DNA of 64,000 bases from an uncultured Candidatus Binatia bacterium (GCA_964291295.2 OZ219754.1:1728001-1792000); one strand, 5' to 3'. Shown: positions 1 through 64,000, counted from the first letter of the stretch. Notes: generated by a model from the letters alone, not told the origin. Made by a program: numbers and translations.

Positions 1-1042
1 TTTCCAGCACGCCGGTGGCGGCGGACTCGAAACGCCCGTGCTCGTTGGCCACACGCACGCGCACCCCCGGAAGCGGCCAGCCCACCCAGCCGCGCCGGTC
101 TGCGGTGCCCGGCGGCAGGGCGGTGATGATGGCGGCCTCGGTGGAGCCGTAGCGCTCGATGATCTCCATCCCGGCAACCTGCCGGAACCGGTCGGCGATG
201 TCCGGGGCCAAGGGCGCCGAGCCGGAGATGGCCAGACGAAACGAGCCGGTCGCGGCGCGGGCCAGGCCCGGCTCCTGCAGCAGCCGCGCGTAGTGCGTCG
301 GCACGCCCATCATGACGCTGCAGCGCGGCAACTCCCGCAACACCGTTTCCGCTTCGAAGCCGGGCAGAAAGCAGATGGCCCCGCCCGCTCTCAGCAGGAC
401 GTTGATGGCGGTCAGGAGCCCGTGGGCATGATAGGCCGGCAATGCGTGCAGCAGCACATCCCCGCGACCCAGGCGCCATGCTTGCGCCAACGCGCCGGCG
501 CTGGCGGCCAGGTTGCCGTGCGTGATCAGCGCTCCCTTGGGACGGCCGGTGGTGCCCGAGGTGTAGAGCAGCGCCGCCGGCGCTCGGTCCCGCAGCAGCG
601 CCGCCGGTGCCGGCTCGGCGGCGCACGCCAGCTCGGCAAAGGAGCCCTGGTCGCCGCGAAGGCTCTCCAGGCGGAAACCCTGTCGTGCGGCCGCGGCGTC
701 GAAGGTGGCCGCCTCGCCGGGGTCGCAGACGAACAGGCCGGGGCGCGCGTCCGCCAGCAGTGCCTCCACTTCACGCCGCGTGTAGGCCGTGTTCATGGGG
801 TGCAGGATAGCCCCGACCTTGAAGCAGGCGTGGGCCAGGAAGACGGCCTCGACGCATTTGCCGACCCTCACGGAGACCCGGTCGCCGACCCCGACGCCAC
901 AGGCCTTCAGAGCGCCCGCGGCCCGGTCGATGGCGGACAGCGTTTCGCCGGTGGAGACAACCCGGCCGCCGGGAATGACGAACGCCGGATCGGCGGCGGC
1001 GCGCCCTCCATACAGTGCGTGAACCAGATTGCCGCCAGTCAT
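1..1042 (-). CDS. AMP-dependent acyl-CoA synthetase (malonyl-CoA synthetase-like), 3' end runs off the window
   Basis: Not in the ORF track. Manual translation from ATG at 1042 gives MTGGNLVHAL..., with the AMP-binding motif LLYTSGTTGRPKG, HALPAYHAHGL and ERYGSTE; open to the window edge. Confidence 0.85.
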   Translation of the reverse strand, partial: MTGGNLVHALYGGRAAADPAFVIPGGRVVSTGETLSAIDRAAGALKACGVGVGDRVSVRVGKCVEAVFLAHACFKVGAILHPMNTAYTRREVEALLADARPGLFVCDPGEAATFDAAAARQGFRLESLRGDQGSFAELACAAEPAPAALLRDRAPAALLYTSGTTGRPKGALITHGNLAASAGALAQAWRLGRGDVLLHALPAYHAHGLLTAINVLLRAGGAICFLPGFEAETVLRELPRCSVMMGVPTHYARLLQEPGLARAATGSFRLAISGSAPLAPDIADRFRQVAGMEIIERYGSTEAAIITALPPGTADRRGWVGWPLPGVRVRVANEHGRFESAATGVLE

Positions 1043-1186
1043 GTCATCAGGAGAAGAATCCACCGGATGCGTCCCCGCCTTGTTCCGCCTCGACAGGTCC
1101 GTCCTCGACCCGTCCCGCCTTCGATTTCTCAACCCGTTCCGCCTCCGATTTGTCCCGCCCTCGGCGATGACACCGCGGCGTTCCGG

Positions 1187-1978
1187 TCAGCGGCCCCGAA
1201 ACGCGGGCTTGCGCCGCTCCTGGAACGCGGAAAGGCCTTCGGCGTAGTCCGTGCTCGCGTCCGCTTCGAGAGCGAGCCGGCGCGACGCCTCGCCGGCGCC
1301 ATCCCCCCGCGCCAGGGCGGCCAGCGCGGCCTTGGCCGCGGACAGGGTCAAGGGGGCGTTGGCGGCGATGTCCCGGGCCAGGCGCCGGCCTTCCGCCAGC
1401 ACCGTCCCGGGCTGGACCAGACGGTGCACCGCACCCCGGGAATGGGCCGTGCGCGCTTCGCAGCGCTGGCCGCCCAGGAGCAGGCCGCGCACCGCCGAGT
1501 CCCCGAACACGCGCACGAAGCGGGCGAGGCCGCGGGGGTCGTAGCCCAGTCCCAGGCGGGCGGCCGGGACCATGAGGTAGGCATCGTCCGCGGCGATCCG
1601 GAGGTCGCAGGCACAGGCCAGCGATGCGCCGGCGCCCACGCACGGGCCGGCGATGCCGGCCAGGGTCGGTTGCGGCACCGCCTCGAAGGCGCGCAGGGCG
1701 CTCTCCACCAGATCGTCATAGGCGCGGGTGGCCCCGGGCGCGCGCAGGGCCGCGAACTCCCGGATGTCGGCACCGGACGAGAACACCGTTTCGTCGCCGG
1801 CCAGCAGGATCACCCGCACCGAGCGGTCCCGGGCCACGTCCCTGGCGAAGCGCCGCAGTTCGCGCCACATGGCGGACGAGAGCGCGTTGCGGCTGTCGCG
1901 GCGGCACAGCCGCAACTCGGCCACGCCGCCGGCCGTGGAGAGCCGCATGGCGCCCGCGGCCAGTGCGACGCTGCTCAC
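1187..1978 (-). CDS. Enoyl-CoA hydratase/isomerase family protein
   Basis: FSSGADIREF, GPCVGAGASLACACDLRIA, PAARLGLGY and C-terminal DYAEGLSAFQERRKPAFRGR. Confidence 0.9.
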   Translation of the reverse strand: MSSVALAAGAMRLSTAGGVAELRLCRRDSRNALSSAMWRELRRFARDVARDRSVRVILLAGDETVFSSGADIREFAALRAPGATRAYDDLVESALRAFEAVPQPTLAGIAGPCVGAGASLACACDLRIAADDAYLMVPAARLGLGYDPRGLARFVRVFGDSAVRGLLLGGQRCEARTAHSRGAVHRLVQPGTVLAEGRRLARDIAANAPLTLSAAKAALAALARGDGAGEASRRLALEADASTDYAEGLSAFQERRKPAFRGR

Positions 1979-2829
1979 CCCTTGCTCCCGTGCGCCATCC
2001 AGTTGCCGGCGGCCACCGCGTGGAACAACTCCGCGAGCGCCGCGCTGACGGCCGCCGGCTCCTCCAGGGTCAGCGTGTGTCCCGAACGCGGGACCACCAC
2101 CAGCGCGGCTGCGGGAGCGGTGCGCTTGAGGAAAACGCTGCCGTCCAGGCAGGGATCGTCCTCGTCGCCGACCATGACCAGCAACGGAACCTCAAGCCGC
2201 GACAAGGGCTCTTCCAGATCCCACAAGGTCGGGCGCAGGCCTTGAACCCGGGCCATGGTATGGGCCAGGCCTGTGGCCGAATGGTCGGCGAGGCTCTGCT
2301 CGAACTCGGCGAAGCCGCGCGGGTCCTTGGCCTCGAACGGTTTGCGCATGGGGTAGCGGGCGTAGGTGGCGGCCGCCTCCGGCATGGGCTCGTCCCGGAA
2401 CATGCGGGCGATGTCCGCGCACAGGGCGGCCCGTTCCCCGCGTTCGCCGGGATTCGAGCCCCAGCCACAGCCGATGGCGGCCACGGACAGGCATCGCTCG
2501 GGATGCCGGATGGCCACATGGAGCGCGGTGTAGGCGCCCATGGAATGGCCGACGATGTGGGCCTGCTTCAGCCCGAGACCATCCAGCACCGCCACCACGT
2601 CGCTTCGGGCGATGTCCTGACCGTAGGCGTCGGGCGATTCGGGGACATCCGACGGCAGGTAGCCGCGGGCGTCGAAGGCGATGCAGCGGTTGGAGCGCGA
2701 GAAGAACCGCACCTGCGGCTCGAAGCTCCGGTGGTCGCCGGCGAACTCGTGCACGAACAGTATGGGGACACCCCGTCCGGACTCTTCGTAGTACAGCCGG
2801 GTACCGTCGGATGCGGTGATGGTCGGCAA
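1975..2829 (-). CDS. Alpha/beta fold hydrolase
   Basis: LFVHEFAG, nucleophile elbow GHSMG, catalytic His in SGHTL; 4-bp overlap with the next gene. Confidence 0.9.
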   Translation of the reverse strand: MPTITASDGTRLYYEESGRGVPILFVHEFAGDHRSFEPQVRFFSRSNRCIAFDARGYLPSDVPESPDAYGQDIARSDVVAVLDGLGLKQAHIVGHSMGAYTALHVAIRHPERCLSVAAIGCGWGSNPGERGERAALCADIARMFRDEPMPEAAATYARYPMRKPFEAKDPRGFAEFEQSLADHSATGLAHTMARVQGLRPTLWDLEEPLSRLEVPLLVMVGDEDDPCLDGSVFLKRTAPAAALVVVPRSGHTLTLEEPAAVSAALAELFHAVAAGNWMAHGSKG

Positions 2830-2874
2830 CGATGCCCTCCTCGGAGAAAGGATAGTGCAATCGCGGGCGTCTTC

Positions 2875-3276
2875 CTATCCCAGCTCGTTTCGACGCAGGC
2901 TCAGCAATACGGCCGAGCCCGAGGACACCCCCACCGCGATGAGGGAGTACATCAGCGCCAACAGGACGTCGGCGCCCGCCGGCGGCGGGTTGTGGCTCCA
3001 GTACAGGAACAGATTGACCACGACGTAGAGGGCGTAGGCGTGCGCCATGCCCATGACAAGGCGTTTCATGCGCCACAGGCCCAGGCCGTAGAGCACCAGA
3101 AAGGCGCCGAACAGGAGGCTCCACACCACGCTGTCGCTGCCCGTCAGGCGAGTCCCGAACAGGACGAAACCGCTGTGCTCGGTGAGTTGGAGCGGCTTGA
3201 TGAAGTTCGAGACCGCCAGCAGCCAGAAGCAGACGGCGAGTCCGCGAAACGTTCGCACCCATCGTGTCTCGATCAT
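2875..3276 (-). CDS. Hypothetical membrane protein (about 4 TM helices)
   Basis: Four hydrophobic stretches; GGAGG RBS upstream; co-directional in operon. Confidence 0.75.
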   Translation of the reverse strand: MIETRWVRTFRGLAVCFWLLAVSNFIKPLQLTEHSGFVLFGTRLTGSDSVVWSLLFGAFLVLYGLGLWRMKRLVMGMAHAYALYVVVNLFLYWSHNPPPAGADVLLALMYSLIAVGVSSGSAVLLSLRRNELG

Positions 3277-3366
3277 GGTCGTCCTCCTTCGGTCTTTGCG
3301 GTCGCATGCACAAGTCCCGGCAACCGGAGCCGGCGGCCACTCCAGCGTCGAGGCGGCCGCAGCCCG

Positions 3367-5877
3367 TCAGGCTTCGCGCAGCACCGCCACCGGCGGCGAT
3401 TGGACGAGCTTGCGGGTGCCGAGGTGGCCGACGGTGGCCACCACCAGCATGCCGAACACCGGGCCCGCGATCCAGAGCTCCGGATGCCAGCGGGTGGAGA
3501 GCTCGAAGACGTAGTGGTTGAGGGCGAATGTCGTGAGTTCCGCACCGGCCACGGCGACGATGCCCGCACACGCGCCGAGGGCCGCAAACTCGGTCGCCAG
3601 CGCGCCGGTGATGAGCCGGCGGGTTCCCCCCAGGGCACGCAACAGTGCCAGCTCCTTGAGGCGCCGGTCGCGGCTGGACTGGATGCAGGCGATCAGAACC
3701 AGAATGCCGGCGCACAGCACCAGGGACAGCACCAGTTCGACGGCCTGGGCGACGCGGGTGACGATGAGGCGGAGACGCGCAAGGATATGGTCCACGTCGA
3801 TGACCGAGATGGTCGGGTACCGGGACAGCAGCTCGTTCAGAAACGGCTTCTGTTCAGGGGGGAGATAGAAGCTTGTCATGTACGTGGCCGGGTGTCCCTC
3901 GAGCGCACCGGGCGAAAGGATGATGAAGAAGTTGGGCTGAAGGCTGTCCCAGCGCACGCGTCGGGTATTGGTGACCGCCGCGGTGAACCGCAGGCTGCCG
4001 ACGTCGAAGGTGAGGCGATCGCCCACCGACAGACCGAGGGATGCGGCGTAGTCCTCTTCCAGCGACACCGACGGCGCGGCCCCGGCCGACCACCAGCGGC
4101 CCTCCACCACGACATTGTTGTCGGGCAGCTCCGACAGGAACGTCAGATTGCGTTCGCGCCGGATTCCGGGACGGCGCCGGCCGCCGGGTTCGGGGTCTCC
4201 GTCGCCGCGTTCCCGGCGCTGCCATTCGCGGGCGTCGATCCCGTTCACCGCACCGATCCGCCCGCGGATCATGGGAAACAGCTTGCCGTCGAAGGCGATG
4301 CGATCCGCCAGCAGCGCCCGCACCGCCGCCGTGTCGTCCGGCGCCACATTCACCAGGAACTGGTTGGGTGCGCGCTCCGGAATCCGCGCCCGCCATTCGT
4401 CCACCAGCGCCGTGCGGACCAGCAACAGGATGAGCAGCAGCATGATGGCCACGCCGAAGATCACGATCTGCGCCACGTTCTCGCGATGGCGGCGATGCAA
4501 CCCGGCCAGGGCAAGCCGCCAGACGCTCCCGGCCTGCATGCCCAACGCCCTTCCGCCCCGCAGCAGGAGCAGGGCGAGACCGGCGAAGACCCCGACCGTG
4601 GCCGCGGTGCATCCCAGCACCCAGAGCGTCAGCGGGAGGTTGCCGCTGTACCAGAGCAGCAGGCCCAGTCCGCCGATGGCGGCCAGACCGTAGGTCAGGG
4701 TCGCCCCCGCGCCCGGCACGGGATCCCGGCGGATGACCCGCATGGGCGAAACGTCGCGCAGTTCCCGCAGCGGCGGCCAGCCGAAGGCGAGAACGCAGAT
4801 GAAGCCGGTGGCCAGCCCCACCAGCACCGGACGCGGTCCCGGCACCGGCAATGCGACCGGCAGCAGGTCGGCCAGGGCCGCAAGGATGCCGAAATGAACC
4901 AGGCCGCCCAAGGCCAGCCCGCACGACGCTCCGGTGATGCCGATGACCAGGAGCACCACGGCATAGCCCCACTGGATCTCCGCTGGTCCGACACCCAGGG
5001 TCTTCAGGACGGCGACATGGTCGTAGTGCCGGCGGGCGTAGCGGCGGGCGCTCAGCGCCACGGCGACGCCGGCCAGCAGCACCGTCAGCAGGCCGCCGAG
5101 CAGCAGGAAGCTCTCGGCCCGCTCCAGGGTGCGGCCGATGCGGGCGTTGGCGCGGCGGACGTCACGCCAGCGGTAGCCGGGCTGGAGTTGGTTCTCGAGG
5201 GCTTCGCGGAGCGAGCGCAGGCCGGCGGCGTCGCCGGCCAACTGGAGACGATAGCGGATCCGGCTGCCGGGCTGAATCACCCGCGTGGCCGGCACGTCTT
5301 CCGCGCGCATCAGCAGGCGCGGTGCGAACTCCAGGAAACCGCCGCCCCGGTCCGGTTCCGACGCCAGCACCGCGGCCACCGTGAGCGACGCATAACCGAC
5401 GGAAACCGTATCCCCCACCTTCACGCCCAGTGCCGGGAACAGGCGGGATTCAAGCCACACTTCGCCCCGGCCGGGAACGTCGCCGGTGGCCCGGCCGCCG
5501 CCGAAAGGCTCCCGGGCCACCCGCAGCGTCCCGCGCAGCGGATAGCCCGGGGTCACCGCCTTGACGCTGGCCAGCTGACTGCGTTCCGTGCCGGCCGTGG
5601 ACACCATGGAGGGGAAGCGGATGACATCCGCGGCGGAGAGGCCGCGCGCCGCGGCGAGATCGCGGAACCGTTGCGGGATCGCTCGGGTGGCGTCGATGAC
5701 GCGGTCGGCACCGAGCAGCGTCGCCGATTCCGCCACCAGCGCCCGTTGCAGCCGGTCCACGAACAGGCTGATGGCCGTCACCGCGCCCACCGCCAGCAGC
5801 AGCGCCCCCAGCAGCAGACGCAACTCCCCGGCCCGCCAGTCACGGGCGGCCAACCGCAAGGCCAGGGACAGGGTCAT
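3367..5877 (-). CDS. ybbP: ABC transporter permease, YbbP/FtsX-like
   Basis: Start MTLSLALRLAARDWRAGELRLL overlaps the ATPase stop; KAVTPGYPLRG, PNQFLVN, VRWDSLQPNFF motifs. Confidence 0.88.
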   Translation of the reverse strand: MTLSLALRLAARDWRAGELRLLLGALLLAVGAVTAISLFVDRLQRALVAESATLLGADRVIDATRAIPQRFRDLAAARGLSAADVIRFPSMVSTAGTERSQLASVKAVTPGYPLRGTLRVAREPFGGGRATGDVPGRGEVWLESRLFPALGVKVGDTVSVGYASLTVAAVLASEPDRGGGFLEFAPRLLMRAEDVPATRVIQPGSRIRYRLQLAGDAAGLRSLREALENQLQPGYRWRDVRRANARIGRTLERAESFLLLGGLLTVLLAGVAVALSARRYARRHYDHVAVLKTLGVGPAEIQWGYAVVLLVIGITGASCGLALGGLVHFGILAALADLLPVALPVPGPRPVLVGLATGFICVLAFGWPPLRELRDVSPMRVIRRDPVPGAGATLTYGLAAIGGLGLLLWYSGNLPLTLWVLGCTAATVGVFAGLALLLLRGGRALGMQAGSVWRLALAGLHRRHRENVAQIVIFGVAIMLLLILLLVRTALVDEWRARIPERAPNQFLVNVAPDDTAAVRALLADRIAFDGKLFPMIRGRIGAVNGIDAREWQRRERGDGDPEPGGRRRPGIRRERNLTFLSELPDNNVVVEGRWWSAGAAPSVSLEEDYAASLGLSVGDRLTFDVGSLRFTAAVTNTRRVRWDSLQPNFFIILSPGALEGHPATYMTSFYLPPEQKPFLNELLSRYPTISVIDVDHILARLRLIVTRVAQAVELVLSLVLCAGILVLIACIQSSRDRRLKELALLRALGGTRRLITGALATEFAALGACAGIVAVAGAELTTFALNHYVFELSTRWHPELWIAGPVFGMLVVATVGHLGTRKLVQSPPVAVLREA

Positions 5878-6563
5878 GGTGCCAGCCCCCGGGCTTCTTG
5901 AACCCGGCCGGCATCCAGATGGAGGACGGCACCGCAACGGCCGGCCAGAGCGACATCGTGCGTGACCAGCACCAGCGTCGTTCCCGCCTCCCGGTTCAGC
6001 TCGAACAGCAGGTCGGCAATGCGGGCGCCGGTGGCGGTGTCGAGGTTGCCGGTCGGCTCGTCCACGAACAACACCTTGGGCCCGGACGCGAACGCCCGCG
6101 CCATGGCCACCCGCTGCTGCTCGCCGCCCGACAGTTGCCGCGGATAGTGGCGGGTTCTCGCGGCCAGTCCCACGCGGTCCAGGAAACCCCGGGCGCCGTC
6201 TTCCGCCCGGCGGTGGCCGCGCAGTTCCAGGGGCAGCATCACGTTCTCCAGTGCGGTCAGGCTGTCGATGAGTTGAAAGGACTGGAAGACGAAGCCGACG
6301 CAGCGCCCACGCACGCGGGCGCGCCGCTCCTCGTCCAGGGCGGTGATCTCGTCGCCGTCCAGCCAGACGCGGCCGCTGGTAGGAAGATCGAGTCCCGCAA
6401 GGATGCCCAGCAGGGTGGTCTTTCCGGAACCGGATTCGCCCACCACGGCTACCTGTGCGCCGGCGTCGACCGCGAGGTCGACACCGGCCAGGATCGTCAG
6501 TTCACCCTCGGCCGTGGGAACGCGCTTGACCACGGCGCGAGCCCGCAATATGCATGCTGACAT
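5874..6563 (-). CDS. ybbA: ABC transporter ATP-binding protein, YbbA-like
   Basis: Walker A GESGSGKT, signature LSGGEQQRV, Walker B FVDEPTGNLD, VTHD. Confidence 0.9.
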   Translation of the reverse strand: MSACILRARAVVKRVPTAEGELTILAGVDLAVDAGAQVAVVGESGSGKTTLLGILAGLDLPTSGRVWLDGDEITALDEERRARVRGRCVGFVFQSFQLIDSLTALENVMLPLELRGHRRAEDGARGFLDRVGLAARTRHYPRQLSGGEQQRVAMARAFASGPKVLFVDEPTGNLDTATGARIADLLFELNREAGTTLVLVTHDVALAGRCGAVLHLDAGRVQEARGLAP

Positions 6564-7233
6564 GAAGCGTCTCTCGATTGGACGGCGGATCGGACGGCGT
6601 CCCGTTCCCCTGAAGGCGCTGCTGCGGAGTTTCTTGCTGGTGGCCGCGCTCGCCGTGGCCGCCTACGCGCCGGCGGCGGGCAAGAGCGTGCTGGTGCTGG
6701 GAGACAGTATCAGCGCCGCGTACGGACTTCAAACGGCGGACGGCGAGCGCGGCTGGGTCCAGCTGCTGCGGCAGCGCCTGGGGCCGCGTCATCGTGTGGT
6801 CAACGCCAGCATCAGCGGCGACACCACCGCCGGTGGGCTGGCGCGCCTGCCCCGGACGCTGGCGGTGCACCAGCCCGATATCGTCATCATCGAGCTGGGC
6901 GGCAACGATGGTCTGCGCGGTTACCCGGTGGCGGCCATCCGCGCCAACCTCCTGGCGATCACCGAGGCCGTTCTGGGCACCGGCGCCAGGCCGGTGCTGG
7001 CGGGCATGCGGATGCCTCCCAATCTGGGGCCGCGCTATACCGGGGCCTTCCGTGATCTCTTTGCCGACGTCGCGGCCGCCACCGGCGCCGCGCTGGTGCC
7101 GTTCCTGCTCGAAGGGGTGGCCACCGACCCGGCGCTGATGCAGCCGGATGGCATCCATCCCAACGCCGGAGCGCAGCCCGTGCTGCTGGACAATGTCTGG
7201 TCGGTGCTGGCACCGCTGCTGGCCGCGGACTGA
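6562..7233 (+). CDS. tesA: Arylesterase / acyl-CoA thioesterase I (SGNH/GDSL), exported
   Basis: GDSISAAYG, NASISGDTT, ELGGNDGLRG, DGIHPN; signal peptide; divergent from ybbA as in the tesA-ybbAP locus. Start approximate. Confidence 0.88.
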   Translation: MKRLSIGRRIGRRPVPLKALLRSFLLVAALAVAAYAPAAGKSVLVLGDSISAAYGLQTADGERGWVQLLRQRLGPRHRVVNASISGDTTAGGLARLPRTLAVHQPDIVIIELGGNDGLRGYPVAAIRANLLAITEAVLGTGARPVLAGMRMPPNLGPRYTGAFRDLFADVAAATGAALVPFLLEGVATDPALMQPDGIHPNAGAQPVLLDNVWSVLAPLLAAD

Positions 7234-7511
7234 GGAAGGTCTGAACAACCCCGAGGCCGCTGGGGCTGAATCAAGAGAATCAGCAGGTTGCGAGCCGCTC
7301 CCGGCCGCGCCATCGCCTTGTTCATGTTTTCCCCAAGGGGCGGGCCGGGTTCAGGAAACCCGGCGGCGAGGGTCGCACGCGCTCCAACGGCGTGGTTCCA
7401 TGCGGCACCGGAACTCGTCGAGGCCCAACTCCGGGCCAGGCGCGGCGTGATCCGGCGTGGTCCCATGCGCCGCCGGGGGCGCATGCCAGCGCAGGCCGAT
7501 CCTTTCCAGCG

Positions 7512-8747
7512 TCAGGATGCGGCCGCGGCCAGCGGTTCGTTGGTTCTGGGATCGACGTCGCAGGGGCCGGGAAGGCCCAGTTCGTCGGCGACCTCCCGGA
7601 GCCGGGGCATGACCTCCTCGCCCATGAGCTTCAACGTTCGCATCTGCGACTCGTGGTCCATGGCGCCGTCGCCGGTGCGGAAAATGATCGTCCCCGGGCG
7701 CAACTCCTCGAGGATGTAGCGTACCTTGGGAATGACCGAATCGGGGGTGCCGACGATCATGCCGTGGGTGGCCACCTGGTCCTCGAAGGTCGCCCGCGCG
7801 CCCGCGCGGGTGCGGCCCGCCGAGTCCGCCGCCACCATCTTGCGCCGGAGTGCCCGGGCGCTCCGGGTGGCGATTCCCGGCGGGCCGGCGATCCACGGCT
7901 TGGGCCGCTGCGCCCCCGGGTCGTAGGGGCTGCGGACCCCTTCGGTCAGGGTCCGGCCCACCTCCATGGCCCGCGCTTCCGTCTCCTCCACGTGGAAGAA
8001 GAACATGAAGCCCAAGTGTTGCGGTCCCGCTTCATAGCCCGTTTCCCGGGCGGTGTCGTAGTAGACCTGGTACATCTGCCGGGTCAGGTCGATCTGGCTG
8101 GCCAGCATGATGTAGGGGTAGCGATTCCGGGCCGCCCACTCCACGGTTTCCCGGCTGGAGGTGCCGGGTACCCAGATGGGAGGATAGGGTTTCTGGTACG
8201 GCACCGCCCAGGGGTTCACGTACCGGTAGTGGTAATGTCTGCCCTCCCAGCGAAAGGGGCCGGGGGTGGTCCAGGTCTTGACGAGGAAGTCGTGGGCTTC
8301 CTCGAAGCGTTCGCGATTGAAGTGCGGCGGGGCGTTGTGCGTCAGGCTCTCGCTGCCGCCGCCACGGACCACGCCGGGGATCAGCCGGCCCCGGGAGATC
8401 ACGTCGATCATCGCAAGCTGCTCGGCCAGCCAGAGGGGGTCGTCGTGGATGGGCAGGATGTTGCCGAGGATCAGAATCCTGGCCCGGGTGGTGACGCGGG
8501 CGAGGATGGCGGCCTTGACGTTGGCCACCCCGTTCATGCAGAACGGGGCGCTGTGGTGCTCGTTGACCATGATCCCGTCGAAGCCCATCTCCTCGGCGTA
8601 GAGCTTCTCGTCGATGTAGCGGTGGTAGAGGTTGGCGGCGCGAACCGGGTCGTATTCGCTGTTGCTCACCGCCATGACGCCCGAGCCCCATTCCACGGGC
8701 CAGTCCTCTTTCTGCCAGGGTTCCTCCGTAAAGTGGCCTATGAACAT
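7512..8747 (-). CDS. LLM-class flavin-dependent oxidoreductase
   Basis: GFDGIMVNEHH, AEQLAMIDVISRGRL, PYQKPYPPIW, VGTPDSV. Confidence 0.9.
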   Translation of the reverse strand: MFIGHFTEEPWQKEDWPVEWGSGVMAVSNSEYDPVRAANLYHRYIDEKLYAEEMGFDGIMVNEHHSAPFCMNGVANVKAAILARVTTRARILILGNILPIHDDPLWLAEQLAMIDVISRGRLIPGVVRGGGSESLTHNAPPHFNRERFEEAHDFLVKTWTTPGPFRWEGRHYHYRYVNPWAVPYQKPYPPIWVPGTSSRETVEWAARNRYPYIMLASQIDLTRQMYQVYYDTARETGYEAGPQHLGFMFFFHVEETEARAMEVGRTLTEGVRSPYDPGAQRPKPWIAGPPGIATRSARALRRKMVAADSAGRTRAGARATFEDQVATHGMIVGTPDSVIPKVRYILEELRPGTIIFRTGDGAMDHESQMRTLKLMGEEVMPRLREVADELGLPGPCDVDPRTNEPLAAAAS

Positions 8748-8848
8748 CGTTCTTCACTCCCTGTTCCCCCGGCTCGACCGAGGAGGGGAATCGTCTCGAC
8801 GCCGGTGGACGGGCTGCCGGCAATCCACCCGGGCGTTCCCGGGCACCG

Positions 8849-9637
8849 TCAACCTTTCAGAAACCGGAGGACGGCCTTGACGAACTCTTCCGGTTTCTCC
8901 ATCTCGGGCATGTGCCCGCAGTCCTCGATAACGGCCACCTGCGCGTCGGCGATCCCCTGCCGGTAGCGTTTGCAACTGCTGACCGGCACGATCCCGTCCT
9001 GCCTTCCCCACAGGAGCAGGGTGGGGGTGGTGATGGCCGGGAGCAGATCGGGCAACGTGAGGCTGTGCATGTAGGGACGCCAGAGGTAGCGGATGGCCGC
9101 CTCCCGGTTGGTCTCCGCCTGTTCGGCTTCGTCCGGGGACCAGTCCCGGCCGTAGTACTTCAGGTACTGGGCCGAATCGTGGTCGTGGAACGACTGCCGG
9201 AAGGCGTCTTTGGCGGAGTTCAGGAAGTAGTCCCAGATCTCTCCCTCCCGAGGCTTGACGCCGGCCGCTCCCACCAGGACCATCTTCGAGAACAGGACGT
9301 TGTTGGTGGTGGCGAGTTCGGCGGCGATCCAGCCGCCCATGGAGAAGCCGATGACATCGAGCGGAGCCGCCAACCCGCTTTCCCGCACGAACCAGTTGAC
9401 CCAGGCGGACAGATCCCGGACCGACATCAACCAGTCCGGAAACGACGATGCGCCGAAGCCGGGCAGGGAAGGGACGTACACGGTGTAGTGCCGGGCCAGC
9501 AGTTCGTGGGCCTCGAGCCAGTCGGGCACGCCCAGTTCGCCGTGCAGGATCAGCAACGGGGCTCCGGAGCCGCCGCGCCGCAGTTGCAGTGAGGTGCCGG
9601 CGATGTCGAGAGTCTCCTCGGTGAAAGCGGTGGTCAC
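8849..9637 (-). CDS. Alpha/beta fold hydrolase
   Basis: GTG start after GGAGG; LILHGELG, GFSMGG, DCGHMPEMEKP (C-terminal part of the 821-aa track ORF). Confidence 0.88.
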   Translation of the reverse strand: MTTAFTEETLDIAGTSLQLRRGGSGAPLLILHGELGVPDWLEAHELLARHYTVYVPSLPGFGASSFPDWLMSVRDLSAWVNWFVRESGLAAPLDVIGFSMGGWIAAELATTNNVLFSKMVLVGAAGVKPREGEIWDYFLNSAKDAFRQSFHDHDSAQYLKYYGRDWSPDEAEQAETNREAAIRYLWRPYMHSLTLPDLLPAITTPTLLLWGRQDGIVPVSSCKRYRQGIADAQVAVIEDCGHMPEMEKPEEFVKAVLRFLKG

Positions 9638-9951
9638 GGTTTCCTCCGGTCCGGGCGCTCGGGACAGCCTTGAGGCTGTGGGCAGCATAGTCGGGAGCGC
9701 CGGGCAGGTCAACGCGGGTGCCGGGTCGGTGCGCCGCCGTTCGGTGGCCGTCCCCGTCCGGCGTCCTTCCCGCCGGTGCCGAGCGGTACGTGGTCGGCAT
9801 CGGCCTCCGTGACGCGGCGGTGCGCCGCAGTCCGGCAGCTTTCCCGAAAGAGAGGCCGCACATCTCTTCGACGCCGTCGTGCAGCCAGATTCGTCCCGCG
9901 GCTTCGCCCCGCGGAACGTCGCCGCGATGTCTTCCCGGTGATTCTCCGGGG

Positions 9952-11478
9952 TCATGACGCCCGCTTGCCTTCCAGAAAACAGCTCAGGACGAACCCGGCG
10001 ACCGCGGCGGCGATGCCCATCAGGAAGGCCCACCATAGCGCATTCATGAGGGCGCCGGTGACGGTCGGCATGAGGTCGGCGGGTATCAGTGAGCGGGTGG
10101 CGGGATCGAGGAGGTTCTGCGGATTCAGGAGCTTCCGCAGCACCGGCTCCGGCAGCGACGCCCTGAGGTCCGCCGCAATGACCGTGAAGGCGGTGTTCAT
10201 GCGTTGCAGCAGGATGCTGCCCATGACGCTCAGGATCAGCGCGCCGCCGATGGTACGGAACAGCATGACCGTCGAGGTGGCGACGCCGAGGTGCTGGAAC
10301 GGCACCGCGGCCTGGGCGGCCACCAGCGCGGTGACATTGGTCATGCCCATGCCGGTGCCGGCGGCGCTGACCGCCATGAGCATGAGGATCATGCCGCCGG
10401 CCTGGTCCAGCAGCATGAAGGGGATGTAACCGGCGACCATGAGGGCCATCCCGGTGGCGCAGACGTTGCGGTATCCCCATGCCGGAGCAACCCGGCCGGC
10501 GGCAAGGCTTCCGGCCGTCCACCCCACGCTCAGGGGCAGGAGGGTGAGTCCGGCCAGCGCGGCGCTGCCGCCCAGGGTGCCCTGGACGTACAGCGGCAGA
10601 AACCCGACCACGCCGAAGATGCCCATGGCCGCAAGCAGGCTGAGGCAGGTGGGACGGCTGTAGTCCGGCATGTGGAAGAGCGCCATGGGCAGCAACGGAT
10701 CCCTGGCCCTGCGTTCGATGGCGATGAAGAGCGCCAGCAGCAGGACGACGCCCGTCACCACCGAGACGGACTCGGCGGTGACCAGGTCGATCTGGTTGGC
10801 GGCGACGAGCAGCCCGTAGAACAGCAGCATCAGCGCGCTCAGGAGAATCGCTGCGCCTGCCAAGTCCAGCGGCCGGCGCGTGCTTTCGGCGCGCCGCTCC
10901 CGGAAACCGGCGATGATGAGCCCGGCCGCCACGGCCCCCAGCGGCAGATTGATCCAGAAGATCCAGCGCCAGTCCCAGTACTCGGCGATGATCCCGCCGC
11001 CGGCCGGGCCGAGCACCGAGGCGACGCCCCAGACGCTGGCGATCAGTCCCTGCATCCGCGCGCGCTGTTCGACGGGAAAGACCACCCCGACGATGATGAA
11101 CGCCAGCGCATACACCGCGCCGCCACCCGCACCCTGCACGGCGCGGAAGACGATGAGCTGCGTCATGGTCTGGGCGGCGCCGCAGGCCCCGGAGCCCAGC
11201 ACGAAGGCCCCGATGGCGAGGAGCATCAGGGTGCGCCGGCTGTAGAGGTCCGAAAGCTTGCCAAAGACCGGCGTGGCCAGCGCCGAGGTGAGCATGTAGA
11301 CGGAGAAGACCCAACTGTAGAGGTCGAGGGCGCCGAGTTGGGCGACCACCGTGGGCATGGCGCTGCTCACGATGGTGGCGTCGATGGCAAAGAGAAAGAC
11401 CGCCACCATCACCCCGGCGACGGCCACCGGAGCTCTGCGGAACGCGCTGGCGGTGTATCGTGACATGTGTCGTGCCAT
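9952..11478 (-). CDS. MFS transporter, DHA2 (14-TM) family
   Basis: DATIVSSAMP, GKLSDLYSRR, WRWIFWINLP motifs. Confidence 0.9.
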   Translation of the reverse strand: MARHMSRYTASAFRRAPVAVAGVMVAVFLFAIDATIVSSAMPTVVAQLGALDLYSWVFSVYMLTSALATPVFGKLSDLYSRRTLMLLAIGAFVLGSGACGAAQTMTQLIVFRAVQGAGGGAVYALAFIIVGVVFPVEQRARMQGLIASVWGVASVLGPAGGGIIAEYWDWRWIFWINLPLGAVAAGLIIAGFRERRAESTRRPLDLAGAAILLSALMLLFYGLLVAANQIDLVTAESVSVVTGVVLLLALFIAIERRARDPLLPMALFHMPDYSRPTCLSLLAAMGIFGVVGFLPLYVQGTLGGSAALAGLTLLPLSVGWTAGSLAAGRVAPAWGYRNVCATGMALMVAGYIPFMLLDQAGGMILMLMAVSAAGTGMGMTNVTALVAAQAAVPFQHLGVATSTVMLFRTIGGALILSVMGSILLQRMNTAFTVIAADLRASLPEPVLRKLLNPQNLLDPATRSLIPADLMPTVTGALMNALWWAFLMGIAAAVAGFVLSCFLEGKRAS

Positions 11479-11804
11479 GATGCTTGTGAGTGCGCGTGCG
11501 CTATGCGCCCCGGGCGTCGGCCGCGGTCGGCGGCGACGATGACGGCGGTGCCGCGACGACCCCCATGTGCGCGTTACGGCACTGACTCACTGACTGACGG
11601 CTGCTGCAATTGACCGGTCACCGGCGACCCCTGCGCGCGCCTTGGGGCACCGCTGGAGTCCCTCTGCGGAGGTTCTCATGATCCGCCCTCGGGTTCGGTT
11701 ACGTAGCATCGCGCCTTCGACTCCGGCTCACCATTTATCGAATCCGTTACACCGGCTCCAGTCTGGTCCGAACGGGCGGCCCGGACAGGGCATCGCGCAG
11801 AGCG

Positions 11805-13307
11805 TCAGGCGATCACTGCCGCAATCGCTCGTCCGATCTTCATTCGGGTCCACCGGTATTGATGCTTCATGCGGGACACCTTATCTTCTCGTGGCGTCTC
11901 GGCGAACGGGTACTGGGGCCTGCCGCCTTCACCAAGCCCCTGGCGATCACCATGCGAGAATTCGCAACTGGCCACGCACCGGCTCGGATGTTCGAAGGGT
12001 TCGGTTCGTGCCTCCACGAAACGGTGCTCGAACGACCATTGGCCGGCGGTCGGTACGTCGTCGTGCCACCAGTCCTCGCCGATCAGGTAGCGGACAAGCA
12101 TTCGTGTCTGCTCGGCCGCCACGGCGCCACAGAACCCGATCGTGTTCTGGCCTGGTTCCGGCCCGTCCGCAATACCGTCGTTGATGTAGCGCCCGTGACG
12201 CCTGATGCCCATGCGCTCGTCTCGGGCATCGCTGCTGGTGTACTGACCGCGACAACGTAGGCATTTCATGTCGGGGCCAATCAGGTGGACCTGCCACTTC
12301 GCAGACAACAGGCGCTCCCGCGACTCCACGAGAACGCCGCCGTCGATCAACGGAAGGCAGTTTGCATAGGCGAGGTGATTGAGAACCTCGCGCGCCTCAG
12401 CGTTGTCGACACAGCACACGATGACGGCGGCGTCGGCGGCCAAACGGTACGCGCGCTCGGTGCGGATGGACAAGGGCACCGGGCGCATGACCGGACGCCG
12501 TGCAGCGGCGATTCTGCGAAGGTGAGCCACGGCCACCTCCGCTTTGGGCAATCCCAGGCAGTGCCGATCGGCGTAGATCAGGCGATCGAGGTTCTTTTGC
12601 TCGACTAGGTCCGGGTCAATAACGGTGATCTCCTCGAACCCGGTGCGTGCTAGATATTCGAGCACCAGCGAACCCACACTCCCCGCACCGACGACGCAGA
12701 CATGCGTGCGCGCCAGCCGTGACTGTGCCGCGATACCCCAGCTGTCGATGGTCCTCACCAAGTTCGAGCGCCGAGCGTAAGGTGGATACGCATCCGGATG
12801 CCAATCCACTCCCGTATGACGCGGCCCGATCCGCCGAACTTCCGTGCAAGGCACAGGGACGATCCGGCCATGCGCGGACTGCCGCCAGAAGCGCGCGCTC
12901 CAGACACCGTTCGAACCTATCGTCAGCCCGAGCAGGGGCAGGCCGGTCTCTCGAATGAAGGGCGCAATGGTGTTGCGCTCTGTATCGTCGTCCATGCCGG
13001 TCAGACCCTGCCAACCGGGAGCAGGGTGGCTGTGAAGGACCGCGATGCCCGCTTGGGCTTTGACCGCATGATCCAGCACCCGGTTCAGGTATTGGCCGTG
13101 CACCGTGACGTTGCTGTTTAGATCGCGATCGCCGTTTTCCGGGAAGAATGCCTTGCCGAGGATTCCTGTGTAGCTGTCAAGTCCGTCGGCCCGGCGCCAC
13201 AGTGCGAGGCATGCCTCCTCCTGTATCCCACCGTGCTGCAGGCCCCTGAGCAGGTGATCCGCGAACTGCCGGTGCAGCACTTCGCGCAGGACGACGCGGT
13301 GCCTCAA
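11805..13307 (-). CDS. JAB-like peptidase / ThiF-family E1 fusion (BubCD-like)
   Basis: TTG start overlaps the upstream TGA (TTGA). N-terminal EEAC...HSHPAPGWQGLTGMDD (JAB HxH...[S/T]xxD). C-terminal VVGAGSVG, IDPD, KNLDRL, CVDN..AR, CLRC and CVASC. Confidence 0.85.
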   Translation of the reverse strand: MRHRVVLREVLHRQFADHLLRGLQHGGIQEEACLALWRRADGLDSYTGILGKAFFPENGDRDLNSNVTVHGQYLNRVLDHAVKAQAGIAVLHSHPAPGWQGLTGMDDDTERNTIAPFIRETGLPLLGLTIGSNGVWSARFWRQSAHGRIVPVPCTEVRRIGPRHTGVDWHPDAYPPYARRSNLVRTIDSWGIAAQSRLARTHVCVVGAGSVGSLVLEYLARTGFEEITVIDPDLVEQKNLDRLIYADRHCLGLPKAEVAVAHLRRIAAARRPVMRPVPLSIRTERAYRLAADAAVIVCCVDNAEAREVLNHLAYANCLPLIDGGVLVESRERLLSAKWQVHLIGPDMKCLRCRGQYTSSDARDERMGIRRHGRYINDGIADGPEPGQNTIGFCGAVAAEQTRMLVRYLIGEDWWHDDVPTAGQWSFEHRFVEARTEPFEHPSRCVASCEFSHGDRQGLGEGGRPQYPFAETPREDKVSRMKHQYRWTRMKIGRAIAAVIA

Positions 13308-13729
13308 CGAGCGCTCCAGATTCTGCGGATGTGCCTGTCCAGGTAGACGCTCATGTTCTTTCCGTTTGGTGTGTCGATCCGATCCCAGAAATCGTTCGGC
13401 GGAGCGCTGATCACCATCCAGTGGCGCCCCTCCGCACATGGATAGGTCTCTACAACTCCCGGCGGCCGGGCTCCCCGCACCTGCTCGGCCAGAACAGCAT
13501 CCGGCGGCGAGATGTACACCCAGTGCGGTGCCACTTCGGGCCACTTCCCCTCGTTCTCGTGGACGGCGACCGCCAAGGTTACGGTTTCCCCGGCGCGGCT
13601 GCCGTCCTTGATCCGGTATTCGAAACGGACGCCGTCCGCGCCGCCCTGTTGCTCTGGCGCGGTGAAGGGTCCCGGTCGGTAGCGCAGACCGAAGAGTTCG
13701 GCTGCCATGCGTTCAGAGTTCTGGCTCAT
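13304..13729 (-). CDS. Prokaryotic E2/UBC-like protein (family E, BubB-like)
   Basis: WPEVAPHWVYISP and WMVISAPPNDFW...YLDRHIRRIW resemble prokaryotic E2 family E; lies between Ubl and E1 with 4-bp overlaps. Confidence 0.65.
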   Translation of the reverse strand: MSQNSERMAAELFGLRYRPGPFTAPEQQGGADGVRFEYRIKDGSRAGETVTLAVAVHENEGKWPEVAPHWVYISPPDAVLAEQVRGARPPGVVETYPCAEGRHWMVISAPPNDFWDRIDTPNGKNMSVYLDRHIRRIWSAR

Positions 13730-13968
13730 GCGAACGGCGCCCCCTTCTCCGGGGCCGCCCGAAACACGTTGTGCTCGTCGAGGTTCGCTTGTTGACCCGA
13801 AACGAAAGTCACCTCCGAGTCCGGCACCCGCAGTACGTAGCCGGTCTTGTCGGGATCCCCACCGATTGCTTTCCCCTTGAACGCGATCCGCAACAACACG
13901 GCCGCGTCGACCGACCGCCGGTCCGTGAAGAACGTTTCGCCGTTCACCTTGAACTCGTACTGTTCCAT
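13726..13968 (-). CDS. Ubiquitin-like (multiubiquitin-type beta-grasp) protein, BubA-like
   Basis: 80 aa; YEFKVNGETF...LLRIA...YVL...V..GQQANL...VFRA pattern; GGAGG RBS; first gene of the operon. Confidence 0.7.
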   Translation of the reverse strand: MEQYEFKVNGETFFTDRRSVDAAVLLRIAFKGKAIGGDPDKTGYVLRVPDSEVTFVSGQQANLDEHNVFRAAPEKGAPFA

Positions 13969-14033
13969 GGCAGCCTCCTGTCAGTCATTTTGGGTGTGCG
14001 ATTTCTGGCACGCTCAGGCATTCTGTATCCATG

Positions 14034-14104
14034 AAGATAGCAGTCGCTGGAGGTGTCGTCAACTTATGGTTGACATTTCGATATATTATACATAGAATGT
14101 CAAC
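14034..14104. promoter_or_regulatory. Back-to-back sigma70 promoters with GTTGAC half-site operator array
   Basis: Plus strand TTGACA(14070-75)-N17-TAGAAT(14093-98). Minus strand TTGACG(14062-57)-N17-TATCTT(14039-34). GTCAAC-N5-GTTGAC palindrome at 14058-14074 and GTTGACATT/AATGTCAAC inverted pair at 14069-14104. Confidence 0.75.
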
Positions 14105-14128
14105 CCTTAGGGAAAGGAGGGTCTGGGG

Positions 14129-15208
14129 GTGTTCGGACAACGACTTCGGCTGGCCCGCAAACGGGCAGGTCTTTCAATGCGCGAACTCGCGGACGTGATG
14201 ACCCCGAGGGTGACCGCTCAGGCGATCAGCAAGTACGAGGCGGACAGGATGCTGCCCTCTTCCGCTGTACTAGTCGGGCTAGGCAAGACTCTTGATGTCT
14301 CGCTGGATTTCCTCATGAGCGGACAGTTCGAGGCGCTTGACGGTGTGGAGTTCCGAAAGCATTCCAGTGCGTCGGCTCGTGACCGCGCCAAGGCCGAAGC
14401 GATCCTGATCGACAGCCTGGAGCGTTATCTGGCCATCGAGCACATCCTCGACATACCCTCCGACGCGGGCTGGATCGAGGGGTGCCGTTACGACAGTGTC
14501 GCAAGCGAAACCCAGATCGACGAGAGGGCCGATGAGCTTCGCAACGCCTGGGGTCTTGGCATGGATCCAATTCCCAGCTTGTGCGAATTGCTCGAAGACA
14601 AGAACATCAAGGTGGTCGCAGCCGACCTGCCCGAAAGCATCAACGGTCTTTCATGCCACGTTCGGCGGGGTGGCAAGACCGTTGCCGAGGCCGTCATGGT
14701 GTCCAGCCGGATCAATGTCGAGCGGAAACGTTTTACGCTCGCCCACGAACTGGCCCACAGGATCATTCGTTCTACGGGAAACCCGGCGATCAATGTGGAG
14801 GCGGCCATAAACCGGTTCGCTGGCGCATTCCTCGTTCCCGGCCAACGTCTGCGGGACGAGGTGGGCCACGACCGCCATCGGATTACGTACTACGAGATCA
14901 TTCGCCTGAAACACATGTACGGCGTCTCCGCGGCGGCCGTCCTGGTTCGTCTGGGGCAGGTTGGTGCATTGCCCTCCGCTGCCATCGAACGTGCCTTCGC
15001 AACCTTCGCCCACTCCTGGCGCAAGTCGGAACCGGATCCCATCGGCGAGGATCACGGGTTCGCAGCCTTCGAAAAGCCACACCGTTTCAAATGTCTAGTG
15101 TCTCATGCGGTGGGCGAGGAGTTGATTTCGCCGGTGCGTGCAGCGGCACTTCTCAACCAGTCGCTTGACTCCGTCGAGCAACAGATCAGCGGTCCGATGA
15201 TCCAGTGA
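14129..15208 (+). CDS. XRE-family HTH fused to ImmA/IrrE (M78) metallopeptidase
   Basis: N-terminal RLRLARKRAGLSMRELA...QAISKYE HTH; RKRFTLAHELAH (HExxH) and EAAINRFAGAFLVP; AGGAGG RBS. Confidence 0.9.
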   Translation: MFGQRLRLARKRAGLSMRELADVMTPRVTAQAISKYEADRMLPSSAVLVGLGKTLDVSLDFLMSGQFEALDGVEFRKHSSASARDRAKAEAILIDSLERYLAIEHILDIPSDAGWIEGCRYDSVASETQIDERADELRNAWGLGMDPIPSLCELLEDKNIKVVAADLPESINGLSCHVRRGGKTVAEAVMVSSRINVERKRFTLAHELAHRIIRSTGNPAINVEAAINRFAGAFLVPGQRLRDEVGHDRHRITYYEIIRLKHMYGVSAAAVLVRLGQVGALPSAAIERAFATFAHSWRKSEPDPIGEDHGFAAFEKPHRFKCLVSHAVGEELISPVRAAALLNQSLDSVEQQISGPMIQ

Positions 15209-15714
15209 CGTGCGTCATCGTCAACGATGCTTCCTGCCTGATCGATCTCCGCGAGGGTGATCTGCCTGCCGCCCTTGGTGATCTCCCTTATCGAATCGTG
15301 GTTCCGCTGCCGGTGCGCGCAACCGAAGTGCTCGATCTGTCCGAGCACCAGTGGCGAGCGCTCGATGACGCAGGGATGATCACGCACGATCTCACACCGG
15401 AGGATGTCGGTCAGGCCCTCCGGCTCAAGGGTGGCCACCCCGGCCTCTCTGCGAACGACTGCTTCTGTCTTGTCACCGCGCGGGCTTGCTCCGGCATTCT
15501 GCTGACGGGCGATGCCCTGCTACGCACGGTCGCCCTCGCTGACGGCTTGCAGGTACACGGCGTGCTTTGGGTCGTGGACGAACTCGACTCTGCAGGAATC
15601 TGTTCCAGATCGTTACTTGCTCGAGCCCTCAAGGTCTGGCAAGAGGACGTCAGCGTCTTCTTGCCGGAACAGGAGATCTCTCTACGCCTGAAACGCCTCT
15701 CGGAAGCCCGGTAG
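15205..15714 (+). CDS. PIN-domain protein (DUF3368-like)
   Basis: IVNDASCLIDL, LSANDCFCL, LLTGDALLR, VHGVLW; GTG overlaps the upstream TGA. Confidence 0.8.
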   Translation: MTCVIVNDASCLIDLREGDLPAALGDLPYRIVVPLPVRATEVLDLSEHQWRALDDAGMITHDLTPEDVGQALRLKGGHPGLSANDCFCLVTARACSGILLTGDALLRTVALADGLQVHGVLWVVDELDSAGICSRSLLARALKVWQEDVSVFLPEQEISLRLKRLSEAR

Positions 15715-16236
15715 CGGAGGCAACGATGATGACAAGGCACCCGTGCCGAATGGATCAACCCGGACTGACGGCCGCACAGACCACCTGCCTCGCAATCTCG
15801 CCTGCCGGAGCAACGCCGCCACCGCCATCGTCCGCTGCAACCGTCGCTTCCGCTGCTTGCCCGAAGCCAACCGCCAACTATGCCGCCCGGGCCCAGGACG
15901 CCCTCGACGCCATCCTCATCGCTCCCACCGCCTGAAACACACCCCACGCCGCCCCACCCTCGCTGCCCGGTGCCGGGCTCCCCTCTGCCCGTCAACTGGC
16001 CTTGACCTTCACTTTCGCTTGGTGAAACCGCCCTCCATACCCGCCCATACTTCCTCTCCCTCTGCCCCCTGTATGCGCCATCGCCCTCTTCCCTCTCCTG
16101 AACCCGGAGCTATGAATCATCCCTGCGCACAGCCCTTGCCATCCGATCCTCTTCTGCGCCATATTGTCCGTCAGGCGAAAGGGGCGCCCTCGTCACGGGG
16201 GTGCTCGATACGGGACCAACGACCGGACAGGCTGCC

Positions 16237-17676
16237 ATGCTGACCCGTCTTGAAGTGGACGGCTTCAAGAATCTGGTCGATTTTTCCATCGATTTCGGCC
16301 CATACACCTGCATTGTCGGACCGAATGGAATCGGGAAATCGAACATATTCGATGCCATCGTTTTTTTGTCGCGTCTGGCCGATAAACCCATCATTGAGGC
16401 AGCTGCCGCTGTCCGCACCGGCTCCGGTGATTTGGATCGGATCGACGATTTGTTTTTCCGCAGCGGCCCTGTGCGCAAGAACTCGTTCAAGATAGCAGCA
16501 GAGATGTTGGTGGAGCGCCGCATTTCCGACGATTTCGGACGTCCCGGGACAGCCACGTCCACCTTTCTTCGTTATGAGATAGAAATCGGGAAAAAAGCAA
16601 AGAGTCGAAGCGACATCGCCCACCCTCTCGACATCGAACTGCGGTCGGAGTCCCTTTATCCTATCCGCAAGGGAGACGCCGCGAAAAAGCTGCGGTTCCC
16701 GCATTCGAAGTTTAAATTCAGGGATCGAGCGGTGCAAAACCACAGATTCACCAGAGCCGGCTATATTTCCACCGAAAACGGCATTGGCAAAGAGGCAGAG
16801 ATCGTTGTTCACCAAGATGGTGGTTCCAGGGGACCTGGGCAAAAAGCCCCTGCCCGCGGTGCGCCTCGGACGATTGTCGGAACGACCAACACCATCGCAA
16901 CCCCGACAATTCTCGCTGCACGGCGGGAAATGCAACGTTGGCGTTTGCTGTCCTTGGAGCCAAGTGCTATGCGCCGCCCGGATCGCCTGGGCCGCGATCC
17001 CGATATGGTCTCAGACAATGGAGCCCATCTCGCCGCTGCTCTTTACCGGCTCAAGAACGCTGAAGCAAGCGGCATCGATGCTATCGCAAATATTTCATCG
17101 AGGTTATCGGAACTTGTTCCTGTTACCCGCATTGATGCGATTCGCGATGAGACTCGCCAACTCCTGACATTGGAAGTCACCGAACGCGATGGCCAGCAAT
17201 TTTCGGCAAGTGCCATATCAGACGGGACTTTGCGGTTTCTCGCTCTTGCGATATTGGCGGAGGATCCAAAGGCTCAGGGCCTGCTTTGCATGGAAGAGCC
17301 CGAGAACGGCGTTCATCCAGAACGTTTGGAATCCATGGCCAACCTGATACGAGACATGGCAGTGGATGCCGGCGATGAACTGGACGACGACAATGTCATG
17401 CGTCAGGCAATTGCAGCGACACATTCTCCTTATTTTCTCCAGCTTCAGAACGAGGACGATATATTGCTGGCAAAGGAAATTGTTCGACGACATGAGAGTC
17501 AACCGATACCGGTTCTGCGGTGCTATCCGCTGACAAGGACTTGGCGCGCCAAGTTGGGCGAACCAAATTTGGCCCTTGGCCTGTCCACGATATTACCCTA
17601 TCTCAGTCCGCCGGCTGGCGCTCAATTGAAGCTACCACTGCCACTTCAGCCACATCCGCCGGTTGCAATACCATGA
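16237..17676 (+). CDS. ABC/AAA_21-type ATPase (defence-associated type)
   Basis: MLTRLEVDGFKNL, Walker A GPNGIGKSN, ISDGT signature, CMEEPENGVHP, ATHSP; lower GC than the backbone. Confidence 0.88.
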   Translation: MLTRLEVDGFKNLVDFSIDFGPYTCIVGPNGIGKSNIFDAIVFLSRLADKPIIEAAAAVRTGSGDLDRIDDLFFRSGPVRKNSFKIAAEMLVERRISDDFGRPGTATSTFLRYEIEIGKKAKSRSDIAHPLDIELRSESLYPIRKGDAAKKLRFPHSKFKFRDRAVQNHRFTRAGYISTENGIGKEAEIVVHQDGGSRGPGQKAPARGAPRTIVGTTNTIATPTILAARREMQRWRLLSLEPSAMRRPDRLGRDPDMVSDNGAHLAAALYRLKNAEASGIDAIANISSRLSELVPVTRIDAIRDETRQLLTLEVTERDGQQFSASAISDGTLRFLALAILAEDPKAQGLLCMEEPENGVHPERLESMANLIRDMAVDAGDELDDDNVMRQAIAATHSPYFLQLQNEDDILLAKEIVRRHESQPIPVLRCYPLTRTWRAKLGEPNLALGLSTILPYLSPPAGAQLKLPLPLQPHPPVAIP

Positions 17677-18326
17677 ACGGGAGAATTGTCCGATTTGCCT
17701 TGATTTGCGAAGGAAATTCGGACAAGGCTCTCGTCGAACACCTTCAAGGCCTATTGATTTATTGTGGGGCAGCAGAAGCTGTCGGCGTAGCGGTTTCCCA
17801 GTCGTCGATAAGGCCATTGAAGACCGGGGCGACGAGGGCGATCGGCGATAAGATTCGAGCGTTTCTGTCGTTCGATTCGGAATATGATCTTCTGTTCATC
17901 CACAGGGACACAGACAATATGAATTATGAAAGCAGATTTGCGGAAATCGAGAGCGGAATGGCCGGAGTCCAAGTAACTTTCTTCTGGATTCCAGCGATTC
18001 CGGTGAGGGAGACGGAGGCTTGGCTTCTGCTGGATGAGGCGGCAATCCGAAGGGCCGCCGGCAACCCGAGAGGAAAGGTGCCTCTCGGGTTGCCAGAACC
18101 CGTCCGGATAGAGGATGTTGCAAACCCAAAGGAGGTTCTCAGGACAGCGCTTTCGACCGCCAGCGGCCAGCAAGGGGGACGTTTGCGGAGATTCAAGAAG
18201 AAGTTCTCGCAGCAAAGACGTAGTCTTTTGGAACAACTACCCGTCGGTGGCCCTTTGGAACATGTCCCGGCATGGTGCCGACTGAAGCGGGCCGTGGAGG
18301 ATTTCGTGAGTGCTCCCGCCGAATAG
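17673..18326 (+). CDS. TOPRIM-like DUF4276/RloB-type protein
   Basis: ICEGNSD, FIHRDTD, PVRETEAWLL motifs; ATGA overlap with the ATPase. Confidence 0.75.
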   Translation: MNGRIVRFALICEGNSDKALVEHLQGLLIYCGAAEAVGVAVSQSSIRPLKTGATRAIGDKIRAFLSFDSEYDLLFIHRDTDNMNYESRFAEIESGMAGVQVTFFWIPAIPVRETEAWLLLDEAAIRRAAGNPRGKVPLGLPEPVRIEDVANPKEVLRTALSTASGQQGGRLRRFKKKFSQQRRSLLEQLPVGGPLEHVPAWCRLKRAVEDFVSAPAE

Positions 18327-18507
18327 CGGAAGGGACACCGTCTTGATAGCCTCGGTGGCTCTTTCCCGTTGGTCGTCCATGTTTGTTGCGGCCTCGCTGT
18401 CGACGCTTGCTATAGGGACGCTCTCGTCACGGCCGGGCGGATCCGAAAGACTCGGCCATTCGGCCAACTCCCCCGGTGCATCACCTTCCGGCGGTCCCGG
18501 CACCCCC

Positions 18508-21381
18508 TCACTCCCTTGGCGGGAACTCGAATCCGACCTTGCCGCGGTTGCCGAGGGTGAGCCAGGCGGCGAAGGGCCGGCCGGACCTGGACGAGATGAA
18601 GTTCGGCAGGAGTTCGGTCTTTCCTTCGGCCAGCAGCCGGGTCATCTCGGCCCGTTCCAGGGGCTGATCGAGGATGACGGTGGCGGTCTTGAAGCGGCAG
18701 GGTCGCGTCTCCGCCTGAAAGTTCTCGCATACGTACTCGCGGTTCCACTCGAAGACCCGGCCGTCGCACCGGGGGCACTGGCCCAAGGATTCCTGACCCG
18801 AGAAGTCGGCCTTGACCGCCGGTTTGCCCCCGGCGCTATCGGCCTTCTTCCTGTCGGGGCGCGGTTCGAACTCGAAGCTCACCTTGCCTTCCTTCATCAC
18901 CAGGAAGGCCTTGAATGAACGGCCGGTGCGCGACGACACGAATCCCGTCAGGAGATCGGTCTTTCCTTCCGCCAGCAGTTTCGCCATCTGTTCCCGCGCC
19001 ACTTCCTGGCGCAGGATGACCCTGCCGGAACCGAACTCGCAGGTGCGTGCGTCGCCGGTGGCGTGCTCGCATACGTAGCGCATGGCCAGCTCGAACACGC
19101 GGCCGCCGCACCGGGGGCATGATCCGAGGGGTTCCTGGCCGGTGAAGTCCGGGGCGCCCTCGACTTCGCCGTCGCCGTTTCGCGATTCGCCGCCGAAGTC
19201 GAACGCGATGCGGAACTCGGGGGACAGTTTCAGCACGGCGGCGAACGGTCGCCCCTGGCGGCTGCGGAATCCCTGCAACGGATCGGTCTGGCCGTTCTCG
19301 ATCAACGTTTCGATTTCCTTGGCCCCGAGCAGCCGCCCGGCCAGGATCTTGGGCAGGTTCACCTCGCAGTTCGTGCACTGGTAGTTCCGGTAGCGCTCGT
19401 GCACCTCGCCCCCGCACCTGGGGCATGGCACCGAGAGGGAGCCGAAGTCGCCCGGAATGGTGTCGTGCTCGTACTGCCGCGCCCGGTCCACGATCTGCCG
19501 GGTCATCTGGGCGATTTCGGCCATGAACTCGTCGCGGCTCTTCTTGCCGCCCTGCATCTGGAACAGCTGGTATTCCCAGTTGCCGGTGAGTTCGGGCCGG
19601 GTGAGTTCCCGGACGCCGAGACCGTTGAGCAGTTCCATGAGCATGAAGGCCTTGGAGGTGGCATGGAGTTCCTTGCCCTCCCGAACGAGGTAGTCCTCGT
19701 CCAGGAGCCCTTCGATGATCGACGCCCGGGTGGCGGAAGTGCCGAGGCCCTTGCCGGCCATGGCCGCGCGCAGATCGTCATCCGTGACCAGTCGGCCCGC
19801 CCCTTCCATGGCGCCGAGCAGTGTGGCTTCGGTGAGCCGCGCCGGCGGCCGGGTCTCGCTCTGCTTGACGTCGACGCCGAGAGTTTCGACCTGCACGGGA
19901 GGGTCGTCGGCCTTCCGGCCCGGCACCATCGTCGCTCCGGACGCACCGGCCCTCGTGGGCGCCGAGGTCGTTCCGTTTGCCTTCAGGGGTGCCAGCGTCT
20001 CGTCCCCCCGCTTCTCGGCGCTCTTGCCATGGACCTCCAGCCAGCCCGCCTTGACCAGGACCTTGCCGGTGGTCTTGAAGGGCTCGCCTTCCACCCGCGT
20101 GATCCGGGTGGTCTCCAGGAATTCGGCGGCGGGGTGGAAGATCGCCAGGAAGCGCCGGGTCACCACGTCGTAGATTCGCTGCTCGATCTCGTTCAGGCGC
20201 CTGGGCGCCTCGGTGGTGGGGATGATCGCGAAGTGGTCCGATACCTTGGCGTTGTTGAAGATGCGCTTGTTGGGCCTGACCCAGCCGTTTTCCAGGATGG
20301 CGCCGGCGAATGGTGCGTACTCCGTGCCCTTGAGCATCTCGAGCGACTCCTTGACCGTGTTCACGTAGTCCTCGGGCAGCGCCCGGGAGTCGGTACGCGG
20401 GTACGTCAACACCTTGTGCCGTTCGTACAGGGTCTGGGCGACCTGCACGGTGCGCCTGGCGCTCAGGCCGAAACGGGCGTTGGCCTCGCGCTGGAGGCTG
20501 GTGAGGTCGAACAGGGGCGGCGGCGCCTGGCGGGTGGGCTTGCTCTCCTCCGTCGCGCTGCCGGCCTGGTCCAGACACTTCTCCCGGATGGCCTCGGCCG
20601 CGGCCTGCTCCCAGATCCGTTCGGCGCGGGCATTGGGTTCGCTGTCCTTTTTCCGGAATCCTTCGTTGAACCACCGTCCCTCATACACGCCGCCCTCGGA
20701 CCTGAAGGTGGCCGTGACCTCCCAGTAGGGCTCGGGTTGGAAATCCCGGATGGCGGCCTCGCGCTCCACCACGATGGCAAGGGTGGGCGTCTGCACCCGG
20801 CCCACGGTGGTCTTGTAGAAGCCGCCGGGCTTGGAGTTGAACGCGGTCATGGCGCGGGTGCCGTTGATGCCCACCAGCCAGTCGGCCTCGGAACGGCTCA
20901 GGGCGGCGTCGGCGAGGGGCTGCATCTCCTCGTCCTCCCGAAGCGTCCCGAACCCGTTGCGGATGGCGTCGGGGGTCATGGACTGGAGCCACAACCGCTT
21001 GATGGGCTTCTTTGCCTTGGCATGGCGGACGATGTTCCGGAAGATGAGTTCACCCTCCCGTCCGGCGTCGCAGGCGTTGACCAGGGCGTCCACGTCCTTG
21101 CGCTTCATCAGCTTCACCAGCAGCTTGAGCCGGGAAGCGTTCTTCTCGATGGGCTTGAGATCGAAGTGGGGCGGTATCACCGGCAGGTTCGCGAAGCTCC
21201 ACTTGCCGCGCTTCGCCTCCACCCCCTCCGGCGGAGTCTGCTCCAGAAGGTGGCCCACCGCCGAGGACAGCACGTACGCGTCGCTCTCGTAGTAGTCCTT
21301 GTGCCGCTTGAAGCCGCCCAGGGCCTTGGCCACATCCGCGGCCACCGAAGGCTTCTCCGCGATGATCAGTGCCTTGCTCAT
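18508..21381 (-). CDS. topB: DNA topoisomerase III
   Basis: MSKALIIAEKPSVA, NACDAGREGELIF, GRVQTPTL, TYPRTDS (catalytic Tyr), C-terminal CPRC and SRxGRxFxA repeats. Confidence 0.93.
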   Translation of the reverse strand: MSKALIIAEKPSVAADVAKALGGFKRHKDYYESDAYVLSSAVGHLLEQTPPEGVEAKRGKWSFANLPVIPPHFDLKPIEKNASRLKLLVKLMKRKDVDALVNACDAGREGELIFRNIVRHAKAKKPIKRLWLQSMTPDAIRNGFGTLREDEEMQPLADAALSRSEADWLVGINGTRAMTAFNSKPGGFYKTTVGRVQTPTLAIVVEREAAIRDFQPEPYWEVTATFRSEGGVYEGRWFNEGFRKKDSEPNARAERIWEQAAAEAIREKCLDQAGSATEESKPTRQAPPPLFDLTSLQREANARFGLSARRTVQVAQTLYERHKVLTYPRTDSRALPEDYVNTVKESLEMLKGTEYAPFAGAILENGWVRPNKRIFNNAKVSDHFAIIPTTEAPRRLNEIEQRIYDVVTRRFLAIFHPAAEFLETTRITRVEGEPFKTTGKVLVKAGWLEVHGKSAEKRGDETLAPLKANGTTSAPTRAGASGATMVPGRKADDPPVQVETLGVDVKQSETRPPARLTEATLLGAMEGAGRLVTDDDLRAAMAGKGLGTSATRASIIEGLLDEDYLVREGKELHATSKAFMLMELLNGLGVRELTRPELTGNWEYQLFQMQGGKKSRDEFMAEIAQMTRQIVDRARQYEHDTIPGDFGSLSVPCPRCGGEVHERYRNYQCTNCEVNLPKILAGRLLGAKEIETLIENGQTDPLQGFRSRQGRPFAAVLKLSPEFRIAFDFGGESRNGDGEVEGAPDFTGQEPLGSCPRCGGRVFELAMRYVCEHATGDARTCEFGSGRVILRQEVAREQMAKLLAEGKTDLLTGFVSSRTGRSFKAFLVMKEGKVSFEFEPRPDRKKADSAGGKPAVKADFSGQESLGQCPRCDGRVFEWNREYVCENFQAETRPCRFKTATVILDQPLERAEMTRLLAEGKTELLPNFISSRSGRPFAAWLTLGNRGKVGFEFPPRE

Positions 21382-21636
21382 GTGGATGTCTCGATTCGGT
21401 GTCTTGATGGGGGTCTCAACAGGGTCTCGATTCGGCGGAAACCCGCACGGGGTCCGCTCCCTCCGCGCCTCCGGCGCGAGCGTGTGAACAGTGCATATGT
21501 CCAAATAGAACATACCTGTCAAGGCGGCGCGGGCAAGCCGTTCGCGGTGCGGGGTGAATCGTTGTAGAAATGGATCGTCGGCCCCCACGGTCCGGGGCAA
21601 GACCGCTTTCGTGGCTCCTGAAGGAGGAACGGACCC

Positions 21637-22464
21637 ATGCCCAATGTGAAGTGCGCCACCGGCGTCGACCTCCATTATGAGACCTTCGGCGAGGGCGAAC
21701 CGCTGATCTTCGTGCCCTCCACCGCCTATTCCGGCGAGGTCTGGAAGCCTTCGCAGATGCCGCTGGCGGATTCCCTGAACCTCATCTTTCACGACCCCCG
21801 GGGGTGCGGGCGCTCGGTGGCGCAGCAGAGCGTCTACACCATCGAACTCATGGCCATGGACGTCGTGGCGCTGATGGACCATATCGGCTGTGCTTCGGCC
21901 CACCTCATCGGCCACTCCATGGGAGGGCGCATCGCGTTGTCCCTGGCCCAGAACTTTCCCGGCCGGATCAAGAGCCTGATCATGGCGGCCGCGGGCTCGG
22001 GCACCGCGGGCCGGGCCGGGCCGGACTGCGTTCCGGGTCTGCCCCATGAACTGGTCCACGAGTTGGTGAGCAAGGGCTTCGAGAAGTTCGTTCGCGACGA
22101 GATCGTGGACTCGGACACCTTTTTCACCGCGGACTACCGGGACAGCCATGGCGACCGGGTGGAGGCCTTCTACCAACTCGCCTGGGAGACCCATGCCAGG
22201 CTGCCGGAGTTCATTCATCTGATCATGGCACGCCACAGCTTCGAGGGCACCCATCGTCTCCAGGACGTGAAGTGCCCGACCCTGGTGCTGATCGGCGACG
22301 GCGACACCGTGGGCAGCAACCACGTGGCCCAGGCCCGGGTGCTGGCGGACCGGATCCCCGGTGCCGAGCTCCAGGTTCTGGCGGGACAAACCCACGGGTT
22401 CTTCTGGCAGGACCCGGCGCTTGCCAACGACGCGATCCTGTCCTGGGTGAAGCGTCAGAGTTGA
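21637..22464 (+). CDS. Alpha/beta fold hydrolase
   Basis: DPRGCGRS, GHSMGG, THGFF; GGAGG RBS. Confidence 0.88.
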   Translation: MPNVKCATGVDLHYETFGEGEPLIFVPSTAYSGEVWKPSQMPLADSLNLIFHDPRGCGRSVAQQSVYTIELMAMDVVALMDHIGCASAHLIGHSMGGRIALSLAQNFPGRIKSLIMAAAGSGTAGRAGPDCVPGLPHELVHELVSKGFEKFVRDEIVDSDTFFTADYRDSHGDRVEAFYQLAWETHARLPEFIHLIMARHSFEGTHRLQDVKCPTLVLIGDGDTVGSNHVAQARVLADRIPGAELQVLAGQTHGFFWQDPALANDAILSWVKRQS

Positions 22465-22510
22465 CGCGCCGCCCTGCCGGAACGCCGAGCCGACCCTTCT
22501 TCCGGTCTTC

Positions 22511-23728
22511 ATGCCGCATCAGGCTGCCCGGCCGAGTTTCTGGACGCGCACGTTCATCCTGTTGAGCGCGTCGCAGTTCCTTGCCTACGGGCACCATGCC
22601 GCGCTGACGCCCACGCTGCCCCTGTATCTGGACCACTTGGGCAGTTCGCCTTTCATGGTGGGCCTGCTGCTGGCCTGCTTCAGCGCCACCAGCGTGGTGA
22701 TCCGGCCGCTGGTGGGTACATGGGTGGACTCCGGGGGCGAGCTTCGGGTCCTCGGTCTGAGTTGCCTCGGCCTGTGCGTGACCGTGCTGATCTTCATCGT
22801 CCCCAATGTCGAAGGCGCCTTTGCAGCCAACCTCCTGCGGGGTTTTTCCTGGGCCGGCATCAATACCAGCGGCTATGCGTTCCTGGCCGCGGTGGTGCCC
22901 CCCGACCGCAGGGGTGAGGCCAGCGGTTATTACTCCGGCATCCAGAGCAGCGCCTCCCTGTTCTTTCCCCCGGCGGCGTTGTGGATCATCGGCCTCCCGG
23001 CGGGCGGCCATGCCGCGGTTTTCGTCGTATCCAGCGCCGCCGCGCTGCTGGCGGCCGTGCTGGCACGGGCATGCGGCCGGAGTGTGCGCCGCGGTCCCGC
23101 GCCGCCCGCCCCGGCCGTCGTCGCCCGTCCCGCCGCCCGTCCTGTCCGCCGGTGGCGGAACTGTTTCGACCGGGGAATCCTGTTCACGGCCCTGCTGCTC
23201 TTCTGCATGAACCTGCCCTGGTCGGGCCTCAATTCCTTCATCGTCCTGTATGCCCGGGAGGTGGGCATCGAGAACCTGGGCTGGTACTTCGCGGCCATCG
23301 GACTGGCCAGCGTCGTGGGCCGGCCGCTGCTCGGCCGGGTGTCGGACAAGGTCGGCCGCGGGCCTGCGGTGGCGGCGGCCTATGTGCTGGAGATCGCCGG
23401 CGTCGCTCTGGTGCTGCTGGCGTCCGACGTCACCGTGATGGCGCTTGCGGGAGCGTTGTACTTCTTCGGCTATGCCCTGGGTGTTTCGACTACGCTGGCC
23501 CTGGCCATGGAGCGGGGCGACCCCAAGCGCCGCGGTGTCACCATGGCCACCTTCTCCATGGCGTTCCCGCTGGGCTCCGGGCTGGGATCGGCCCTCTCCG
23601 GCGGCGTGATCGCGGTGGCGGGGTACCGCGGCATGTACATGAGCATGGTCGGGGTGCTGGCGTCGGGGTTGGTGCTGTCTCTGTGCAATCGGGCGGCGTT
23701 GACCGCGCCGGCGCGCCCGGCCGCGTGA
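22511..23728 (+). CDS. MFS transporter
   Basis: About 12 hydrophobic segments; GRVSDKVGR, RRGEASGY. Confidence 0.88.
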   Translation: MPHQAARPSFWTRTFILLSASQFLAYGHHAALTPTLPLYLDHLGSSPFMVGLLLACFSATSVVIRPLVGTWVDSGGELRVLGLSCLGLCVTVLIFIVPNVEGAFAANLLRGFSWAGINTSGYAFLAAVVPPDRRGEASGYYSGIQSSASLFFPPAALWIIGLPAGGHAAVFVVSSAAALLAAVLARACGRSVRRGPAPPAPAVVARPAARPVRRWRNCFDRGILFTALLLFCMNLPWSGLNSFIVLYAREVGIENLGWYFAAIGLASVVGRPLLGRVSDKVGRGPAVAAAYVLEIAGVALVLLASDVTVMALAGALYFFGYALGVSTTLALAMERGDPKRRGVTMATFSMAFPLGSGLGSALSGGVIAVAGYRGMYMSMVGVLASGLVLSLCNRAALTAPARPAA

Positions 23729-23829
23729 ACGGAAAGGTTTTCCCATCGGGCCGGGCTTGTGTTAGCTTGGCGGCTGGTTCAAGAGGGCACAGTCTGTTCC
23801 GGATCATCAAAAAGGCGAAGGAGGTTCTC

Positions 23830-24930
23830 ATGGTTCTCGACGTGTTCAGGAAGAAGAGCCGGTCGCGGCGGTCCCTTGGCGGTGTCTCTGCCGCGGTGTG
23901 CGCGGTGTCGTTGCTGGTCCCCGCCGGCGCATGGGCGCAACGCTCGGAGGCGGAGCTGGCCAAGCTCTTCGAATCCAAGCCGGTGAACATCATCGTCGGC
24001 TCGGCCCCCGGCGGCGGCTACGACACTTTCTCCCGGCTGGTGGCCCGTTTCGTGGCCCGGTACCTGCCGGGCAACCCGTCCTTCATCGTCCGCAACGTGC
24101 CGGGAGCGGGTCAGTTGCGCGGTCTGCGCCGGGCCATGAAGGCCAAGCCGGACGGCATGACCCTGGGACTGCTTCATCCCCGGTTCGTCCAGCGTGAACT
24201 GGCGGGCAAGGACGTACCGGACTTCGACCTCAAGACCGTGCGCGTGCTGGGAAGCCCCAGCGCCGGCGAGGTGCCCCGCATCTGGTGCGTGCGCCGCAGC
24301 ATCGGCACGACCTACGCGGATCTGGTCAAGCGCGGCCAGCCCGTGACCACCGGCGGCAACGCCCCGGGCGCGGCTTTCGGCATCGGCCCCCAGTTCGCCA
24401 TGGAGATGGGCGGCCCGGTGAAGATGGTCTACGGCTACGGCGGCACCTCCGAGATCATGGCCGCCTTCGACCGGGACGAAATGGAAGGCGTCGACCGTTG
24501 CGTGGAGGAGAACGTCCCGCGTCTTTTCCCGAAGTGGGTCACGGACAGGAAGGCGGCTCCCATCTTCTGGTGGGAGAAGGAGCCGTCCAGCGACTGGCTG
24601 GGCAAGCTGGGTGCCACCGACGTGCCGCACATCTTCGATGTCGTGAAGTCCACCGAGGAACAGCAGAACGCCTTCCTGGTGGCCCAGAGGTTCAACACCT
24701 TCAGCCGGATCTACGTGCTTCAGCCCAAGGTGCCGAATGATGTCTACAACGTCTGGAAAAAGGCCTTCGAGGAGACCACCAAGGACGCGGATTTCCTGAA
24801 GGCGGCCGGGGTCGCGGGCTACGAGGTCGCACTGGGCACCGCGGAAGACTTCAACGACGGGCTCAAGCGCTACCAGTCGCTGACACCGGACGGCGAGAAG
24901 CTGCTCAAGAAGCTCATGGGCATCAACTAG
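23830..24930 (+). CDS. tctC: Tripartite tricarboxylate transporter substrate-binding protein (TctC/Bug)
   Basis: Signal peptide AWA; IVGSAPGGGYD, PGNPSFIVRNVPGAG, GYGGTSEIMAAFDRDE. Confidence 0.85.
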   Translation: MVLDVFRKKSRSRRSLGGVSAAVCAVSLLVPAGAWAQRSEAELAKLFESKPVNIIVGSAPGGGYDTFSRLVARFVARYLPGNPSFIVRNVPGAGQLRGLRRAMKAKPDGMTLGLLHPRFVQRELAGKDVPDFDLKTVRVLGSPSAGEVPRIWCVRRSIGTTYADLVKRGQPVTTGGNAPGAAFGIGPQFAMEMGGPVKMVYGYGGTSEIMAAFDRDEMEGVDRCVEENVPRLFPKWVTDRKAAPIFWWEKEPSSDWLGKLGATDVPHIFDVVKSTEEQQNAFLVAQRFNTFSRIYVLQPKVPNDVYNVWKKAFEETTKDADFLKAAGVAGYEVALGTAEDFNDGLKRYQSLTPDGEKLLKKLMGIN

Positions 24931-25011
24931 AAACAAGTGGAAGTTGGGGGGAAGGGCGCGGGCGGGTTTCGGACCGCTCCGGCACCGCCGGCAGCCGTCC
25001 CCCGGCAAGCA

Positions 25012-25046
25012 GAAAGGCCATCCGTCATCCGGCGGATGGCCTTTTC
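25012..25046. terminator. Bidirectional rho-independent terminator
   Basis: GAAAGGCCATCCG-loop-CGGATGGCCTTTTC hairpin between convergent tctC and tctB. Confidence 0.75.
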
Positions 25047-25056
25047 GCGTCGGGTG

Positions 25057-25575
25057 TCAGCCCCAGAACAGCCTCAGAAGCGGCGGGTCGTGCCAAGTGG
25101 CGTTCAGGAACCGGTCGTAGACCCCCACGATCAGGGCCAGGAACAGCAGCCCCAGGACCGTGGACCAGAACCATCCGGCGCGACCGTAGACCCACACGTA
25201 GAAGAAGACGCCCAACGGCACGGCGATGTGGAATCCCACCAGCCAGATGGCGGCGTAGAGGCCCACGATGTAGAGACAGATGCGGGCGAAGCGGATGCGT
25301 TCCCCGCGAGGGTCGGCGCCGGTGCGGAAGCCCAGGTCCATGATCTGCTCGGGCCGGGTCTCCCGGGTGGTTCGGATCAGGGTGATCAGGCGCGCGATCC
25401 AGAACGGCGTGCCCAGCCCGACCGCGATACGCGGCATCAGGGCCGAGCCCGCGGGCCAGGAGAAGGACTCGATGAACATGTAGAGGAAGAGTGCGCCGAC
25501 GATGGCCAGCAGGATGATCTCCCCCACCACTTCGACGGTGAAGCCGCGCCGCCTCGTCTCCGCGCCCGGGTCCAT
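25057..25575 (-). CDS. tctB: TctB-family membrane protein
   Basis: About 172 aa, 4-5 TM segments, immediately downstream of tctA; RBS before MDPGAET. Confidence 0.78.
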   Translation of the reverse strand: MDPGAETRRRGFTVEVVGEIILLAIVGALFLYMFIESFSWPAGSALMPRIAVGLGTPFWIARLITLIRTTRETRPEQIMDLGFRTGADPRGERIRFARICLYIVGLYAAIWLVGFHIAVPLGVFFYVWVYGRAGWFWSTVLGLLFLALIVGVYDRFLNATWHDPPLLRLFWG

Positions 25576-25592
25576 GTTCTCGCCTCCGTCCC

Positions 25593-27119
25593 TCACGGAC
25601 CTGGTTCCTGCCCTGTGCCCGTGGACTCTTCCGCCGCCCTTCGGGCCCCCTGTTGCATGCGCAGGCTGACCACCATCACCAGGACCATGACGGCGATGAT
25701 GGTGAGGAACTGCGGGCGCGCGAACATGGACCAGCCGTAACTGTTGGCGGAGAGCCAGAGGTACTTCTCCACGATGTCCGCGAGCACCACGGCGATGAGG
25801 ATCGGCGGGCGCGGCCAGCCGTAGCGCTTCATGAAAAGGCCCAGCACGCCGAAGGCCAGCACCAGCCCCAGATCCTCCATGGACCAGGTGGCCTGGAAGG
25901 CGGCCAGGGTCACCAGCGCGATGATGATGGGTGCAAGAATGTTGGGGGAGATGGCGGCGACACGGGTCAGGTAGGGTGCGAACCAGAGCATGATGGGCAC
26001 GACGATGACGTTGCCCAGCACGATGGTGTAGACCAGGCTGACGGTCAGGTCGAGGTTTTCCGCCAGCATCGCCGGCCCCGGCTGGACCCCCGACAGCACC
26101 AGGATCGCCAGCAGGATGGCCATGCCGCCGCTGCCCGGTATCCCGAACACCACCGTGGGTATCAGCACGCCTCCGTCCACCGAGTTGTTGGCCGAGTCCG
26201 CGGCGATGACGCCGCGCACGTCGCCCGTGCCGAAGCTCTCCATCGCGCCCTTCTCGGTATGACGGGCCTGGGCGTAGGCGATCCAGTGCGCCCCGGAGGA
26301 GCCGATGCCCGGCATCATCCCCACGAAGGTGCCGATGAGCGAGGAGCGTACCAGCAGCCACTTGTTGTTGAGGGCCTCCTTCATGCCCTTGTAGACGTCC
26401 CGGTCCGCCTCCTTCAGCATGGTCTCCAGCCGCTCGCGGGCAATGGGCGTGTTGGACACCACCAGGTCCACCACCTCGGGCAGGGCGAACAGGCCGATGA
26501 CCACCGGGGCCAGGGGGATGCCGTCCCAGAGGTAGTCGATCCCGAAGGTGGTGCGGACGTTGCCGCCGATGACGGAGAAGCCGATCATGGAGATGGCGAG
26601 CCCGAAGCAGGCCGTGAGCATGCCCTTGACGAAGGCGCCCGAGCTGACGATGGCCACGCACATGAGCCCCAGCATCGACAGCAGGAAGAACTCGGCCGCC
26701 CCGAAGAGTCTCAGCAGTTCGCGGGATATGGGCAGTGCCAGCAGGAGCGCCAGTGCGCCGATGATGCCGCCCACCAGCGTGCACATGTAGCTGGCGCCCA
26801 AGGCCACGCCCGCCAGGCCCTTGCGCGCCAGCGGGTAGCCGTCGAGGATCGTTGCCTGGGCCGAGCGGGCGCCGGGAATGCCCATGAGGATGGAGGGGAC
26901 CGGCTCGGTGATGTCGCTGGCGGCGAGGAAGAACACCACGGCCGTCACCGTGATCCACGGATCCACGTAGCCCGCGAACCCCAGCAGCACCACCGCCACC
27001 GGCAGATTGCCCCCGGGCATCAGGCCGGAGACAAGGGCGATGGGCAGCATCAGCAGTATCGCCAGCAGCGGCCCGAGGGAAAAAAGCTTGTCCGCCGCGG
27101 CTATGGCAGCTTCCCACAT
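25593..27119 (-). CDS. tctA: TctA-family permease
   Basis: SILMGIPG, ATILDGYPLARKG, GVIAADSANNS, PTVVFGIPGS. Confidence 0.9.
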   Translation of the reverse strand: MWEAAIAAADKLFSLGPLLAILLMLPIALVSGLMPGGNLPVAVVLLGFAGYVDPWITVTAVVFFLAASDITEPVPSILMGIPGARSAQATILDGYPLARKGLAGVALGASYMCTLVGGIIGALALLLALPISRELLRLFGAAEFFLLSMLGLMCVAIVSSGAFVKGMLTACFGLAISMIGFSVIGGNVRTTFGIDYLWDGIPLAPVVIGLFALPEVVDLVVSNTPIARERLETMLKEADRDVYKGMKEALNNKWLLVRSSLIGTFVGMMPGIGSSGAHWIAYAQARHTEKGAMESFGTGDVRGVIAADSANNSVDGGVLIPTVVFGIPGSGGMAILLAILVLSGVQPGPAMLAENLDLTVSLVYTIVLGNVIVVPIMLWFAPYLTRVAAISPNILAPIIIALVTLAAFQATWSMEDLGLVLAFGVLGLFMKRYGWPRPPILIAVVLADIVEKYLWLSANSYGWSMFARPQFLTIIAVMVLVMVVSLRMQQGARRAAEESTGTGQEPGP

Positions 27120-27510
27120 TTGGTTCTCATCAAGTCCCGTTCCGGCAAGCTGGAAGTGTCTGGAACGCGAAGTGCTGACTTGCCATGACCGGCCTGCGGT
27201 GTCAACTTCCGGCCCCGGCCGCAAGTGCCCTTTCCGGTCGCGGCCCGCGGCCGCTTCGGAGTTGCCGTCCGGCGGCGTCTGTGTGAGGCCGAAACCGGCG
27301 CATCCACAATGCGGCGGGATCACCCCGGGGACGAACCGCCGGACCTGCCCGCGCCGCCCCTCGCCGGGTCCGCGTCCTGCCCTGGCCGACGTTGCGTCAT
27401 CCCGGGCTTGCCGCTCCTTCATGACCTGGTCCTGGCCGACGTTGCACGCCGGCGCCGGTCCCGGCGTTGGCATTTTCCCGTGATCCGGGATAGGCCCTGG
27501 AGCGTCGGAG

Positions 27511-27560
27511 CGATTCCGTCGATTATTTCGTCGATTATTCCGATTCCGTCGATGATTCCG
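27511..27560. repeat. Imperfect short tandem repeat (CGTCGATTATT / CGATTC units)
   Basis: cgattccgtcgattatttcgtcgattattccgattccgtcgatgattccg. Confidence 0.55.
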
Positions 27561-27615
27561 GCGCCGCCGGACGGATACCGCTTTTCCATGCGCGCCCGCT
27601 GTCCCCGGGAGAGAG

Positions 27616-28485
27616 ATGTCCTTCGAGCTGCTCGCCCTTCTTGCCGCATTCTCCTATGCCACGTCGAACATCGCCGCCCGTTGGGGGCTCCGGTACTCGA
27701 CCGCCAACACCGCCGTGCTCTTCTCGCTGGCCATGCACGCCGCGGGGCTGTCGGCGGTTGTCCTTTTCACCGGAGGCGTTCCCGAGGTCCCACGGGCGGC
27801 GCTCTACCTGGTGATGGTCACGGGGGTGCTGCAGACCGTGCTGCGCACCTGTCACTACCTGGCCATCTCCAGGGTGGGCGTGTCCCGGGCCGTCACCCTG
27901 CGCAATACGCATCCGATGCTCACCGTGCTGATCGGCGTCACCGTGCTGGGCGAGCAGGCCAACACCTCCAATCTCGCAGGGGTGGTCCTCATCGTCGGCG
28001 GCACCGCGCTCACTTCGTGGAAGATGGACGAGCAGATACCCGGCTTCCGCCCCTGGTACCTGTTGCTGCCGGTGGCCACCTCGGTCATGACCTCCACGGT
28101 GCATCCCATCCGGCGGTATGCGATGCTGCTGGCCGGCGAGCCGGTTTTCTTTGCGGCGCTGGTGGGGCTCGTCTCCCTGGGCTGCTTCACCACCTATCTG
28201 GCGCTGCCGCTTCCTCGGGACCCCCTTGTCTGGCACCGGAAGGCGTTGCTCCCCTTCGCCGTCTCCGGGGCTGGCGAGACCATGGCGATCCTGCTGCTCT
28301 TCTTTGCCCTGGCATCCGGCCCCACCGTGGTCGTCTCCCCCATCGCCGCCACCTCCCCGGTGTGGACGGCGCTCCTGGCCAGCATCGTGCTGCGCCGCAT
28401 CGAGAACACCACCCCGGCGGTGATCTTCGGCACGCTGCTGGTGGTTTCCGGCGCCGTCTGCGTCACCCTCGGCCGGCACTGGTGA
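27616..28485 (+). CDS. DMT/EamA-family transporter
   Basis: About 10 TM helices in two repeats; VVVSPIAATSP. Confidence 0.88.
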   Translation: MSFELLALLAAFSYATSNIAARWGLRYSTANTAVLFSLAMHAAGLSAVVLFTGGVPEVPRAALYLVMVTGVLQTVLRTCHYLAISRVGVSRAVTLRNTHPMLTVLIGVTVLGEQANTSNLAGVVLIVGGTALTSWKMDEQIPGFRPWYLLLPVATSVMTSTVHPIRRYAMLLAGEPVFFAALVGLVSLGCFTTYLALPLPRDPLVWHRKALLPFAVSGAGETMAILLLFFALASGPTVVVSPIAATSPVWTALLASIVLRRIENTTPAVIFGTLLVVSGAVCVTLGRHW

Positions 28486-28552
28486 GGCGGGACCGGCGTT
28501 CGTCCGCCGGCGGTTGCCTCCGGGTCTCGCGCTTCGTGGCGGCTGGCGGGTC

Positions 28553-28779
28553 AGCGTGGATGGGGGGCCCGGTGCCCGGTCTTGTTGCAGCAGAGGCAGC
28601 CCCCACGGCTGCATGTGAACTGTCGGGGTGCTTGGCGGACGATGCTCGTGGCCCGCGCCACCTCGTCGCCGCCGCGCTCCGGCATGCGCCGCCGGACCCC
28701 CGGGCCGCGGCGAGTCGAGCCAAGGCATCCCCGGCGTTTCGAGGACCACCCGCCGCGTGATGTCCGTGTTCAGGAGCAT
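28553..28779 (-). pseudogene. ChrR-like cupin (anti-ECF sigma) remnant
   Basis: MLLNTDITRRVVLETPGMPWLDSPRPG, then after a frameshift in a G-run GVRRRMPERGGDEVARATSIVRQAP, matching the ChrR-like cupin N-terminus; degenerates after that. Confidence 0.7.
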
Positions 28780-28922
28780 GGCGGTCGAGTGCGGTGGACA
28801 GGAACTCGCCGATGTTTCGCCGATTCGCGGCGGTCCCGCCCGGTTGACCTGTCCGGCCCGCTCATATTAACTTCCAAGGCCGATTCAAGCCTGGAGCGGG
28901 GGTCGGGCCGGCGCGGCAGGGT

Positions 28923-28976
28923 CACGACAAGCGCACGATACGCGCACTACAAGCACTACAAGCGCATGATACGCGC
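28923..28976. repeat. Imperfect 23-bp direct repeat with 9-bp duplication
   Basis: CACGACAAGCGCACGATACGCGC / CACTACAAGCGCATGATACGCGC with CACTACAAG duplicated. Confidence 0.55.
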
Positions 28977-29002
28977 TCGATACCGGGAACGAGGGAAGAC
29001 CG

Positions 29003-30064
29003 ATGGCCAAAGTGTTCATATTCGCCCCCAACGACGAGAAGGGCGACTCCCACAGGAAGCTTGAGGAGAACGGTTGCGAACTGGTGCTGGGCAAGGCGGG
29101 CTGGCACACGCCGCAGGGGGACAACGAGGGCGAGATGGTCGCCATGGCCCGGGGAGCCCATGCGCTGGTGGGGACCTCCATCCGCAGCTCTCCCATCAGC
29201 CAGGCGGTCATGCAGAGTTCGAAGGATCTCCGGGTGGTGGCAAAGTACACCATCGGCGTGGATGACATTGATGTGGATGCCGCGACCGAGATGGGGATCA
29301 TGGTCTGCCACGCGCCGACGGAGTCCAACTGGGGCGGCGTGGCCGAGGGCACCATCGCCGGCATGCTTGCCATGCTCAAGCGCGTGCGCGAACGTGACCG
29401 TTCCCTCAAGTCCGGCACCGAGTGGCGCGACCTGAGCCTTCAGGGCACCTACGTGGGGTCGCGCGAGATGGACGGTTGGCCCGGCATCGTCCTGGGCATC
29501 ATCGGACTGGGGCGCATCGGCACCCGGGTCGCCAGGCTCATGAAGCCGTGGGGCATGAGGATGATCGCCTGCGATCCCTACGTGCCGGACGAGACGTTCG
29601 AGGAGGCCGGCGTCGAGAAGGTGGATCTGGCAACCCTCCTGCGGGAATCCGACGTGGTGACCCTCCACGTGGTTCTCACCGGGGAGACCCGCCACATGAT
29701 GGGCAGGGAGCAGTTTGCCCGGATGAAGAGAGACGCCATCTTCATCAATACCTCCCGCGGCGGTTGCGTGAACGAAACGGACCTGGCCGGCGCCCTGGAG
29801 AACGACGTCATCTCGGGCGCCGTCCTGGACGTGTTCGAGGACGAGCCGCTGCCCCTGGACAGCCGGCTGCGGAAGCTCGGCGACAAGGTGATCCTGTCGG
29901 CCCACATGGTTTCCTCCAACAAGGGCAGCGGCCTTCAGCCCGGCGTGGCCTGGGCCACCGAGTCGGTCCTGACCGCCCTCCGCGGCGAGGTTCCGGACAA
30001 CGTCTACAACAAGGGGGTCATCGAGCAGTGGAAGAGCCGCTTCGGAGGCAGGAGCCTCCTGTGA
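29003..30064 (+). CDS. D-isomer-specific 2-hydroxyacid dehydrogenase
   Basis: GIIGLGRIG, SDVVTLH, INTSRGG, LDVFEDEP, SAHM. Confidence 0.92.
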   Translation: MAKVFIFAPNDEKGDSHRKLEENGCELVLGKAGWHTPQGDNEGEMVAMARGAHALVGTSIRSSPISQAVMQSSKDLRVVAKYTIGVDDIDVDAATEMGIMVCHAPTESNWGGVAEGTIAGMLAMLKRVRERDRSLKSGTEWRDLSLQGTYVGSREMDGWPGIVLGIIGLGRIGTRVARLMKPWGMRMIACDPYVPDETFEEAGVEKVDLATLLRESDVVTLHVVLTGETRHMMGREQFARMKRDAIFINTSRGGCVNETDLAGALENDVISGAVLDVFEDEPLPLDSRLRKLGDKVILSAHMVSSNKGSGLQPGVAWATESVLTALRGEVPDNVYNKGVIEQWKSRFGGRSLL

Positions 30065-30193
30065 GCACGCTGCTCCGGTGTCCCGGCCGGCACGTGACCC
30101 CAGGGAACGGCTGACCGGCCGCCAACGGTCGGGGGGCTCCCGGACGGCTCCGGGAGTCCCGCTCCCTCCGGGCCCCTTTCGCAGATACCAGCG

Positions 30194-32125
30194 GTGGGAT
30201 CTCAGGACGTACAACGCGACCAGGATGCGGCCGAACTGCGCTCGTTCATCGCGCACCTGCTGCGGGACGTGCAGGCGCTGGAGCGGATGCTGTCCGGGGG
30301 CATGATCGAGTCCGGGGTGCACCGCATCGGGGTGGAGCAGGAGCTCTTCCTGGTGGATGCCGCCCGGCGCCCGGCGATGCTGGCGATGGAGCTGCTGGAG
30401 CGGGTGGCGGACCCCCACTACACCACCGAACTGGGCCTGTTCAACCTGGAGATCAATCTGGACCCGTTGCCGTTCGAGGGCGGCTGCCTGAGCCGGCTCG
30501 AGGGTCAACTCGCAACCGCCCTGGAGCGTTTGAGAGCGGCGGCGCACGAGCGGGACGCCGAAGTGGTGCTGGCGGGGATCCTGCCGACGTTGCGCAAGTC
30601 CGACCTGGCGCTGGCCCACATGACGCCGCGTCCGCGTTATCGGGCGCTCAACCGGGTGCTCACGCAACTCCGGGGCGGCGACTACGAGTTCCGGCTCAAG
30701 GGCGCGGACGAATTGGCCATCCGTCACGACTCGGTGATGCTCGAGTCCGGCTGCACCAGTTTCCAGGTGCACTACCAAGTGGAACCGGCGGAGTTCGCAC
30801 AGTGCTACAACCTGGCGCAACTCGTGACCGCACCGCTGCTGGCCGCCGCGGCCAACTCGCCCCTGCTGTTCGGGCGGCGGCTGTGGCGGGAGACGCGCAT
30901 CCCGCTGTTCCAGCAGTCCATCGACACCCGCCGCTCGGGCCAGCACATGCGCCAGCGCGCCGCCCGGGTGAGCTTCGGCCAGCAGTGGGTGCGACACTCC
31001 ATCCTGGAGTTGATCGAGGAAGACCTGGCGCGCTTTCGCGTCTTGCTGGGCGCGTCCCTCGAAGAGGACTCTCTGGGGGTTCTGGCGCGGGGCGGGCTGC
31101 CGACGTTGCCGGCCCTGCGCACCCACACCGGGACGGTCTATCGCTGGAACCGGGCCTGCTTCGGCACCGGCGAGGGCAAGGCCCATATCCGCATCGAGAA
31201 CCGCGTGCTGCCCGCCGGGCCCACGGTCCTCGACGAAGTGGCCAACGCGGCCTTCTTCCTTGGCATGCTGCGGGGCGGACAGGACGCCTACGGCGACGTG
31301 GGCCGGACCATGCCCTTCCACGACGCCGAAGCCAGCTTCCTGGCCGCCGCCCACCGGGGTCTCGACGCCCGGTTCACGTGGGTGCACGGCAAGTCGGTGC
31401 CTGCCGACGATCTCATACGCCGGGAACTGCTGCCGCTGGCGCGGCAGGGCCTGCGGGGGGCCGGCCTTGATGCCGCGGACGTGGACCGTTACCTGGGGGT
31501 CATCGAGCAGCGGGTGGCGTCGGGCCGGAACGGGGCGTCCTGGCTGCTGAGTTCTCTGGCGAAGATGCAGGGGGCGGACACCCGGGATGCGCTGCTGAGC
31601 GCCCTTGTCGCGGCCACCGCAAGGCGGCAATGGGAGGGAACACCCGTGCATGAATGGTCATTGGCGGAGATCCACGAAGGCCGCGGCGGCAAGCCGCAGG
31701 CCTTGCGCATCGAGGAGTTCATGACCACCGATCTCTTTACGGTTCACCCGGAGGAACCGCTGGAGCTGGTGGTCAAGCTCATGGACTGGAAACGCATCCG
31801 CCACGTGCCCGTGGAAGATGAGCAGGGCAAGGTGGCGGGTCTGATCTCCTGCTTCGAGGTTCTGCGGCAATGCGGGCCGGCCACCCCGGAAGCCGACGCC
31901 GATCCGGTGCCGGCCAGGGCCGTCCTGCAGCCGGACCCGGTGACCATTGCTCCGGAAGCCACGGTTACCGAGGCGGTGGCGCGGATGCGGCAGCGGCAAA
32001 GCGATTATCTGTTGGTCGTGAAGGAAGATCGACTGGTGGGGATCGTCACCGAAAACGACATCCTCCAGCTCACGGCGCGGCTGCTGGAGCAGCTGGCCGG
32101 GGAGGGGGTCCCCCATGGCGCTTGA
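30194..32125 (+). CDS. Glutamate-cysteine ligase (GCS2) family carboxylate-amine ligase with C-terminal CBS pair
   Basis: IGVEQELFLVD, TTELGLFNLEIN, TSFQVHYQV, ANSPLLFG, RIENRVLPAGPT; CBS motifs IRHVPVED and LVGIVTEND. Confidence 0.88.
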   Translation: MGSQDVQRDQDAAELRSFIAHLLRDVQALERMLSGGMIESGVHRIGVEQELFLVDAARRPAMLAMELLERVADPHYTTELGLFNLEINLDPLPFEGGCLSRLEGQLATALERLRAAAHERDAEVVLAGILPTLRKSDLALAHMTPRPRYRALNRVLTQLRGGDYEFRLKGADELAIRHDSVMLESGCTSFQVHYQVEPAEFAQCYNLAQLVTAPLLAAAANSPLLFGRRLWRETRIPLFQQSIDTRRSGQHMRQRAARVSFGQQWVRHSILELIEEDLARFRVLLGASLEEDSLGVLARGGLPTLPALRTHTGTVYRWNRACFGTGEGKAHIRIENRVLPAGPTVLDEVANAAFFLGMLRGGQDAYGDVGRTMPFHDAEASFLAAAHRGLDARFTWVHGKSVPADDLIRRELLPLARQGLRGAGLDAADVDRYLGVIEQRVASGRNGASWLLSSLAKMQGADTRDALLSALVAATARRQWEGTPVHEWSLAEIHEGRGGKPQALRIEEFMTTDLFTVHPEEPLELVVKLMDWKRIRHVPVEDEQGKVAGLISCFEVLRQCGPATPEADADPVPARAVLQPDPVTIAPEATVTEAVARMRQRQSDYLLVVKEDRLVGIVTENDILQLTARLLEQLAGEGVPHGA

Positions 32126-33296
32126 ATCCTCGGCCCCTCCGGAGCACCGGTTCCCGCGCTTTCTGGGCAGCTACGGCGGCGATACCGCCGGACCGCTGGT
32201 GGTGGGCGTGGGCGGCATGCACGGCAACGAACCCGCGGGCGTGCGGGCACTCCAGCAGGTGCTGCAGGCTCTGCACTCGGCCCACGTACCCTTCCGGGGC
32301 ACGCTGGCCGGGTTCGCCGGCAACCGGGCGGCCCTCGCCCGCGGCCGCCGTTACGTGGACGAGGACTTCAATCGCGTCTGGTCGCAGGAACGCGTCGCGC
32401 GCGCACGACACGGCGGTTTCTCCCCGAACGGGACCTCCGAGGAGCGGGAACAGCGCGAGCTGCTGGCGTCCCTGGACGCGCAACTGGCCCGGCGCCGCGG
32501 GCCGGTGGTCTGTCTGGATCTGCATACCACTTCCGCCGCGGGCACCCCCTTCGTGGTCATCGGCGACACCCTGCTGAACCGCCGGTTCGCCTTGCGCCTG
32601 CGCGCGCCGGTGGTGCTCGGGCTGGAGGAGCGGCTGGAGAGCACCATCCTCAACCATCTGGGGGAAGAGGGGCACGTGGCCGTGGGCTTCGAAGGGGGAC
32701 AGCACGATTCGCCCTCGGCGGTGGCCATCCACATGGCGGCCATCCGCACGGTCCTGGCAACCGCGGGATGCATCCGGGCCGGCGACCTGCCGTTGCCCGG
32801 CGACGCCTCCGACCCGGCGCCGGAAGATGCGCCGCCGGTGGTGGAGATCCGTCACCATCACGTGATCCGTGAGGGCGACGGTTTCGTCATGGAGCCCGGG
32901 TTCCGCAACTTCCAGCCGGTGGAACGCGGACAGGTTCTGGCCCGCGACCGCCGCGGGCCGGTCCGCGCCCGCGAGTCCGGTCAGATCCTCATGCCGCTCT
33001 ACCAGGGACAGGGAACCGACGGCTTCTTCCTGGTCCGGCCGGTGCGGCCGTTCTGGCTGCGGGCGGCCAAGTGGCTGCGCCGCCTGCGCATCGAGCGGCT
33101 TCTGCCGGCGCTGCCGGGTATACGAAGGTACCCGAACCGACCCGGGACCCTGGTGGTGGATCCGCGCATCGCCCGCTGGTTCGTGACCGAGTTGTTCCAT
33201 CTGCTGGGCTTTCGCAAGCGGCAATCGCGGGAAGGCAAGCTGATCGTCAGCCGCCGCTGGCACGAGCCCCGTGCGCTTGACGAGTTGCAGGGTTAG
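32115..33296 (+). CDS. Succinylglutamate desuccinylase/aspartoacylase (M14) family protein
   Basis: GGMHGNEPAG, DEDFNRVW, LDLHTTS, FEGGQH; overlaps the upstream ligase. Confidence 0.88.
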   Translation: MALESSAPPEHRFPRFLGSYGGDTAGPLVVGVGGMHGNEPAGVRALQQVLQALHSAHVPFRGTLAGFAGNRAALARGRRYVDEDFNRVWSQERVARARHGGFSPNGTSEEREQRELLASLDAQLARRRGPVVCLDLHTTSAAGTPFVVIGDTLLNRRFALRLRAPVVLGLEERLESTILNHLGEEGHVAVGFEGGQHDSPSAVAIHMAAIRTVLATAGCIRAGDLPLPGDASDPAPEDAPPVVEIRHHHVIREGDGFVMEPGFRNFQPVERGQVLARDRRGPVRARESGQILMPLYQGQGTDGFFLVRPVRPFWLRAAKWLRRLRIERLLPALPGIRRYPNRPGTLVVDPRIARWFVTELFHLLGFRKRQSREGKLIVSRRWHEPRALDELQG

Positions 33297-33762
33297 GGAA
33301 CATCGGATCAACCCCGATTTCGCCGGGGCTGCATGGATACCATCAACAGGTTGCGAGCAGCTCAATGTCGCGCCATCGCCTTGTTCAGCCCCTCCCCGGT
33401 CCCGGCATGCCATGGCCCTTCCGGATGGCTTCTTCCTCCGGGCGGCCGCCGCCGGGAGCCGGGCGGCAACCTGCCGGGATCGAAGAGGCCGTTGCCCGCG
33501 GCGCCCTTGCCTTGGCGGGCGGAAAGCCGCGCGCCGCTGTCTCGACGACCAAGCCGCCCGCACGGTCCCGCCATCCGGCGTGGAACGTTGGTCGCGCCTT
33601 GCCGCCCCGCCCGGCCGGTTCTCGAATCGCCGGCGATACCTGGAAGGAACCATCCGGGAGTGTTGCCGGGAAAATTGAAACCTGGACTGAAACCGGGGTT
33701 CGGATGGAGCCGGGGCGGGCGCCTTTCATGCGCGCGCCAGTGAAAGCGGGCGGTTCGATACC

Positions 33763-35595
33763 ATGACGTACAGGGGAGCCATGGCGGCGTTGGTGCTCGG
33801 CGTGACCGGCTGGCTCATGGCCGGGACCGGAGTCGCGCAGATGGCGCCGGAGTTCAGGACGGCGTCGTTGTGCGTGCCCGGTGCCGTGGACCGCCGCAAG
33901 GGCGAACTGCCGAGGCTGCTTTCCCGGCAGGACGCGGCGCTGTACCGAAGGGTCTTCACGCTGCAGGAGGAAGGGCAGTGGAAAGAGGCCGATGCGCTGA
34001 TCGGGCGCATCCGGGATCCAGTGCTGATGGGGCACGTCCGGTTTCAGCGCTTGATGCATCCCACCCGCTACCGTTCGTCCTACGGCGAACTCTGGACCTG
34101 GATGAACGCCTACGCGGACCATCCCGGCGCCCGGCGCGTGTACCGGCTCGCCAGGAAGCGGCAACCCCGGGGCTGGAAGTCGCCGAGGGCTCCCGCCCGT
34201 GCGGTGCTGGTATCCGAACTCAAGGCCGATCCGGTGTCCCCAAGGTCGAATGACCACCTCCGGACCGCCGAGGAGGCCGCCGACCGTTCGAGGGCGCGCC
34301 GGCCCGAGGTCCGCCAGGTTCATCGGAAGATTCGGGCGTTGGTGTCCGACGGCCAGGTGACCAAGGCCCTCCGTTTCCTGGAGCGGCCGCACCATGTCCG
34401 GGTTCTGGATGCGGTCAGCTTCGACCGGAACCTGGTCCAGATTGCCAAGGGGTACTATTTGTGGAACCGCGACCGCAAGGCGCTCGACGTGGCAAGACGC
34501 GCCATTGCGAGGTCGGGGGGCCGGGTTCCGCTGGCCTTCTGGTGGGGCGGCCTGGCGGCGTGGCGGCTGGACCAACACCGCGATGCCGCGCAGCTCTTCC
34601 GGACGCTGGCGGAGTCGAAATCGGTGACCACCTGGCTGGCGTCGGCCGGCGGCTACTGGGCCGGCCGCGCCTACCAGACGGTGGGCGCGCCAGGGCAGCG
34701 CACCGCCATGCTGCGCGCCGCCGCCCTGCATCAGCGTACTTTCTACGGCCTGCTGGCCCTCACCGCCTTGGGGGAATGCCCGCCGCTGGACTTCGACATG
34801 CTCCCGCTCAGCGCCGCCGACATCGACCACCTGCTGGGCATGCAACCCGTGCGCCGCGCCCTGGCCCTCGTTCAGGTCGGGCAGCATATGCGGGCGGGCA
34901 GCGAGTTGCGCCGATTCGCTCACCGCATGTCGCCGCAGCTGGCGCGCGTGATCCTTGCCCTGGCATCCGAGTCGGGCCTGGCCGATCTTTCCTACCGGGT
35001 CGCCGAGAGCCTGTTGAAGCGAACCGGCAGTCGGGTAGACGGGGTGGACGCGGCGCTCTACCCGTTGCCGGTGCGGGAGTGGGAGCCGGCCGGCGGGTAT
35101 ACGCTCGATCGCGCCTTTCTGTTCGCCGTGATGCGGCGGGAATCCAGGTTTCGCGCGGCCGCGCGCAGCCACCGGGGGGCCAAGGGGCTGATGCAGCTCA
35201 TGCCGCGGACAGCCGCCGTGATGGCCGGCAGGAACCACCTCGGGTCCGAACGCCGGGACCTGCTGGATCCGGTGGTGAACGTGACCCTGGGCCAGAAGTA
35301 CCTTCGCTACCTGCTGTCGCGGGACGAGATCGACGGCAACCTGTTCTACGCGCTTGCGGCCTATAACAGCGGTCCGTCACGGCTTCGGCAATGGCTGCGC
35401 AAGGTCGATGACCGAAACGACCCGCTGTTGTTCATCGAGAGCATCCCGGTCAGGGAAACGCGCATCTTCATCGAACGGGTGCTGACCAACATGTGGATCT
35501 ATCGGATCCGATTCGGGCAGGCCACCCGTTCCCTTGAGACCCTTGTCGCCGGCGGCTGGCCGATTTATGTCCCGCTGGACCCGGTCCGTTTCTGA
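33763..35595 (+). CDS. Soluble lytic murein transglycosylase (Slt-like)
   Basis: Signal peptide; MRRESRF, GAKGLMQLMP, AAYNSGP, ESIPVRETR. Confidence 0.9.
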   Translation: MTYRGAMAALVLGVTGWLMAGTGVAQMAPEFRTASLCVPGAVDRRKGELPRLLSRQDAALYRRVFTLQEEGQWKEADALIGRIRDPVLMGHVRFQRLMHPTRYRSSYGELWTWMNAYADHPGARRVYRLARKRQPRGWKSPRAPARAVLVSELKADPVSPRSNDHLRTAEEAADRSRARRPEVRQVHRKIRALVSDGQVTKALRFLERPHHVRVLDAVSFDRNLVQIAKGYYLWNRDRKALDVARRAIARSGGRVPLAFWWGGLAAWRLDQHRDAAQLFRTLAESKSVTTWLASAGGYWAGRAYQTVGAPGQRTAMLRAAALHQRTFYGLLALTALGECPPLDFDMLPLSAADIDHLLGMQPVRRALALVQVGQHMRAGSELRRFAHRMSPQLARVILALASESGLADLSYRVAESLLKRTGSRVDGVDAALYPLPVREWEPAGGYTLDRAFLFAVMRRESRFRAAARSHRGAKGLMQLMPRTAAVMAGRNHLGSERRDLLDPVVNVTLGQKYLRYLLSRDEIDGNLFYALAAYNSGPSRLRQWLRKVDDRNDPLLFIESIPVRETRIFIERVLTNMWIYRIRFGQATRSLETLVAGGWPIYVPLDPVRF

Positions 35596-35657
35596 CCAGG
35601 GACGGAGACCGATCCCGGTTCCGGGGATGCCGTCCGGGCCGGGCGTCGGGCGTTTCC

Positions 35658-36740
35658 CTACGGATGTACGTCCTGGGTGAACCATTCCGTGGGCAAGTTG
35701 CGGCCAACGCCCCTGGCGAGGGCCTCGCGGTAGACCTGTTGCGCCACCGCGGCGAACTGAAGGCCCTGGCCGACATTGTTGACGAAGGCCGTGGTCTCGT
35801 CCGGTGACTCTCTTCCCTTGACGGCGCCGATGATGGCTTGGGGCAGTTCCTGAAACCGGTCCCAGAGCGGGGTGGTGCGTTCGGACCACCAGCCTCCGTT
35901 ACCCTCCGGCGTCTCCACCGAAGGCGTGCGATAGACCTGCGGCCGGATGTTGGCCGGATTCCTGGAGAACAGGAACACCCGGTCGACGGCGTCGAGAAAG
36001 TCGCCGTCCATTTCCTGCACCTTGACGGCGCTGTAATGAACGCCGGGCCGCAGCCACCGGCGCTGGTGTACGGGTGCCATGGAGTTGGTGCCGCTCACCA
36101 CCAGATCGGCTCCCTCCACGGCCTCCTCCGCTGAAGCCACCGGCGTGAGCCGTGCCCCGACGCGCGGCGCCAGCTCCCGGCAGAACCGCTTCCGGTTCGC
36201 GGGATTCGGGCTGAACACCTTGACTTCGGTGATGGGCCGCACCGCGCAGTGGGCCATCAACTGTCCCCCTGCCTGCCATCCGGTCCCCAGGAGCGCCATG
36301 ATCGAACTGTCCCGCCGTGCCAGACAGCGCGCGGCGAGACCGTTGGCCGCGCCCACCCGCATGCGCGAGATATGACCATCGGGACAGATCATCACCGGCG
36401 CACCGGTCTCCATGCTGAACAGCAGCATGAGCCCGTTCCAGCGGCCGTCGGCCGAGGGCAGCCGGTCGCGCCGAATGTTGCCCCGGACCTCGGGCCACAC
36501 CAGCACGTCGCTGTTGATGCGCAGCGCGGCCATTCCCTCGTCCGGCCAGAGCCCGCTCATGGCCTTGAGGCTGTAGACTCCGCTGGCCTCGCCCGCGGTG
36601 GTGGGGGCCAGCGTGTCCACCCGCGGGCTGTTGACCGCCTCCCTGGCCTCCAGCGACCGTTGGGAGCGTTCGACGCAGTCCAGCGCCATCTCCATGGTCA
36701 GTATCCGGTCGATCTCTTCGTTGCTGAGCAGCAGTGTCAT
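35658..36740 (-). CDS. Ornithine cyclodeaminase / mu-crystallin family protein
   Basis: RMRVGAANG, LGTGWQA, GQGLQFAAVA. Confidence 0.88.
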   Translation of the reverse strand: MTLLLSNEEIDRILTMEMALDCVERSQRSLEAREAVNSPRVDTLAPTTAGEASGVYSLKAMSGLWPDEGMAALRINSDVLVWPEVRGNIRRDRLPSADGRWNGLMLLFSMETGAPVMICPDGHISRMRVGAANGLAARCLARRDSSIMALLGTGWQAGGQLMAHCAVRPITEVKVFSPNPANRKRFCRELAPRVGARLTPVASAEEAVEGADLVVSGTNSMAPVHQRRWLRPGVHYSAVKVQEMDGDFLDAVDRVFLFSRNPANIRPQVYRTPSVETPEGNGGWWSERTTPLWDRFQELPQAIIGAVKGRESPDETTAFVNNVGQGLQFAAVAQQVYREALARGVGRNLPTEWFTQDVHP

Positions 36741-36779
36741 GGGTCACCCTCCGAAAGACGCCGATGCCGCGGGCTTCGG

Positions 36780-36810
36780 TTGACGCGCCCGGTATTTTTG
36801 GTCATATATT
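36780..36810 (+). promoter_or_regulatory. Putative sigma70 promoter of tRNA-Phe
   Basis: TTGACG at 36780 and an AT-rich CATATATT at 36803-36810 just before the tRNA. Confidence 0.5.
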
Positions 36811-36818
36811 TTCCACTT

Positions 36819-36891
<73 letters not shown>

Positions 36892-37589
36892 CCTTCTCCA
36901 CCCGCCAGAGCCTTGTCACGAGTCGCCTCGACTCCATGTTCATGTCAGCGATCTGTTCAACAGCGGCCTGTTCATGACAGCAGCCTCATCCTCGGCCTGG
37001 TTCCCGTACCTGGCCACGCCGACGGGCCACCCCGACCGGCCATCGCGGCGGTCCGGATGCGGCAGTCCGACCTCGGCGCCGGCCTCGCGCGGGGTGTGGT
37101 GAATGCGCATGGAGTTACCGCGTCAGGCGTGGCACAATCCGGGGCGTGGCACAACTTCAGGGTGCAGAGGCAGCGTGAACCGGTCATGATGGCCGTTCCT
37201 GCCCCGGAACCGAGTCGGTCCCGACTGATGCCGGGTTGAACCCGAAGCGCGCACCGGCGGGAAGACCGGCGCGAACGTCGAACGAAGCCCCTCCGGCCTC
37301 GAATACGGGCGGACCGCGGCGTCACGGGAATCGACGAGAACGCACACGGATGGCAATCAAGGGGAGACGGGAGCAGATACAAGGGAGCAGACCGAAGGGG
37401 TCGGTTCATGCCCTCAGGGGCAGCTTCCTGGCGGTGGAGCCCGCCGGATGAGCGCGGGCCCATCAACGCGCAGGTGCGTATCCGCGCCGTGAATGCGGGC
37501 GGAGGTGCGCGGCAGGGTTCGCGGCCCGGGCCTGCCACTGCGGAGAGAACAATGGACCACGAGGCGCTCCACGGAATTTGATGCCGGCC

Positions 37590-38723
37590 ATGAATCATCC
37601 CATGCTGGAAGCCGCCAGGGCGCTGTCTCCGGCCATCCGGTCGGCCGCGGACCAGATCGAGGCGGAGCGCGCGTTGCCGCGCCCGCTGTTCGACGCGCTG
37701 GCGGATGCCGGCCTGTTCAAGCTCGGACTGCCGCGCTCCCTGGATGGGGTCGAGATCGACCTGCCGGGATACATCGACGTGCTGGAGGAGCTGGGCAGGG
37801 CGGACGCCAGCACCGCGTGGGTCGTCAACCAGTGCTCGATCTTCGCCGCGTACGCGGCGCGCATGGCCCCGGAGGTGGCCCGGGCCATCTGGACCGACAC
37901 GCCGCGCTGTGTCGTGGCCAATACCTCCATGCCCACCGCCGAGGCGGTGGCGGTGCCGGGCGGCTACCGGGTCACCGGCCGCCACCGGTTCAGTTCGGGA
38001 TCCCGGCACGCCTCCTGGTTCGCCGCCCGGGCGTGGATTCCGGAGGCCGGTGAGCGGATTCAGAAGTTCCTGTTCGTGCCGGCGGACGAGGTGGAGGTGC
38101 TGGATACCTGGAAGGTGCGCGGCATGAGAGGCACCGGAACCCACGACTTCGTGGTGGACGGCGCATTCGTCCCGGTGGAGCGGACGGTGCGGCACCTGGG
38201 CGCCCCGGTGGTGGAATCCGGACCGTTGTACCGCCTGTCTCTCGTCCTGTTGTTCGCTTCGGGTGACGGCGCGTTGGCGCTGGGGGCGGCCCAGGCGTGT
38301 CTGGATGCGTTCATGGAACTGGCCGGGGCCAGGACGCCCCACGCCATTCAGACCACGCTGCGGGATCAGCCGGCGGTGCAGGAGACCGTGGGGCGGAGCC
38401 TGGCCGCGCTGGCGTCCGGCCGGGCCTATCTGCGGGAGGCGGTCCGCAGCCTGTGGGCCGAAGCCGCTTCCGAGGGTCCGGTCACACTGGACCGCCGCGT
38501 GGCCATGCGCCTGGCTGCGACCCACTGCATCCGGGTGGCGGTGCAGGTGGTGGAGAGACTCTACAACGCCTCCGGGACAACGGCGATATACGAAGGCAAC
38601 CTCATCCAGCGACAGTTCCAGGACCTGCACGTCATCAGCCAGCACCAGCAGGCCCGCCAACTCGCCTACGAATTCGCCGGCAGGCACGGTCTCGGGCTGG
38701 AGATCGAAACGACGCGCCTCTGA
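37590..38723 (+). CDS. Acyl-CoA dehydrogenase-family flavin-dependent hydroxylase (oxygenase component)
   Basis: ADASTAW, FSSGSRHA, DTWKVRGMRGTGTHDF, IQRQFQDLHVISQH. Start uncertain (37578-37590). Confidence 0.85.
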   Translation: MNHPMLEAARALSPAIRSAADQIEAERALPRPLFDALADAGLFKLGLPRSLDGVEIDLPGYIDVLEELGRADASTAWVVNQCSIFAAYAARMAPEVARAIWTDTPRCVVANTSMPTAEAVAVPGGYRVTGRHRFSSGSRHASWFAARAWIPEAGERIQKFLFVPADEVEVLDTWKVRGMRGTGTHDFVVDGAFVPVERTVRHLGAPVVESGPLYRLSLVLLFASGDGALALGAAQACLDAFMELAGARTPHAIQTTLRDQPAVQETVGRSLAALASGRAYLREAVRSLWAEAASEGPVTLDRRVAMRLAATHCIRVAVQVVERLYNASGTTAIYEGNLIQRQFQDLHVISQHQQARQLAYEFAGRHGLGLEIETTRL

Positions 38724-38734
38724 CCCGGCGCGAT

Positions 38735-38762
38735 CCTGGAGCCGGCGGCCGCCGGCTCCAGG
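38735..38762. terminator. Perfect 28-bp palindrome between convergent genes
   Basis: CCTGGAGCCGGCGGCCGCCGGCTCCAGG. Confidence 0.6.
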
Positions 38763-38775
38763 GCGGGTACGGCGG

Positions 38776-39636
38776 TTACAGCGCCACCGCCGATTCGTAG
38801 GGCTCGTCCAGGGGGGTGTCCTCGCCGAAGAGTTTCCGCGTCGCGATCCAGCGGTGTGTCTTCTCGTAGACCTCCCGGGTGTAGGGCTCGAAGACCATGC
38901 GCTCGCCGACGCCCATGGCGTTGACCTCCACCAGTTCGTGGTACTTCTCGGGCAGTTCCTTCAGGAGGTAGTGCCGGTAGCGCTCCGGTTCCATGTCGAT
39001 GTCGCGTTGCGCGCGTTGCAGGGCGTTGAAGTATTTCCTCGCGTCCTCTTCATCCGCGTCCGGCTCCAGCAGGAAACCGATCATGAAGGTGGTATCGACG
39101 ATCTTCCGGAAACCCTGCTGCTCCAGCACATACATGGGCGCGCCGAAAACGTTGCCCGCCGGCACCTCGCGGTCGAGCAGCCGCGCCATGCGGTCCAGCG
39201 GCCGGCCGGCGAACTGAAGCTTGATCTCCGAGGAATCAAGGATCGGCTCCAATGCCTGCAGCGCCGAAAAATGGCTCCCGGAGTGATACCCCACCGCGAT
39301 CTCGACATTGGCCAAGTCCCGGGGTTTGCGGCATTCGGACTCGGGCGGCACGTAGATGCCCGAGGGGGTGACCGAATAGGCATGCCCCCACATGCGGCCA
39401 TGTTGCCCGGTGGCGGCCACGTTGACCATCCAGTGACAGGCCGAACTGACCTCGCAGGCGCGCCCGTCCTTCATGTCCTCGAGGGCGCCGTGGCGAATCT
39501 CCCTGGATTCCTCCGACTGCTGCGAGACCAGGCCGTGGATGAACTCGTAGTCCAGTCCTTCGTCTCTGAAATACCCCAGATCCTCCGCCACCCACTCCTG
39601 CAGTCTGCCGTGCGGTTGTATGCGAAATATTGCCAT
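38776..39636 (-). CDS. ABC-type substrate-binding-like protein (NMT1/SsuA-like)
   Basis: WVAEDLGYFRDEGLDYEF, DLANVEIAVGYHSGSHF; GGAGG RBS; no obvious signal peptide. Confidence 0.7.
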   Translation of the reverse strand: MAIFRIQPHGRLQEWVAEDLGYFRDEGLDYEFIHGLVSQQSEESREIRHGALEDMKDGRACEVSSACHWMVNVAATGQHGRMWGHAYSVTPSGIYVPPESECRKPRDLANVEIAVGYHSGSHFSALQALEPILDSSEIKLQFAGRPLDRMARLLDREVPAGNVFGAPMYVLEQQGFRKIVDTTFMIGFLLEPDADEEDARKYFNALQRAQRDIDMEPERYRHYLLKELPEKYHELVEVNAMGVGERMVFEPYTREVYEKTHRWIATRKLFGEDTPLDEPYESAVAL

Positions 39637-39904
39637 GTTCCGTTCCCTCCCAAGCACTGGTTTTCGACTCGCACCTGGATGATTCACGTTAGTCCAGGGA
39701 GAGTTGCGCGTCAAGATGGAAAGGAGCCTGCGCGGGAACGATTTCGTGGCGCCATCGGCGGCTGGCGACCGTGCCGTCCGGCGGCGCCCCTCGCGGGACG
39801 CGGGCCCGGTTGGAATGGAACCCAGGGGGCGTATCCACGATGACGGGGCTTCCCGCCCGCGGGCGGGAAGCCCCGTACCCCGCGAGGTGGGGCGAGGCCG
39901 TGGA

Positions 39905-40552
39905 TCAGCGGCCCTCCTTTACCACCTCGACGGGGTCGGAAACACTCTGCCCGCCGCCGGTGGTTTCCCCGGGCGAGGTCACGAAGATCTGGTCCGCGTT
40001 GACCTGTCCGGGGGTGGCGCGGCTGGGTCCGTGCCAGGCGAAGTCGGCCGGAGAGTTGCCCGACCCCCTGAGCTGAAGCGAATGGCCGGCTTGCGTATTG
40101 TTGGTTTCACGGACACCGATGTCCGTGGCCGCAAGCCCTTCGGCCGGTCCCGAGGTTGCGGTAAAGCCGCCCTCGTAGCTCACGAACTCGACCACGTCGT
40201 TTGCCGGGTTGACCAGCGCGATGCCGTCCGGGGCGCCGTTCTCGATGCGGCTGACGGGAAACGACATCGTGCCATAGCCGGTCTGCTGGTCGGGAATGGA
40301 GCCCTCCAGGGGTATGGTCCGGTACGGCGCGCCGTTCTTGCCGTTGTAGAGCACGAGGCTCCACCCCTTCAGGTCGGTGCCGGCCGGACCGGCCACCTCC
40401 AGGGCCTCGTCGGCGTCGGTGCCGCGGTTGTCGTAGTGGATCTCGTTGATGAACACGTTCTGCCCCCACGCGGGCCACCCGGCCCCCAGCCACACTCCCA
40501 GGATCGTTGCGGCCCACAGCCAGGGCCCCAACCTTGTCGGAACTTTGCGCAT
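39905..40552 (-). CDS. Secreted lamin-tail-domain protein
   Basis: Signal peptide, then VFINEIHYDN..D...EVAGPAGTDL.GWSLVLYNG, NGAPDGIALV, ATPG. Confidence 0.8.
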   Translation of the reverse strand: MRKVPTRLGPWLWAATILGVWLGAGWPAWGQNVFINEIHYDNRGTDADEALEVAGPAGTDLKGWSLVLYNGKNGAPYRTIPLEGSIPDQQTGYGTMSFPVSRIENGAPDGIALVNPANDVVEFVSYEGGFTATSGPAEGLAATDIGVRETNNTQAGHSLQLRGSGNSPADFAWHGPSRATPGQVNADQIFVTSPGETTGGGQSVSDPVEVVKEGR

Positions 40553-40871
40553 GGTTGCACCTCCTTCGCGCAAGACGTCTGATAATGCCGGGTTCATGCG
40601 CCCCGGCCCCTGCAGAACAAGATCGCCGGAAAGGCCGGAAACTTTAGCGCAGGGTGTGCGATTCCGGATCGGGCCGGGGAACGGAAGCCGTCCGGCGGCC
40701 GTGCCGAAGGACGGGCAGGGGGATCGGTTCACCAGACCCGACCGCCACGGCTCGGCGCCGACCCGCTTCAGGGCGTCCGGCGGTTCGCCGGCCCGGCCGG
40801 CGCACGGTCGCTGCGCGGCGCCGGTGTCTCCGGGAAGCGTATGGTCGGCCACGCCCGGGACCGGGTGGGAT

Positions 40872-40970
40872 CATGTCCGGGAAAGCTGCATGTCCGGGAA
40901 AGCTGCATGTCCGGGAAAGCTGCGCATCGACAGATGTGGATCACGATGCAGCTGTGGATCACGATGCAGA
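40872..40970. repeat. Tandem repeats: 17 bp x3 and 18 bp x2
   Basis: CATGTCCGGGAAAGCTG x3 (40872-40922); TGTGGATCACGATGCAG[C/A] x2 (40935-40970). Confidence 0.9.
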
Positions 40971-41003
40971 ACTGTTATGAACCGGGATGGGGTTCCGGAC
41001 CGG

Positions 41004-41900
41004 ATGCGGATCTTTGCCATATCCGACGTGCACGTGGACTACGCCGAGAACATGGACCTGCTGCAGGCGTTGTGCGGGTCCGGCCACCTGCGCGACACCT
41101 TGCTGCTGGCGGGGGACGCCACCGACGATCTCGCCCGGTTGGCGCGGCTTCTCCGGGTGGTCCGGGACCGGTTCGCGCACGTGTTCTTCGTGACCGGAAA
41201 CCACGAACTTTGGGTCCGGCGCGGGCAGCCGGGCGATTCCGTGGCAAAGTTCGAGAAGATCCTGCGCCTGTGCGCGGACCTCGGGGTGGGCACGAGTCCG
41301 GCCAAGGTCCGTTCCGGTCCGGCGGACCCCGGAGCCTGGGTCGTGCCGCTGTTCTCGTGGTACGTCAAGCCCGAGCAGGGCGCGGACACCCTGTTCGTTC
41401 CCGGTCGGGGCGACGAACCCAGCCTCCCCATGTGGGCGGACGAGGTCCTGACCCGGTGGCCGGAAGGCCTCCGGGTGGCGGACCATTTGCTCGACAGGAA
41501 CGAGCGCCATCTCCGCGGCGACTACGACGCGCCGGTGGTGTCGTTCAGCCACTTCCTGCCCAGGAGGGAGTTGATGTTCCGCTCGGCGGCGGCGCTGCCC
41601 CCGCGGGCGGGCCGGGCGAGGCGGTTCAACTTCAGCCGGGTCGCGGGCAGCGCCCGGCTCGACGCCCAAGTCCGCGCGCTGGGCTCGGCACTCCACGTCC
41701 ACGGCCACCAGCACCGCAACCGCGACCGGGTCATTGACGGCGTGCGCTATGTCTCCAACTGTCTGGGCTACCCGCTGGAGCGGGCCCGCGGCGAGATCGG
41801 TGAACCGTGCGGGACCCTGAAGCTGGTGTGGGACACCGGCGGCGGTCCGCGTGCGGCGGCTCCCGCCGGGGCGGCCGCCCGCGAGTTGCTCAGTGAATGA
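41004..41900 (+). CDS. Calcineurin-like metallophosphoesterase
   Basis: ISDVHVD, LAGD, TGNHELW, FSHFLP, HGHQH. Confidence 0.88.
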   Translation: MRIFAISDVHVDYAENMDLLQALCGSGHLRDTLLLAGDATDDLARLARLLRVVRDRFAHVFFVTGNHELWVRRGQPGDSVAKFEKILRLCADLGVGTSPAKVRSGPADPGAWVVPLFSWYVKPEQGADTLFVPGRGDEPSLPMWADEVLTRWPEGLRVADHLLDRNERHLRGDYDAPVVSFSHFLPRRELMFRSAAALPPRAGRARRFNFSRVAGSARLDAQVRALGSALHVHGHQHRNRDRVIDGVRYVSNCLGYPLERARGEIGEPCGTLKLVWDTGGGPRAAAPAGAAARELLSE

Positions 41901-42651
41901 TCCCGCCGCCTTCCACCACCAGCAACTGCCCGGTCATGAAGTCGCTGTCGGCGCTGGCCAGGAAGAGCGCGGTGCCGGTGACGTCCTCGGGCAACTGGAT
42001 GCGCTTGAAGGCCCGGCGGCCGGCGCTGCCGGAACGCCGCTTGCGGATCTCGTCGGTGACCACCTCCTCACTCATGGTCGAGCCGGGTGTCATGCAGTTC
42101 ACGTTGATGTTCCAGTCGCCGAGCTGCCGGGCCATCACCCGGGTCAGGCCCACCACCCCGCCCTTGGAACTGGTGTAGGGAGGCATGTTGCTGGTGCCGT
42201 TCAGGAAGGTGCCGGACGCGATGTTGATGATCTTCCCCGACTTCTGCGCCTTCATCACCGGAATGACCGCGCGGCAGCACATGAAGACGCCCTTGAGGTT
42301 CACCTCCATGACCCGGTCCCACTCGTCGAGCGGGCAGTCCTCCACCCGGCCCATCCACATGTGCCGGGTCACGTAGATGGCCGCGTTGTTCAGCAGAACG
42401 TCGATGCGCCCGAACCGTTCGAGGGTTTCCGCCACCAGTCCCTCGATGCTGCCGTACTTCGTCACATCCGTGGTTCTGGCCCAGCCCGTCCCGCCAGTCC
42501 GGTTCAACTCCCCGGCAACGGACTCGCCCGCCGCGCCGTCGATGTCGGCGATGACGACCCGCGCGCCTTCGCCGGCGAACCGCTTGGCGTAGGCCTTTCC
42601 GAGCCCGTGTCCGCCGCCCGTGATGAGGGTGACCTTGTCCTTGAGTCGCAT
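41890..42651 (-). CDS. SDR-family oxidoreductase
   Basis: TGGGHGLG, NNAA, YTSSK, TGQLLVVEGG. Confidence 0.92.
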   Translation of the reverse strand: MRLKDKVTLITGGGHGLGKAYAKRFAGEGARVVIADIDGAAGESVAGELNRTGGTGWARTTDVTKYGSIEGLVAETLERFGRIDVLLNNAAIYVTRHMWMGRVEDCPLDEWDRVMEVNLKGVFMCCRAVIPVMKAQKSGKIINIASGTFLNGTSNMPPYTSSKGGVVGLTRVMARQLGDWNINVNCMTPGSTMSEEVVTDEIRKRRSGSAGRRAFKRIQLPEDVTGTALFLASADSDFMTGQLLVVEGGGIIH

Positions 42652-42792
42652 GGCAGCCTCCCGTTTCGGATGGCCGCGAGTATAGCACGCCGGACCACGC
42701 CGCCCCCCGTGCGCCGATTGATCTGTCCGCCCCCGCGGGCGTAAATGGAAGGATGCGGCGACGCCGCGCATCCGGACGCGAGGAGGTTCACC

Positions 42793-43224
42793 GTGCAGTT
42801 CGTTCGATTGTTCACCGGCGACGACGGCCAGTCCCATTTCGAGGATCTCGATACCAGCGCCGCGGGCGGCTACTTCTTCGAGACGCTGCCGGTCACCGCC
42901 CTGGTACTGAAGAACGATCCGGCAACGCACTTGGGAGACTTTCACAACGCGCCGCGGCGTCAGTACTGCATCACCCTCTCGGGCTCGGCGGAGATTCGGG
43001 TCGGCGACGGCACCTCGCGAACCTTCGTGGCGGGCGACGTCTTTCTCGCCGAAGACGTTTCCGGGCAGGGGCACAGGCTGGTGCCGCGGGACTGGGCGAG
43101 GGCGTTCGTGCACATCGATTGGAAGAGAGAAGCGCGCCTGGCGGAAGACGGACCGTCAGGCGAAACGGCGTTGGGGGCAACCTGTTCCGCGCCGGCATGG
43201 AAAGGAGAGATGGATGAGCAGTGA
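42793..43224 (+). CDS. Cupin-like hypothetical protein
   Basis: RLFTGDDGQSHFED, HNAPRRQY, GDVFLAEDVSGQGH; AGGAGG RBS. Confidence 0.75.
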   Translation: MQFVRLFTGDDGQSHFEDLDTSAAGGYFFETLPVTALVLKNDPATHLGDFHNAPRRQYCITLSGSAEIRVGDGTSRTFVAGDVFLAEDVSGQGHRLVPRDWARAFVHIDWKREARLAEDGPSGETALGATCSAPAWKGEMDEQ

Positions 43225-43726
43225 GGAAACGACCCCGGTCAAGGTCAGGAAACTCGGCCATGTGGTGTTCAACGTGAGCGATGTCGAGCGCAGCACCCGG
43301 TTCTGGACCGAGATCATGGGTTTCAAGGTGTCCGACGTGAACGAGCGCGGCATGGTCTTCCTGAGGAACGGGGCCGACCACCATGCGGTCGCGCTCTTCC
43401 CGTCCGACTTCAACAAGGGGCAGCCCGAGCCGGGCCAGGTCGCTTTCAACCATTGCGCCCTGGAGGTGGGCAGCGTCACCGATCTGTTCCGGATTCGCGA
43501 CTTTCTCAAGGCCAAGGGTGTCCCCATCGTTTACGAAGGCCGCCGGGGGCCCGGCTGCAACCCCGGAGTGGAGTTCACCGATCCTGACGGCTTCCAGATC
43601 GAACTCTATGCGACCATGGACCAGATCGGCTGGGAAGGCGAAAGCCGGCCGGCGGAGCAATGGTCCCGGGCCACCTCCCTTGAGGAGGTGCTGGAGAAGC
43701 CGATCCCGGGCGTGAGCTACGAGTGA
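43214..43726 (+). CDS. VOC (glyoxalase/extradiol dioxygenase) family protein
   Basis: KLGHVVFNVSDVERS, DHHAVAL, NHCALEV, FTDPDGFQIEL. Confidence 0.88.
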   Translation: MSSEETTPVKVRKLGHVVFNVSDVERSTRFWTEIMGFKVSDVNERGMVFLRNGADHHAVALFPSDFNKGQPEPGQVAFNHCALEVGSVTDLFRIRDFLKAKGVPIVYEGRRGPGCNPGVEFTDPDGFQIELYATMDQIGWEGESRPAEQWSRATSLEEVLEKPIPGVSYE

Positions 43727-43808
43727 TCAGCCGGGTCGGACGGCCCGGCGGTCCGGGGACTCGCGGCTGCGGCACCGCCGCGCCCGGCGGCACCGCTGAC
43801 GGGCAACG

Positions 43809-44264
43809 GTGGAGGTGATCATGCCGGCCGTGGGGGCGCCCCGGGAAACCGGGCGCCTGGTGCGCTGGCTCAAGCGGGAAGGGGACACCGTCACCAGGGG
43901 CGCGAGGCTGATGGAGGTGGAGACCGACAAGCCGGCGGTGGAGACCGAAGCGCCGGTCTCCGGAGTCCTGTCCCGTGTCACCGCGTCTCCGGACGACGAT
44001 ATCCCGGTGGGGCAGGCCACGGCGCTCATCGTCGAGCTGTCGGGGCGGCACCTTCACGGCATCCAGTCGCGGCATGTTCGGCGTCGACCGCTCCACCGCC
44101 ATCATCAATCCGCCGCAATGCGGCATGTGGTCCGGGTGGCACCCCGCGTGGTGCCCCACGGTGATGGCATCGCGGTCCGGTTCATGATGACCACGACGCT
44201 GTCCGCCGACCATCGCGTCGTGGACGACGCCATCGGCGTCCGCTTCCCGCAGCGGGTCCGGTAA
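43809..44264 (+). pseudogene. Internally deleted dihydrolipoamide acyltransferase (E2) remnant
   Basis: Lipoyl domain EVETDK joined to catalytic-domain fragments GGTFTASSRGMFGVD..TAIINPPQ (other frame) and LSADHRVVD. Confidence 0.75.
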
Positions 44265-44303
44265 CGCCTGGATGCGATATAGGGATATGGGCGCCCCGCC
44301 CGG

Positions 44304-45398
44304 TTACATCCCCGGCCAGCTCTCCATGGGGTCGGTGGAGCGCACCAGGTGCATGCCGGCGGAGGCTGCCTGGTCCAGGGTCTGCTCGGCGGCGCCGGTG
44401 AAGTCGGCGGCGGTCTCGCCGGTCTCCGTCCGCACCACCACAGACGACATGCAATCGGTCATGATGTAGACCTTTCGCGCCAGCGACGGATTCTCCCGCC
44501 GGATCTCTTCCATCATGTCCTGGACGGTGCTCCTCACGCAGTGGCTTGCCGCCTGTCCGGCGACGATCAGGGCGTCCGCCTCCAGCAGGGTCTTGCGGAA
44601 TCGGACGTTGCGCTCCGCCAGGACGCCGCCGTCCCAGGTGGTCAGGACTTCGGGGCGCAGCACCGAGTAGTTCTCCGTGAGGTCGTGGGATCCCTTGATC
44701 TCGGTCCAGGACTGCGACACCCGGACCAGGGAGTGCAGGGTCCTGGCTTCGTCCACCACGCCGGTGACCGCATGGCCGGGGCTTCCCACCAGGCAATGCG
44801 GCGGCCACAGGTAGAGGGTGTAGCGTCCGCCCGCGGCCAGTTCGCGGTTGTAGAAACGGCACTGCTCCGCCAGCCAGTCGTAGCCCTTGTCGGTGATCCA
44901 GGAGGTCATGGCGCGGTTGGGTGCGACGTCTTCCCTGAGCACCTTCCCCAGGGGGTCGATATTGACCAGCCGTCTGGCGTCGCCGCCGTCCACCGTGATG
45001 AGGGTGTGGGGCGACAGCGGCTCACCGTGAGAGTCCACCCAGAACCAGGGAAAGAAGATCTGGAAGTTGTGGTGGCTGTCGAGGGTGCAGCGGATGTGGC
45101 TGATCCGCGCAAGGTTCCGGTAGATGAACTCGGCGATGCGCCGGTTGTCCTCCACCGCGCCCCGGCCGCTGCGACCGCCGACGTAGAGCGTCCCCTCCGG
45201 ATGGCAGAAATCGCGCTGGACGTCGATCAGGAGCAGGTCGATGCGCCGGGCGTCCGCCGCCGCCGCCGCGATCCCGTATTCCCGCCGGAAACGGTTGGCC
45301 TCCTCGAAGACCGCCATGCGGTCCGGACAATAGGAAAAGTCGCCGGCGTGGTCGGCACGATACCACCGGGGCGTCTCGCGAATCTCGGCCGGTATCAT
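44304..45398 (-). CDS. Nicotinamidase/isochorismatase-like cysteine hydrolase (long form)
   Basis: LLLIDVQRDFC, TLDSH, WPPHCLVGSPGH, KG..TENYS, AGQAASHCV. Confidence 0.85.
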   Translation of the reverse strand: MIPAEIRETPRWYRADHAGDFSYCPDRMAVFEEANRFRREYGIAAAAADARRIDLLLIDVQRDFCHPEGTLYVGGRSGRGAVEDNRRIAEFIYRNLARISHIRCTLDSHHNFQIFFPWFWVDSHGEPLSPHTLITVDGGDARRLVNIDPLGKVLREDVAPNRAMTSWITDKGYDWLAEQCRFYNRELAAGGRYTLYLWPPHCLVGSPGHAVTGVVDEARTLHSLVRVSQSWTEIKGSHDLTENYSVLRPEVLTTWDGGVLAERNVRFRKTLLEADALIVAGQAASHCVRSTVQDMMEEIRRENPSLARKVYIMTDCMSSVVVRTETGETAADFTGAAEQTLDQAASAGMHLVRSTDPMESWPGM

Positions 45399-45487
45399 GA
45401 TTCCATTCTAACAGCCGCCCGAATGCCGGCAACCGTGGCCCGGGTTCCGCCTTCACCGGCCACCGGCCTTGTGACATAAAGGACGTC

Positions 45488-46345
45488 ATGGCGGCCCGCT
45501 GGATCGAATTGTCCATCCAGGCCCACGGCCCGGTACAGGACACGGTGTCCAACTTCCTGGTGGAGCGGGGCTCCACCGGCATCGTCTGCGCCCACCGCTC
45601 CATGCGCGCGTTCTTCCCGGACACGGTGGACCTGACCCTCCTCAAGACCATGGTCCGCCGCTACCTGCACGGGCTCCGGGACATCTTCCCGGAATCGCCC
45701 CCGGGCCGGGCGCGCTGGCGGGTGATGGACGGCAAGGACTGGAACCAGGCCTGGCGCCGGCGTTTCAGGCCCCGGAGGATCGGCCGGCGGTTTCTGGTGA
45801 CGCCGCCGTGGATCCGCCCGAAGGGCGGCCATCGGCGGGTGATCTTCATCGAACCCGCCATGGCCTTCGGCACGGGGACTCATGAAACCACGCGCTGCTG
45901 TCTCGAGTTCATCGACGAGCTCTGCGCCGGCGTCGTGCCCGCCAGCGCACTGGATGTCGGCACGGGCTCCGGCATCCTGGCCATCGGCATGGCCCGCCTC
46001 GGGGTGCGCGAGGTGCTGGCCCTGGACAACGACCCCGTGGCCCTGGAGGCGGCCCGGGAAAACCTCCGGCTCAACGGCATGGACGGCGCGGTGTCGCTGA
46101 GTGATGCGGGCGTCGGGCGCCTGCGCCGCCGGTTCCCGCTGGTGGTGGCCAACATCATGCTGGAAACCCTGGTGGCGCTGGCCGGCGCTCTGGAGCAGCG
46201 CGTGGCCGCCGGCGGCGCGCTGATTCTCTCGGGCCTGCTGCACGATCATGTGCCGTTGGTGGTGCCGCACTTCCGGGGGTTCCGGCCAGTGCAACACCGG
46301 CAGCGCAGGGAGTGGAGCACGCTGCTGCTCCGGAAGGCGCCATGA
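45488..46345 (+). CDS. prmA: Ribosomal protein L11 methyltransferase
   Basis: IEPAMAFGTGTHETT, LDVGTGSGILAI, VANI, LILSG; upstream of rsmE. Confidence 0.92.
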   Translation: MAARWIELSIQAHGPVQDTVSNFLVERGSTGIVCAHRSMRAFFPDTVDLTLLKTMVRRYLHGLRDIFPESPPGRARWRVMDGKDWNQAWRRRFRPRRIGRRFLVTPPWIRPKGGHRRVIFIEPAMAFGTGTHETTRCCLEFIDELCAGVVPASALDVGTGSGILAIGMARLGVREVLALDNDPVALEAARENLRLNGMDGAVSLSDAGVGRLRRRFPLVVANIMLETLVALAGALEQRVAAGGALILSGLLHDHVPLVVPHFRGFRPVQHRQRREWSTLLLRKAP

Positions 46346-47124
46346 GCCTGCCGCGTTTCCTCGTGCGGCCCGACGCGGTGCGCGGCGGCGCCGCCACGGT
46401 CGGCGGCCAGGAGCTTGAACACATGCGCCGGGTGTTGCGGCTTCGGCCCGGCGCCCGGGTGTTGCTGTGGGACGCGGCCGGGACCGAACACGAGGCCGTC
46501 ATCCGCGCCTATGACGGTGGTGCCGCGGCCTTGACCGTGTTACGGTCCTGCCACCCCGAGCGGGAGTCGCCCTTGGCCGTCACCCTGGCCCAGGCCGTGG
46601 GCAAGGGCGACAAGATGGACCGGGTGGTGGAGAAGGCCACGGAACTGGGGGTGAACCGTGTGGTGCCGCTGGTCTCGTCGCGTACCATCCCGCGCGTCGG
46701 CGGCGAGAGGAGGCACCGGGGCGAGGAGGGGGACCGTGGCGACAGGGGCGAGCGGCGGCGTGAGCGCTGGCAGAAGATTGCGGCGGCGGCCGCCCGGCAA
46801 TCCGGGCGTACCCGGATCCCCGAGGTGCTGGCCCCGGAGGGGTTCGAGGCGCTGCTCGCCCGGGACTGGCGGTGCGACGCCCGGCTGCTGTTCCGGCAAG
46901 GCCCGTCGGCACGGCGGCTGGCCTCGTTGAAGGATGAGTTCGGAAGCCTTCGGTCCGTGCTCGTGGTGGTGGGTCCGGAAGGCGGCTTCAGCGAGAGCGA
47001 GGCGGCAAGGGCTGCGGCCCATGGATTTCACACGGTCGGATTGGGACCGCGCATCCTGCGCACGGAGACCGCGGGCGCGGCGGCGGTCTGCGCGGTGCAG
47101 TTGCTGTGGGGAGACCTGGGGTGA
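46342..47124 (+). CDS. rsmE: 16S rRNA m3U1498 methyltransferase
   Basis: HMRRVLRL, KATELGV, VGPEGGFS, LGPRILRTETA. Confidence 0.93.
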   Translation: MSLPRFLVRPDAVRGGAATVGGQELEHMRRVLRLRPGARVLLWDAAGTEHEAVIRAYDGGAAALTVLRSCHPERESPLAVTLAQAVGKGDKMDRVVEKATELGVNRVVPLVSSRTIPRVGGERRHRGEEGDRGDRGERRRERWQKIAAAAARQSGRTRIPEVLAPEGFEALLARDWRCDARLLFRQGPSARRLASLKDEFGSLRSVLVVVGPEGGFSESEAARAAAHGFHTVGLGPRILRTETAGAAAVCAVQLLWGDLG

Positions 47125-47166
47125 GACGGGAGCGGGCGAGAACTCTGGCGAAACAGGAGGCGGGTC

Positions 47167-47361
47167 ATGGACAAGGACACCGAGGAGACCGTAAGACGGA
47201 TGCTGGCCCGTGCCGGCCTTGAAATGGCCGGCAGCGACCGGAAGCGCTTGATGCCGATGCTGGAAACCTTCATGGAGAGCCTGGAGAAACTGCACTCCAT
47301 AAACCTGGCCGGCGAGCAGGTGGGCGGAGTCTTTCGGCCCGAGACGGACGAGGACCGGTAG
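47167..47361 (+). CDS. Small GatC/AtzG-like amidase partner protein
   Basis: 64 aa helical protein ending in EQVGGVFRP, directly upstream of an amidase; GGAGG RBS. Confidence 0.65.
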   Translation: MDKDTEETVRRMLARAGLEMAGSDRKRLMPMLETFMESLEKLHSINLAGEQVGGVFRPETDEDR

Positions 47362-47391
47362 CGGCGGTTCGACCGCCAGCGAGGAACGGAC

Positions 47392-48765
47392 ATGTCGGAT
47401 ATGTGTTTCTCCAGCATCGACAGCATGGCCCCGCGCCTGCGCACCGGCCAAGTCTCTCCGGTGGAACTGACCCGGGCCTGCCTCGACCGGATCCATGCCC
47501 TGGACGGCGATCTGCATGCCTATGTGAACCTCATGGAGAAAAGCGCCCTGGAGGAAGCCGGCAGGGCGGAACAGGAGATCCGGAACGGCCGCTACCGTGG
47601 TCCGCTGCACGGCATCCCGGTGGCCGTCAAGGACCAGTACGACGTCGAGGGCGCGCTCTCGATGGTGCGCATCCCCCAGCCCCCGCCGCCGGGCGAGGAC
47701 TGCACCGCGGTCCGCCGCCTGCGCGAGGCCGGGGCGGTGATGCTCGGCAAGCTCAACATGAGCGGTCTTCCCGCCGGCATCAAGGGCGCCCGGAATCCCT
47801 GGAATCGCGACCACGTGCCCGGAGGGTCCAGTACCGGCTCCGGTGCCGGCATCGCGGCCGGGCTGTGCATGGGTTCGTTGGGCGAGGACACCGCGGGATC
47901 CATCCGCAACCCTGCCTCCTTCTGCGGCATTGCCGGCCTGAAGCCCACCTATGGACGGGTCAGCCGGTTCGGTCTGGCGCCGCTGGGCTGGTCGCTGGAC
48001 ACGGCGGGGCCCATGACCCGGGTGGTGGAAGACCTCGCGCACATGCTTCAGGTGCTGGCCGGGTTCGATCCCGGGGATCCCACCTCGAGTCCGGTGGAGG
48101 TGTCCGACTACACCGCGGACCTCCGGGCCGGGGTTTCGGGCATGGTCATCGGCGTGCCGCGGGACTACTTCGGCCTCATCGACACCGACCCCGAAATCCT
48201 GGACCTCCTGGACCGGGCGCTGGCGGCGTTGGAGTCCCTTGGCGCCAGGGTCCGGGACGTGACGGTGCCGAGCATGGAGTACGCCACCATCGCCAACGGC
48301 CTCATCTACTCCTGCGAGTTCTACAACATCTGTCGGGCCGACCTGGGTGCGGCCATGGCCGGGGAGGCCTCGGAGTCCCGCCGGGCGCGTCTGTTCATGG
48401 GCGCGGCGGCCACCGCCGGTGACTACATCCAGGCCCAGCGGATGCGGAGCCGGCTCAGGCGGGAGCTGAACGAGGTGTTCCGCGAGGTCCACGTCATGGC
48501 CCTGCCCACGAATCCGACCACCGCACCGCTGGCCAGCGAGGTGGACGGGCTGGACGCCGTGAACAAGATGCTGCGCCCGGACTATCCCTCGCCGGCCAAT
48601 CTGGCGGGCATACCGGCGCTGGCCGTTCCGTCCGGCTTCAGCGCCAGCGGCCTGCCGGCGGGGATGCAGTTCTGGGGCCGGGCCTTTGCCGAGTCCACGC
48701 TGCTGCGCGTGGGCTACGCCTGGCAGCAGCACGCCCGCTGGTACGAGCACCGGCCGCCGGAGTAG
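47392..48765 (+). CDS. Amidase signature family protein
   Basis: GPLHGIPVAVKD, PGGSSTGSG, GEDTAGSIRNPA, GLKPTYGRVS. Confidence 0.92.
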   Translation: MSDMCFSSIDSMAPRLRTGQVSPVELTRACLDRIHALDGDLHAYVNLMEKSALEEAGRAEQEIRNGRYRGPLHGIPVAVKDQYDVEGALSMVRIPQPPPPGEDCTAVRRLREAGAVMLGKLNMSGLPAGIKGARNPWNRDHVPGGSSTGSGAGIAAGLCMGSLGEDTAGSIRNPASFCGIAGLKPTYGRVSRFGLAPLGWSLDTAGPMTRVVEDLAHMLQVLAGFDPGDPTSSPVEVSDYTADLRAGVSGMVIGVPRDYFGLIDTDPEILDLLDRALAALESLGARVRDVTVPSMEYATIANGLIYSCEFYNICRADLGAAMAGEASESRRARLFMGAAATAGDYIQAQRMRSRLRRELNEVFREVHVMALPTNPTTAPLASEVDGLDAVNKMLRPDYPSPANLAGIPALAVPSGFSASGLPAGMQFWGRAFAESTLLRVGYAWQQHARWYEHRPPE

Positions 48766-48872
48766 GGGCGAATGTCGAACCGCCCGCGGCCCCGGACGGG
48801 CCACGGGGGGCAGGGAAACCGCCAGCCCCACCATCGACGTCGATAATGGGCGGGCAAGCTTGGCTGATCGGC

Positions 48873-49281
48873 TCAGCTGTCGATGTCGCGGCCACGCCAA
48901 CTGGCTTCATCCGCCAGTTCCTGCGCATGGCGCTTCTGTTCGTCGCGGTCCTCGACGGCAAGGCCGGGTAGAACGATATCGGCGTGGCAGGGGTTGCGGT
49001 GATGCGGTGACCTGACGGCCGTTCGAGGCGGCCCTGTCCACCTTGACCACGGCCCAGCCATAGAACGTTCCGTTTCGTTTGATTGCCACCCTGCCCGCTA
49101 TCTCGACGGCCTCTCTCGGCGAGACGCAATCGAGGCGATCCACCGAAAGCCGGGGCTCACCCTGCTTCTCCAGAAAGATGTGGAGCAGGATTCTGCCGCG
49201 GCCAGCTCGCCGGGCCTGGCTTTGGGAAAATACGTCCCTGCCGAGGTTTTCATCCGGCCCGATATCGCCCGTGGTCGTCAC
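48873..49281 (-). pseudogene. Frameshifted hypothetical protein, candidate ADP-ribosyltransferase-like toxin
   Basis: Frame 1 ENLGRDVF...LSVDRL...FYGWA...VTASPQ continues in a second frame as NPCHADIVLP...QKRHAQELA to TGA at 48873. Confidence 0.6.
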
Positions 49282-49946
49282 GCAGCCAGTTCGTCCCGCC
49301 GCGCCAGCTCATCCAGTGCCTCTCGAACGAAGCCGTCGGGCAGCGCCCCCGTATCCGAATAGCGCGCGCGTCTGTGCCTGCCGTCCATGTTGACCAGGCA
49401 CAGTGCGCCGCCATCGGAGTCGCAAAGCAGCAGGACGGAGCGTCCGCACCGGCCCGGAGCGTCGATGGCGACCTCGCCGTCCGGCGTCGGGTAGATCTCG
49501 AAACGCCGGGGCGAAAGCTTGTACATGGCCAGCAACAACCGCCGGGCGTTGGTCAGCGCGAGATCCGAGGGGTCCGGGAATGCCTCGTCCCGCGCCTCGG
49601 CCACCGCCTCGTCCAGATCGCTCAGCGCGTCCCTCAAATCGGCATTCCGACCAACGGCGGTCTCCATGAATTCGATGATCCTGGGGGAAAATGTGCCCGA
49701 ACTTGACGTGCCCGCGGGTTCGAATGCGCTATTGGCTGTGGGATCGATGAGCATTGCCCCCCACAGCTTTTCACTCATTTCGGGTCGCCGAAGCATTTCG
49801 GCGAGGAGGTCAAGATACTCGTCAGCGCGCTCCGGAACGTTTTCGGGCCGGACGGGGAGAGCAAGGGAATCCAGGGTGAAGGAACTGGTTTCGGCCTCCG
49901 CTGTTCCGGCCACCGACGTCGTCGCTGACGGGTTCGCTGCATTCAT
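49278..49946 (-). CDS. Hypothetical protein (candidate antitoxin)
   Basis: Low-complexity S/T/A-rich N-terminus, then PSDLALTNARRLL...IYPTPDGEVAID domain; 4-bp overlaps on both sides. Confidence 0.75.
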   Translation of the reverse strand: MNAANPSATTSVAGTAEAETSSFTLDSLALPVRPENVPERADEYLDLLAEMLRRPEMSEKLWGAMLIDPTANSAFEPAGTSSSGTFSPRIIEFMETAVGRNADLRDALSDLDEAVAEARDEAFPDPSDLALTNARRLLLAMYKLSPRRFEIYPTPDGEVAIDAPGRCGRSVLLLCDSDGGALCLVNMDGRHRRARYSDTGALPDGFVREALDELARRDELAA

Positions 49947-50653
49947 CGGGACATCCCCTTTGTGTGGAATTTTGCCACGAGATCATTGAAATCGGAAAGG
50001 TCGTTCTTCCAGCCGCCAAGAATGGCCGATGCCCTCTCCAAACGTTGTTGCTGACTCTCCTCCGTGATGTCTCGATGAATATTGGCCTGAAACAACATTC
50101 CCTGGCCTGCAACACGGCCATCTCTCGTGGCGCTGACGCCGCCAACATCCAAGGTGATTCTTCTGGTTTCATAACCGTATACGGCTTTCAGATGAACATT
50201 CGGTTGCACATCCCTGAACGACATCCATTCGCCGCCTCCCAGCAAGGTATGCGCCACGCCGTATCCCGACTTGTCTTTTTGTGTCCTGAAGCTCTTGGCA
50301 TTGATTCCGATGGCGATGTAAGGAATATGTGAGACCGCCTGCGCGAACCGTCCCGCAATTTCCGGCACCACGCACTCGCCTTCATTGAGCGGCTGACCCT
50401 TCTGTTCAAACACGAACCGGTTATGCTCGGCTCTGACCTCGATACCGCCTTCGAACACCACTTGGGAGAACACGGGCGTCGTCACGGGTGACTGGCCTGG
50501 TTTCAGAGTCTTGTCCACTATGCCGTTGTAACGCAGGAAATCCGGGTTGAGGATCGAAGGGTCGTTCTGCGTGGTGACGAGCACGACGGACAACTCCACG
50601 AGTCCGATCCCGGTGTCGATCCCGCTTTCTGCCGCTCGTGAGCCTTGCGCCAT
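49943..50653 (-). CDS. Hypothetical protein, TIGR04255-like
   Basis: SVVLV...DPSILNPDFL, HIPYIAIGIN, FQANIH motifs; lower GC; GAAGGGG RBS. Family call from memory of motif pattern. Confidence 0.65.
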   Translation of the reverse strand: MAQGSRAAESGIDTGIGLVELSVVLVTTQNDPSILNPDFLRYNGIVDKTLKPGQSPVTTPVFSQVVFEGGIEVRAEHNRFVFEQKGQPLNEGECVVPEIAGRFAQAVSHIPYIAIGINAKSFRTQKDKSGYGVAHTLLGGGEWMSFRDVQPNVHLKAVYGYETRRITLDVGGVSATRDGRVAGQGMLFQANIHRDITEESQQQRLERASAILGGWKNDLSDFNDLVAKFHTKGMSR

Positions 50654-50870
50654 CGCCGCACCCCTTCAATGCCAGTTGCTGCGGTCCGCCGGGATTTCCA
50701 GTCTCGACGGTGCCGTATCCCGCCAGGAAACATAGAGGAGTTTCGACAACGCGGCAATCCCCTGCAGGACTGTCCCGCGCTGCGAGATTGCGGAAGCTCG
50801 AGGCCGGGTGTGCGGAGCAGACAGGAGACGGTGGCGGTGTCGGTGTCGGCGTGGACCGAGCGCAGCCGGT

Positions 50871-50972
50871 GCGTGGGGTGTGACGGTAAAACTCCGAACG
50901 GAGTCGAGATCGGGCAAGGCTGCTCTGCACACCACCATCGCCTGAAACGCCGGCATCACAAGGGAATGGAGC
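50871..50972 (+). repeat. 102-bp dispersed direct repeat, copy 1 (possible mobile-element end)
   Basis: GCGTGGGGTGTGACGGTAAAACTCCGAACGGAGT...CTGAAACGCCGGCATCACAAGGGAATGGAGC; about 15 mismatches and no indels versus 53087-53188. Confidence 0.85.
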
Positions 50973-51554
50973 GGTCGCGGCGATTGAGCGAGACGACCGG
51001 TCCGCAATCTTCGAGCGCGTTCCGCCTTGTCGTCCGATCACAGAGGTAACAGAACGCGGCGCGGAGTGCAAACGGCCGGCGGCAGTCTTCACACATGGCG
51101 CATCGGAGCCGGTGGACACCGCGCGCATGTTACCGCGGCGCAAGCGTGTGACAACCGACGCGCCGAAGGGCGTTCCAATCGCGCTTCCTGACCGCTCTAC
51201 CCGTCGGGCGCTGCAAGCCGTTGTGTCATCGGCATTCAGCGCGAGCGGCTCTTGAGCGACAGCGCCCGCCGCGCACTTGCGGAAACAGTCCTGCGAACCG
51301 CCGCGCGGCTTCCGAGCGGCACTATAGGAAGCATGAGGGAACGATGCAATGCGCGAAGTCCCGTTCAGCGGCGGCGTCATTCGCCCGGCCCGTACCGTTG
51401 GCGATTGTGCGGGCCGAGACGCTTCCGCCGATGAACATGGGTTCCCGCGGATCATCGTCGGGAGGTGCTCCCGTTACCGCTCCGCAGCATTGCCGCTGAA
51501 CGCGGCGACACGGCGGACGCTTGCGGCGCGTAGCGTGGCGCGCCATAGTCAATC

Positions 51555-51827
51555 ATGAAGATCAGGCACAAGGGACTGCGGGCGCTGCACGAGCGGGACA
51601 ATCCGGCACGGGTGCCTGCTACTCTCGCGCCACGGCTGAAGCGCATCCTGTTTCGGCTGCAAGAGGCAACGCATCCGGGCAGCGCCGATGCGCCGGGCTT
51701 CCGGTTGCATCCCCTGAAGGGCGCCCGCGCGGGCCAGTGGAGCGTCCGCGTCTCGGGCAACTGGCGCGTGGTGTTCCGCTTCGAGGACGGCGAGGCCGTG
51801 GATGTGGACCTGATCGACTATCACTGA
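51555..51827 (+). CDS. higB: HigB/RelE-family toxin (plasmid maintenance system killer type)
   Basis: IRHKGLRAL, PGFRLHPLKG, WSVRVSGNWRVVFRF, VDLIDYH. Confidence 0.9.
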   Translation: MKIRHKGLRALHERDNPARVPATLAPRLKRILFRLQEATHPGSADAPGFRLHPLKGARAGQWSVRVSGNWRVVFRFEDGEAVDVDLIDYH

Positions 51828-51844
51828 CCGGAGGGAGTGTGACC

Positions 51845-52159
51845 ATGAACGATATTGCAGGAGATCGCGTCGGCCCGATGCTGAACCCGCCGCACCTGGG
51901 CGAACTCATCCGCGAGAGTATGGACGATGTGGGCTGGAACGTGACCGGTACCGCGGCTCGGCTCGGCTGCGAGCGGGGAACGCTGTCGCGCTTGCTGAAC
52001 GGCAAGGCGGGGGTGTCGGCCAACATGGCGCTGGCGCTGGAGGATATCGGCTGGGGAACCGCCGAACACTGGATGCGGATGCAGGCGAGCTACGAGCTTG
52101 CACAGGCGCGCCGGGACCGGGTTGCCGCCGGACGGCGTGCGGGTGCGCTGCGCGCATGA
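51845..52159 (+). CDS. higA: HigA-family HTH antitoxin
   Basis: NPPHLGELIRE, TLSRLLNGKAGVSANMALAL, WMRMQASYEL. Confidence 0.9.
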   Translation: MNDIAGDRVGPMLNPPHLGELIRESMDDVGWNVTGTAARLGCERGTLSRLLNGKAGVSANMALALEDIGWGTAEHWMRMQASYELAQARRDRVAAGRRAGALRA

Positions 52160-52206
52160 CCGGGGCGCCCGCCGTCGGCACGGTCGGGTCTGATCGGGTC
52201 TGACTG

Positions 52207-52947
52207 ATGCGGCTGTCGTGGAACGAGGTTCGCACCCGCGCCGCCTCCTTCGCCGAGGACTGGAAGGATGCCGCCTACGAGAAGGGGGAGACGCAGAGCT
52301 TCTACAACGAGTTCTTCGAGTTCTTCGAGTTCTTCGGGAAGCGCCGTCGTGAGGTTGCCCGCTACGAGCAACACGTCTCCAAGCTCGACAATCGCTCCGG
52401 GTTCATCGACCTGTTCTGGCCGGGCGTGCTGATCGTCGAGCAGAAGAGCGCCGGGCGCGATCTGACGGCAGCACTCGAACAGGCCGGGGAGTATTTCGAC
52501 GCGCTGCCGGAACGCGAACGCCCGCGCTTCATCCTCGTGAGCGACTTCCAGACCTTCGAGCTTCACGATCTCGACGAGGGGGAGACCGTTGCTTTCCCGC
52601 TCGCCGACCTGCCCGCGCATGTCGAGTCGTTCGGCTTCATCCTCGGGGTGCAGCGCCGGACTTTCCGCGACCAGGACCCGGCGAACATCAAGGCGGCCGA
52701 GCTGGTCGGGCGGCTGCACGACGCGCTCGCCGATGCCGGACACCGGGGCCACGATCTTGAACGCTTTCTTGTGCGTGTCGTCTTCTGCATGTTCGCCGAC
52801 GACACCGGGGTGTTCGAGCCGCGCGACATCTTCCTCGACTTCATCGACACGCGCACCGGCGAGGACGGGGCCGATCTCGGACCGTGGCTCGCGCAACTGT
52901 TCGAGGTGCTCGATACGCCGGAGGACGAGCGCGCGGCTGAGCGGTAA
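52207..52947 (+). pseudogene. Truncated MmeI-family (type IIL/IIG) restriction-modification enzyme, N-terminal part only
   Basis: LSWNEVRTRA, EKGETQSF, GFIDLFWPGVLIVEQKS, SDFQTF, RVVFCMFADDTG; stops at 246 aa, before the methyltransferase domain. Confidence 0.85.
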
Positions 52948-53086
52948 TGCAGGAAGCAGCCGCGGCGGCGTTTCGTCGGGGAGCCGCGCGGCGGTGCGGG
53001 AGAAGCCGACCCGCAACCCCATGGAGTTGCGGGTGTTTCCTCCGGTTCACACACGGGCGGGCGCTTGCGGGATTTGCGCCCTTGGC

Positions 53087-53188
53087 GCGTGGGGTGTGAC
53101 GATAAAACTCCGAATGGAGTCGAAATCGGGCGAAGTTGCCGTGCATTTCACCACCGGCTGAAACGCCGGCTTCACAAGGGAGTGGAGC
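53087..53188 (+). repeat. 102-bp dispersed direct repeat, copy 2
   Basis: About 85% identical to 50871-50972 by manual alignment. Confidence 0.85.
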
Positions 53189-53499
53189 CGCGCGGGTGTG
53201 GTGGCGATTGCACAGGCCTTGCGGTCGGAGGCGGCGACGGCAGCACCTGTACGGCTGCGGACGGCAGTGCGGATGCCGGTGAACGGCGAAGCGGTCCCTG
53301 GCGGCGGCCTGCTCACGGTCCGGCCCTGTCTCTCCGCGGCGCGAGACGGTTCCGGGGCGGTGATTGGCGGAGACCGCCTTGACGGCTATACGGATACCGG
53401 CGGGTGCAGTGTCGGTGCGGCCTCCCCGGTCAGGGTGTCACGCGCCGGTCTCTTGATTGCATCGCAGTCACTGATAGAATGCAGCCGGAGGACGGGGGC

Positions 53500-53745
53500 A
53501 TGGCGAGCATCACGATCTGCAATCTCGATGACGACGTGAAGACGCGGCTGCGTGTGCGGGCAGCGGAACACCATCGCTCGATGGAGGAAGAGGCGCGCAT
53601 CATCCTGCGCGATGCGGTGAACGACGGGCGGGCCGCGCCCCGGAACCTCGCGAAGTTTACCCGCGAGTGCTTCGCGCCGTTGGGCGGCGTCGAGCTGGAG
53701 CTTCCCACGCGGGTCGCAATGCGCGAGCCGCCCGACTTCTCCTGA
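53500..53745 (+). CDS. FitA-like ribbon-helix-helix antitoxin
   Basis: MASITICNLDDDVKTRLRVRAAEHHRSMEEEARIIL. Confidence 0.88.
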   Translation: MASITICNLDDDVKTRLRVRAAEHHRSMEEEARIILRDAVNDGRAAPRNLAKFTRECFAPLGGVELELPTRVAMREPPDFS

Positions 53746-53755
53746 GCCGCCCGGG

Positions 53756-54178
53756 ATGTATGTCATGGACACCAATGTGGCGTCCGAACTGATGCGGCCT
53801 TCACCGGTTCCCGCTGTCTCGGCGTGGATTGCCAGTCGAGACGCGGAAGAGATGTACTTGTCAGCCGTGAGCGAGGCCGAGCTTCTGTACGGCGTCGCAG
53901 TCGTGCCGGCGGGCAGACGGCGGAATGAACTTTAGGCCGCCATGCTCCGATGGCTCGCCACCGGCTTCGCGGAGCGGATTCTGCCGTTCGACAGCGTCGC
54001 GGCGCAGGATTATGCGGACATCGCGGCGGGCCGGCGTTCCGCCGGACGTCCGATCTCGCCGGCGGACTGCCCGATCGCCGCCATCGCCCGCTCGCGCGGC
54101 ATGGCGGTGGTTACCCGCAACATCCGGGACTTCGAGGATACCGGCATCAAGGTCGTCGATCCCTGGACGGCGGCATGA
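53756..54178 (+). pseudogene. FitB/VapC PIN toxin with in-frame nonsense codon
   Basis: MYVMDTNVASELMRP...AELLYG; TAG at 53933-53935 (codon 60); reading frame continues ILPFD...DCPIAAIA...VVTRNIRDF. Confidence 0.85.
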
Positions 54179-54900
54179 GCGGCACGACGGAAGCCTTCGC
54201 CCGCGTGAAGACCGATGCGCTGCTCGCGGGTGCGGTTTGGAACCTGACGGACGGCGTGAGCGTCCTGTATGGGTATGCGCTGCCGGACGGCACACCGGCT
54301 GATTAAGTGCAAGCGGTTATTCGAGGCGCGCATCGTCACCCGCGTCCTGTTCCTGGTGGACCGGATCGCCTTGGCGCGGCAGGCCGAAGACGCATTCACC
54401 GACCATCTGCGGGACTACCCCTGCCATGTGCTGCAGCACTTCGATTCCCTCCAGTTCGGCCTCACGGCGACGCCGTGGACGGCGGCGGCCGACGCCCTTC
54501 TCGATACGGAGGACGGGCGGTTCGTGCGTGATACGCTGCGCTTCATCGAATTCGCCGAACCCACCTTCCGCCACGACCTGCGCCGGGCGATCAAGGAAGG
54601 CCATCGCGTGCCCTGCCACATTCGACCGGGCGAGCCGCGAGTGGCTGACGCTCGACGAGGACGGCCGCATCGTGCGCATGCCGGCCTCAAGGCGGAACAG
54701 GCGCGCTGGGCCGGTCTGATCGGCAGCCGGGTGCGGGCCGACGCGCCGAATATGGAGAATCTCGGCGAATGGGACTTCGACGCGCATCCCTTCGCCGCCC
54801 TCGGGGGCTACGACCAAGCGCGCGGCGAAGGCGCACTGGGCCAGCTGTTCGCGGGTATCAATGCTGCGGTGTACGGACCCCGGCAGGCTCGCGGCGAGGC
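54175..54900 (+). pseudogene. Type I restriction enzyme HsdR remnant (multiple deletions)
   Basis: TEAFARVK.D..L...WNLTDGVSV...PAD, then RVLFLVDRIALARQA, FGLTATP and PFAALGG fragments in different frames; 3' limit approximate. Confidence 0.75.
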
Positions 54901-55032
54901 CGAAATCCCCCGCGCCGGGGAGGGGGTAGCGCCGTGCCCACGATTTCTTGGACAAGACCTTGACTTGACTGGGTGGGGGCACATTCGTGCCAGGGTGGTC
55001 TTGATAGGACGGCTTGCGGAAAGGAGTGAACC

Positions 55033-55409
55033 GGCGGCGATGGCCTTGATGAACTGAAGGGCGGTACAGGCGACGACATTCTGGACGGCGGCAAGGGCGG
55101 CGACACGCTCCAGGGCGGCGACGGCAACGACGTCATCCAGGGCCAGGAAGGCGACGACACGATGACGGGCGGCCAGGGTGACGACACGTTCTTCTTCGAT
55201 TCGGGAGACGGGAACGACATCATCACCGACTTCGGGAAGGTGATACGATTGATATAGCGGCCAGATCGCTGCGTGCCGAGCAGGTCGGCGGCGATGTCAT
55301 CATCCATTTCAGGGACGGCGACACCATCACCCTGTCGGGTGCGTCGGCAGACTTTCTGGTCCCCGGTGAGAACGTCATCAACGAGGCCGATTTCGACTTC
55401 ACGGGCTGA
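55033..55409 (+). pseudogene. C-terminal fragment of an RTX/hemolysin-type calcium-binding protein
   Basis: [63 protein letters not shown]; frameshift, then ...ITLSG...ADFDFTG*; no start codon. Confidence 0.8.
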
Positions 55410-56323
55410 CGCGACCGGACGCGGGCAACTCACGGTTCCCGGGCGCCCGAACTGTCTGCCAGCCAAGGGGTGCCGGGGTGGATGGCTCGGTCCCGGCGGT
55501 TGCCGGGTTGACGCCGGTGCGTCATTCGACGGCCCGTGTGAGCGGGAGTATCTGGTGGCGGCTATGGGCCAATGGTCGTTCGGGGACGCTGCAAGGACCC
55601 GGCGAATCCGGGCACGACGGGAACGGTTGCATGGCCAAGGGCGATGGCCGCGAAGGATACCTGGTTCCGGGACACGATCATCGGAGCCTCCGCCATGCGG
55701 ACCGACCTTGCGCACACGGACGCCGATGTCTGGATGACCAGCGTGGCCGATCGCAACGCTTGCCCACGGCTCCCTTGTTTCGGCGGGACACGTCGTACAT
55801 CATGGCATCCGGATCGGACACCGAAGGACAGGGTCACAACCCGTCGTCCGGGAAACGCTTCCGCATGGCTTTGCTTCCGCATGGCTTCCCGGCCCCGGGC
55901 CATCCGATGGCCCGGGGCCTTGGCTCTGGCCAAGGAGGGGGAACCGCTTTCTCTCCGGCGAGGCCGACGCACCAAGCCGTGACGACACAGGCATGTCGCC
56001 CCATGCATCGGAGTGCTCCCCGTTGCCCGGCAATGGAGGCGGTTTCTCCCTTTACTCCTGGCGCGGGCGATGACGGCGGCGGCACGTCCTCGCCGCCCCA
56101 CAAGCGGGCGAGTGTGGCCGCGTCTTCCCGGCGGGCCGCGTCGAGGGACAAATCGGGAAAACGCCTCAAGGTGTTCTTGCGCCCGCGTCCCCGGATGCGA
56201 GGGCGACCCGCGTTGCATCGGCGACCCGCGCCGCATCTGCCTTCGGGACCCGGACGATCATCGGCTTCAGGTTCTCTCGCCGCGTTCATGACAGGCAGGA
56301 TCGGGCCGGGGGGAGCGTGAGTC

Positions 56324-57334
56324 ATGCGATACAGGATGCTGGGGGGGACGGGGCTTCGGGTTTCCGAGATCGGTTTCGGCTGCGGCAATGTCGGCGGCCT
56401 GATGACCCGGGACGGCCATGAGGCGCAACTGGCCGCGGTGCGTCGTGCGCTGGAGTTGGGAATCAACTATTTCGACACCGCCAGAGCCTACGGGGAGGGC
56501 AGGTCCGAGACCCACTTGGGACGGGTTCTCGCGGAGACCGGAGCCGAGGTGGTCCTTTCCACCAAGATTCGTCTCGACGCCGGCGCGTTGGACGATATCG
56601 CCGCCGCGGCGGCGGTCCAGACGGAACAGGGGCTGGCGCGTCTGGGGCGGCCTTCGGTGGACCTGATACAGCTCCATACCCGGCTCGTCAACCGCCGCGG
56701 CACCGGCCGTTTCGCCATGACCCCGGCCGATGTGCTGGGGCCGGGCGGGGTGGTGGATGGGTTCAAGCGTCTGCGTGACCGGGGTCGGGCAAGCTTCTTC
56801 GGCTTCACCGGACTGGGCGACGTGGAGGCCATTGAGGCGCTGGTGGACAGCGGCGAGTTCCATTCCTTCCAGGCCTACTACAACCTGCTCAATCCCAGCG
56901 CGGGGCAGGCCGTCCCGGAGGGGTTCAGCGCCCTGGACTACCGCGGCGTCATCGACCGGGCCGCGGCCCGGGGCATGGGCGTGGTGGTGATCCGGGTGCT
57001 CGCCGCCGGGGTGCTCAGCCCCACGCCGGAGTCGGGCGGCGGCACCAGCCGCGAGCCGCTGTCGGCGGGTTCCGACTACGAACGCGACGTGGCCCGGACC
57101 CGCCAACTGGGCTTTTTCATGCACCAGGGGCTCGAATCCCTGTCCCGTGCGGCCATCCGCTTCGCCCTCATGAAGCCCGAGGTCCATACGGTGCTGGTGG
57201 GGTTTTCCGACAACGCGCAGATCGACGAAGCCGCCGGGTGCTCCGGTGCGGGCGCGTTGCCGGAGGCGGCCATGGCCGGGCTGCGGGCGGTCTGGGACAG
57301 CGATTTCGGCTCCCGTCGGCCGCGGCGGGCGTGA
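56324..57334 (+). CDS. Aldo/keto reductase
   Basis: LGGTGLRVSEIGFG, GINYFDTARAYG, STK, DLIQLH. Confidence 0.92.
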   Translation: MRYRMLGGTGLRVSEIGFGCGNVGGLMTRDGHEAQLAAVRRALELGINYFDTARAYGEGRSETHLGRVLAETGAEVVLSTKIRLDAGALDDIAAAAAVQTEQGLARLGRPSVDLIQLHTRLVNRRGTGRFAMTPADVLGPGGVVDGFKRLRDRGRASFFGFTGLGDVEAIEALVDSGEFHSFQAYYNLLNPSAGQAVPEGFSALDYRGVIDRAAARGMGVVVIRVLAAGVLSPTPESGGGTSREPLSAGSDYERDVARTRQLGFFMHQGLESLSRAAIRFALMKPEVHTVLVGFSDNAQIDEAAGCSGAGALPEAAMAGLRAVWDSDFGSRRPRRA

Positions 57335-57359
57335 GGCCCGGCCGCGGACGACGGCCCGG

Positions 57360-57680
57360 TCAGCCCCCTTGGGCGATGCGCTGCACGTGCTCCCGCACGA
57401 CATCCCGCGGGCATAACGCGATGAATCCCCTGGCTCCGAGGAAGAGCAGCAGGATGTCGTCGACGTGCCCCAGGGCGGGCAGCAGGTCGGGCAGCAGGTC
57501 GGCGGGCAGGATCAGATAGGCGAACACGCCCAGTGCCAGCGCCTTGGCCTTCATCCCCACCCGCGGGTCCTTGAACAGGCGCCAGAACAGCCGGATGAAG
57601 CTGGGCAGATGCCGCACCAGCCCCAGCAGCCGCCGGGGGCCCAGGCGCAGCAGGTAGGCGAGGGAACTGAGCCGGATCAT
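57360..57680 (-). CDS. YkvA/DUF1232 family membrane protein
   Basis: YLILPADLLPDLLPALGHVDD. Confidence 0.85.
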   Translation of the reverse strand: MIRLSSLAYLLRLGPRRLLGLVRHLPSFIRLFWRLFKDPRVGMKAKALALGVFAYLILPADLLPDLLPALGHVDDILLLFLGARGFIALCPRDVVREHVQRIAQGG

Positions 57681-58666
57681 GGCGTTTCCGCGGGCCGGCC
57701 CGCGGCCGGAGCCGGTGCCACACGCCGGAACAGGGTGCCGCGGCGGCCCGCCAGCAAACCTGTCCCGCCGGTCCCTCTTTCCAGGGACACCGTCGTGAGC
57801 CGGTTCGGGGTGCCCAGCCGTTTCCTCTGCCACCGGGTGCCGTTCCAGCGAAGCGCGGCGCCCGCCTCTCCCACGGCCCAGCATTCGAGGCGGGAGGCGC
57901 AGTCGATGGCGCGCAGCCGGAAGATGGATGCGGGCACCTCCACTCTTGCCCAGGCGGCGCCGTCATAGGCGAACAGGGCGCCGTGGTCGCCCACGGCCCA
58001 GCCCCGGTCGCTCCCCGGCAGGACCAGGTCGTACATGCGCGGCACGTCCTCCATGTCGGCCTTGGTCCAGGCCGTGCCGTCCCAGCGCGCAAAAAAGCCA
58101 TCCCCCACCATCCACCCGGCCTGTCTCGACGAGAAGCGCATTGCCTGGATGGGACGCCTGTCCACAGGGCTCCTGGCCTCCCGCCACTCGCGGCCGTCCC
58201 ACTCGATGAGGCGGCCGTCCCGGGTGCCGGCGAAGCAATGGTCCGGTGCGGCGCAGCCGGCACCCCGCAACCGTGCCTGCAACGGATTGCGCCGGGACAG
58301 GGGATTGTCCACCCGGATCCAGACGTTGCCGTCGTAGTGGAGCGACAGGGCGTCGTCGCCGAAGACCCATACATCGTCGGCGGCGTTAACCACGAAGGTC
58401 CTGGGGCTTATCGGGTTCGGGTGGTCCACGGCCTTCAGGAGGGGTGTTCCGCGCCATTGCAGCAGCCGCCCGTCGGCGGTGCCGAGGTAGGCCCGGTTCC
58501 GGCCGAGGAGCGTGACGGCGTTGACGTGCGGCGGCGGTCTCTTCCCGGCGACGTCGCCGGCAACGCTCCAGGGAACCGTCTCCCAGGCGGCGCCGAATGC
58601 GGTGGCGGCGGCGAGACCGGTGGCGGTCAACAGGAAGGCGCCGCAGGCCCGCAGGCGTATCCGCAT
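57677..58666 (-). CDS. Secreted beta-propeller-like repeat protein
   Basis: Signal peptide; repeated WAVG..G....[W/Y]DG..W units. Confidence 0.75.
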   Translation of the reverse strand: MRIRLRACGAFLLTATGLAAATAFGAAWETVPWSVAGDVAGKRPPPHVNAVTLLGRNRAYLGTADGRLLQWRGTPLLKAVDHPNPISPRTFVVNAADDVWVFGDDALSLHYDGNVWIRVDNPLSRRNPLQARLRGAGCAAPDHCFAGTRDGRLIEWDGREWREARSPVDRRPIQAMRFSSRQAGWMVGDGFFARWDGTAWTKADMEDVPRMYDLVLPGSDRGWAVGDHGALFAYDGAAWARVEVPASIFRLRAIDCASRLECWAVGEAGAALRWNGTRWQRKRLGTPNRLTTVSLERGTGGTGLLAGRRGTLFRRVAPAPAAGRPAETP

Positions 58667-58872
58667 GCGTTTCGGTCGAGATCGCTCGCCGCCGCGTTTG
58701 CACCTGGCGGCAGCGAACCGGGCCGTGGCGCGCAGGCGCGCAGCCTTGTTGTACGAACTGCCGGCCGGACCGTTCCGCATTTCCCGCATCCGCGGCATGG
58801 CCCGTCGGGGACCGGCGACTTCATCCAGGGTGATGGGGGTGGTTCCGCCTTCGAATTCGATCATGTTCCCGG

Positions 58873-58954
58873 GAATGACACACCAGAATGAGCAGCAGAA
58901 TGACACACCAGAATGAGCAGCAGAATGACACACCAGAATGAGCAGCAGAATGAC
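58873..58954. repeat. 25-bp tandem repeat x3.3
   Basis: GAATGACACACCAGAATGAGCAGCA, three identical copies plus a partial copy. Confidence 0.92.
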
Positions 58955-59172
58955 GTACCCGATGACGCACCAGAGGGGCGTGTCGGGACCGTATCGGAGG
59001 ATAACCGGAGGATAACTTCGCCCCGGAACCGTGTCAACGCCGGCGTGCCCCCGGGGGCTTCCCGGAGACCCCGCGGAAAGGGTGCGGAGCGGCGCCGGCG
59101 CCGTTTTGACAACACTCGGGGTTCGCGCTACTTCTACGTTTCGGCCGCTTCGTCTCTCGGAGGAAAACGCGG

Positions 59173-60771
59173 ATGGATTCTCGCGACCACATACAGGCCT
59201 CGGTGCGCATCAGCGGCAACGGGGATTCGGGCAGGGGGGACGGTGCGTTCCGCGCCCGGGACCCCGTGACCGTGGTGATCTTCGGGGCCTCCGGCGACCT
59301 CAGCAAGCGCAAGCTGATCCCGGCGCTGTACCATCTCGGGCAGGAGGGCTACCTGCCGGACCGCTACGCGGTGGTGGGCTTCTCCCGCACGGCAATGACC
59401 GACGAGTCCTATCGCGAACGCATGGTCGGCGAGATGCGCCGGGACTTCGGGGAGGTGGACGCCGGCAGCCCGTTGTTCGCGGCACTCCACTACCAGCCCG
59501 GCGACAACACCGACATCGAGTCGTTCCGGAAGCTCAAGGCCAGGCTCGACGCGCTGGACGCCCAACGGGAGCTGCCGGGAAACCGGCTTTTCTATCTCTC
59601 GGTGGCCCCGGAGTTCTTCACGCCCATCATCCGGAATCTCGACGCCGCCGGACTGATCCGGCGCCTCGACGAGGCGCAGTGGTCGCATGTGATCATCGAG
59701 AAGCCCTTCGGACACGACCTGCGGAGCGCCCGGGTGATGAACGACGAGGTCACCGGCATCCTTGACGAGAGCCAGATATATCGAATCGATCACTATCTCG
59801 GCAAGGAGACCGTCCAGAACATTCTGAGCTTCCGTTTCGGCAACGCCATCTTCGAGCCGCTGTTCAACCAGAAGTATGTGGAGAACGTCCAGATCACGGT
59901 GGCCGAGACCCTGGGCATGGAGGGGCGTCGCGGCGTTTTCTACGACAGGGCCGGGGCGCTGCGGGACATCGTGCAGAACCACATGCTGCAACTGCTCTGC
60001 CTCATTGCCATGGAGCCGCCGGCGGCGGTGGAGCCCGTGTCCATCCGTGACGAGAAGGTCAAGCTGCTGCGGGCGCTGGTGCCCTACGCCACGCCCGAAG
60101 AGGTGGCGGCCAACACGGTGCGGGGTCAGTACGGCTTCGGCGAGCTGAACGGGGATGTGGTGAAGGGCTTTCGGCAGGAGGAGGGGGTGGACAGCCTGTC
60201 GGTCACCGAGAGCTACGTGGCGTTGCGGGCCAAGATCGACAACTGGCGCTGGGCCGGAATCCCCTTCCTGCTGCGTACCGGCAAGCGCCTGCGCAACCGC
60301 GTGTCGGAGATCGCGGTACAGTTCCGGCACCCGCCGCTGCGCCTGTTTCGCCACCGGGCCGCCGCCATGGAGGCGGCCAGCGCCAATGTGCTGATCCTGA
60401 GGATCCAGCCCAAGGAGGGCATCAGCCTCTCCTTCGCGTGCAAGCGTCCCGGGATGCAGATCGACCTGGCAAGGGTCAACATGGATTTCGTCTATGACGC
60501 CTTCGCGCAGCGCTCTCCCGAAGCCTACGAGAGGCTGCTGCTGGACGCCATGCGCGGGGACGCGTCGCTGTTCACCCGTTCCGACGAGGTGGACTACGCG
60601 TGGCGCTTCACCGATTCGATCCTCTCGGGTTGGGACCAGCTCCCGGCGCCCCGTTTCCCCAACTACTATCCGTTCACCGACGGCCCCGACGAAGCCGACC
60701 GGCTGCTGCAGGACAGCAGCACCGGTTGGCGCCCGCTCGGTCAGATGGGCATCGCCGAGGTCGGCAGGTGA
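59173..60771 (+). CDS. zwf: Glucose-6-phosphate 1-dehydrogenase
   Basis: [45 protein letters not shown]. Confidence 0.96.
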
Positions 60772-60793
60772 GGGGCGTTCCCGGCCATCGGCG

Positions 60794-61765
60794 ATGTCGA
60801 CGCAAAGCCTGACGGACCTGCTGTCGCGGTTTCGCCACGGCACCTTCGAGGTCGAGGGCTCCCGGGTCCACTACATGGAGTGCGGCGACCCGAGCCAGGA
60901 GACCTGCGTCTTCATCCACGGCAACCGGGACCACTGCCACAGTTGGGATTTCCTGCTGGAGTCCTTCGACAAGGCGGGTTTCACCCTGCCCCACGTGGTC
61001 TCCCTCGACCTCCGCGGTCACGGCGACAGCGGCTGGGTGGGCCGGGAGCGGGGTTACCGGCACGAGGACTTCGTCCTGGACGTGGTGGGTCTGCTCCGGC
61101 ATCTGAAGAAGGACGCCGTGACGCTGGTGGCCCATTCCCTGGGCGGCAGCATGGCGGTGGTGTTCGCCGGGGCGCTGCCGGAGAAGGTCCGGCGCCTGGC
61201 GATCATCGAAGCCGCCGGCCCCTACGGTCGGACTGATCAGGAGGCTCCGGAACTTTTCGGGCGGTGGACCCGGGACGATGGCTCGGACACGATTCTCACC
61301 CACTATGCCACCGTGGGACAGGCGGCGGACGCCATTTGCCGGCGCTTCCCGCGGGTTCCCAACCGGGCGGCCATGCACATGGCGCGCCATGGGACCCGCC
61401 GGACCCCCCACGGATGGGTGTGGAAATACGATCCGCGGGCCCGCAACCCGTCGTACTCGTCCTTCTCCGAAAGCCAGGTCCGGGCCTTTATCGAACGCAT
61501 CGACTGCCCGACGCTGCTGGTGTTCGGAGCCGATTCGGGCTACCGGGAGTCGCCCCGCTACAGCCGGATCGACCATTTCAGGAACAGGACGCTGGTGGAG
61601 ATTCCCGGCACCGGGCATCACGTGCAGCAGGAAAAGCCGGACGAACTCGCCGCCGTGCTGATGCCGTTCCTGGACCCGGCGGCGGCGCCGGGGCGCACCG
61701 CCGCCGTGGTCCCGGCGAAAGCGGCACCCGCGGCGGGGTGCGCCGCCGACAGTCGAGGAGGATGA
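60794..61765 (+). CDS. Alpha/beta fold hydrolase
   Basis: FIHGNRD, DLRGHGDS, AHSLGG, GHHV. Confidence 0.88.
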   Translation: MSTQSLTDLLSRFRHGTFEVEGSRVHYMECGDPSQETCVFIHGNRDHCHSWDFLLESFDKAGFTLPHVVSLDLRGHGDSGWVGRERGYRHEDFVLDVVGLLRHLKKDAVTLVAHSLGGSMAVVFAGALPEKVRRLAIIEAAGPYGRTDQEAPELFGRWTRDDGSDTILTHYATVGQAADAICRRFPRVPNRAAMHMARHGTRRTPHGWVWKYDPRARNPSYSSFSESQVRAFIERIDCPTLLVFGADSGYRESPRYSRIDHFRNRTLVEIPGTGHHVQQEKPDELAAVLMPFLDPAAAPGRTAAVVPAKAAPAAGCAADSRGG

Positions 61766-61769
61766 ATTC

Positions 61770-62927
61770 ATGGATTTCTCGCTGCCCGAAGAGTTGCAGG
61801 TGCTTCAGGAGACCGTCCGGAAGTTCGTCGATCAGGAACTCATTCCGGTGGAGATGGAGTGCCGGGACGGCGTGACGCTCAAGCCCGAGTACCGGGAGCG
61901 CTTCGAGGCCCGGACCCGGGAGATGGGCCTCTGGATGCTCGATGTGCCGGAGGACTTCGGCGGTGCCGGCCTGAGCCTGCTGGCGCAGGTTCTCATCTGG
62001 GCGGAAGTGGCCCGTTCGGTGGCCATCCCGTCCCGGGGCCGCAGCATCTTCGGTCCGGAGGTGCGGCCGGTGCTCTACGCCATGAACGAGGAGCAGAAGG
62101 AACGCTATCTCTATCCGTTGCTGAAGGACGAGAAGCGCGCCTGTTTTGCCCAGACCGAGCCCGACGCCGGCTCGGACCCGGGCTCCATGCGCACCCGGGC
62201 CGTGCGCGACGGCGACTCCTATGTGATCAACGGCGTCAAGCGCTTCATCACCGAGGCGGATGAGGCCGATTTCGCGCAGGTGATGGTGGCCACGGACCCC
62301 GCCAAGGGCTCCCACGGCGGCATCTCATGCATCCTGGTGGACATGGACAACCCGGGCGTGAAGATCACCGCCAAATACAAGACCATGATGGGCTATGAGC
62401 CGTGCGAGATCGTGTTCGACAATTGCCGGGTGCCGGTGGCGAACCGGATCGGCGCGGAGGGCGAGGGGTTCAAGCTGGGGCAGCAGTGGCTCGGCATCGG
62501 CCGGCTGAAGCACGGCGGGCGCGCTATCGGCGTGGCCCGGCGCGCCATCGAGATGGGCGCCGCTTACGCGAAGCAGCGGGTGACCTTCGGCAAGCCCCTG
62601 GCCGAGCGGCAGGCCATCCAGTTCAAGCTGGCGGACTCCTACACGGAGCTGCACGCTGCCACCCTGATGGTCCACCATGCGGCCTGGAAATACGATCAGG
62701 GCCAGGACATGCGCAACGAAGGCTACATGGTGAAGGTGTACGCCGACGAGATGTCCTTCCGGGTGGTGGACCGGGTGCTGCAGATCCACGGCGGCGTCGG
62801 CCTCACCACCGATCTCCCCATCGAGCTGTGGTTCCGCGACCAGCGCAGCCGCCTCATCACCGAGGGTGCGTCCGAGGTCATGCGCATGGTCATCGCCCGG
62901 CATGTGCTGCGGCAGTACGGCGGTTGA
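61770..62927 (+). CDS. Acyl-CoA dehydrogenase
   Basis: FAQTEPDAGSD, INGVKRFIT, RVTFGKPL, QIHGG, ITEGASEV. Confidence 0.93.
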   Translation: MDFSLPEELQVLQETVRKFVDQELIPVEMECRDGVTLKPEYRERFEARTREMGLWMLDVPEDFGGAGLSLLAQVLIWAEVARSVAIPSRGRSIFGPEVRPVLYAMNEEQKERYLYPLLKDEKRACFAQTEPDAGSDPGSMRTRAVRDGDSYVINGVKRFITEADEADFAQVMVATDPAKGSHGGISCILVDMDNPGVKITAKYKTMMGYEPCEIVFDNCRVPVANRIGAEGEGFKLGQQWLGIGRLKHGGRAIGVARRAIEMGAAYAKQRVTFGKPLAERQAIQFKLADSYTELHAATLMVHHAAWKYDQGQDMRNEGYMVKVYADEMSFRVVDRVLQIHGGVGLTTDLPIELWFRDQRSRLITEGASEVMRMVIARHVLRQYGG

Positions 62928-63053
62928 GCCCCCCCTCCCCCCCGGTGCCGGTTCGGGGTGATGTCCGGGGGGTCGAACGAATGTCCGTGATGTCCGGAGG
63001 TTTGGAGATGTCCGGGCTTCGTGGTATACGATGCGATTGAGTCGAGGTTCGCG

Positions 63054-63257
63054 ATGAAAGCCGAAATTCACCCGGAGTACCAGCTTGTCAACGTGGTGTG
63101 CGCCTGCGGCCATTCCTTCGAGGTGCGCTCCACTGCCAAGAGCATCCATACCGAGATCTGTTCCAACTGCCATCCCTTCTACACCGGCAAGCAGAAGCTT
63201 CTCGACACCGCCGGCCGGGTCGAGAAGTTCAAGAGGCGATACGGTATCAAGGACTGA
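63054..63257 (+). CDS. rpmE: 50S ribosomal protein L31 (Zn-binding type)
   Basis: [13 protein letters not shown]...[13 protein letters not shown]. Confidence 0.97.
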
Positions 63258-63285
63258 GGGACGATCCCGACCGGTTCTTGTCGGC

Positions 63286-63324
63286 AAGGGGGCAAAGGGT
63301 GGCGCAAATTCCCTTTGCCCCCTT
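63286..63324 (+). terminator. Hairpin after rpmE (terminator or processing stem)
   Basis: AAGGGGGCAAAGGG-N11-CCCTTTGCCCCCTT. Confidence 0.6.
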
Positions 63325-63352
63325 TGCGTTGTGCGCGGAGCGGAATGTGAGC

Positions 63353-64000
63353 ATGCTCGAGAAGATGGCCGAGGTGGAGGGCCGCTACGACGAACTGGAG
63401 GGCCTGCTGGCGGATCCCGGCCTGCTGGAGGATCGCAAGGAGTATTCCAGGGTGGCCAAGGAGCGGGCGGACCTGGCCGAGGTGGTGGGGTGCTACCGGG
63501 AGTGGCGCAAGGTCGAGCAGGCGGTTCGGGACAACCGGGAGCTGCTGGACGATGGCGACCCCGAGCTCCGGGAACTGGCCGCCGAGGAGCTGGAGACGCT
63601 CGCCGGGAGACGGGAGACGCTGGAGCGGCAGCTCAGGATCCTGCTCTTGCCCAAGGATCCCAACGACGGCCGCAACGTCCTGCTGGAGATCCGGGCCGGC
63701 ACGGGAGGCGAGGAGGCCTCGCTCTTCAGCGCCGACCTGTTCCGGATGTATAGCCGCTACGCGGAAACCCGGGGCTGGAAGGTGGAGGTGCTGAGTTCCA
63801 ATCCCACCGGCTTGGGCGGATTCAAGGAGATCATCGCGCTCGTCGAGGGGCAGGGGGCCTACAGCCAGCTCAAGTTCGAAGGGGGTGTGCATCGGGTCCA
63901 GCGGGTTCCGGTGACCGAAACCTCGGGCCGGATCCACACCTCGGCGGTGACCGTGGCGGTGCTTCCGGAGGCCGACGAAGTGGATGTGGAGATCGATCCC
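63353..64000 (+). CDS. prfA: Peptide chain release factor 1, 5' part (runs off the window)
   Basis: Manual translation [15 protein letters not shown]...LLPKDPND...[11 protein letters not shown]...[24 protein letters not shown] (RF1 PxT motif). Confidence 0.95.

Follow-up and report, generated by a model that had tools for sequence, protein, structure and literature searches.

The window, a 64,000-nucleotide stretch of DNA from an uncultured Candidatus Binatia bacterium (GCA_964291295.2 OZ219754.1:1728001-1792000), carries a cassette of about 3.9 kb in which three overlapping minus-strand open reading frames encode a ubiquitin-like protein (Ubl) of 80 aa, an E2-like protein of 141 aa and a JAB-E1 fusion protein of 500 aa. 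This triad shares a control region with a divergent pair of genes, as follows:

13726-13968, minus strand: Ubl gene (80 aa; ORF with ribosome-binding site)
13304-13729, minus strand: E2-like gene (141 aa; UBC fold)
11805-13307, minus strand: JAB-E1 fusion gene (500 aa; TTG start overlaps the E2 stop)
12798-13307, minus strand: JAB/JAMM peptidase domain (residues 1 to ~170 of JAB-E1; E30, H92, H94, T103, D106)
12087-12749, minus strand: E1 adenylation (ThiF) domain (residues 187-407 of JAB-E1; Pfam)
13969-14128, 160 bases: control region common to the triad and the divergent pair (inverted repeat and promoters)
14129-15208, plus strand: gene for a fusion of an XRE-type HTH and an M78 (ImmA/IrrE) zinc peptidase (XRE-M78; 359 aa)
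15205-15714, plus strand: PIN-domain nuclease gene (169 aa; 4-base overlap with the XRE-M78 gene)

The Ubl/E2 junction reads ATGA and the E2/JAB-E1 junction TTGA, which gives a 4-base overlap at both and confirms the original prediction of three genes (80, 141 and about 500 aa) coupled in this manner. GGAGG lies 7 bases upstream of the Ubl ATG. A 579-aa ORF from the GTG at 13544 was considered as the JAB-E1 gene and rejected, as this reading runs through the E2 gene. The triad genes are genuine, and selection on them is purifying; in comparisons with related loci, the Ubl gene had a median pN/pS of 0.24 over 31 pairs and the E2-like gene one of 0.29 over 24 pairs, at a pS of about 0.55-0.58.

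The surroundings, which had been described as a defence island, form a small islet that measures about 6.7 kb, comprises the cassette and one candidate system (HEC-01) and is flanked by an MFS transporter and a topoisomerase. Downstream of the JAB-E1 gene lies only the MFS transporter; however, the claim that no effector or target gene follows the operon had overlooked the conserved divergent pair (14129-15714). Three DNA runs of one study contain the stretch, and no RNA run is listed for it.

The three proteins of the triad

JAB-E1 is encoded by a single copy in the genome. In a phmmer search against the PDB its best match was Citrobacter BubCD (9ea4_A; E 2.7e-20, query residues 4-329), and a profile search gave 4.5e-25 for it. 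Pfam ThiF matches the protein at 3.2e-35, and Pfam JAB gave no match even at E≤10. Residues E30, H92, H94, D106 and R242 align with BubCD E28, H91, H93, D104 and R227 (BubCD numbering after a 2-residue offset of the PDB chain), and these BubCD equivalents were tested by Ye et al. The first four do not vary in any of the 20 relatives or in a six-sequence alignment with canonical BubCD-like proteins. The JAB and ThiF/E1 motifs quoted in the original prediction are indeed present and kept in the 20 aligned relatives, namely H92-S-H94, T103 (Ser in most), G207-A-G-S-V-G212, N239-L-D-R242 and C349-L-R-C352.

Besides G207 to G212 and R242, the E1 domain has D301 and the crossover-loop tyrosines Y356 and Y374. 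Its zinc cysteines, C349/C352 with C444/C448 further on, make up a four-cysteine site of MoeB/ThiF type, and the crossover loop, between C352 and C393, is free of cysteine. Y374 is kept in all 20 relatives and shares a column with two BubCD-like proteins from DUF6527 operons; its mapping to Citrobacter Y370 is indirect, given that the HMMER alignment to BubCD ends at residue 329. Compared with canonical BubCD-like proteins, JAB-E1 has an extra basic/hydrophobic C-terminal tail.

The Ubl is a single β-grasp domain with an invariant C-terminus (...FRAAPEKGAPFA), and it has 209 relatives at E≤1e-3. The β-grasp fold that had been proposed for it is borne out by the AF2 model (mean pLDDT 87.5; residues 77-80 below 50) and by Foldseek, in which the top seven rows were bacterial multi-ubiquitin proteins and Citrobacter BubA (E 2.7e-3 to 1.5e-2, TMq 0.56-0.68) and no row reached E≤1e-3. 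In this model the fold is closest to the bacterial multi-ubiquitin/BubA β-grasp. The solved BubA and BubB were absent among the matches of a Ubl-family profile search against PDB sequences, as they were from profile searches with the E2 family and with the E2 family plus fusions.

The last five residues of the Ubl, GAPFA, are invariant in 32 of 32 aligned sequences. In three related loci (L031, L033 and L036) the Ubl has 6-7 extra variable residues beyond GAPF[SA], and four Ubl relatives on actinobacterial plasmids end in APVA, AQVA or GGVA. The protein and its relatives thus end in [V/F]-Ala, not Gly, whereas the Ubl of canonical split Bub forms ends in Gly. From the invariance of GAPFA, the extended tails and the Ala-ended plasmid relatives, the mature end is most likely Ala80 within a conserved A-P-F-A tail, rather than Gly. 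A glycine (G76) does lie four residues before the end, so cleavage may instead occur after it. One further Ubl copy, at locus L030, has a stop codon inside.

For the E2-like protein, the UBC fold assignment is based on VIA-align, and it agrees with the fold originally proposed. The AF2 model is confident (mean pLDDT 93.2), and among 48,161 chains the best match was Citrobacter BubB (9eav_D; 118 aligned, rmsd 3.8 Å), with a Z of 8.8 that is only slightly above the 7-8 given by the tool as typical for unmatched models; E2 and UEV folds ranked below it (Z 4.5-7.4). Foldseek returned nothing at E≤0.001, and its rows of best probability were Ube2W, the TSG101 UEV and DR_1245. The 126 relatives of this protein include none with a Pfam domain. 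Of 35 distant profile matches scanned, three touched Prok-E2_E at E≤0.01 and one passed the cut-off, and when Prok-E2_E was searched across 401 genomes of this phylum, there were two weak matches, none over the cut-off. The "E2 family-E-like motifs" of the original prediction are not borne out as worded: no Pfam family matches even at E≤10, and the link to Prok-E2_E runs only through distant relatives and fold. Ubl-E2 fusions occur among the E2 profile matches, and this E2 clade has fused members elsewhere. In the Atlas, which offered leads only, the nearest clusters are labelled "hypothetical protein", one of them with Prok-E2_E on 18% of its members (score 0.90).

The E2-like family is marked by the motifs PHW and S-x-P-P-x-D-F-W-D. 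S108 occupies the position of the E2 cysteine and aligns with the serine of the S-x-H motif of canonical plasmid E2s; here the sequence reads S108-A-P-P, and H69 stands at the Asp position of the plasmid E2s in a low-identity alignment. The mapping of S108 and H69 onto BubB S333 and D299 is tentative, as it comes from a nine-sequence alignment at 15-16% identity.

There is no conserved cysteine in the family, and the 141-aa protein might instead be a catalytically dead UBC/RWD-type adaptor that binds the Ubl, with adenylation or transfer proceeding without an E2 step. Such a reading was proposed for operon type 6e by Iyer et al. (2006). The BubB His/Asp arrangement is likewise not kept, and UEV domains are among the structural matches. 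However, the BubB serine is needed for conjugation according to Ye et al., and S108, H69 and P68 do not vary among 52 relatives, close and distant, with identity as low as 22%, a conservation that is hard to square with a pure adaptor. A dead adaptor is thus very improbable, and an E2 acting through S108 is preferred.

JAB, E1 and a small β-grasp protein with a short removable tail also make up sulfur-carrier or cofactor pathways such as CysO/Mec+ and QbsE/QbsD (Iyer et al., 2006), where the β-grasp protein would be trimmed by JAB and thiocarboxylated by E1, and the MoeB/ThiF-type zinc site is retained here. Yet neither the cassette nor its flanks contain a rhodanese or biosynthetic gene, a UBC-fold partner is always present, the Ubl lacks a GG end, the genome has separate ThiF/MoeB-like genes, and the cassette is mobile, with copies in many phyla. 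We regard such a pathway as extremely unlikely and take the triad as a conjugation cassette.

Assignment of the triad to the Bub lineage is supported, for JAB-E1 by its sequence match to BubCD and for the Ubl and E2-like proteins by their folds, which relate them to BubA/multi-ubiquitin and BubB, respectively. This agrees with the proposal of a Ubl/E2-like/JAB-E1 conjugation cassette, with Bub as its nearest characterised relative. The domain models expected for it fared differently: Multi_ubiq, Prok-E2_E and Prok-JAB all failed to match. PADLOC found nothing for the Ubl and E2-like proteins. Both proteins also had no Pfam match at E≤10 and none in NCBIfam, where none of seven proteins (the triad, XRE-M78, PIN and two HEC-01 proteins) reached the cut-off.

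BubE, or DUF6527, is carried by all Bub operons according to the Bub papers, Ye et al. among them. A search for this domain (PF20137), for which a Caulobacter genome served as a matching positive control, gave no match in the window's own genome (99% complete) or in five further host genomes, and no BubE is annotated in the six actinobacterial plasmid loci viewed. The operon is hence not "complete" in the Bub sense, as had been claimed. The published Bub catalogue was built from DUF6527-containing operons, so a BubE-less branch would be invisible to it.

Another reading takes the cassette as a standard Type I Bub operon whose bubE was lost recently in this genome, and canonical split forms do exist on Mesorhizobium and Rhizobium plasmids, where multi-ubiquitin and E2/UBC are separate and accompany JAB-E1 and DUF6527. 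However, DUF6527 was not found in any of the six cassette-carrying genomes, and the whole clade differs from those forms in its E2 motif (PHW and S-x-P-P against D and S-x-H), its Ala rather than Gly Ubl end, its JAB-E1 tail and its lack of Pfam recognition. Recent loss is accordingly hardly credible, and a separate BubE-less branch is preferred.

The divergent pair and the control region

XRE-M78 matches Pfam Peptidase_M78 (4.4e-15) and HTH_3 (1.3e-9). In PADLOC, 14 RmrA models match it (best 4.5e-41), and the capP (3.4e-14) and capH (1.3e-4) models match its two halves. The HEXXH motif (H206-E207..H210) is invariant in 20 of 20 sequences. The PIN family is recognised by Pfam PIN at E≤0.1 in 20 of 20 members (best 6.2e-7), with the window's copy below the cut-off at 0.0081, and D8, E41, D85, D103 and D125 are invariant; no PADLOC model, RmrT included, matched the PIN protein.

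Docking of XRE-M78 with PIN was predicted with a score of 0.65, against 0.01 for the best of three controls, and the runs had at least 80% of contacts in common with a partner pLDDT of at least 78. Among 157 solved complexes 116 attain this docking mark, and among 215 mismatched pairs 2 do, a calibration that holds only roughly because the author's own alignments and three chains were used. In the three-chain job, every confident PIN contact was with XRE-M78, and when XRE-M78 was replaced the score fell to 0.00 with no contacts; docking of PIN on the E2-like protein thus receives no support, though it is not contradicted either. In the model, XRE-M78 is predicted to cover the active site of the PIN toxin.

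The control region has an inverted repeat, GGTTGACA-N-TGTCAACC (14063-14077 / 14096-14110; 15-base arms, 87% complementary), of which the GGTTGACA and TGTAAAC(C) blocks are kept in 18 aligned intergenic regions. A sigma-70-like promoter, TTGACA-17-TAGAAT (11/12, 14070-14098), points towards the XRE-M78 gene, and a weaker promoter-like minus-strand sequence, TTGACG-17-TATCTT (14062-14034), points towards the Ubl gene. XRE-M78 is a probable repressor of this region and antitoxin of the PIN protein.

At 50-85% protein identity, the cassette is found in metagenome-assembled genomes labelled as more than 10 phyla, and the keeping of so compact a cassette across these labels suggests that it is probably mobile and under selection. 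Of 36 related loci, 31 have XRE-M78 (at least 70% identity) next to the triad; PIN was detected in 27 of the 36, in 23 of them at 90% coverage or more. The spacer between the Ubl and XRE-M78 genes measures 151-153 bases in most related loci, and the flanks are not conserved. Two more distant triad loci have unrelated HTH-M78 genes. Among the actinobacterial plasmid relatives (~35% identity), an M78 or HTH-M78 gene is present in five of six, partnered by a HigB/RelE toxin in two and by a 122-aa gene in the same position in a third.

The pair also occurs by itself. Among the best 80 loci with a 66-86% identical XRE-M78, 26 have the full triad, eight have remnants and 46 have no triad gene; of these 46, 24 have PIN and 22 lack it. 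One XRE-M78(+PIN) copy stands by itself amid housekeeping genes, with radA on one side and yaaA on the other, and in another group GmrSD lies downstream. A five-gene block as an obligate unit was therefore rejected. The XRE-M78 family is modular and the pair does not need the triad, so that the link between the two is most likely regulatory.

The same counts could be explained by two unrelated modules, an autonomous RosmerTA-type XRE-M78 and PIN system and a hitch-hiking Bub-like triad, with no shared regulation or function. The 46 triad-free loci at the same identity level would fit this, as would the five loci in which PIN is broken or missing and the triad stays (L007, L017, L021, L024 and L025), and Kopfmann et al. 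read an Xre+COG2856 pair merely as a stabiliser of multi-ubiquitin cassettes. However, the reverse relation is tight, with the triad nearly always accompanied by a regulator (31 of 36 loci, the two unrelated HTH-M78 genes and five of six plasmid relatives), and spacer length and palindrome are conserved despite near-saturated synonymous sites. [quoted passage not shown] Two unrelated modules are thus unlikely, and shared regulation of triad and pair is preferred.

Proposed pathway and its meaning

The cassette is likely to encode a cysteine-free Ubl conjugation pathway that forms an uncatalogued branch of the Bub lineage, with the relay and regulation proposed here. The branch is outside the published Bub catalogue, although supplementary operon lists might contain split or BubE-less operons. 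In the proposed relay, the E1 domain of the 500-aa protein would adenylate the flexible tail of the 80-aa Ubl, which ends at Ala80 in its presumed mature form, and the Ubl would pass to crossover-loop Y374, then to S108 of the 141-aa UBC-fold protein and finally to target lysines. The relay would use oxyester chemistry. The N-terminal JAB domain would trim Ubl precursors such as those of the relatives in which the Ubl is extended or fused and, in this BubE-less branch, probably also remove the tag as a deconjugase.

XRE-M78 most likely represses both promoters and holds the PIN nuclease in check. Once stress or a phage signal set off the peptidase of XRE-M78, the Ubl pathway would be switched on and the nuclease released at the same time, by which the Ubl operon and the XRE-M78/PIN pair would be co-regulated. 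The cassette may have a role in defence. The antiphage link drawn originally is not established for Bub itself: no Bub operon, canonical ones included, is so far known to confer phage protection. Mechanistic coupling of triad and pair beyond shared regulation is unproven. In one such coupling, which we consider quite improbable, fired XRE-M78 would lead to ligation of the Ala-ended Ubl onto XRE-M78, PIN (HigB in actinobacteria) or a phage protein, locking the toxin on or off. If true, this would be the first bacterial toxin-antitoxin module under the control of Ubl conjugation, and the Ubl would be the first natural one whose activated end is an alanine.

Bub was described only in 2024, and its chemistry is known but its targets and biological role are not. 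To this, the branch adds a minimal three-protein version with JAB as the only peptidase, a different residue set around the E2 serine, a tag apparently ending in alanine and a clear regulatory context, in which one fused sensor-repressor seemingly holds an RNase toxin. It raises the questions of which signal switches a Bub-type pathway on, whether tagging acts together with a nuclease, and whether an E1 of this kind must have a Gly-ended Ubl.

Comparison with known systems

RosmerTA (RmrT/RmrA) is a toxin-antitoxin defence system (Millman et al., 2022). The divergent pair resembles it in having an RmrA-like antitoxin of HTH and zinc peptidase followed by an overlapping small toxin-like gene, and differs in that the toxin is a PIN nuclease with no PADLOC RmrT match and the control region is shared with a Ubl operon.

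As with CapH and CapP, an HTH repressor and an M78 peptidase stand beside an immune-type operon, but here they form one polypeptide that also appears to be the antitoxin of a PIN nuclease. CapH and CapP reportedly regulate CBASS operons (Lau et al., 2022, as cited in Ye et al. and EMBO J 2026). They also adjoin Bub operons (Ye et al.; EMBO J 2026), in 31% of those catalogued according to Ye et al., and multi-ubiquitin cassettes adjoin Xre+COG2856 pairs (Kopfmann, 2016). The antitoxin role parallels VapKSC, an offshoot of CapK/CapS (EMBO J 2026).

Bil, according to Ye et al. the one bacterial Ubl pathway for which an antiphage mechanism has been demonstrated, likewise encodes Ubl, E2, JAB and E1 together. 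However, it uses cysteine thioesters, a separate JAB protein (BilC) and an E1 with tandem adenylation domains, and no Bil protein was among the JAB-E1 matches in phmmer or the profile search.

The closest comparison is with Type I Bub of Citrobacter sp. RHBSTW-00271 (BubAB-BubCD-BubE; formerly 6E.1, and row 6e of Iyer, Burroughs and Aravind, 2006). Unlike Type I Bub, the cassette was found without BubE/DUF6527, and it has separate Ubl and E2 genes instead of a BubAB pre-protein that JAB cleaves after a conserved Gly. Against the S333/H335/D299 of Bub, it tentatively has His at the D299 position and Pro at H335, a constellation that also differs from the Lys+His of Type II Bub. Its Ubl ends in A-P-F-A rather than Gly, its JAB-E1 has the additional C-terminal tail, its regulator is a single fused XRE-M78 with a PIN toxin, and the Pfam Multi_ubiq (PF14452), Prok-E2_E (PF14462) and JAB models do not detect it. 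In common with Type I Bub, it has a JAB-E1 whose two domains are both homologous and keep the JAB and adenylation residues, a crossover loop that lacks cysteine and has an invariant tyrosine (Y370 in Bub, Y374 here by the indirect mapping), a UBC-fold E2 in which serine replaces cysteine, a β-grasp Ubl of multi-ubiquitin type, an HTH and M78 regulator nearby, and a mobile, sporadic distribution.

The ubiquitination-like triad

The triad is encoded on the minus strand and comprises genes for a ubiquitin-like protein (Ubl), an E2-like protein and a JAB-E1 protein:

13726-13968 (-), Ubl gene, 80 aa
13304-13729 (-), E2-like gene, 141 aa
11805-13307 (-), JAB-E1 gene, 500 aa, TTG start

The open reading frames and junction sequences confirmed the original prediction of three tightly coupled genes, with both junctions being 4-base overlaps (...GCATGAGC... 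and ...CGTTGAGG...) and GGAGG located before the first ATG of the triad, that of the Ubl gene. The motifs it had quoted were also found, invariant or nearly so in an alignment of 20 relatives. Comparison with related loci revealed purifying selection on the Ubl gene (median pN/pS 0.24, 31 pairs) and the E2-like gene (median pN/pS 0.29, 24 pairs), with synonymous sites near saturation (median pS 0.55-0.58). The JAB-E1 gene is present as one copy in its own genome, which is 99% complete.

The sole Pfam match of JAB-E1 is ThiF (3.2e-35, residues 187-407). Its top match among all PDB sequences is Citrobacter BubCD (E 2.7e-20, residues 4-329, peptidase and E1 parts), the JAB-E1 of the bacterial ubiquitination-like (Bub) pathway, which also includes BubA (Ubl), BubB (E2) and BubE (DUF6527 protease, PF20137); a profile search against PDB sequences gave BubCD at 4.5e-25. 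After correcting for the PDB chain being offset by 2 residues, the pairing is as follows:

JAB-E1 E30, aligned with BubCD E28
JAB-E1 H92 and H94, aligned with BubCD H91 and H93
JAB-E1 D106, aligned with BubCD D104
JAB-E1 R242, aligned with BubCD R227

According to the available text of Ye et al. (bioRxiv 10.1101/2024.11.21.623953), these BubCD residues were mutated or observed to bind zinc. C349, C352, C444 and C448 of JAB-E1 are a MoeB/ThiF-type four-cysteine site. From C352 to the next helix there are no cysteines and two invariant tyrosines, one of which, Y374, is an invariant column in the alignment with BubCD-like proteins of two DUF6527-containing plasmid operons and is presumed to correspond to Y370, the catalytic tyrosine of BubCD. 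JAB-E1 also has a basic/hydrophobic C-terminal tail of ~40 residues (residues about 460-500, window 11805-11930 (-), ending ...RMKIGRAIAAVIA), which is missing from the two canonical BubCD-like proteins aligned. This tail is kept across the clade, an actinobacterial relative has one in a different sequence, and it might form a helix that binds a membrane or a partner. BubE carries hydrophobic extensions, as the available text of the same preprint describes (Ye et al.).

Pfam and PDB sequence searches with the Ubl returned no match. Its AF2 model is a beta-grasp (pLDDT 87.5), and the seven top Foldseek rows, none reaching E 1e-3, belong to multi-ubiquitin proteins of bacteria and to Citrobacter BubA, with ubiquitin itself ranking lower. 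GAPFA is the C-terminus of each of the 32 close relatives aligned, whereas canonical split BubA ends in Gly. Three more distant relatives have 6-7 extra variable residues beyond GAPF[S/A], and four from actinobacterial plasmids lack a Gly at the G76 position and have APVA, AQVA or GGVA as their last residues. In Ubl-E2 fusions of the same E2 clade, the motif G-x-T-P-V-[AS] stands before the linker. Most simply, the Ala that follows P-[F/V] would be the C-terminus of the mature Ubl, and in extended or fused precursors the JAB domain would cut after that Ala; cleavage may instead occur after G76. The Ubl of this locus needs no trimming, yet the JAB site is fully conserved, which points to a further role for the JAB domain, the likeliest being to act as deconjugase instead of BubE.

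The E2-like protein has 126 relatives, none of which has Pfam domains and those named being 'hypothetical'. A profile search of 1.84 billion representatives gave 108 matches, including proteins of ~125-130 aa and others of 200-290 aa in which a Ubl-like part is followed by the E2-like domain. Of 35 of these matches that were scanned, one passed Prok-E2_E (28.5 bits, cut-off 25) and two matched it weakly. The AF2 model is confident (pLDDT 93.2), and Foldseek found nothing significant for it. The top-ranking of 48,161 representative chains in VIA-align was BubB of Citrobacter (9eav_D, Z 8.8, rmsd 3.8 A, 118 residues), although unmatched models commonly reach Z 7-8; the entries below it are, judged from their titles, nearly all E2, UEV, Atg3/Atg10, UFC1 and RWD-type folds. 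It is the first place of BubB and the consistency of the entries below it that support the predicted fold. Only P68, S108 and W115 are invariant among 52 close and distant relatives, with H69 nearly so. When the E2-like protein is aligned, at low identity, with E2/UBC proteins from the two canonical plasmid operons, S108 aligns with the Ser of the S-x-H motif and H69 with an Asp, which suggests that the serine is retained in a helper arrangement unlike both described Bub types.

The divergent XRE-M78 and PIN pair

It had been claimed that no effector or target gene follows the triad; this overlooked a divergent pair 160 bases upstream, encoding XRE-M78 and PIN proteins. XRE-M78 (359 aa) is matched by Pfam as both an XRE-HTH and an M78 peptidase, and its HEXXH motif is invariant. 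Its top PADLOC model is RmrA, the antitoxin of RosmerTA (4.5e-41), and capP and capH, the M78 peptidase and HTH repressor, match too. The second gene overlaps the XRE-M78 gene by 4 bases and encodes a 169-aa protein that, judged by sequence, is a PIN nuclease: Pfam PIN is matched by all 20 family members, in which D8, E41, D85, D103 and D125 are invariant.

Within the control region lies a palindrome (GGTTGACA...TGTCAACC, 14063-14110), with a TTGACA-17-TAGAAT promoter inside it; when 18 spacers were aligned, the palindrome half-sites showed the highest conservation of any block. Binding between XRE-M78 and PIN was predicted using three chains, with XRE-M78 and the E2-like protein joined by PIN as the partner, and scored 0.65 against 0.01 for the best of three controls. 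Of 157 solved complexes, 116 reach the docking mark, as do 2 of 215 mismatched pairs, a calibration that is only rough here because of our own alignments and the three chains; at least 80% of contacts agreed between runs, and partner pLDDT was at least 78. The predicted contacts set the XRE-M78 HTH domain and C-terminal helix against PIN residues around the acidic site, as an antitoxin would do.

Related loci and the genomic islet

In a scan of one genome per species, the E2-like gene turned up at 36 loci; all belong to metagenome-assembled genomes, whose labels span >10 phyla. All three triad genes are present at ≥94% coverage in 31 of the 36, and in 31 the matching divergent position is occupied by an XRE-M78 gene of ≥70% identity (a contig end cuts one of them). 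A PIN match occurs in 27 (23 at ≥90% coverage). The spacer between triad and XRE-M78 is 151-153 bases in most of these loci, and genes beyond the five of the cassette each recur in at most four. Unrelated HTH-M78 genes adjoin the triad in L029 and L033.

The hosts of these loci (L001-L036) and of those from the XRE-M78 family search (L050-L129) are all metagenome-assembled members of a species-representative collection, with cassette protein identity of 50-85%. Host labels include Latescibacterota, Gemmatimonadota, Acidobacteriota, Spirochaetia, Thermodesulfobacteriota, Dadabacteria, Chloroflexota, and Alpha- and Gammaproteobacteria. The many host phyla point to horizontal spread within a shared habitat.

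Several loci are altered. L032, L034 and L035 are decayed copies, and in L034 an insertion of ~4 kb separates the E2-like gene from the JAB-E1 gene. Beside an intact triad, L007, L017, L021, L024 and L025 have a PIN gene that is truncated or interrupted, or none at all, and triads in fragments beside intact XRE-M78 and PIN genes are found among L055, L061, L072, L074, L075, L088, L104 and L119. Two distant triads have other neighbours: L031 (3242-9152) has, upstream and co-oriented, a subtilase gene (Peptidase_S8, 745 aa) and an 89-aa ORF, with a gene for a SEC-C-motif protein downstream, and L029 (2297-5164) has a divergent operon of DUF6932, HTH-M78 and Beta_protein genes.

Six actinobacterial plasmid loci encode JAB-E1 proteins of ~35% identity, and none has a DUF6527 annotation. 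An M78 or HTH-M78 gene is present in five of the six; in two, a HigB/RelE toxin is paired with the M78-type gene, and a third has an unassigned 122-aa gene at the toxin position. Together with L029 and L033, these more remote relatives follow the same design using different components.

The XRE-M78 family search gave 211 relatives, of which the best 80 (66-86% identity, a few limited by contig ends) were inspected. Among these 80, a whole triad adjoins XRE-M78 in 26, one or two triad fragments in 8 and no triad in 46 (24 with PIN, 22 without). L052 has XRE-M78 and PIN alone between radA and yaaA, and one PIN-less group has a GmrSD-type nuclease downstream. A conserved divergent ORF of ~140-167 aa and no known family accompanies this GmrSD-type group in 14 loci. 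The triad-less loci, L111 among them, indicate that the sensor/antitoxin pair stands on its own as a module, much as CapH+CapP or CapW do, and XRE-M78 looks like a modular sensor/regulator serving several defence cargoes.

A triad without such an HTH/M78 regulator was almost never observed. This and the modularity of the pair fit the available texts of earlier reports, in which ~70% of multi-ubiquitin genes adjoin Xre+COG2856 pairs (Kopfmann et al., PMC4963859), 31% of Bub operons carry CapH+CapP (Ye et al.), and relatives of another Bub-associated regulator pair have been co-opted to control a VapC-type PIN toxin (EMBO J 2026, PMC13373217). Our reading is that triad and pair share regulation and the toxin belongs to the regulator module; that tagging and toxin are also coupled directly at the biochemical level is an unsupported possibility.

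GC content dips to 0.52-0.64 at 12-18 kb of the window, compared with about 0.67-0.73 outside. Beyond the cassette, this islet encodes two proteins, an AAA_15/21 ATPase and one with DUF4276, that match HEC-01, a candidate system in PADLOC (HEC-01A 1.8e-99, HEC-01B 2.2e-22):

16201-18326 (+), HEC-01 pair, with the AAA_15/AAA_21 ATPase at 16201-17676
18508-22512 (-), type IA topoisomerase ORF, 1334 aa

The HEC-01B match begins at residue 58 of the listed ORF, so the true start is probably the ATG at 17673, which overlaps the ATPase stop by 4 bases. With an MFS transporter and the topoisomerase as flanks, the term 'defence island' proved fair only in the small sense of an islet of cassette and candidate HEC-01. 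L001 has a 40-42% identical HEC-01-like pair ~2.6 kb past its JAB-E1 gene. In the topoisomerase ORF, Toprim starts at residue 382 and the N-terminal ~380 residues gave no Pfam match; this stretch may reflect an ORF called too long in GC-rich DNA, or may be a genuine extension.

Comparison with Bub systems

The available texts of the Bub papers state that every Bub operon encodes BubE/DUF6527 (including Ye et al.). At this locus, the MFS transporter gene comes next after the JAB-E1 gene, and PF20137 searches gave no matches in its own genome or in five further cassette-bearing genomes, with a control genome positive. The Bub catalogue was compiled from DUF6527-containing operons, according to the accessible text of Gong et al., and a BubE-less branch would therefore be absent from it. 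Literature searched outside subscription papers and preprint supplements described no BubE-less Bub branch, no alanine-ended Ubl and no Bub triad joined to a fused XRE-M78 and RNase toxin pair. For the Bub pathway, the branch described here provides a minimal system in which the tag end is unusual and the regulation offers a clean handle.

Type I Bub differs from the triad in four defining features: it possesses BubE, a BubAB fusion with a Gly cleavage site and His/Asp partners of the E2 serine, and it is recognised by the Pfam models Multi_ubiq and Prok-E2_E, which do not match the triad. The triad is clearly homologous to Type I Bub and would work like it, probably by the already known Bub chemistry.
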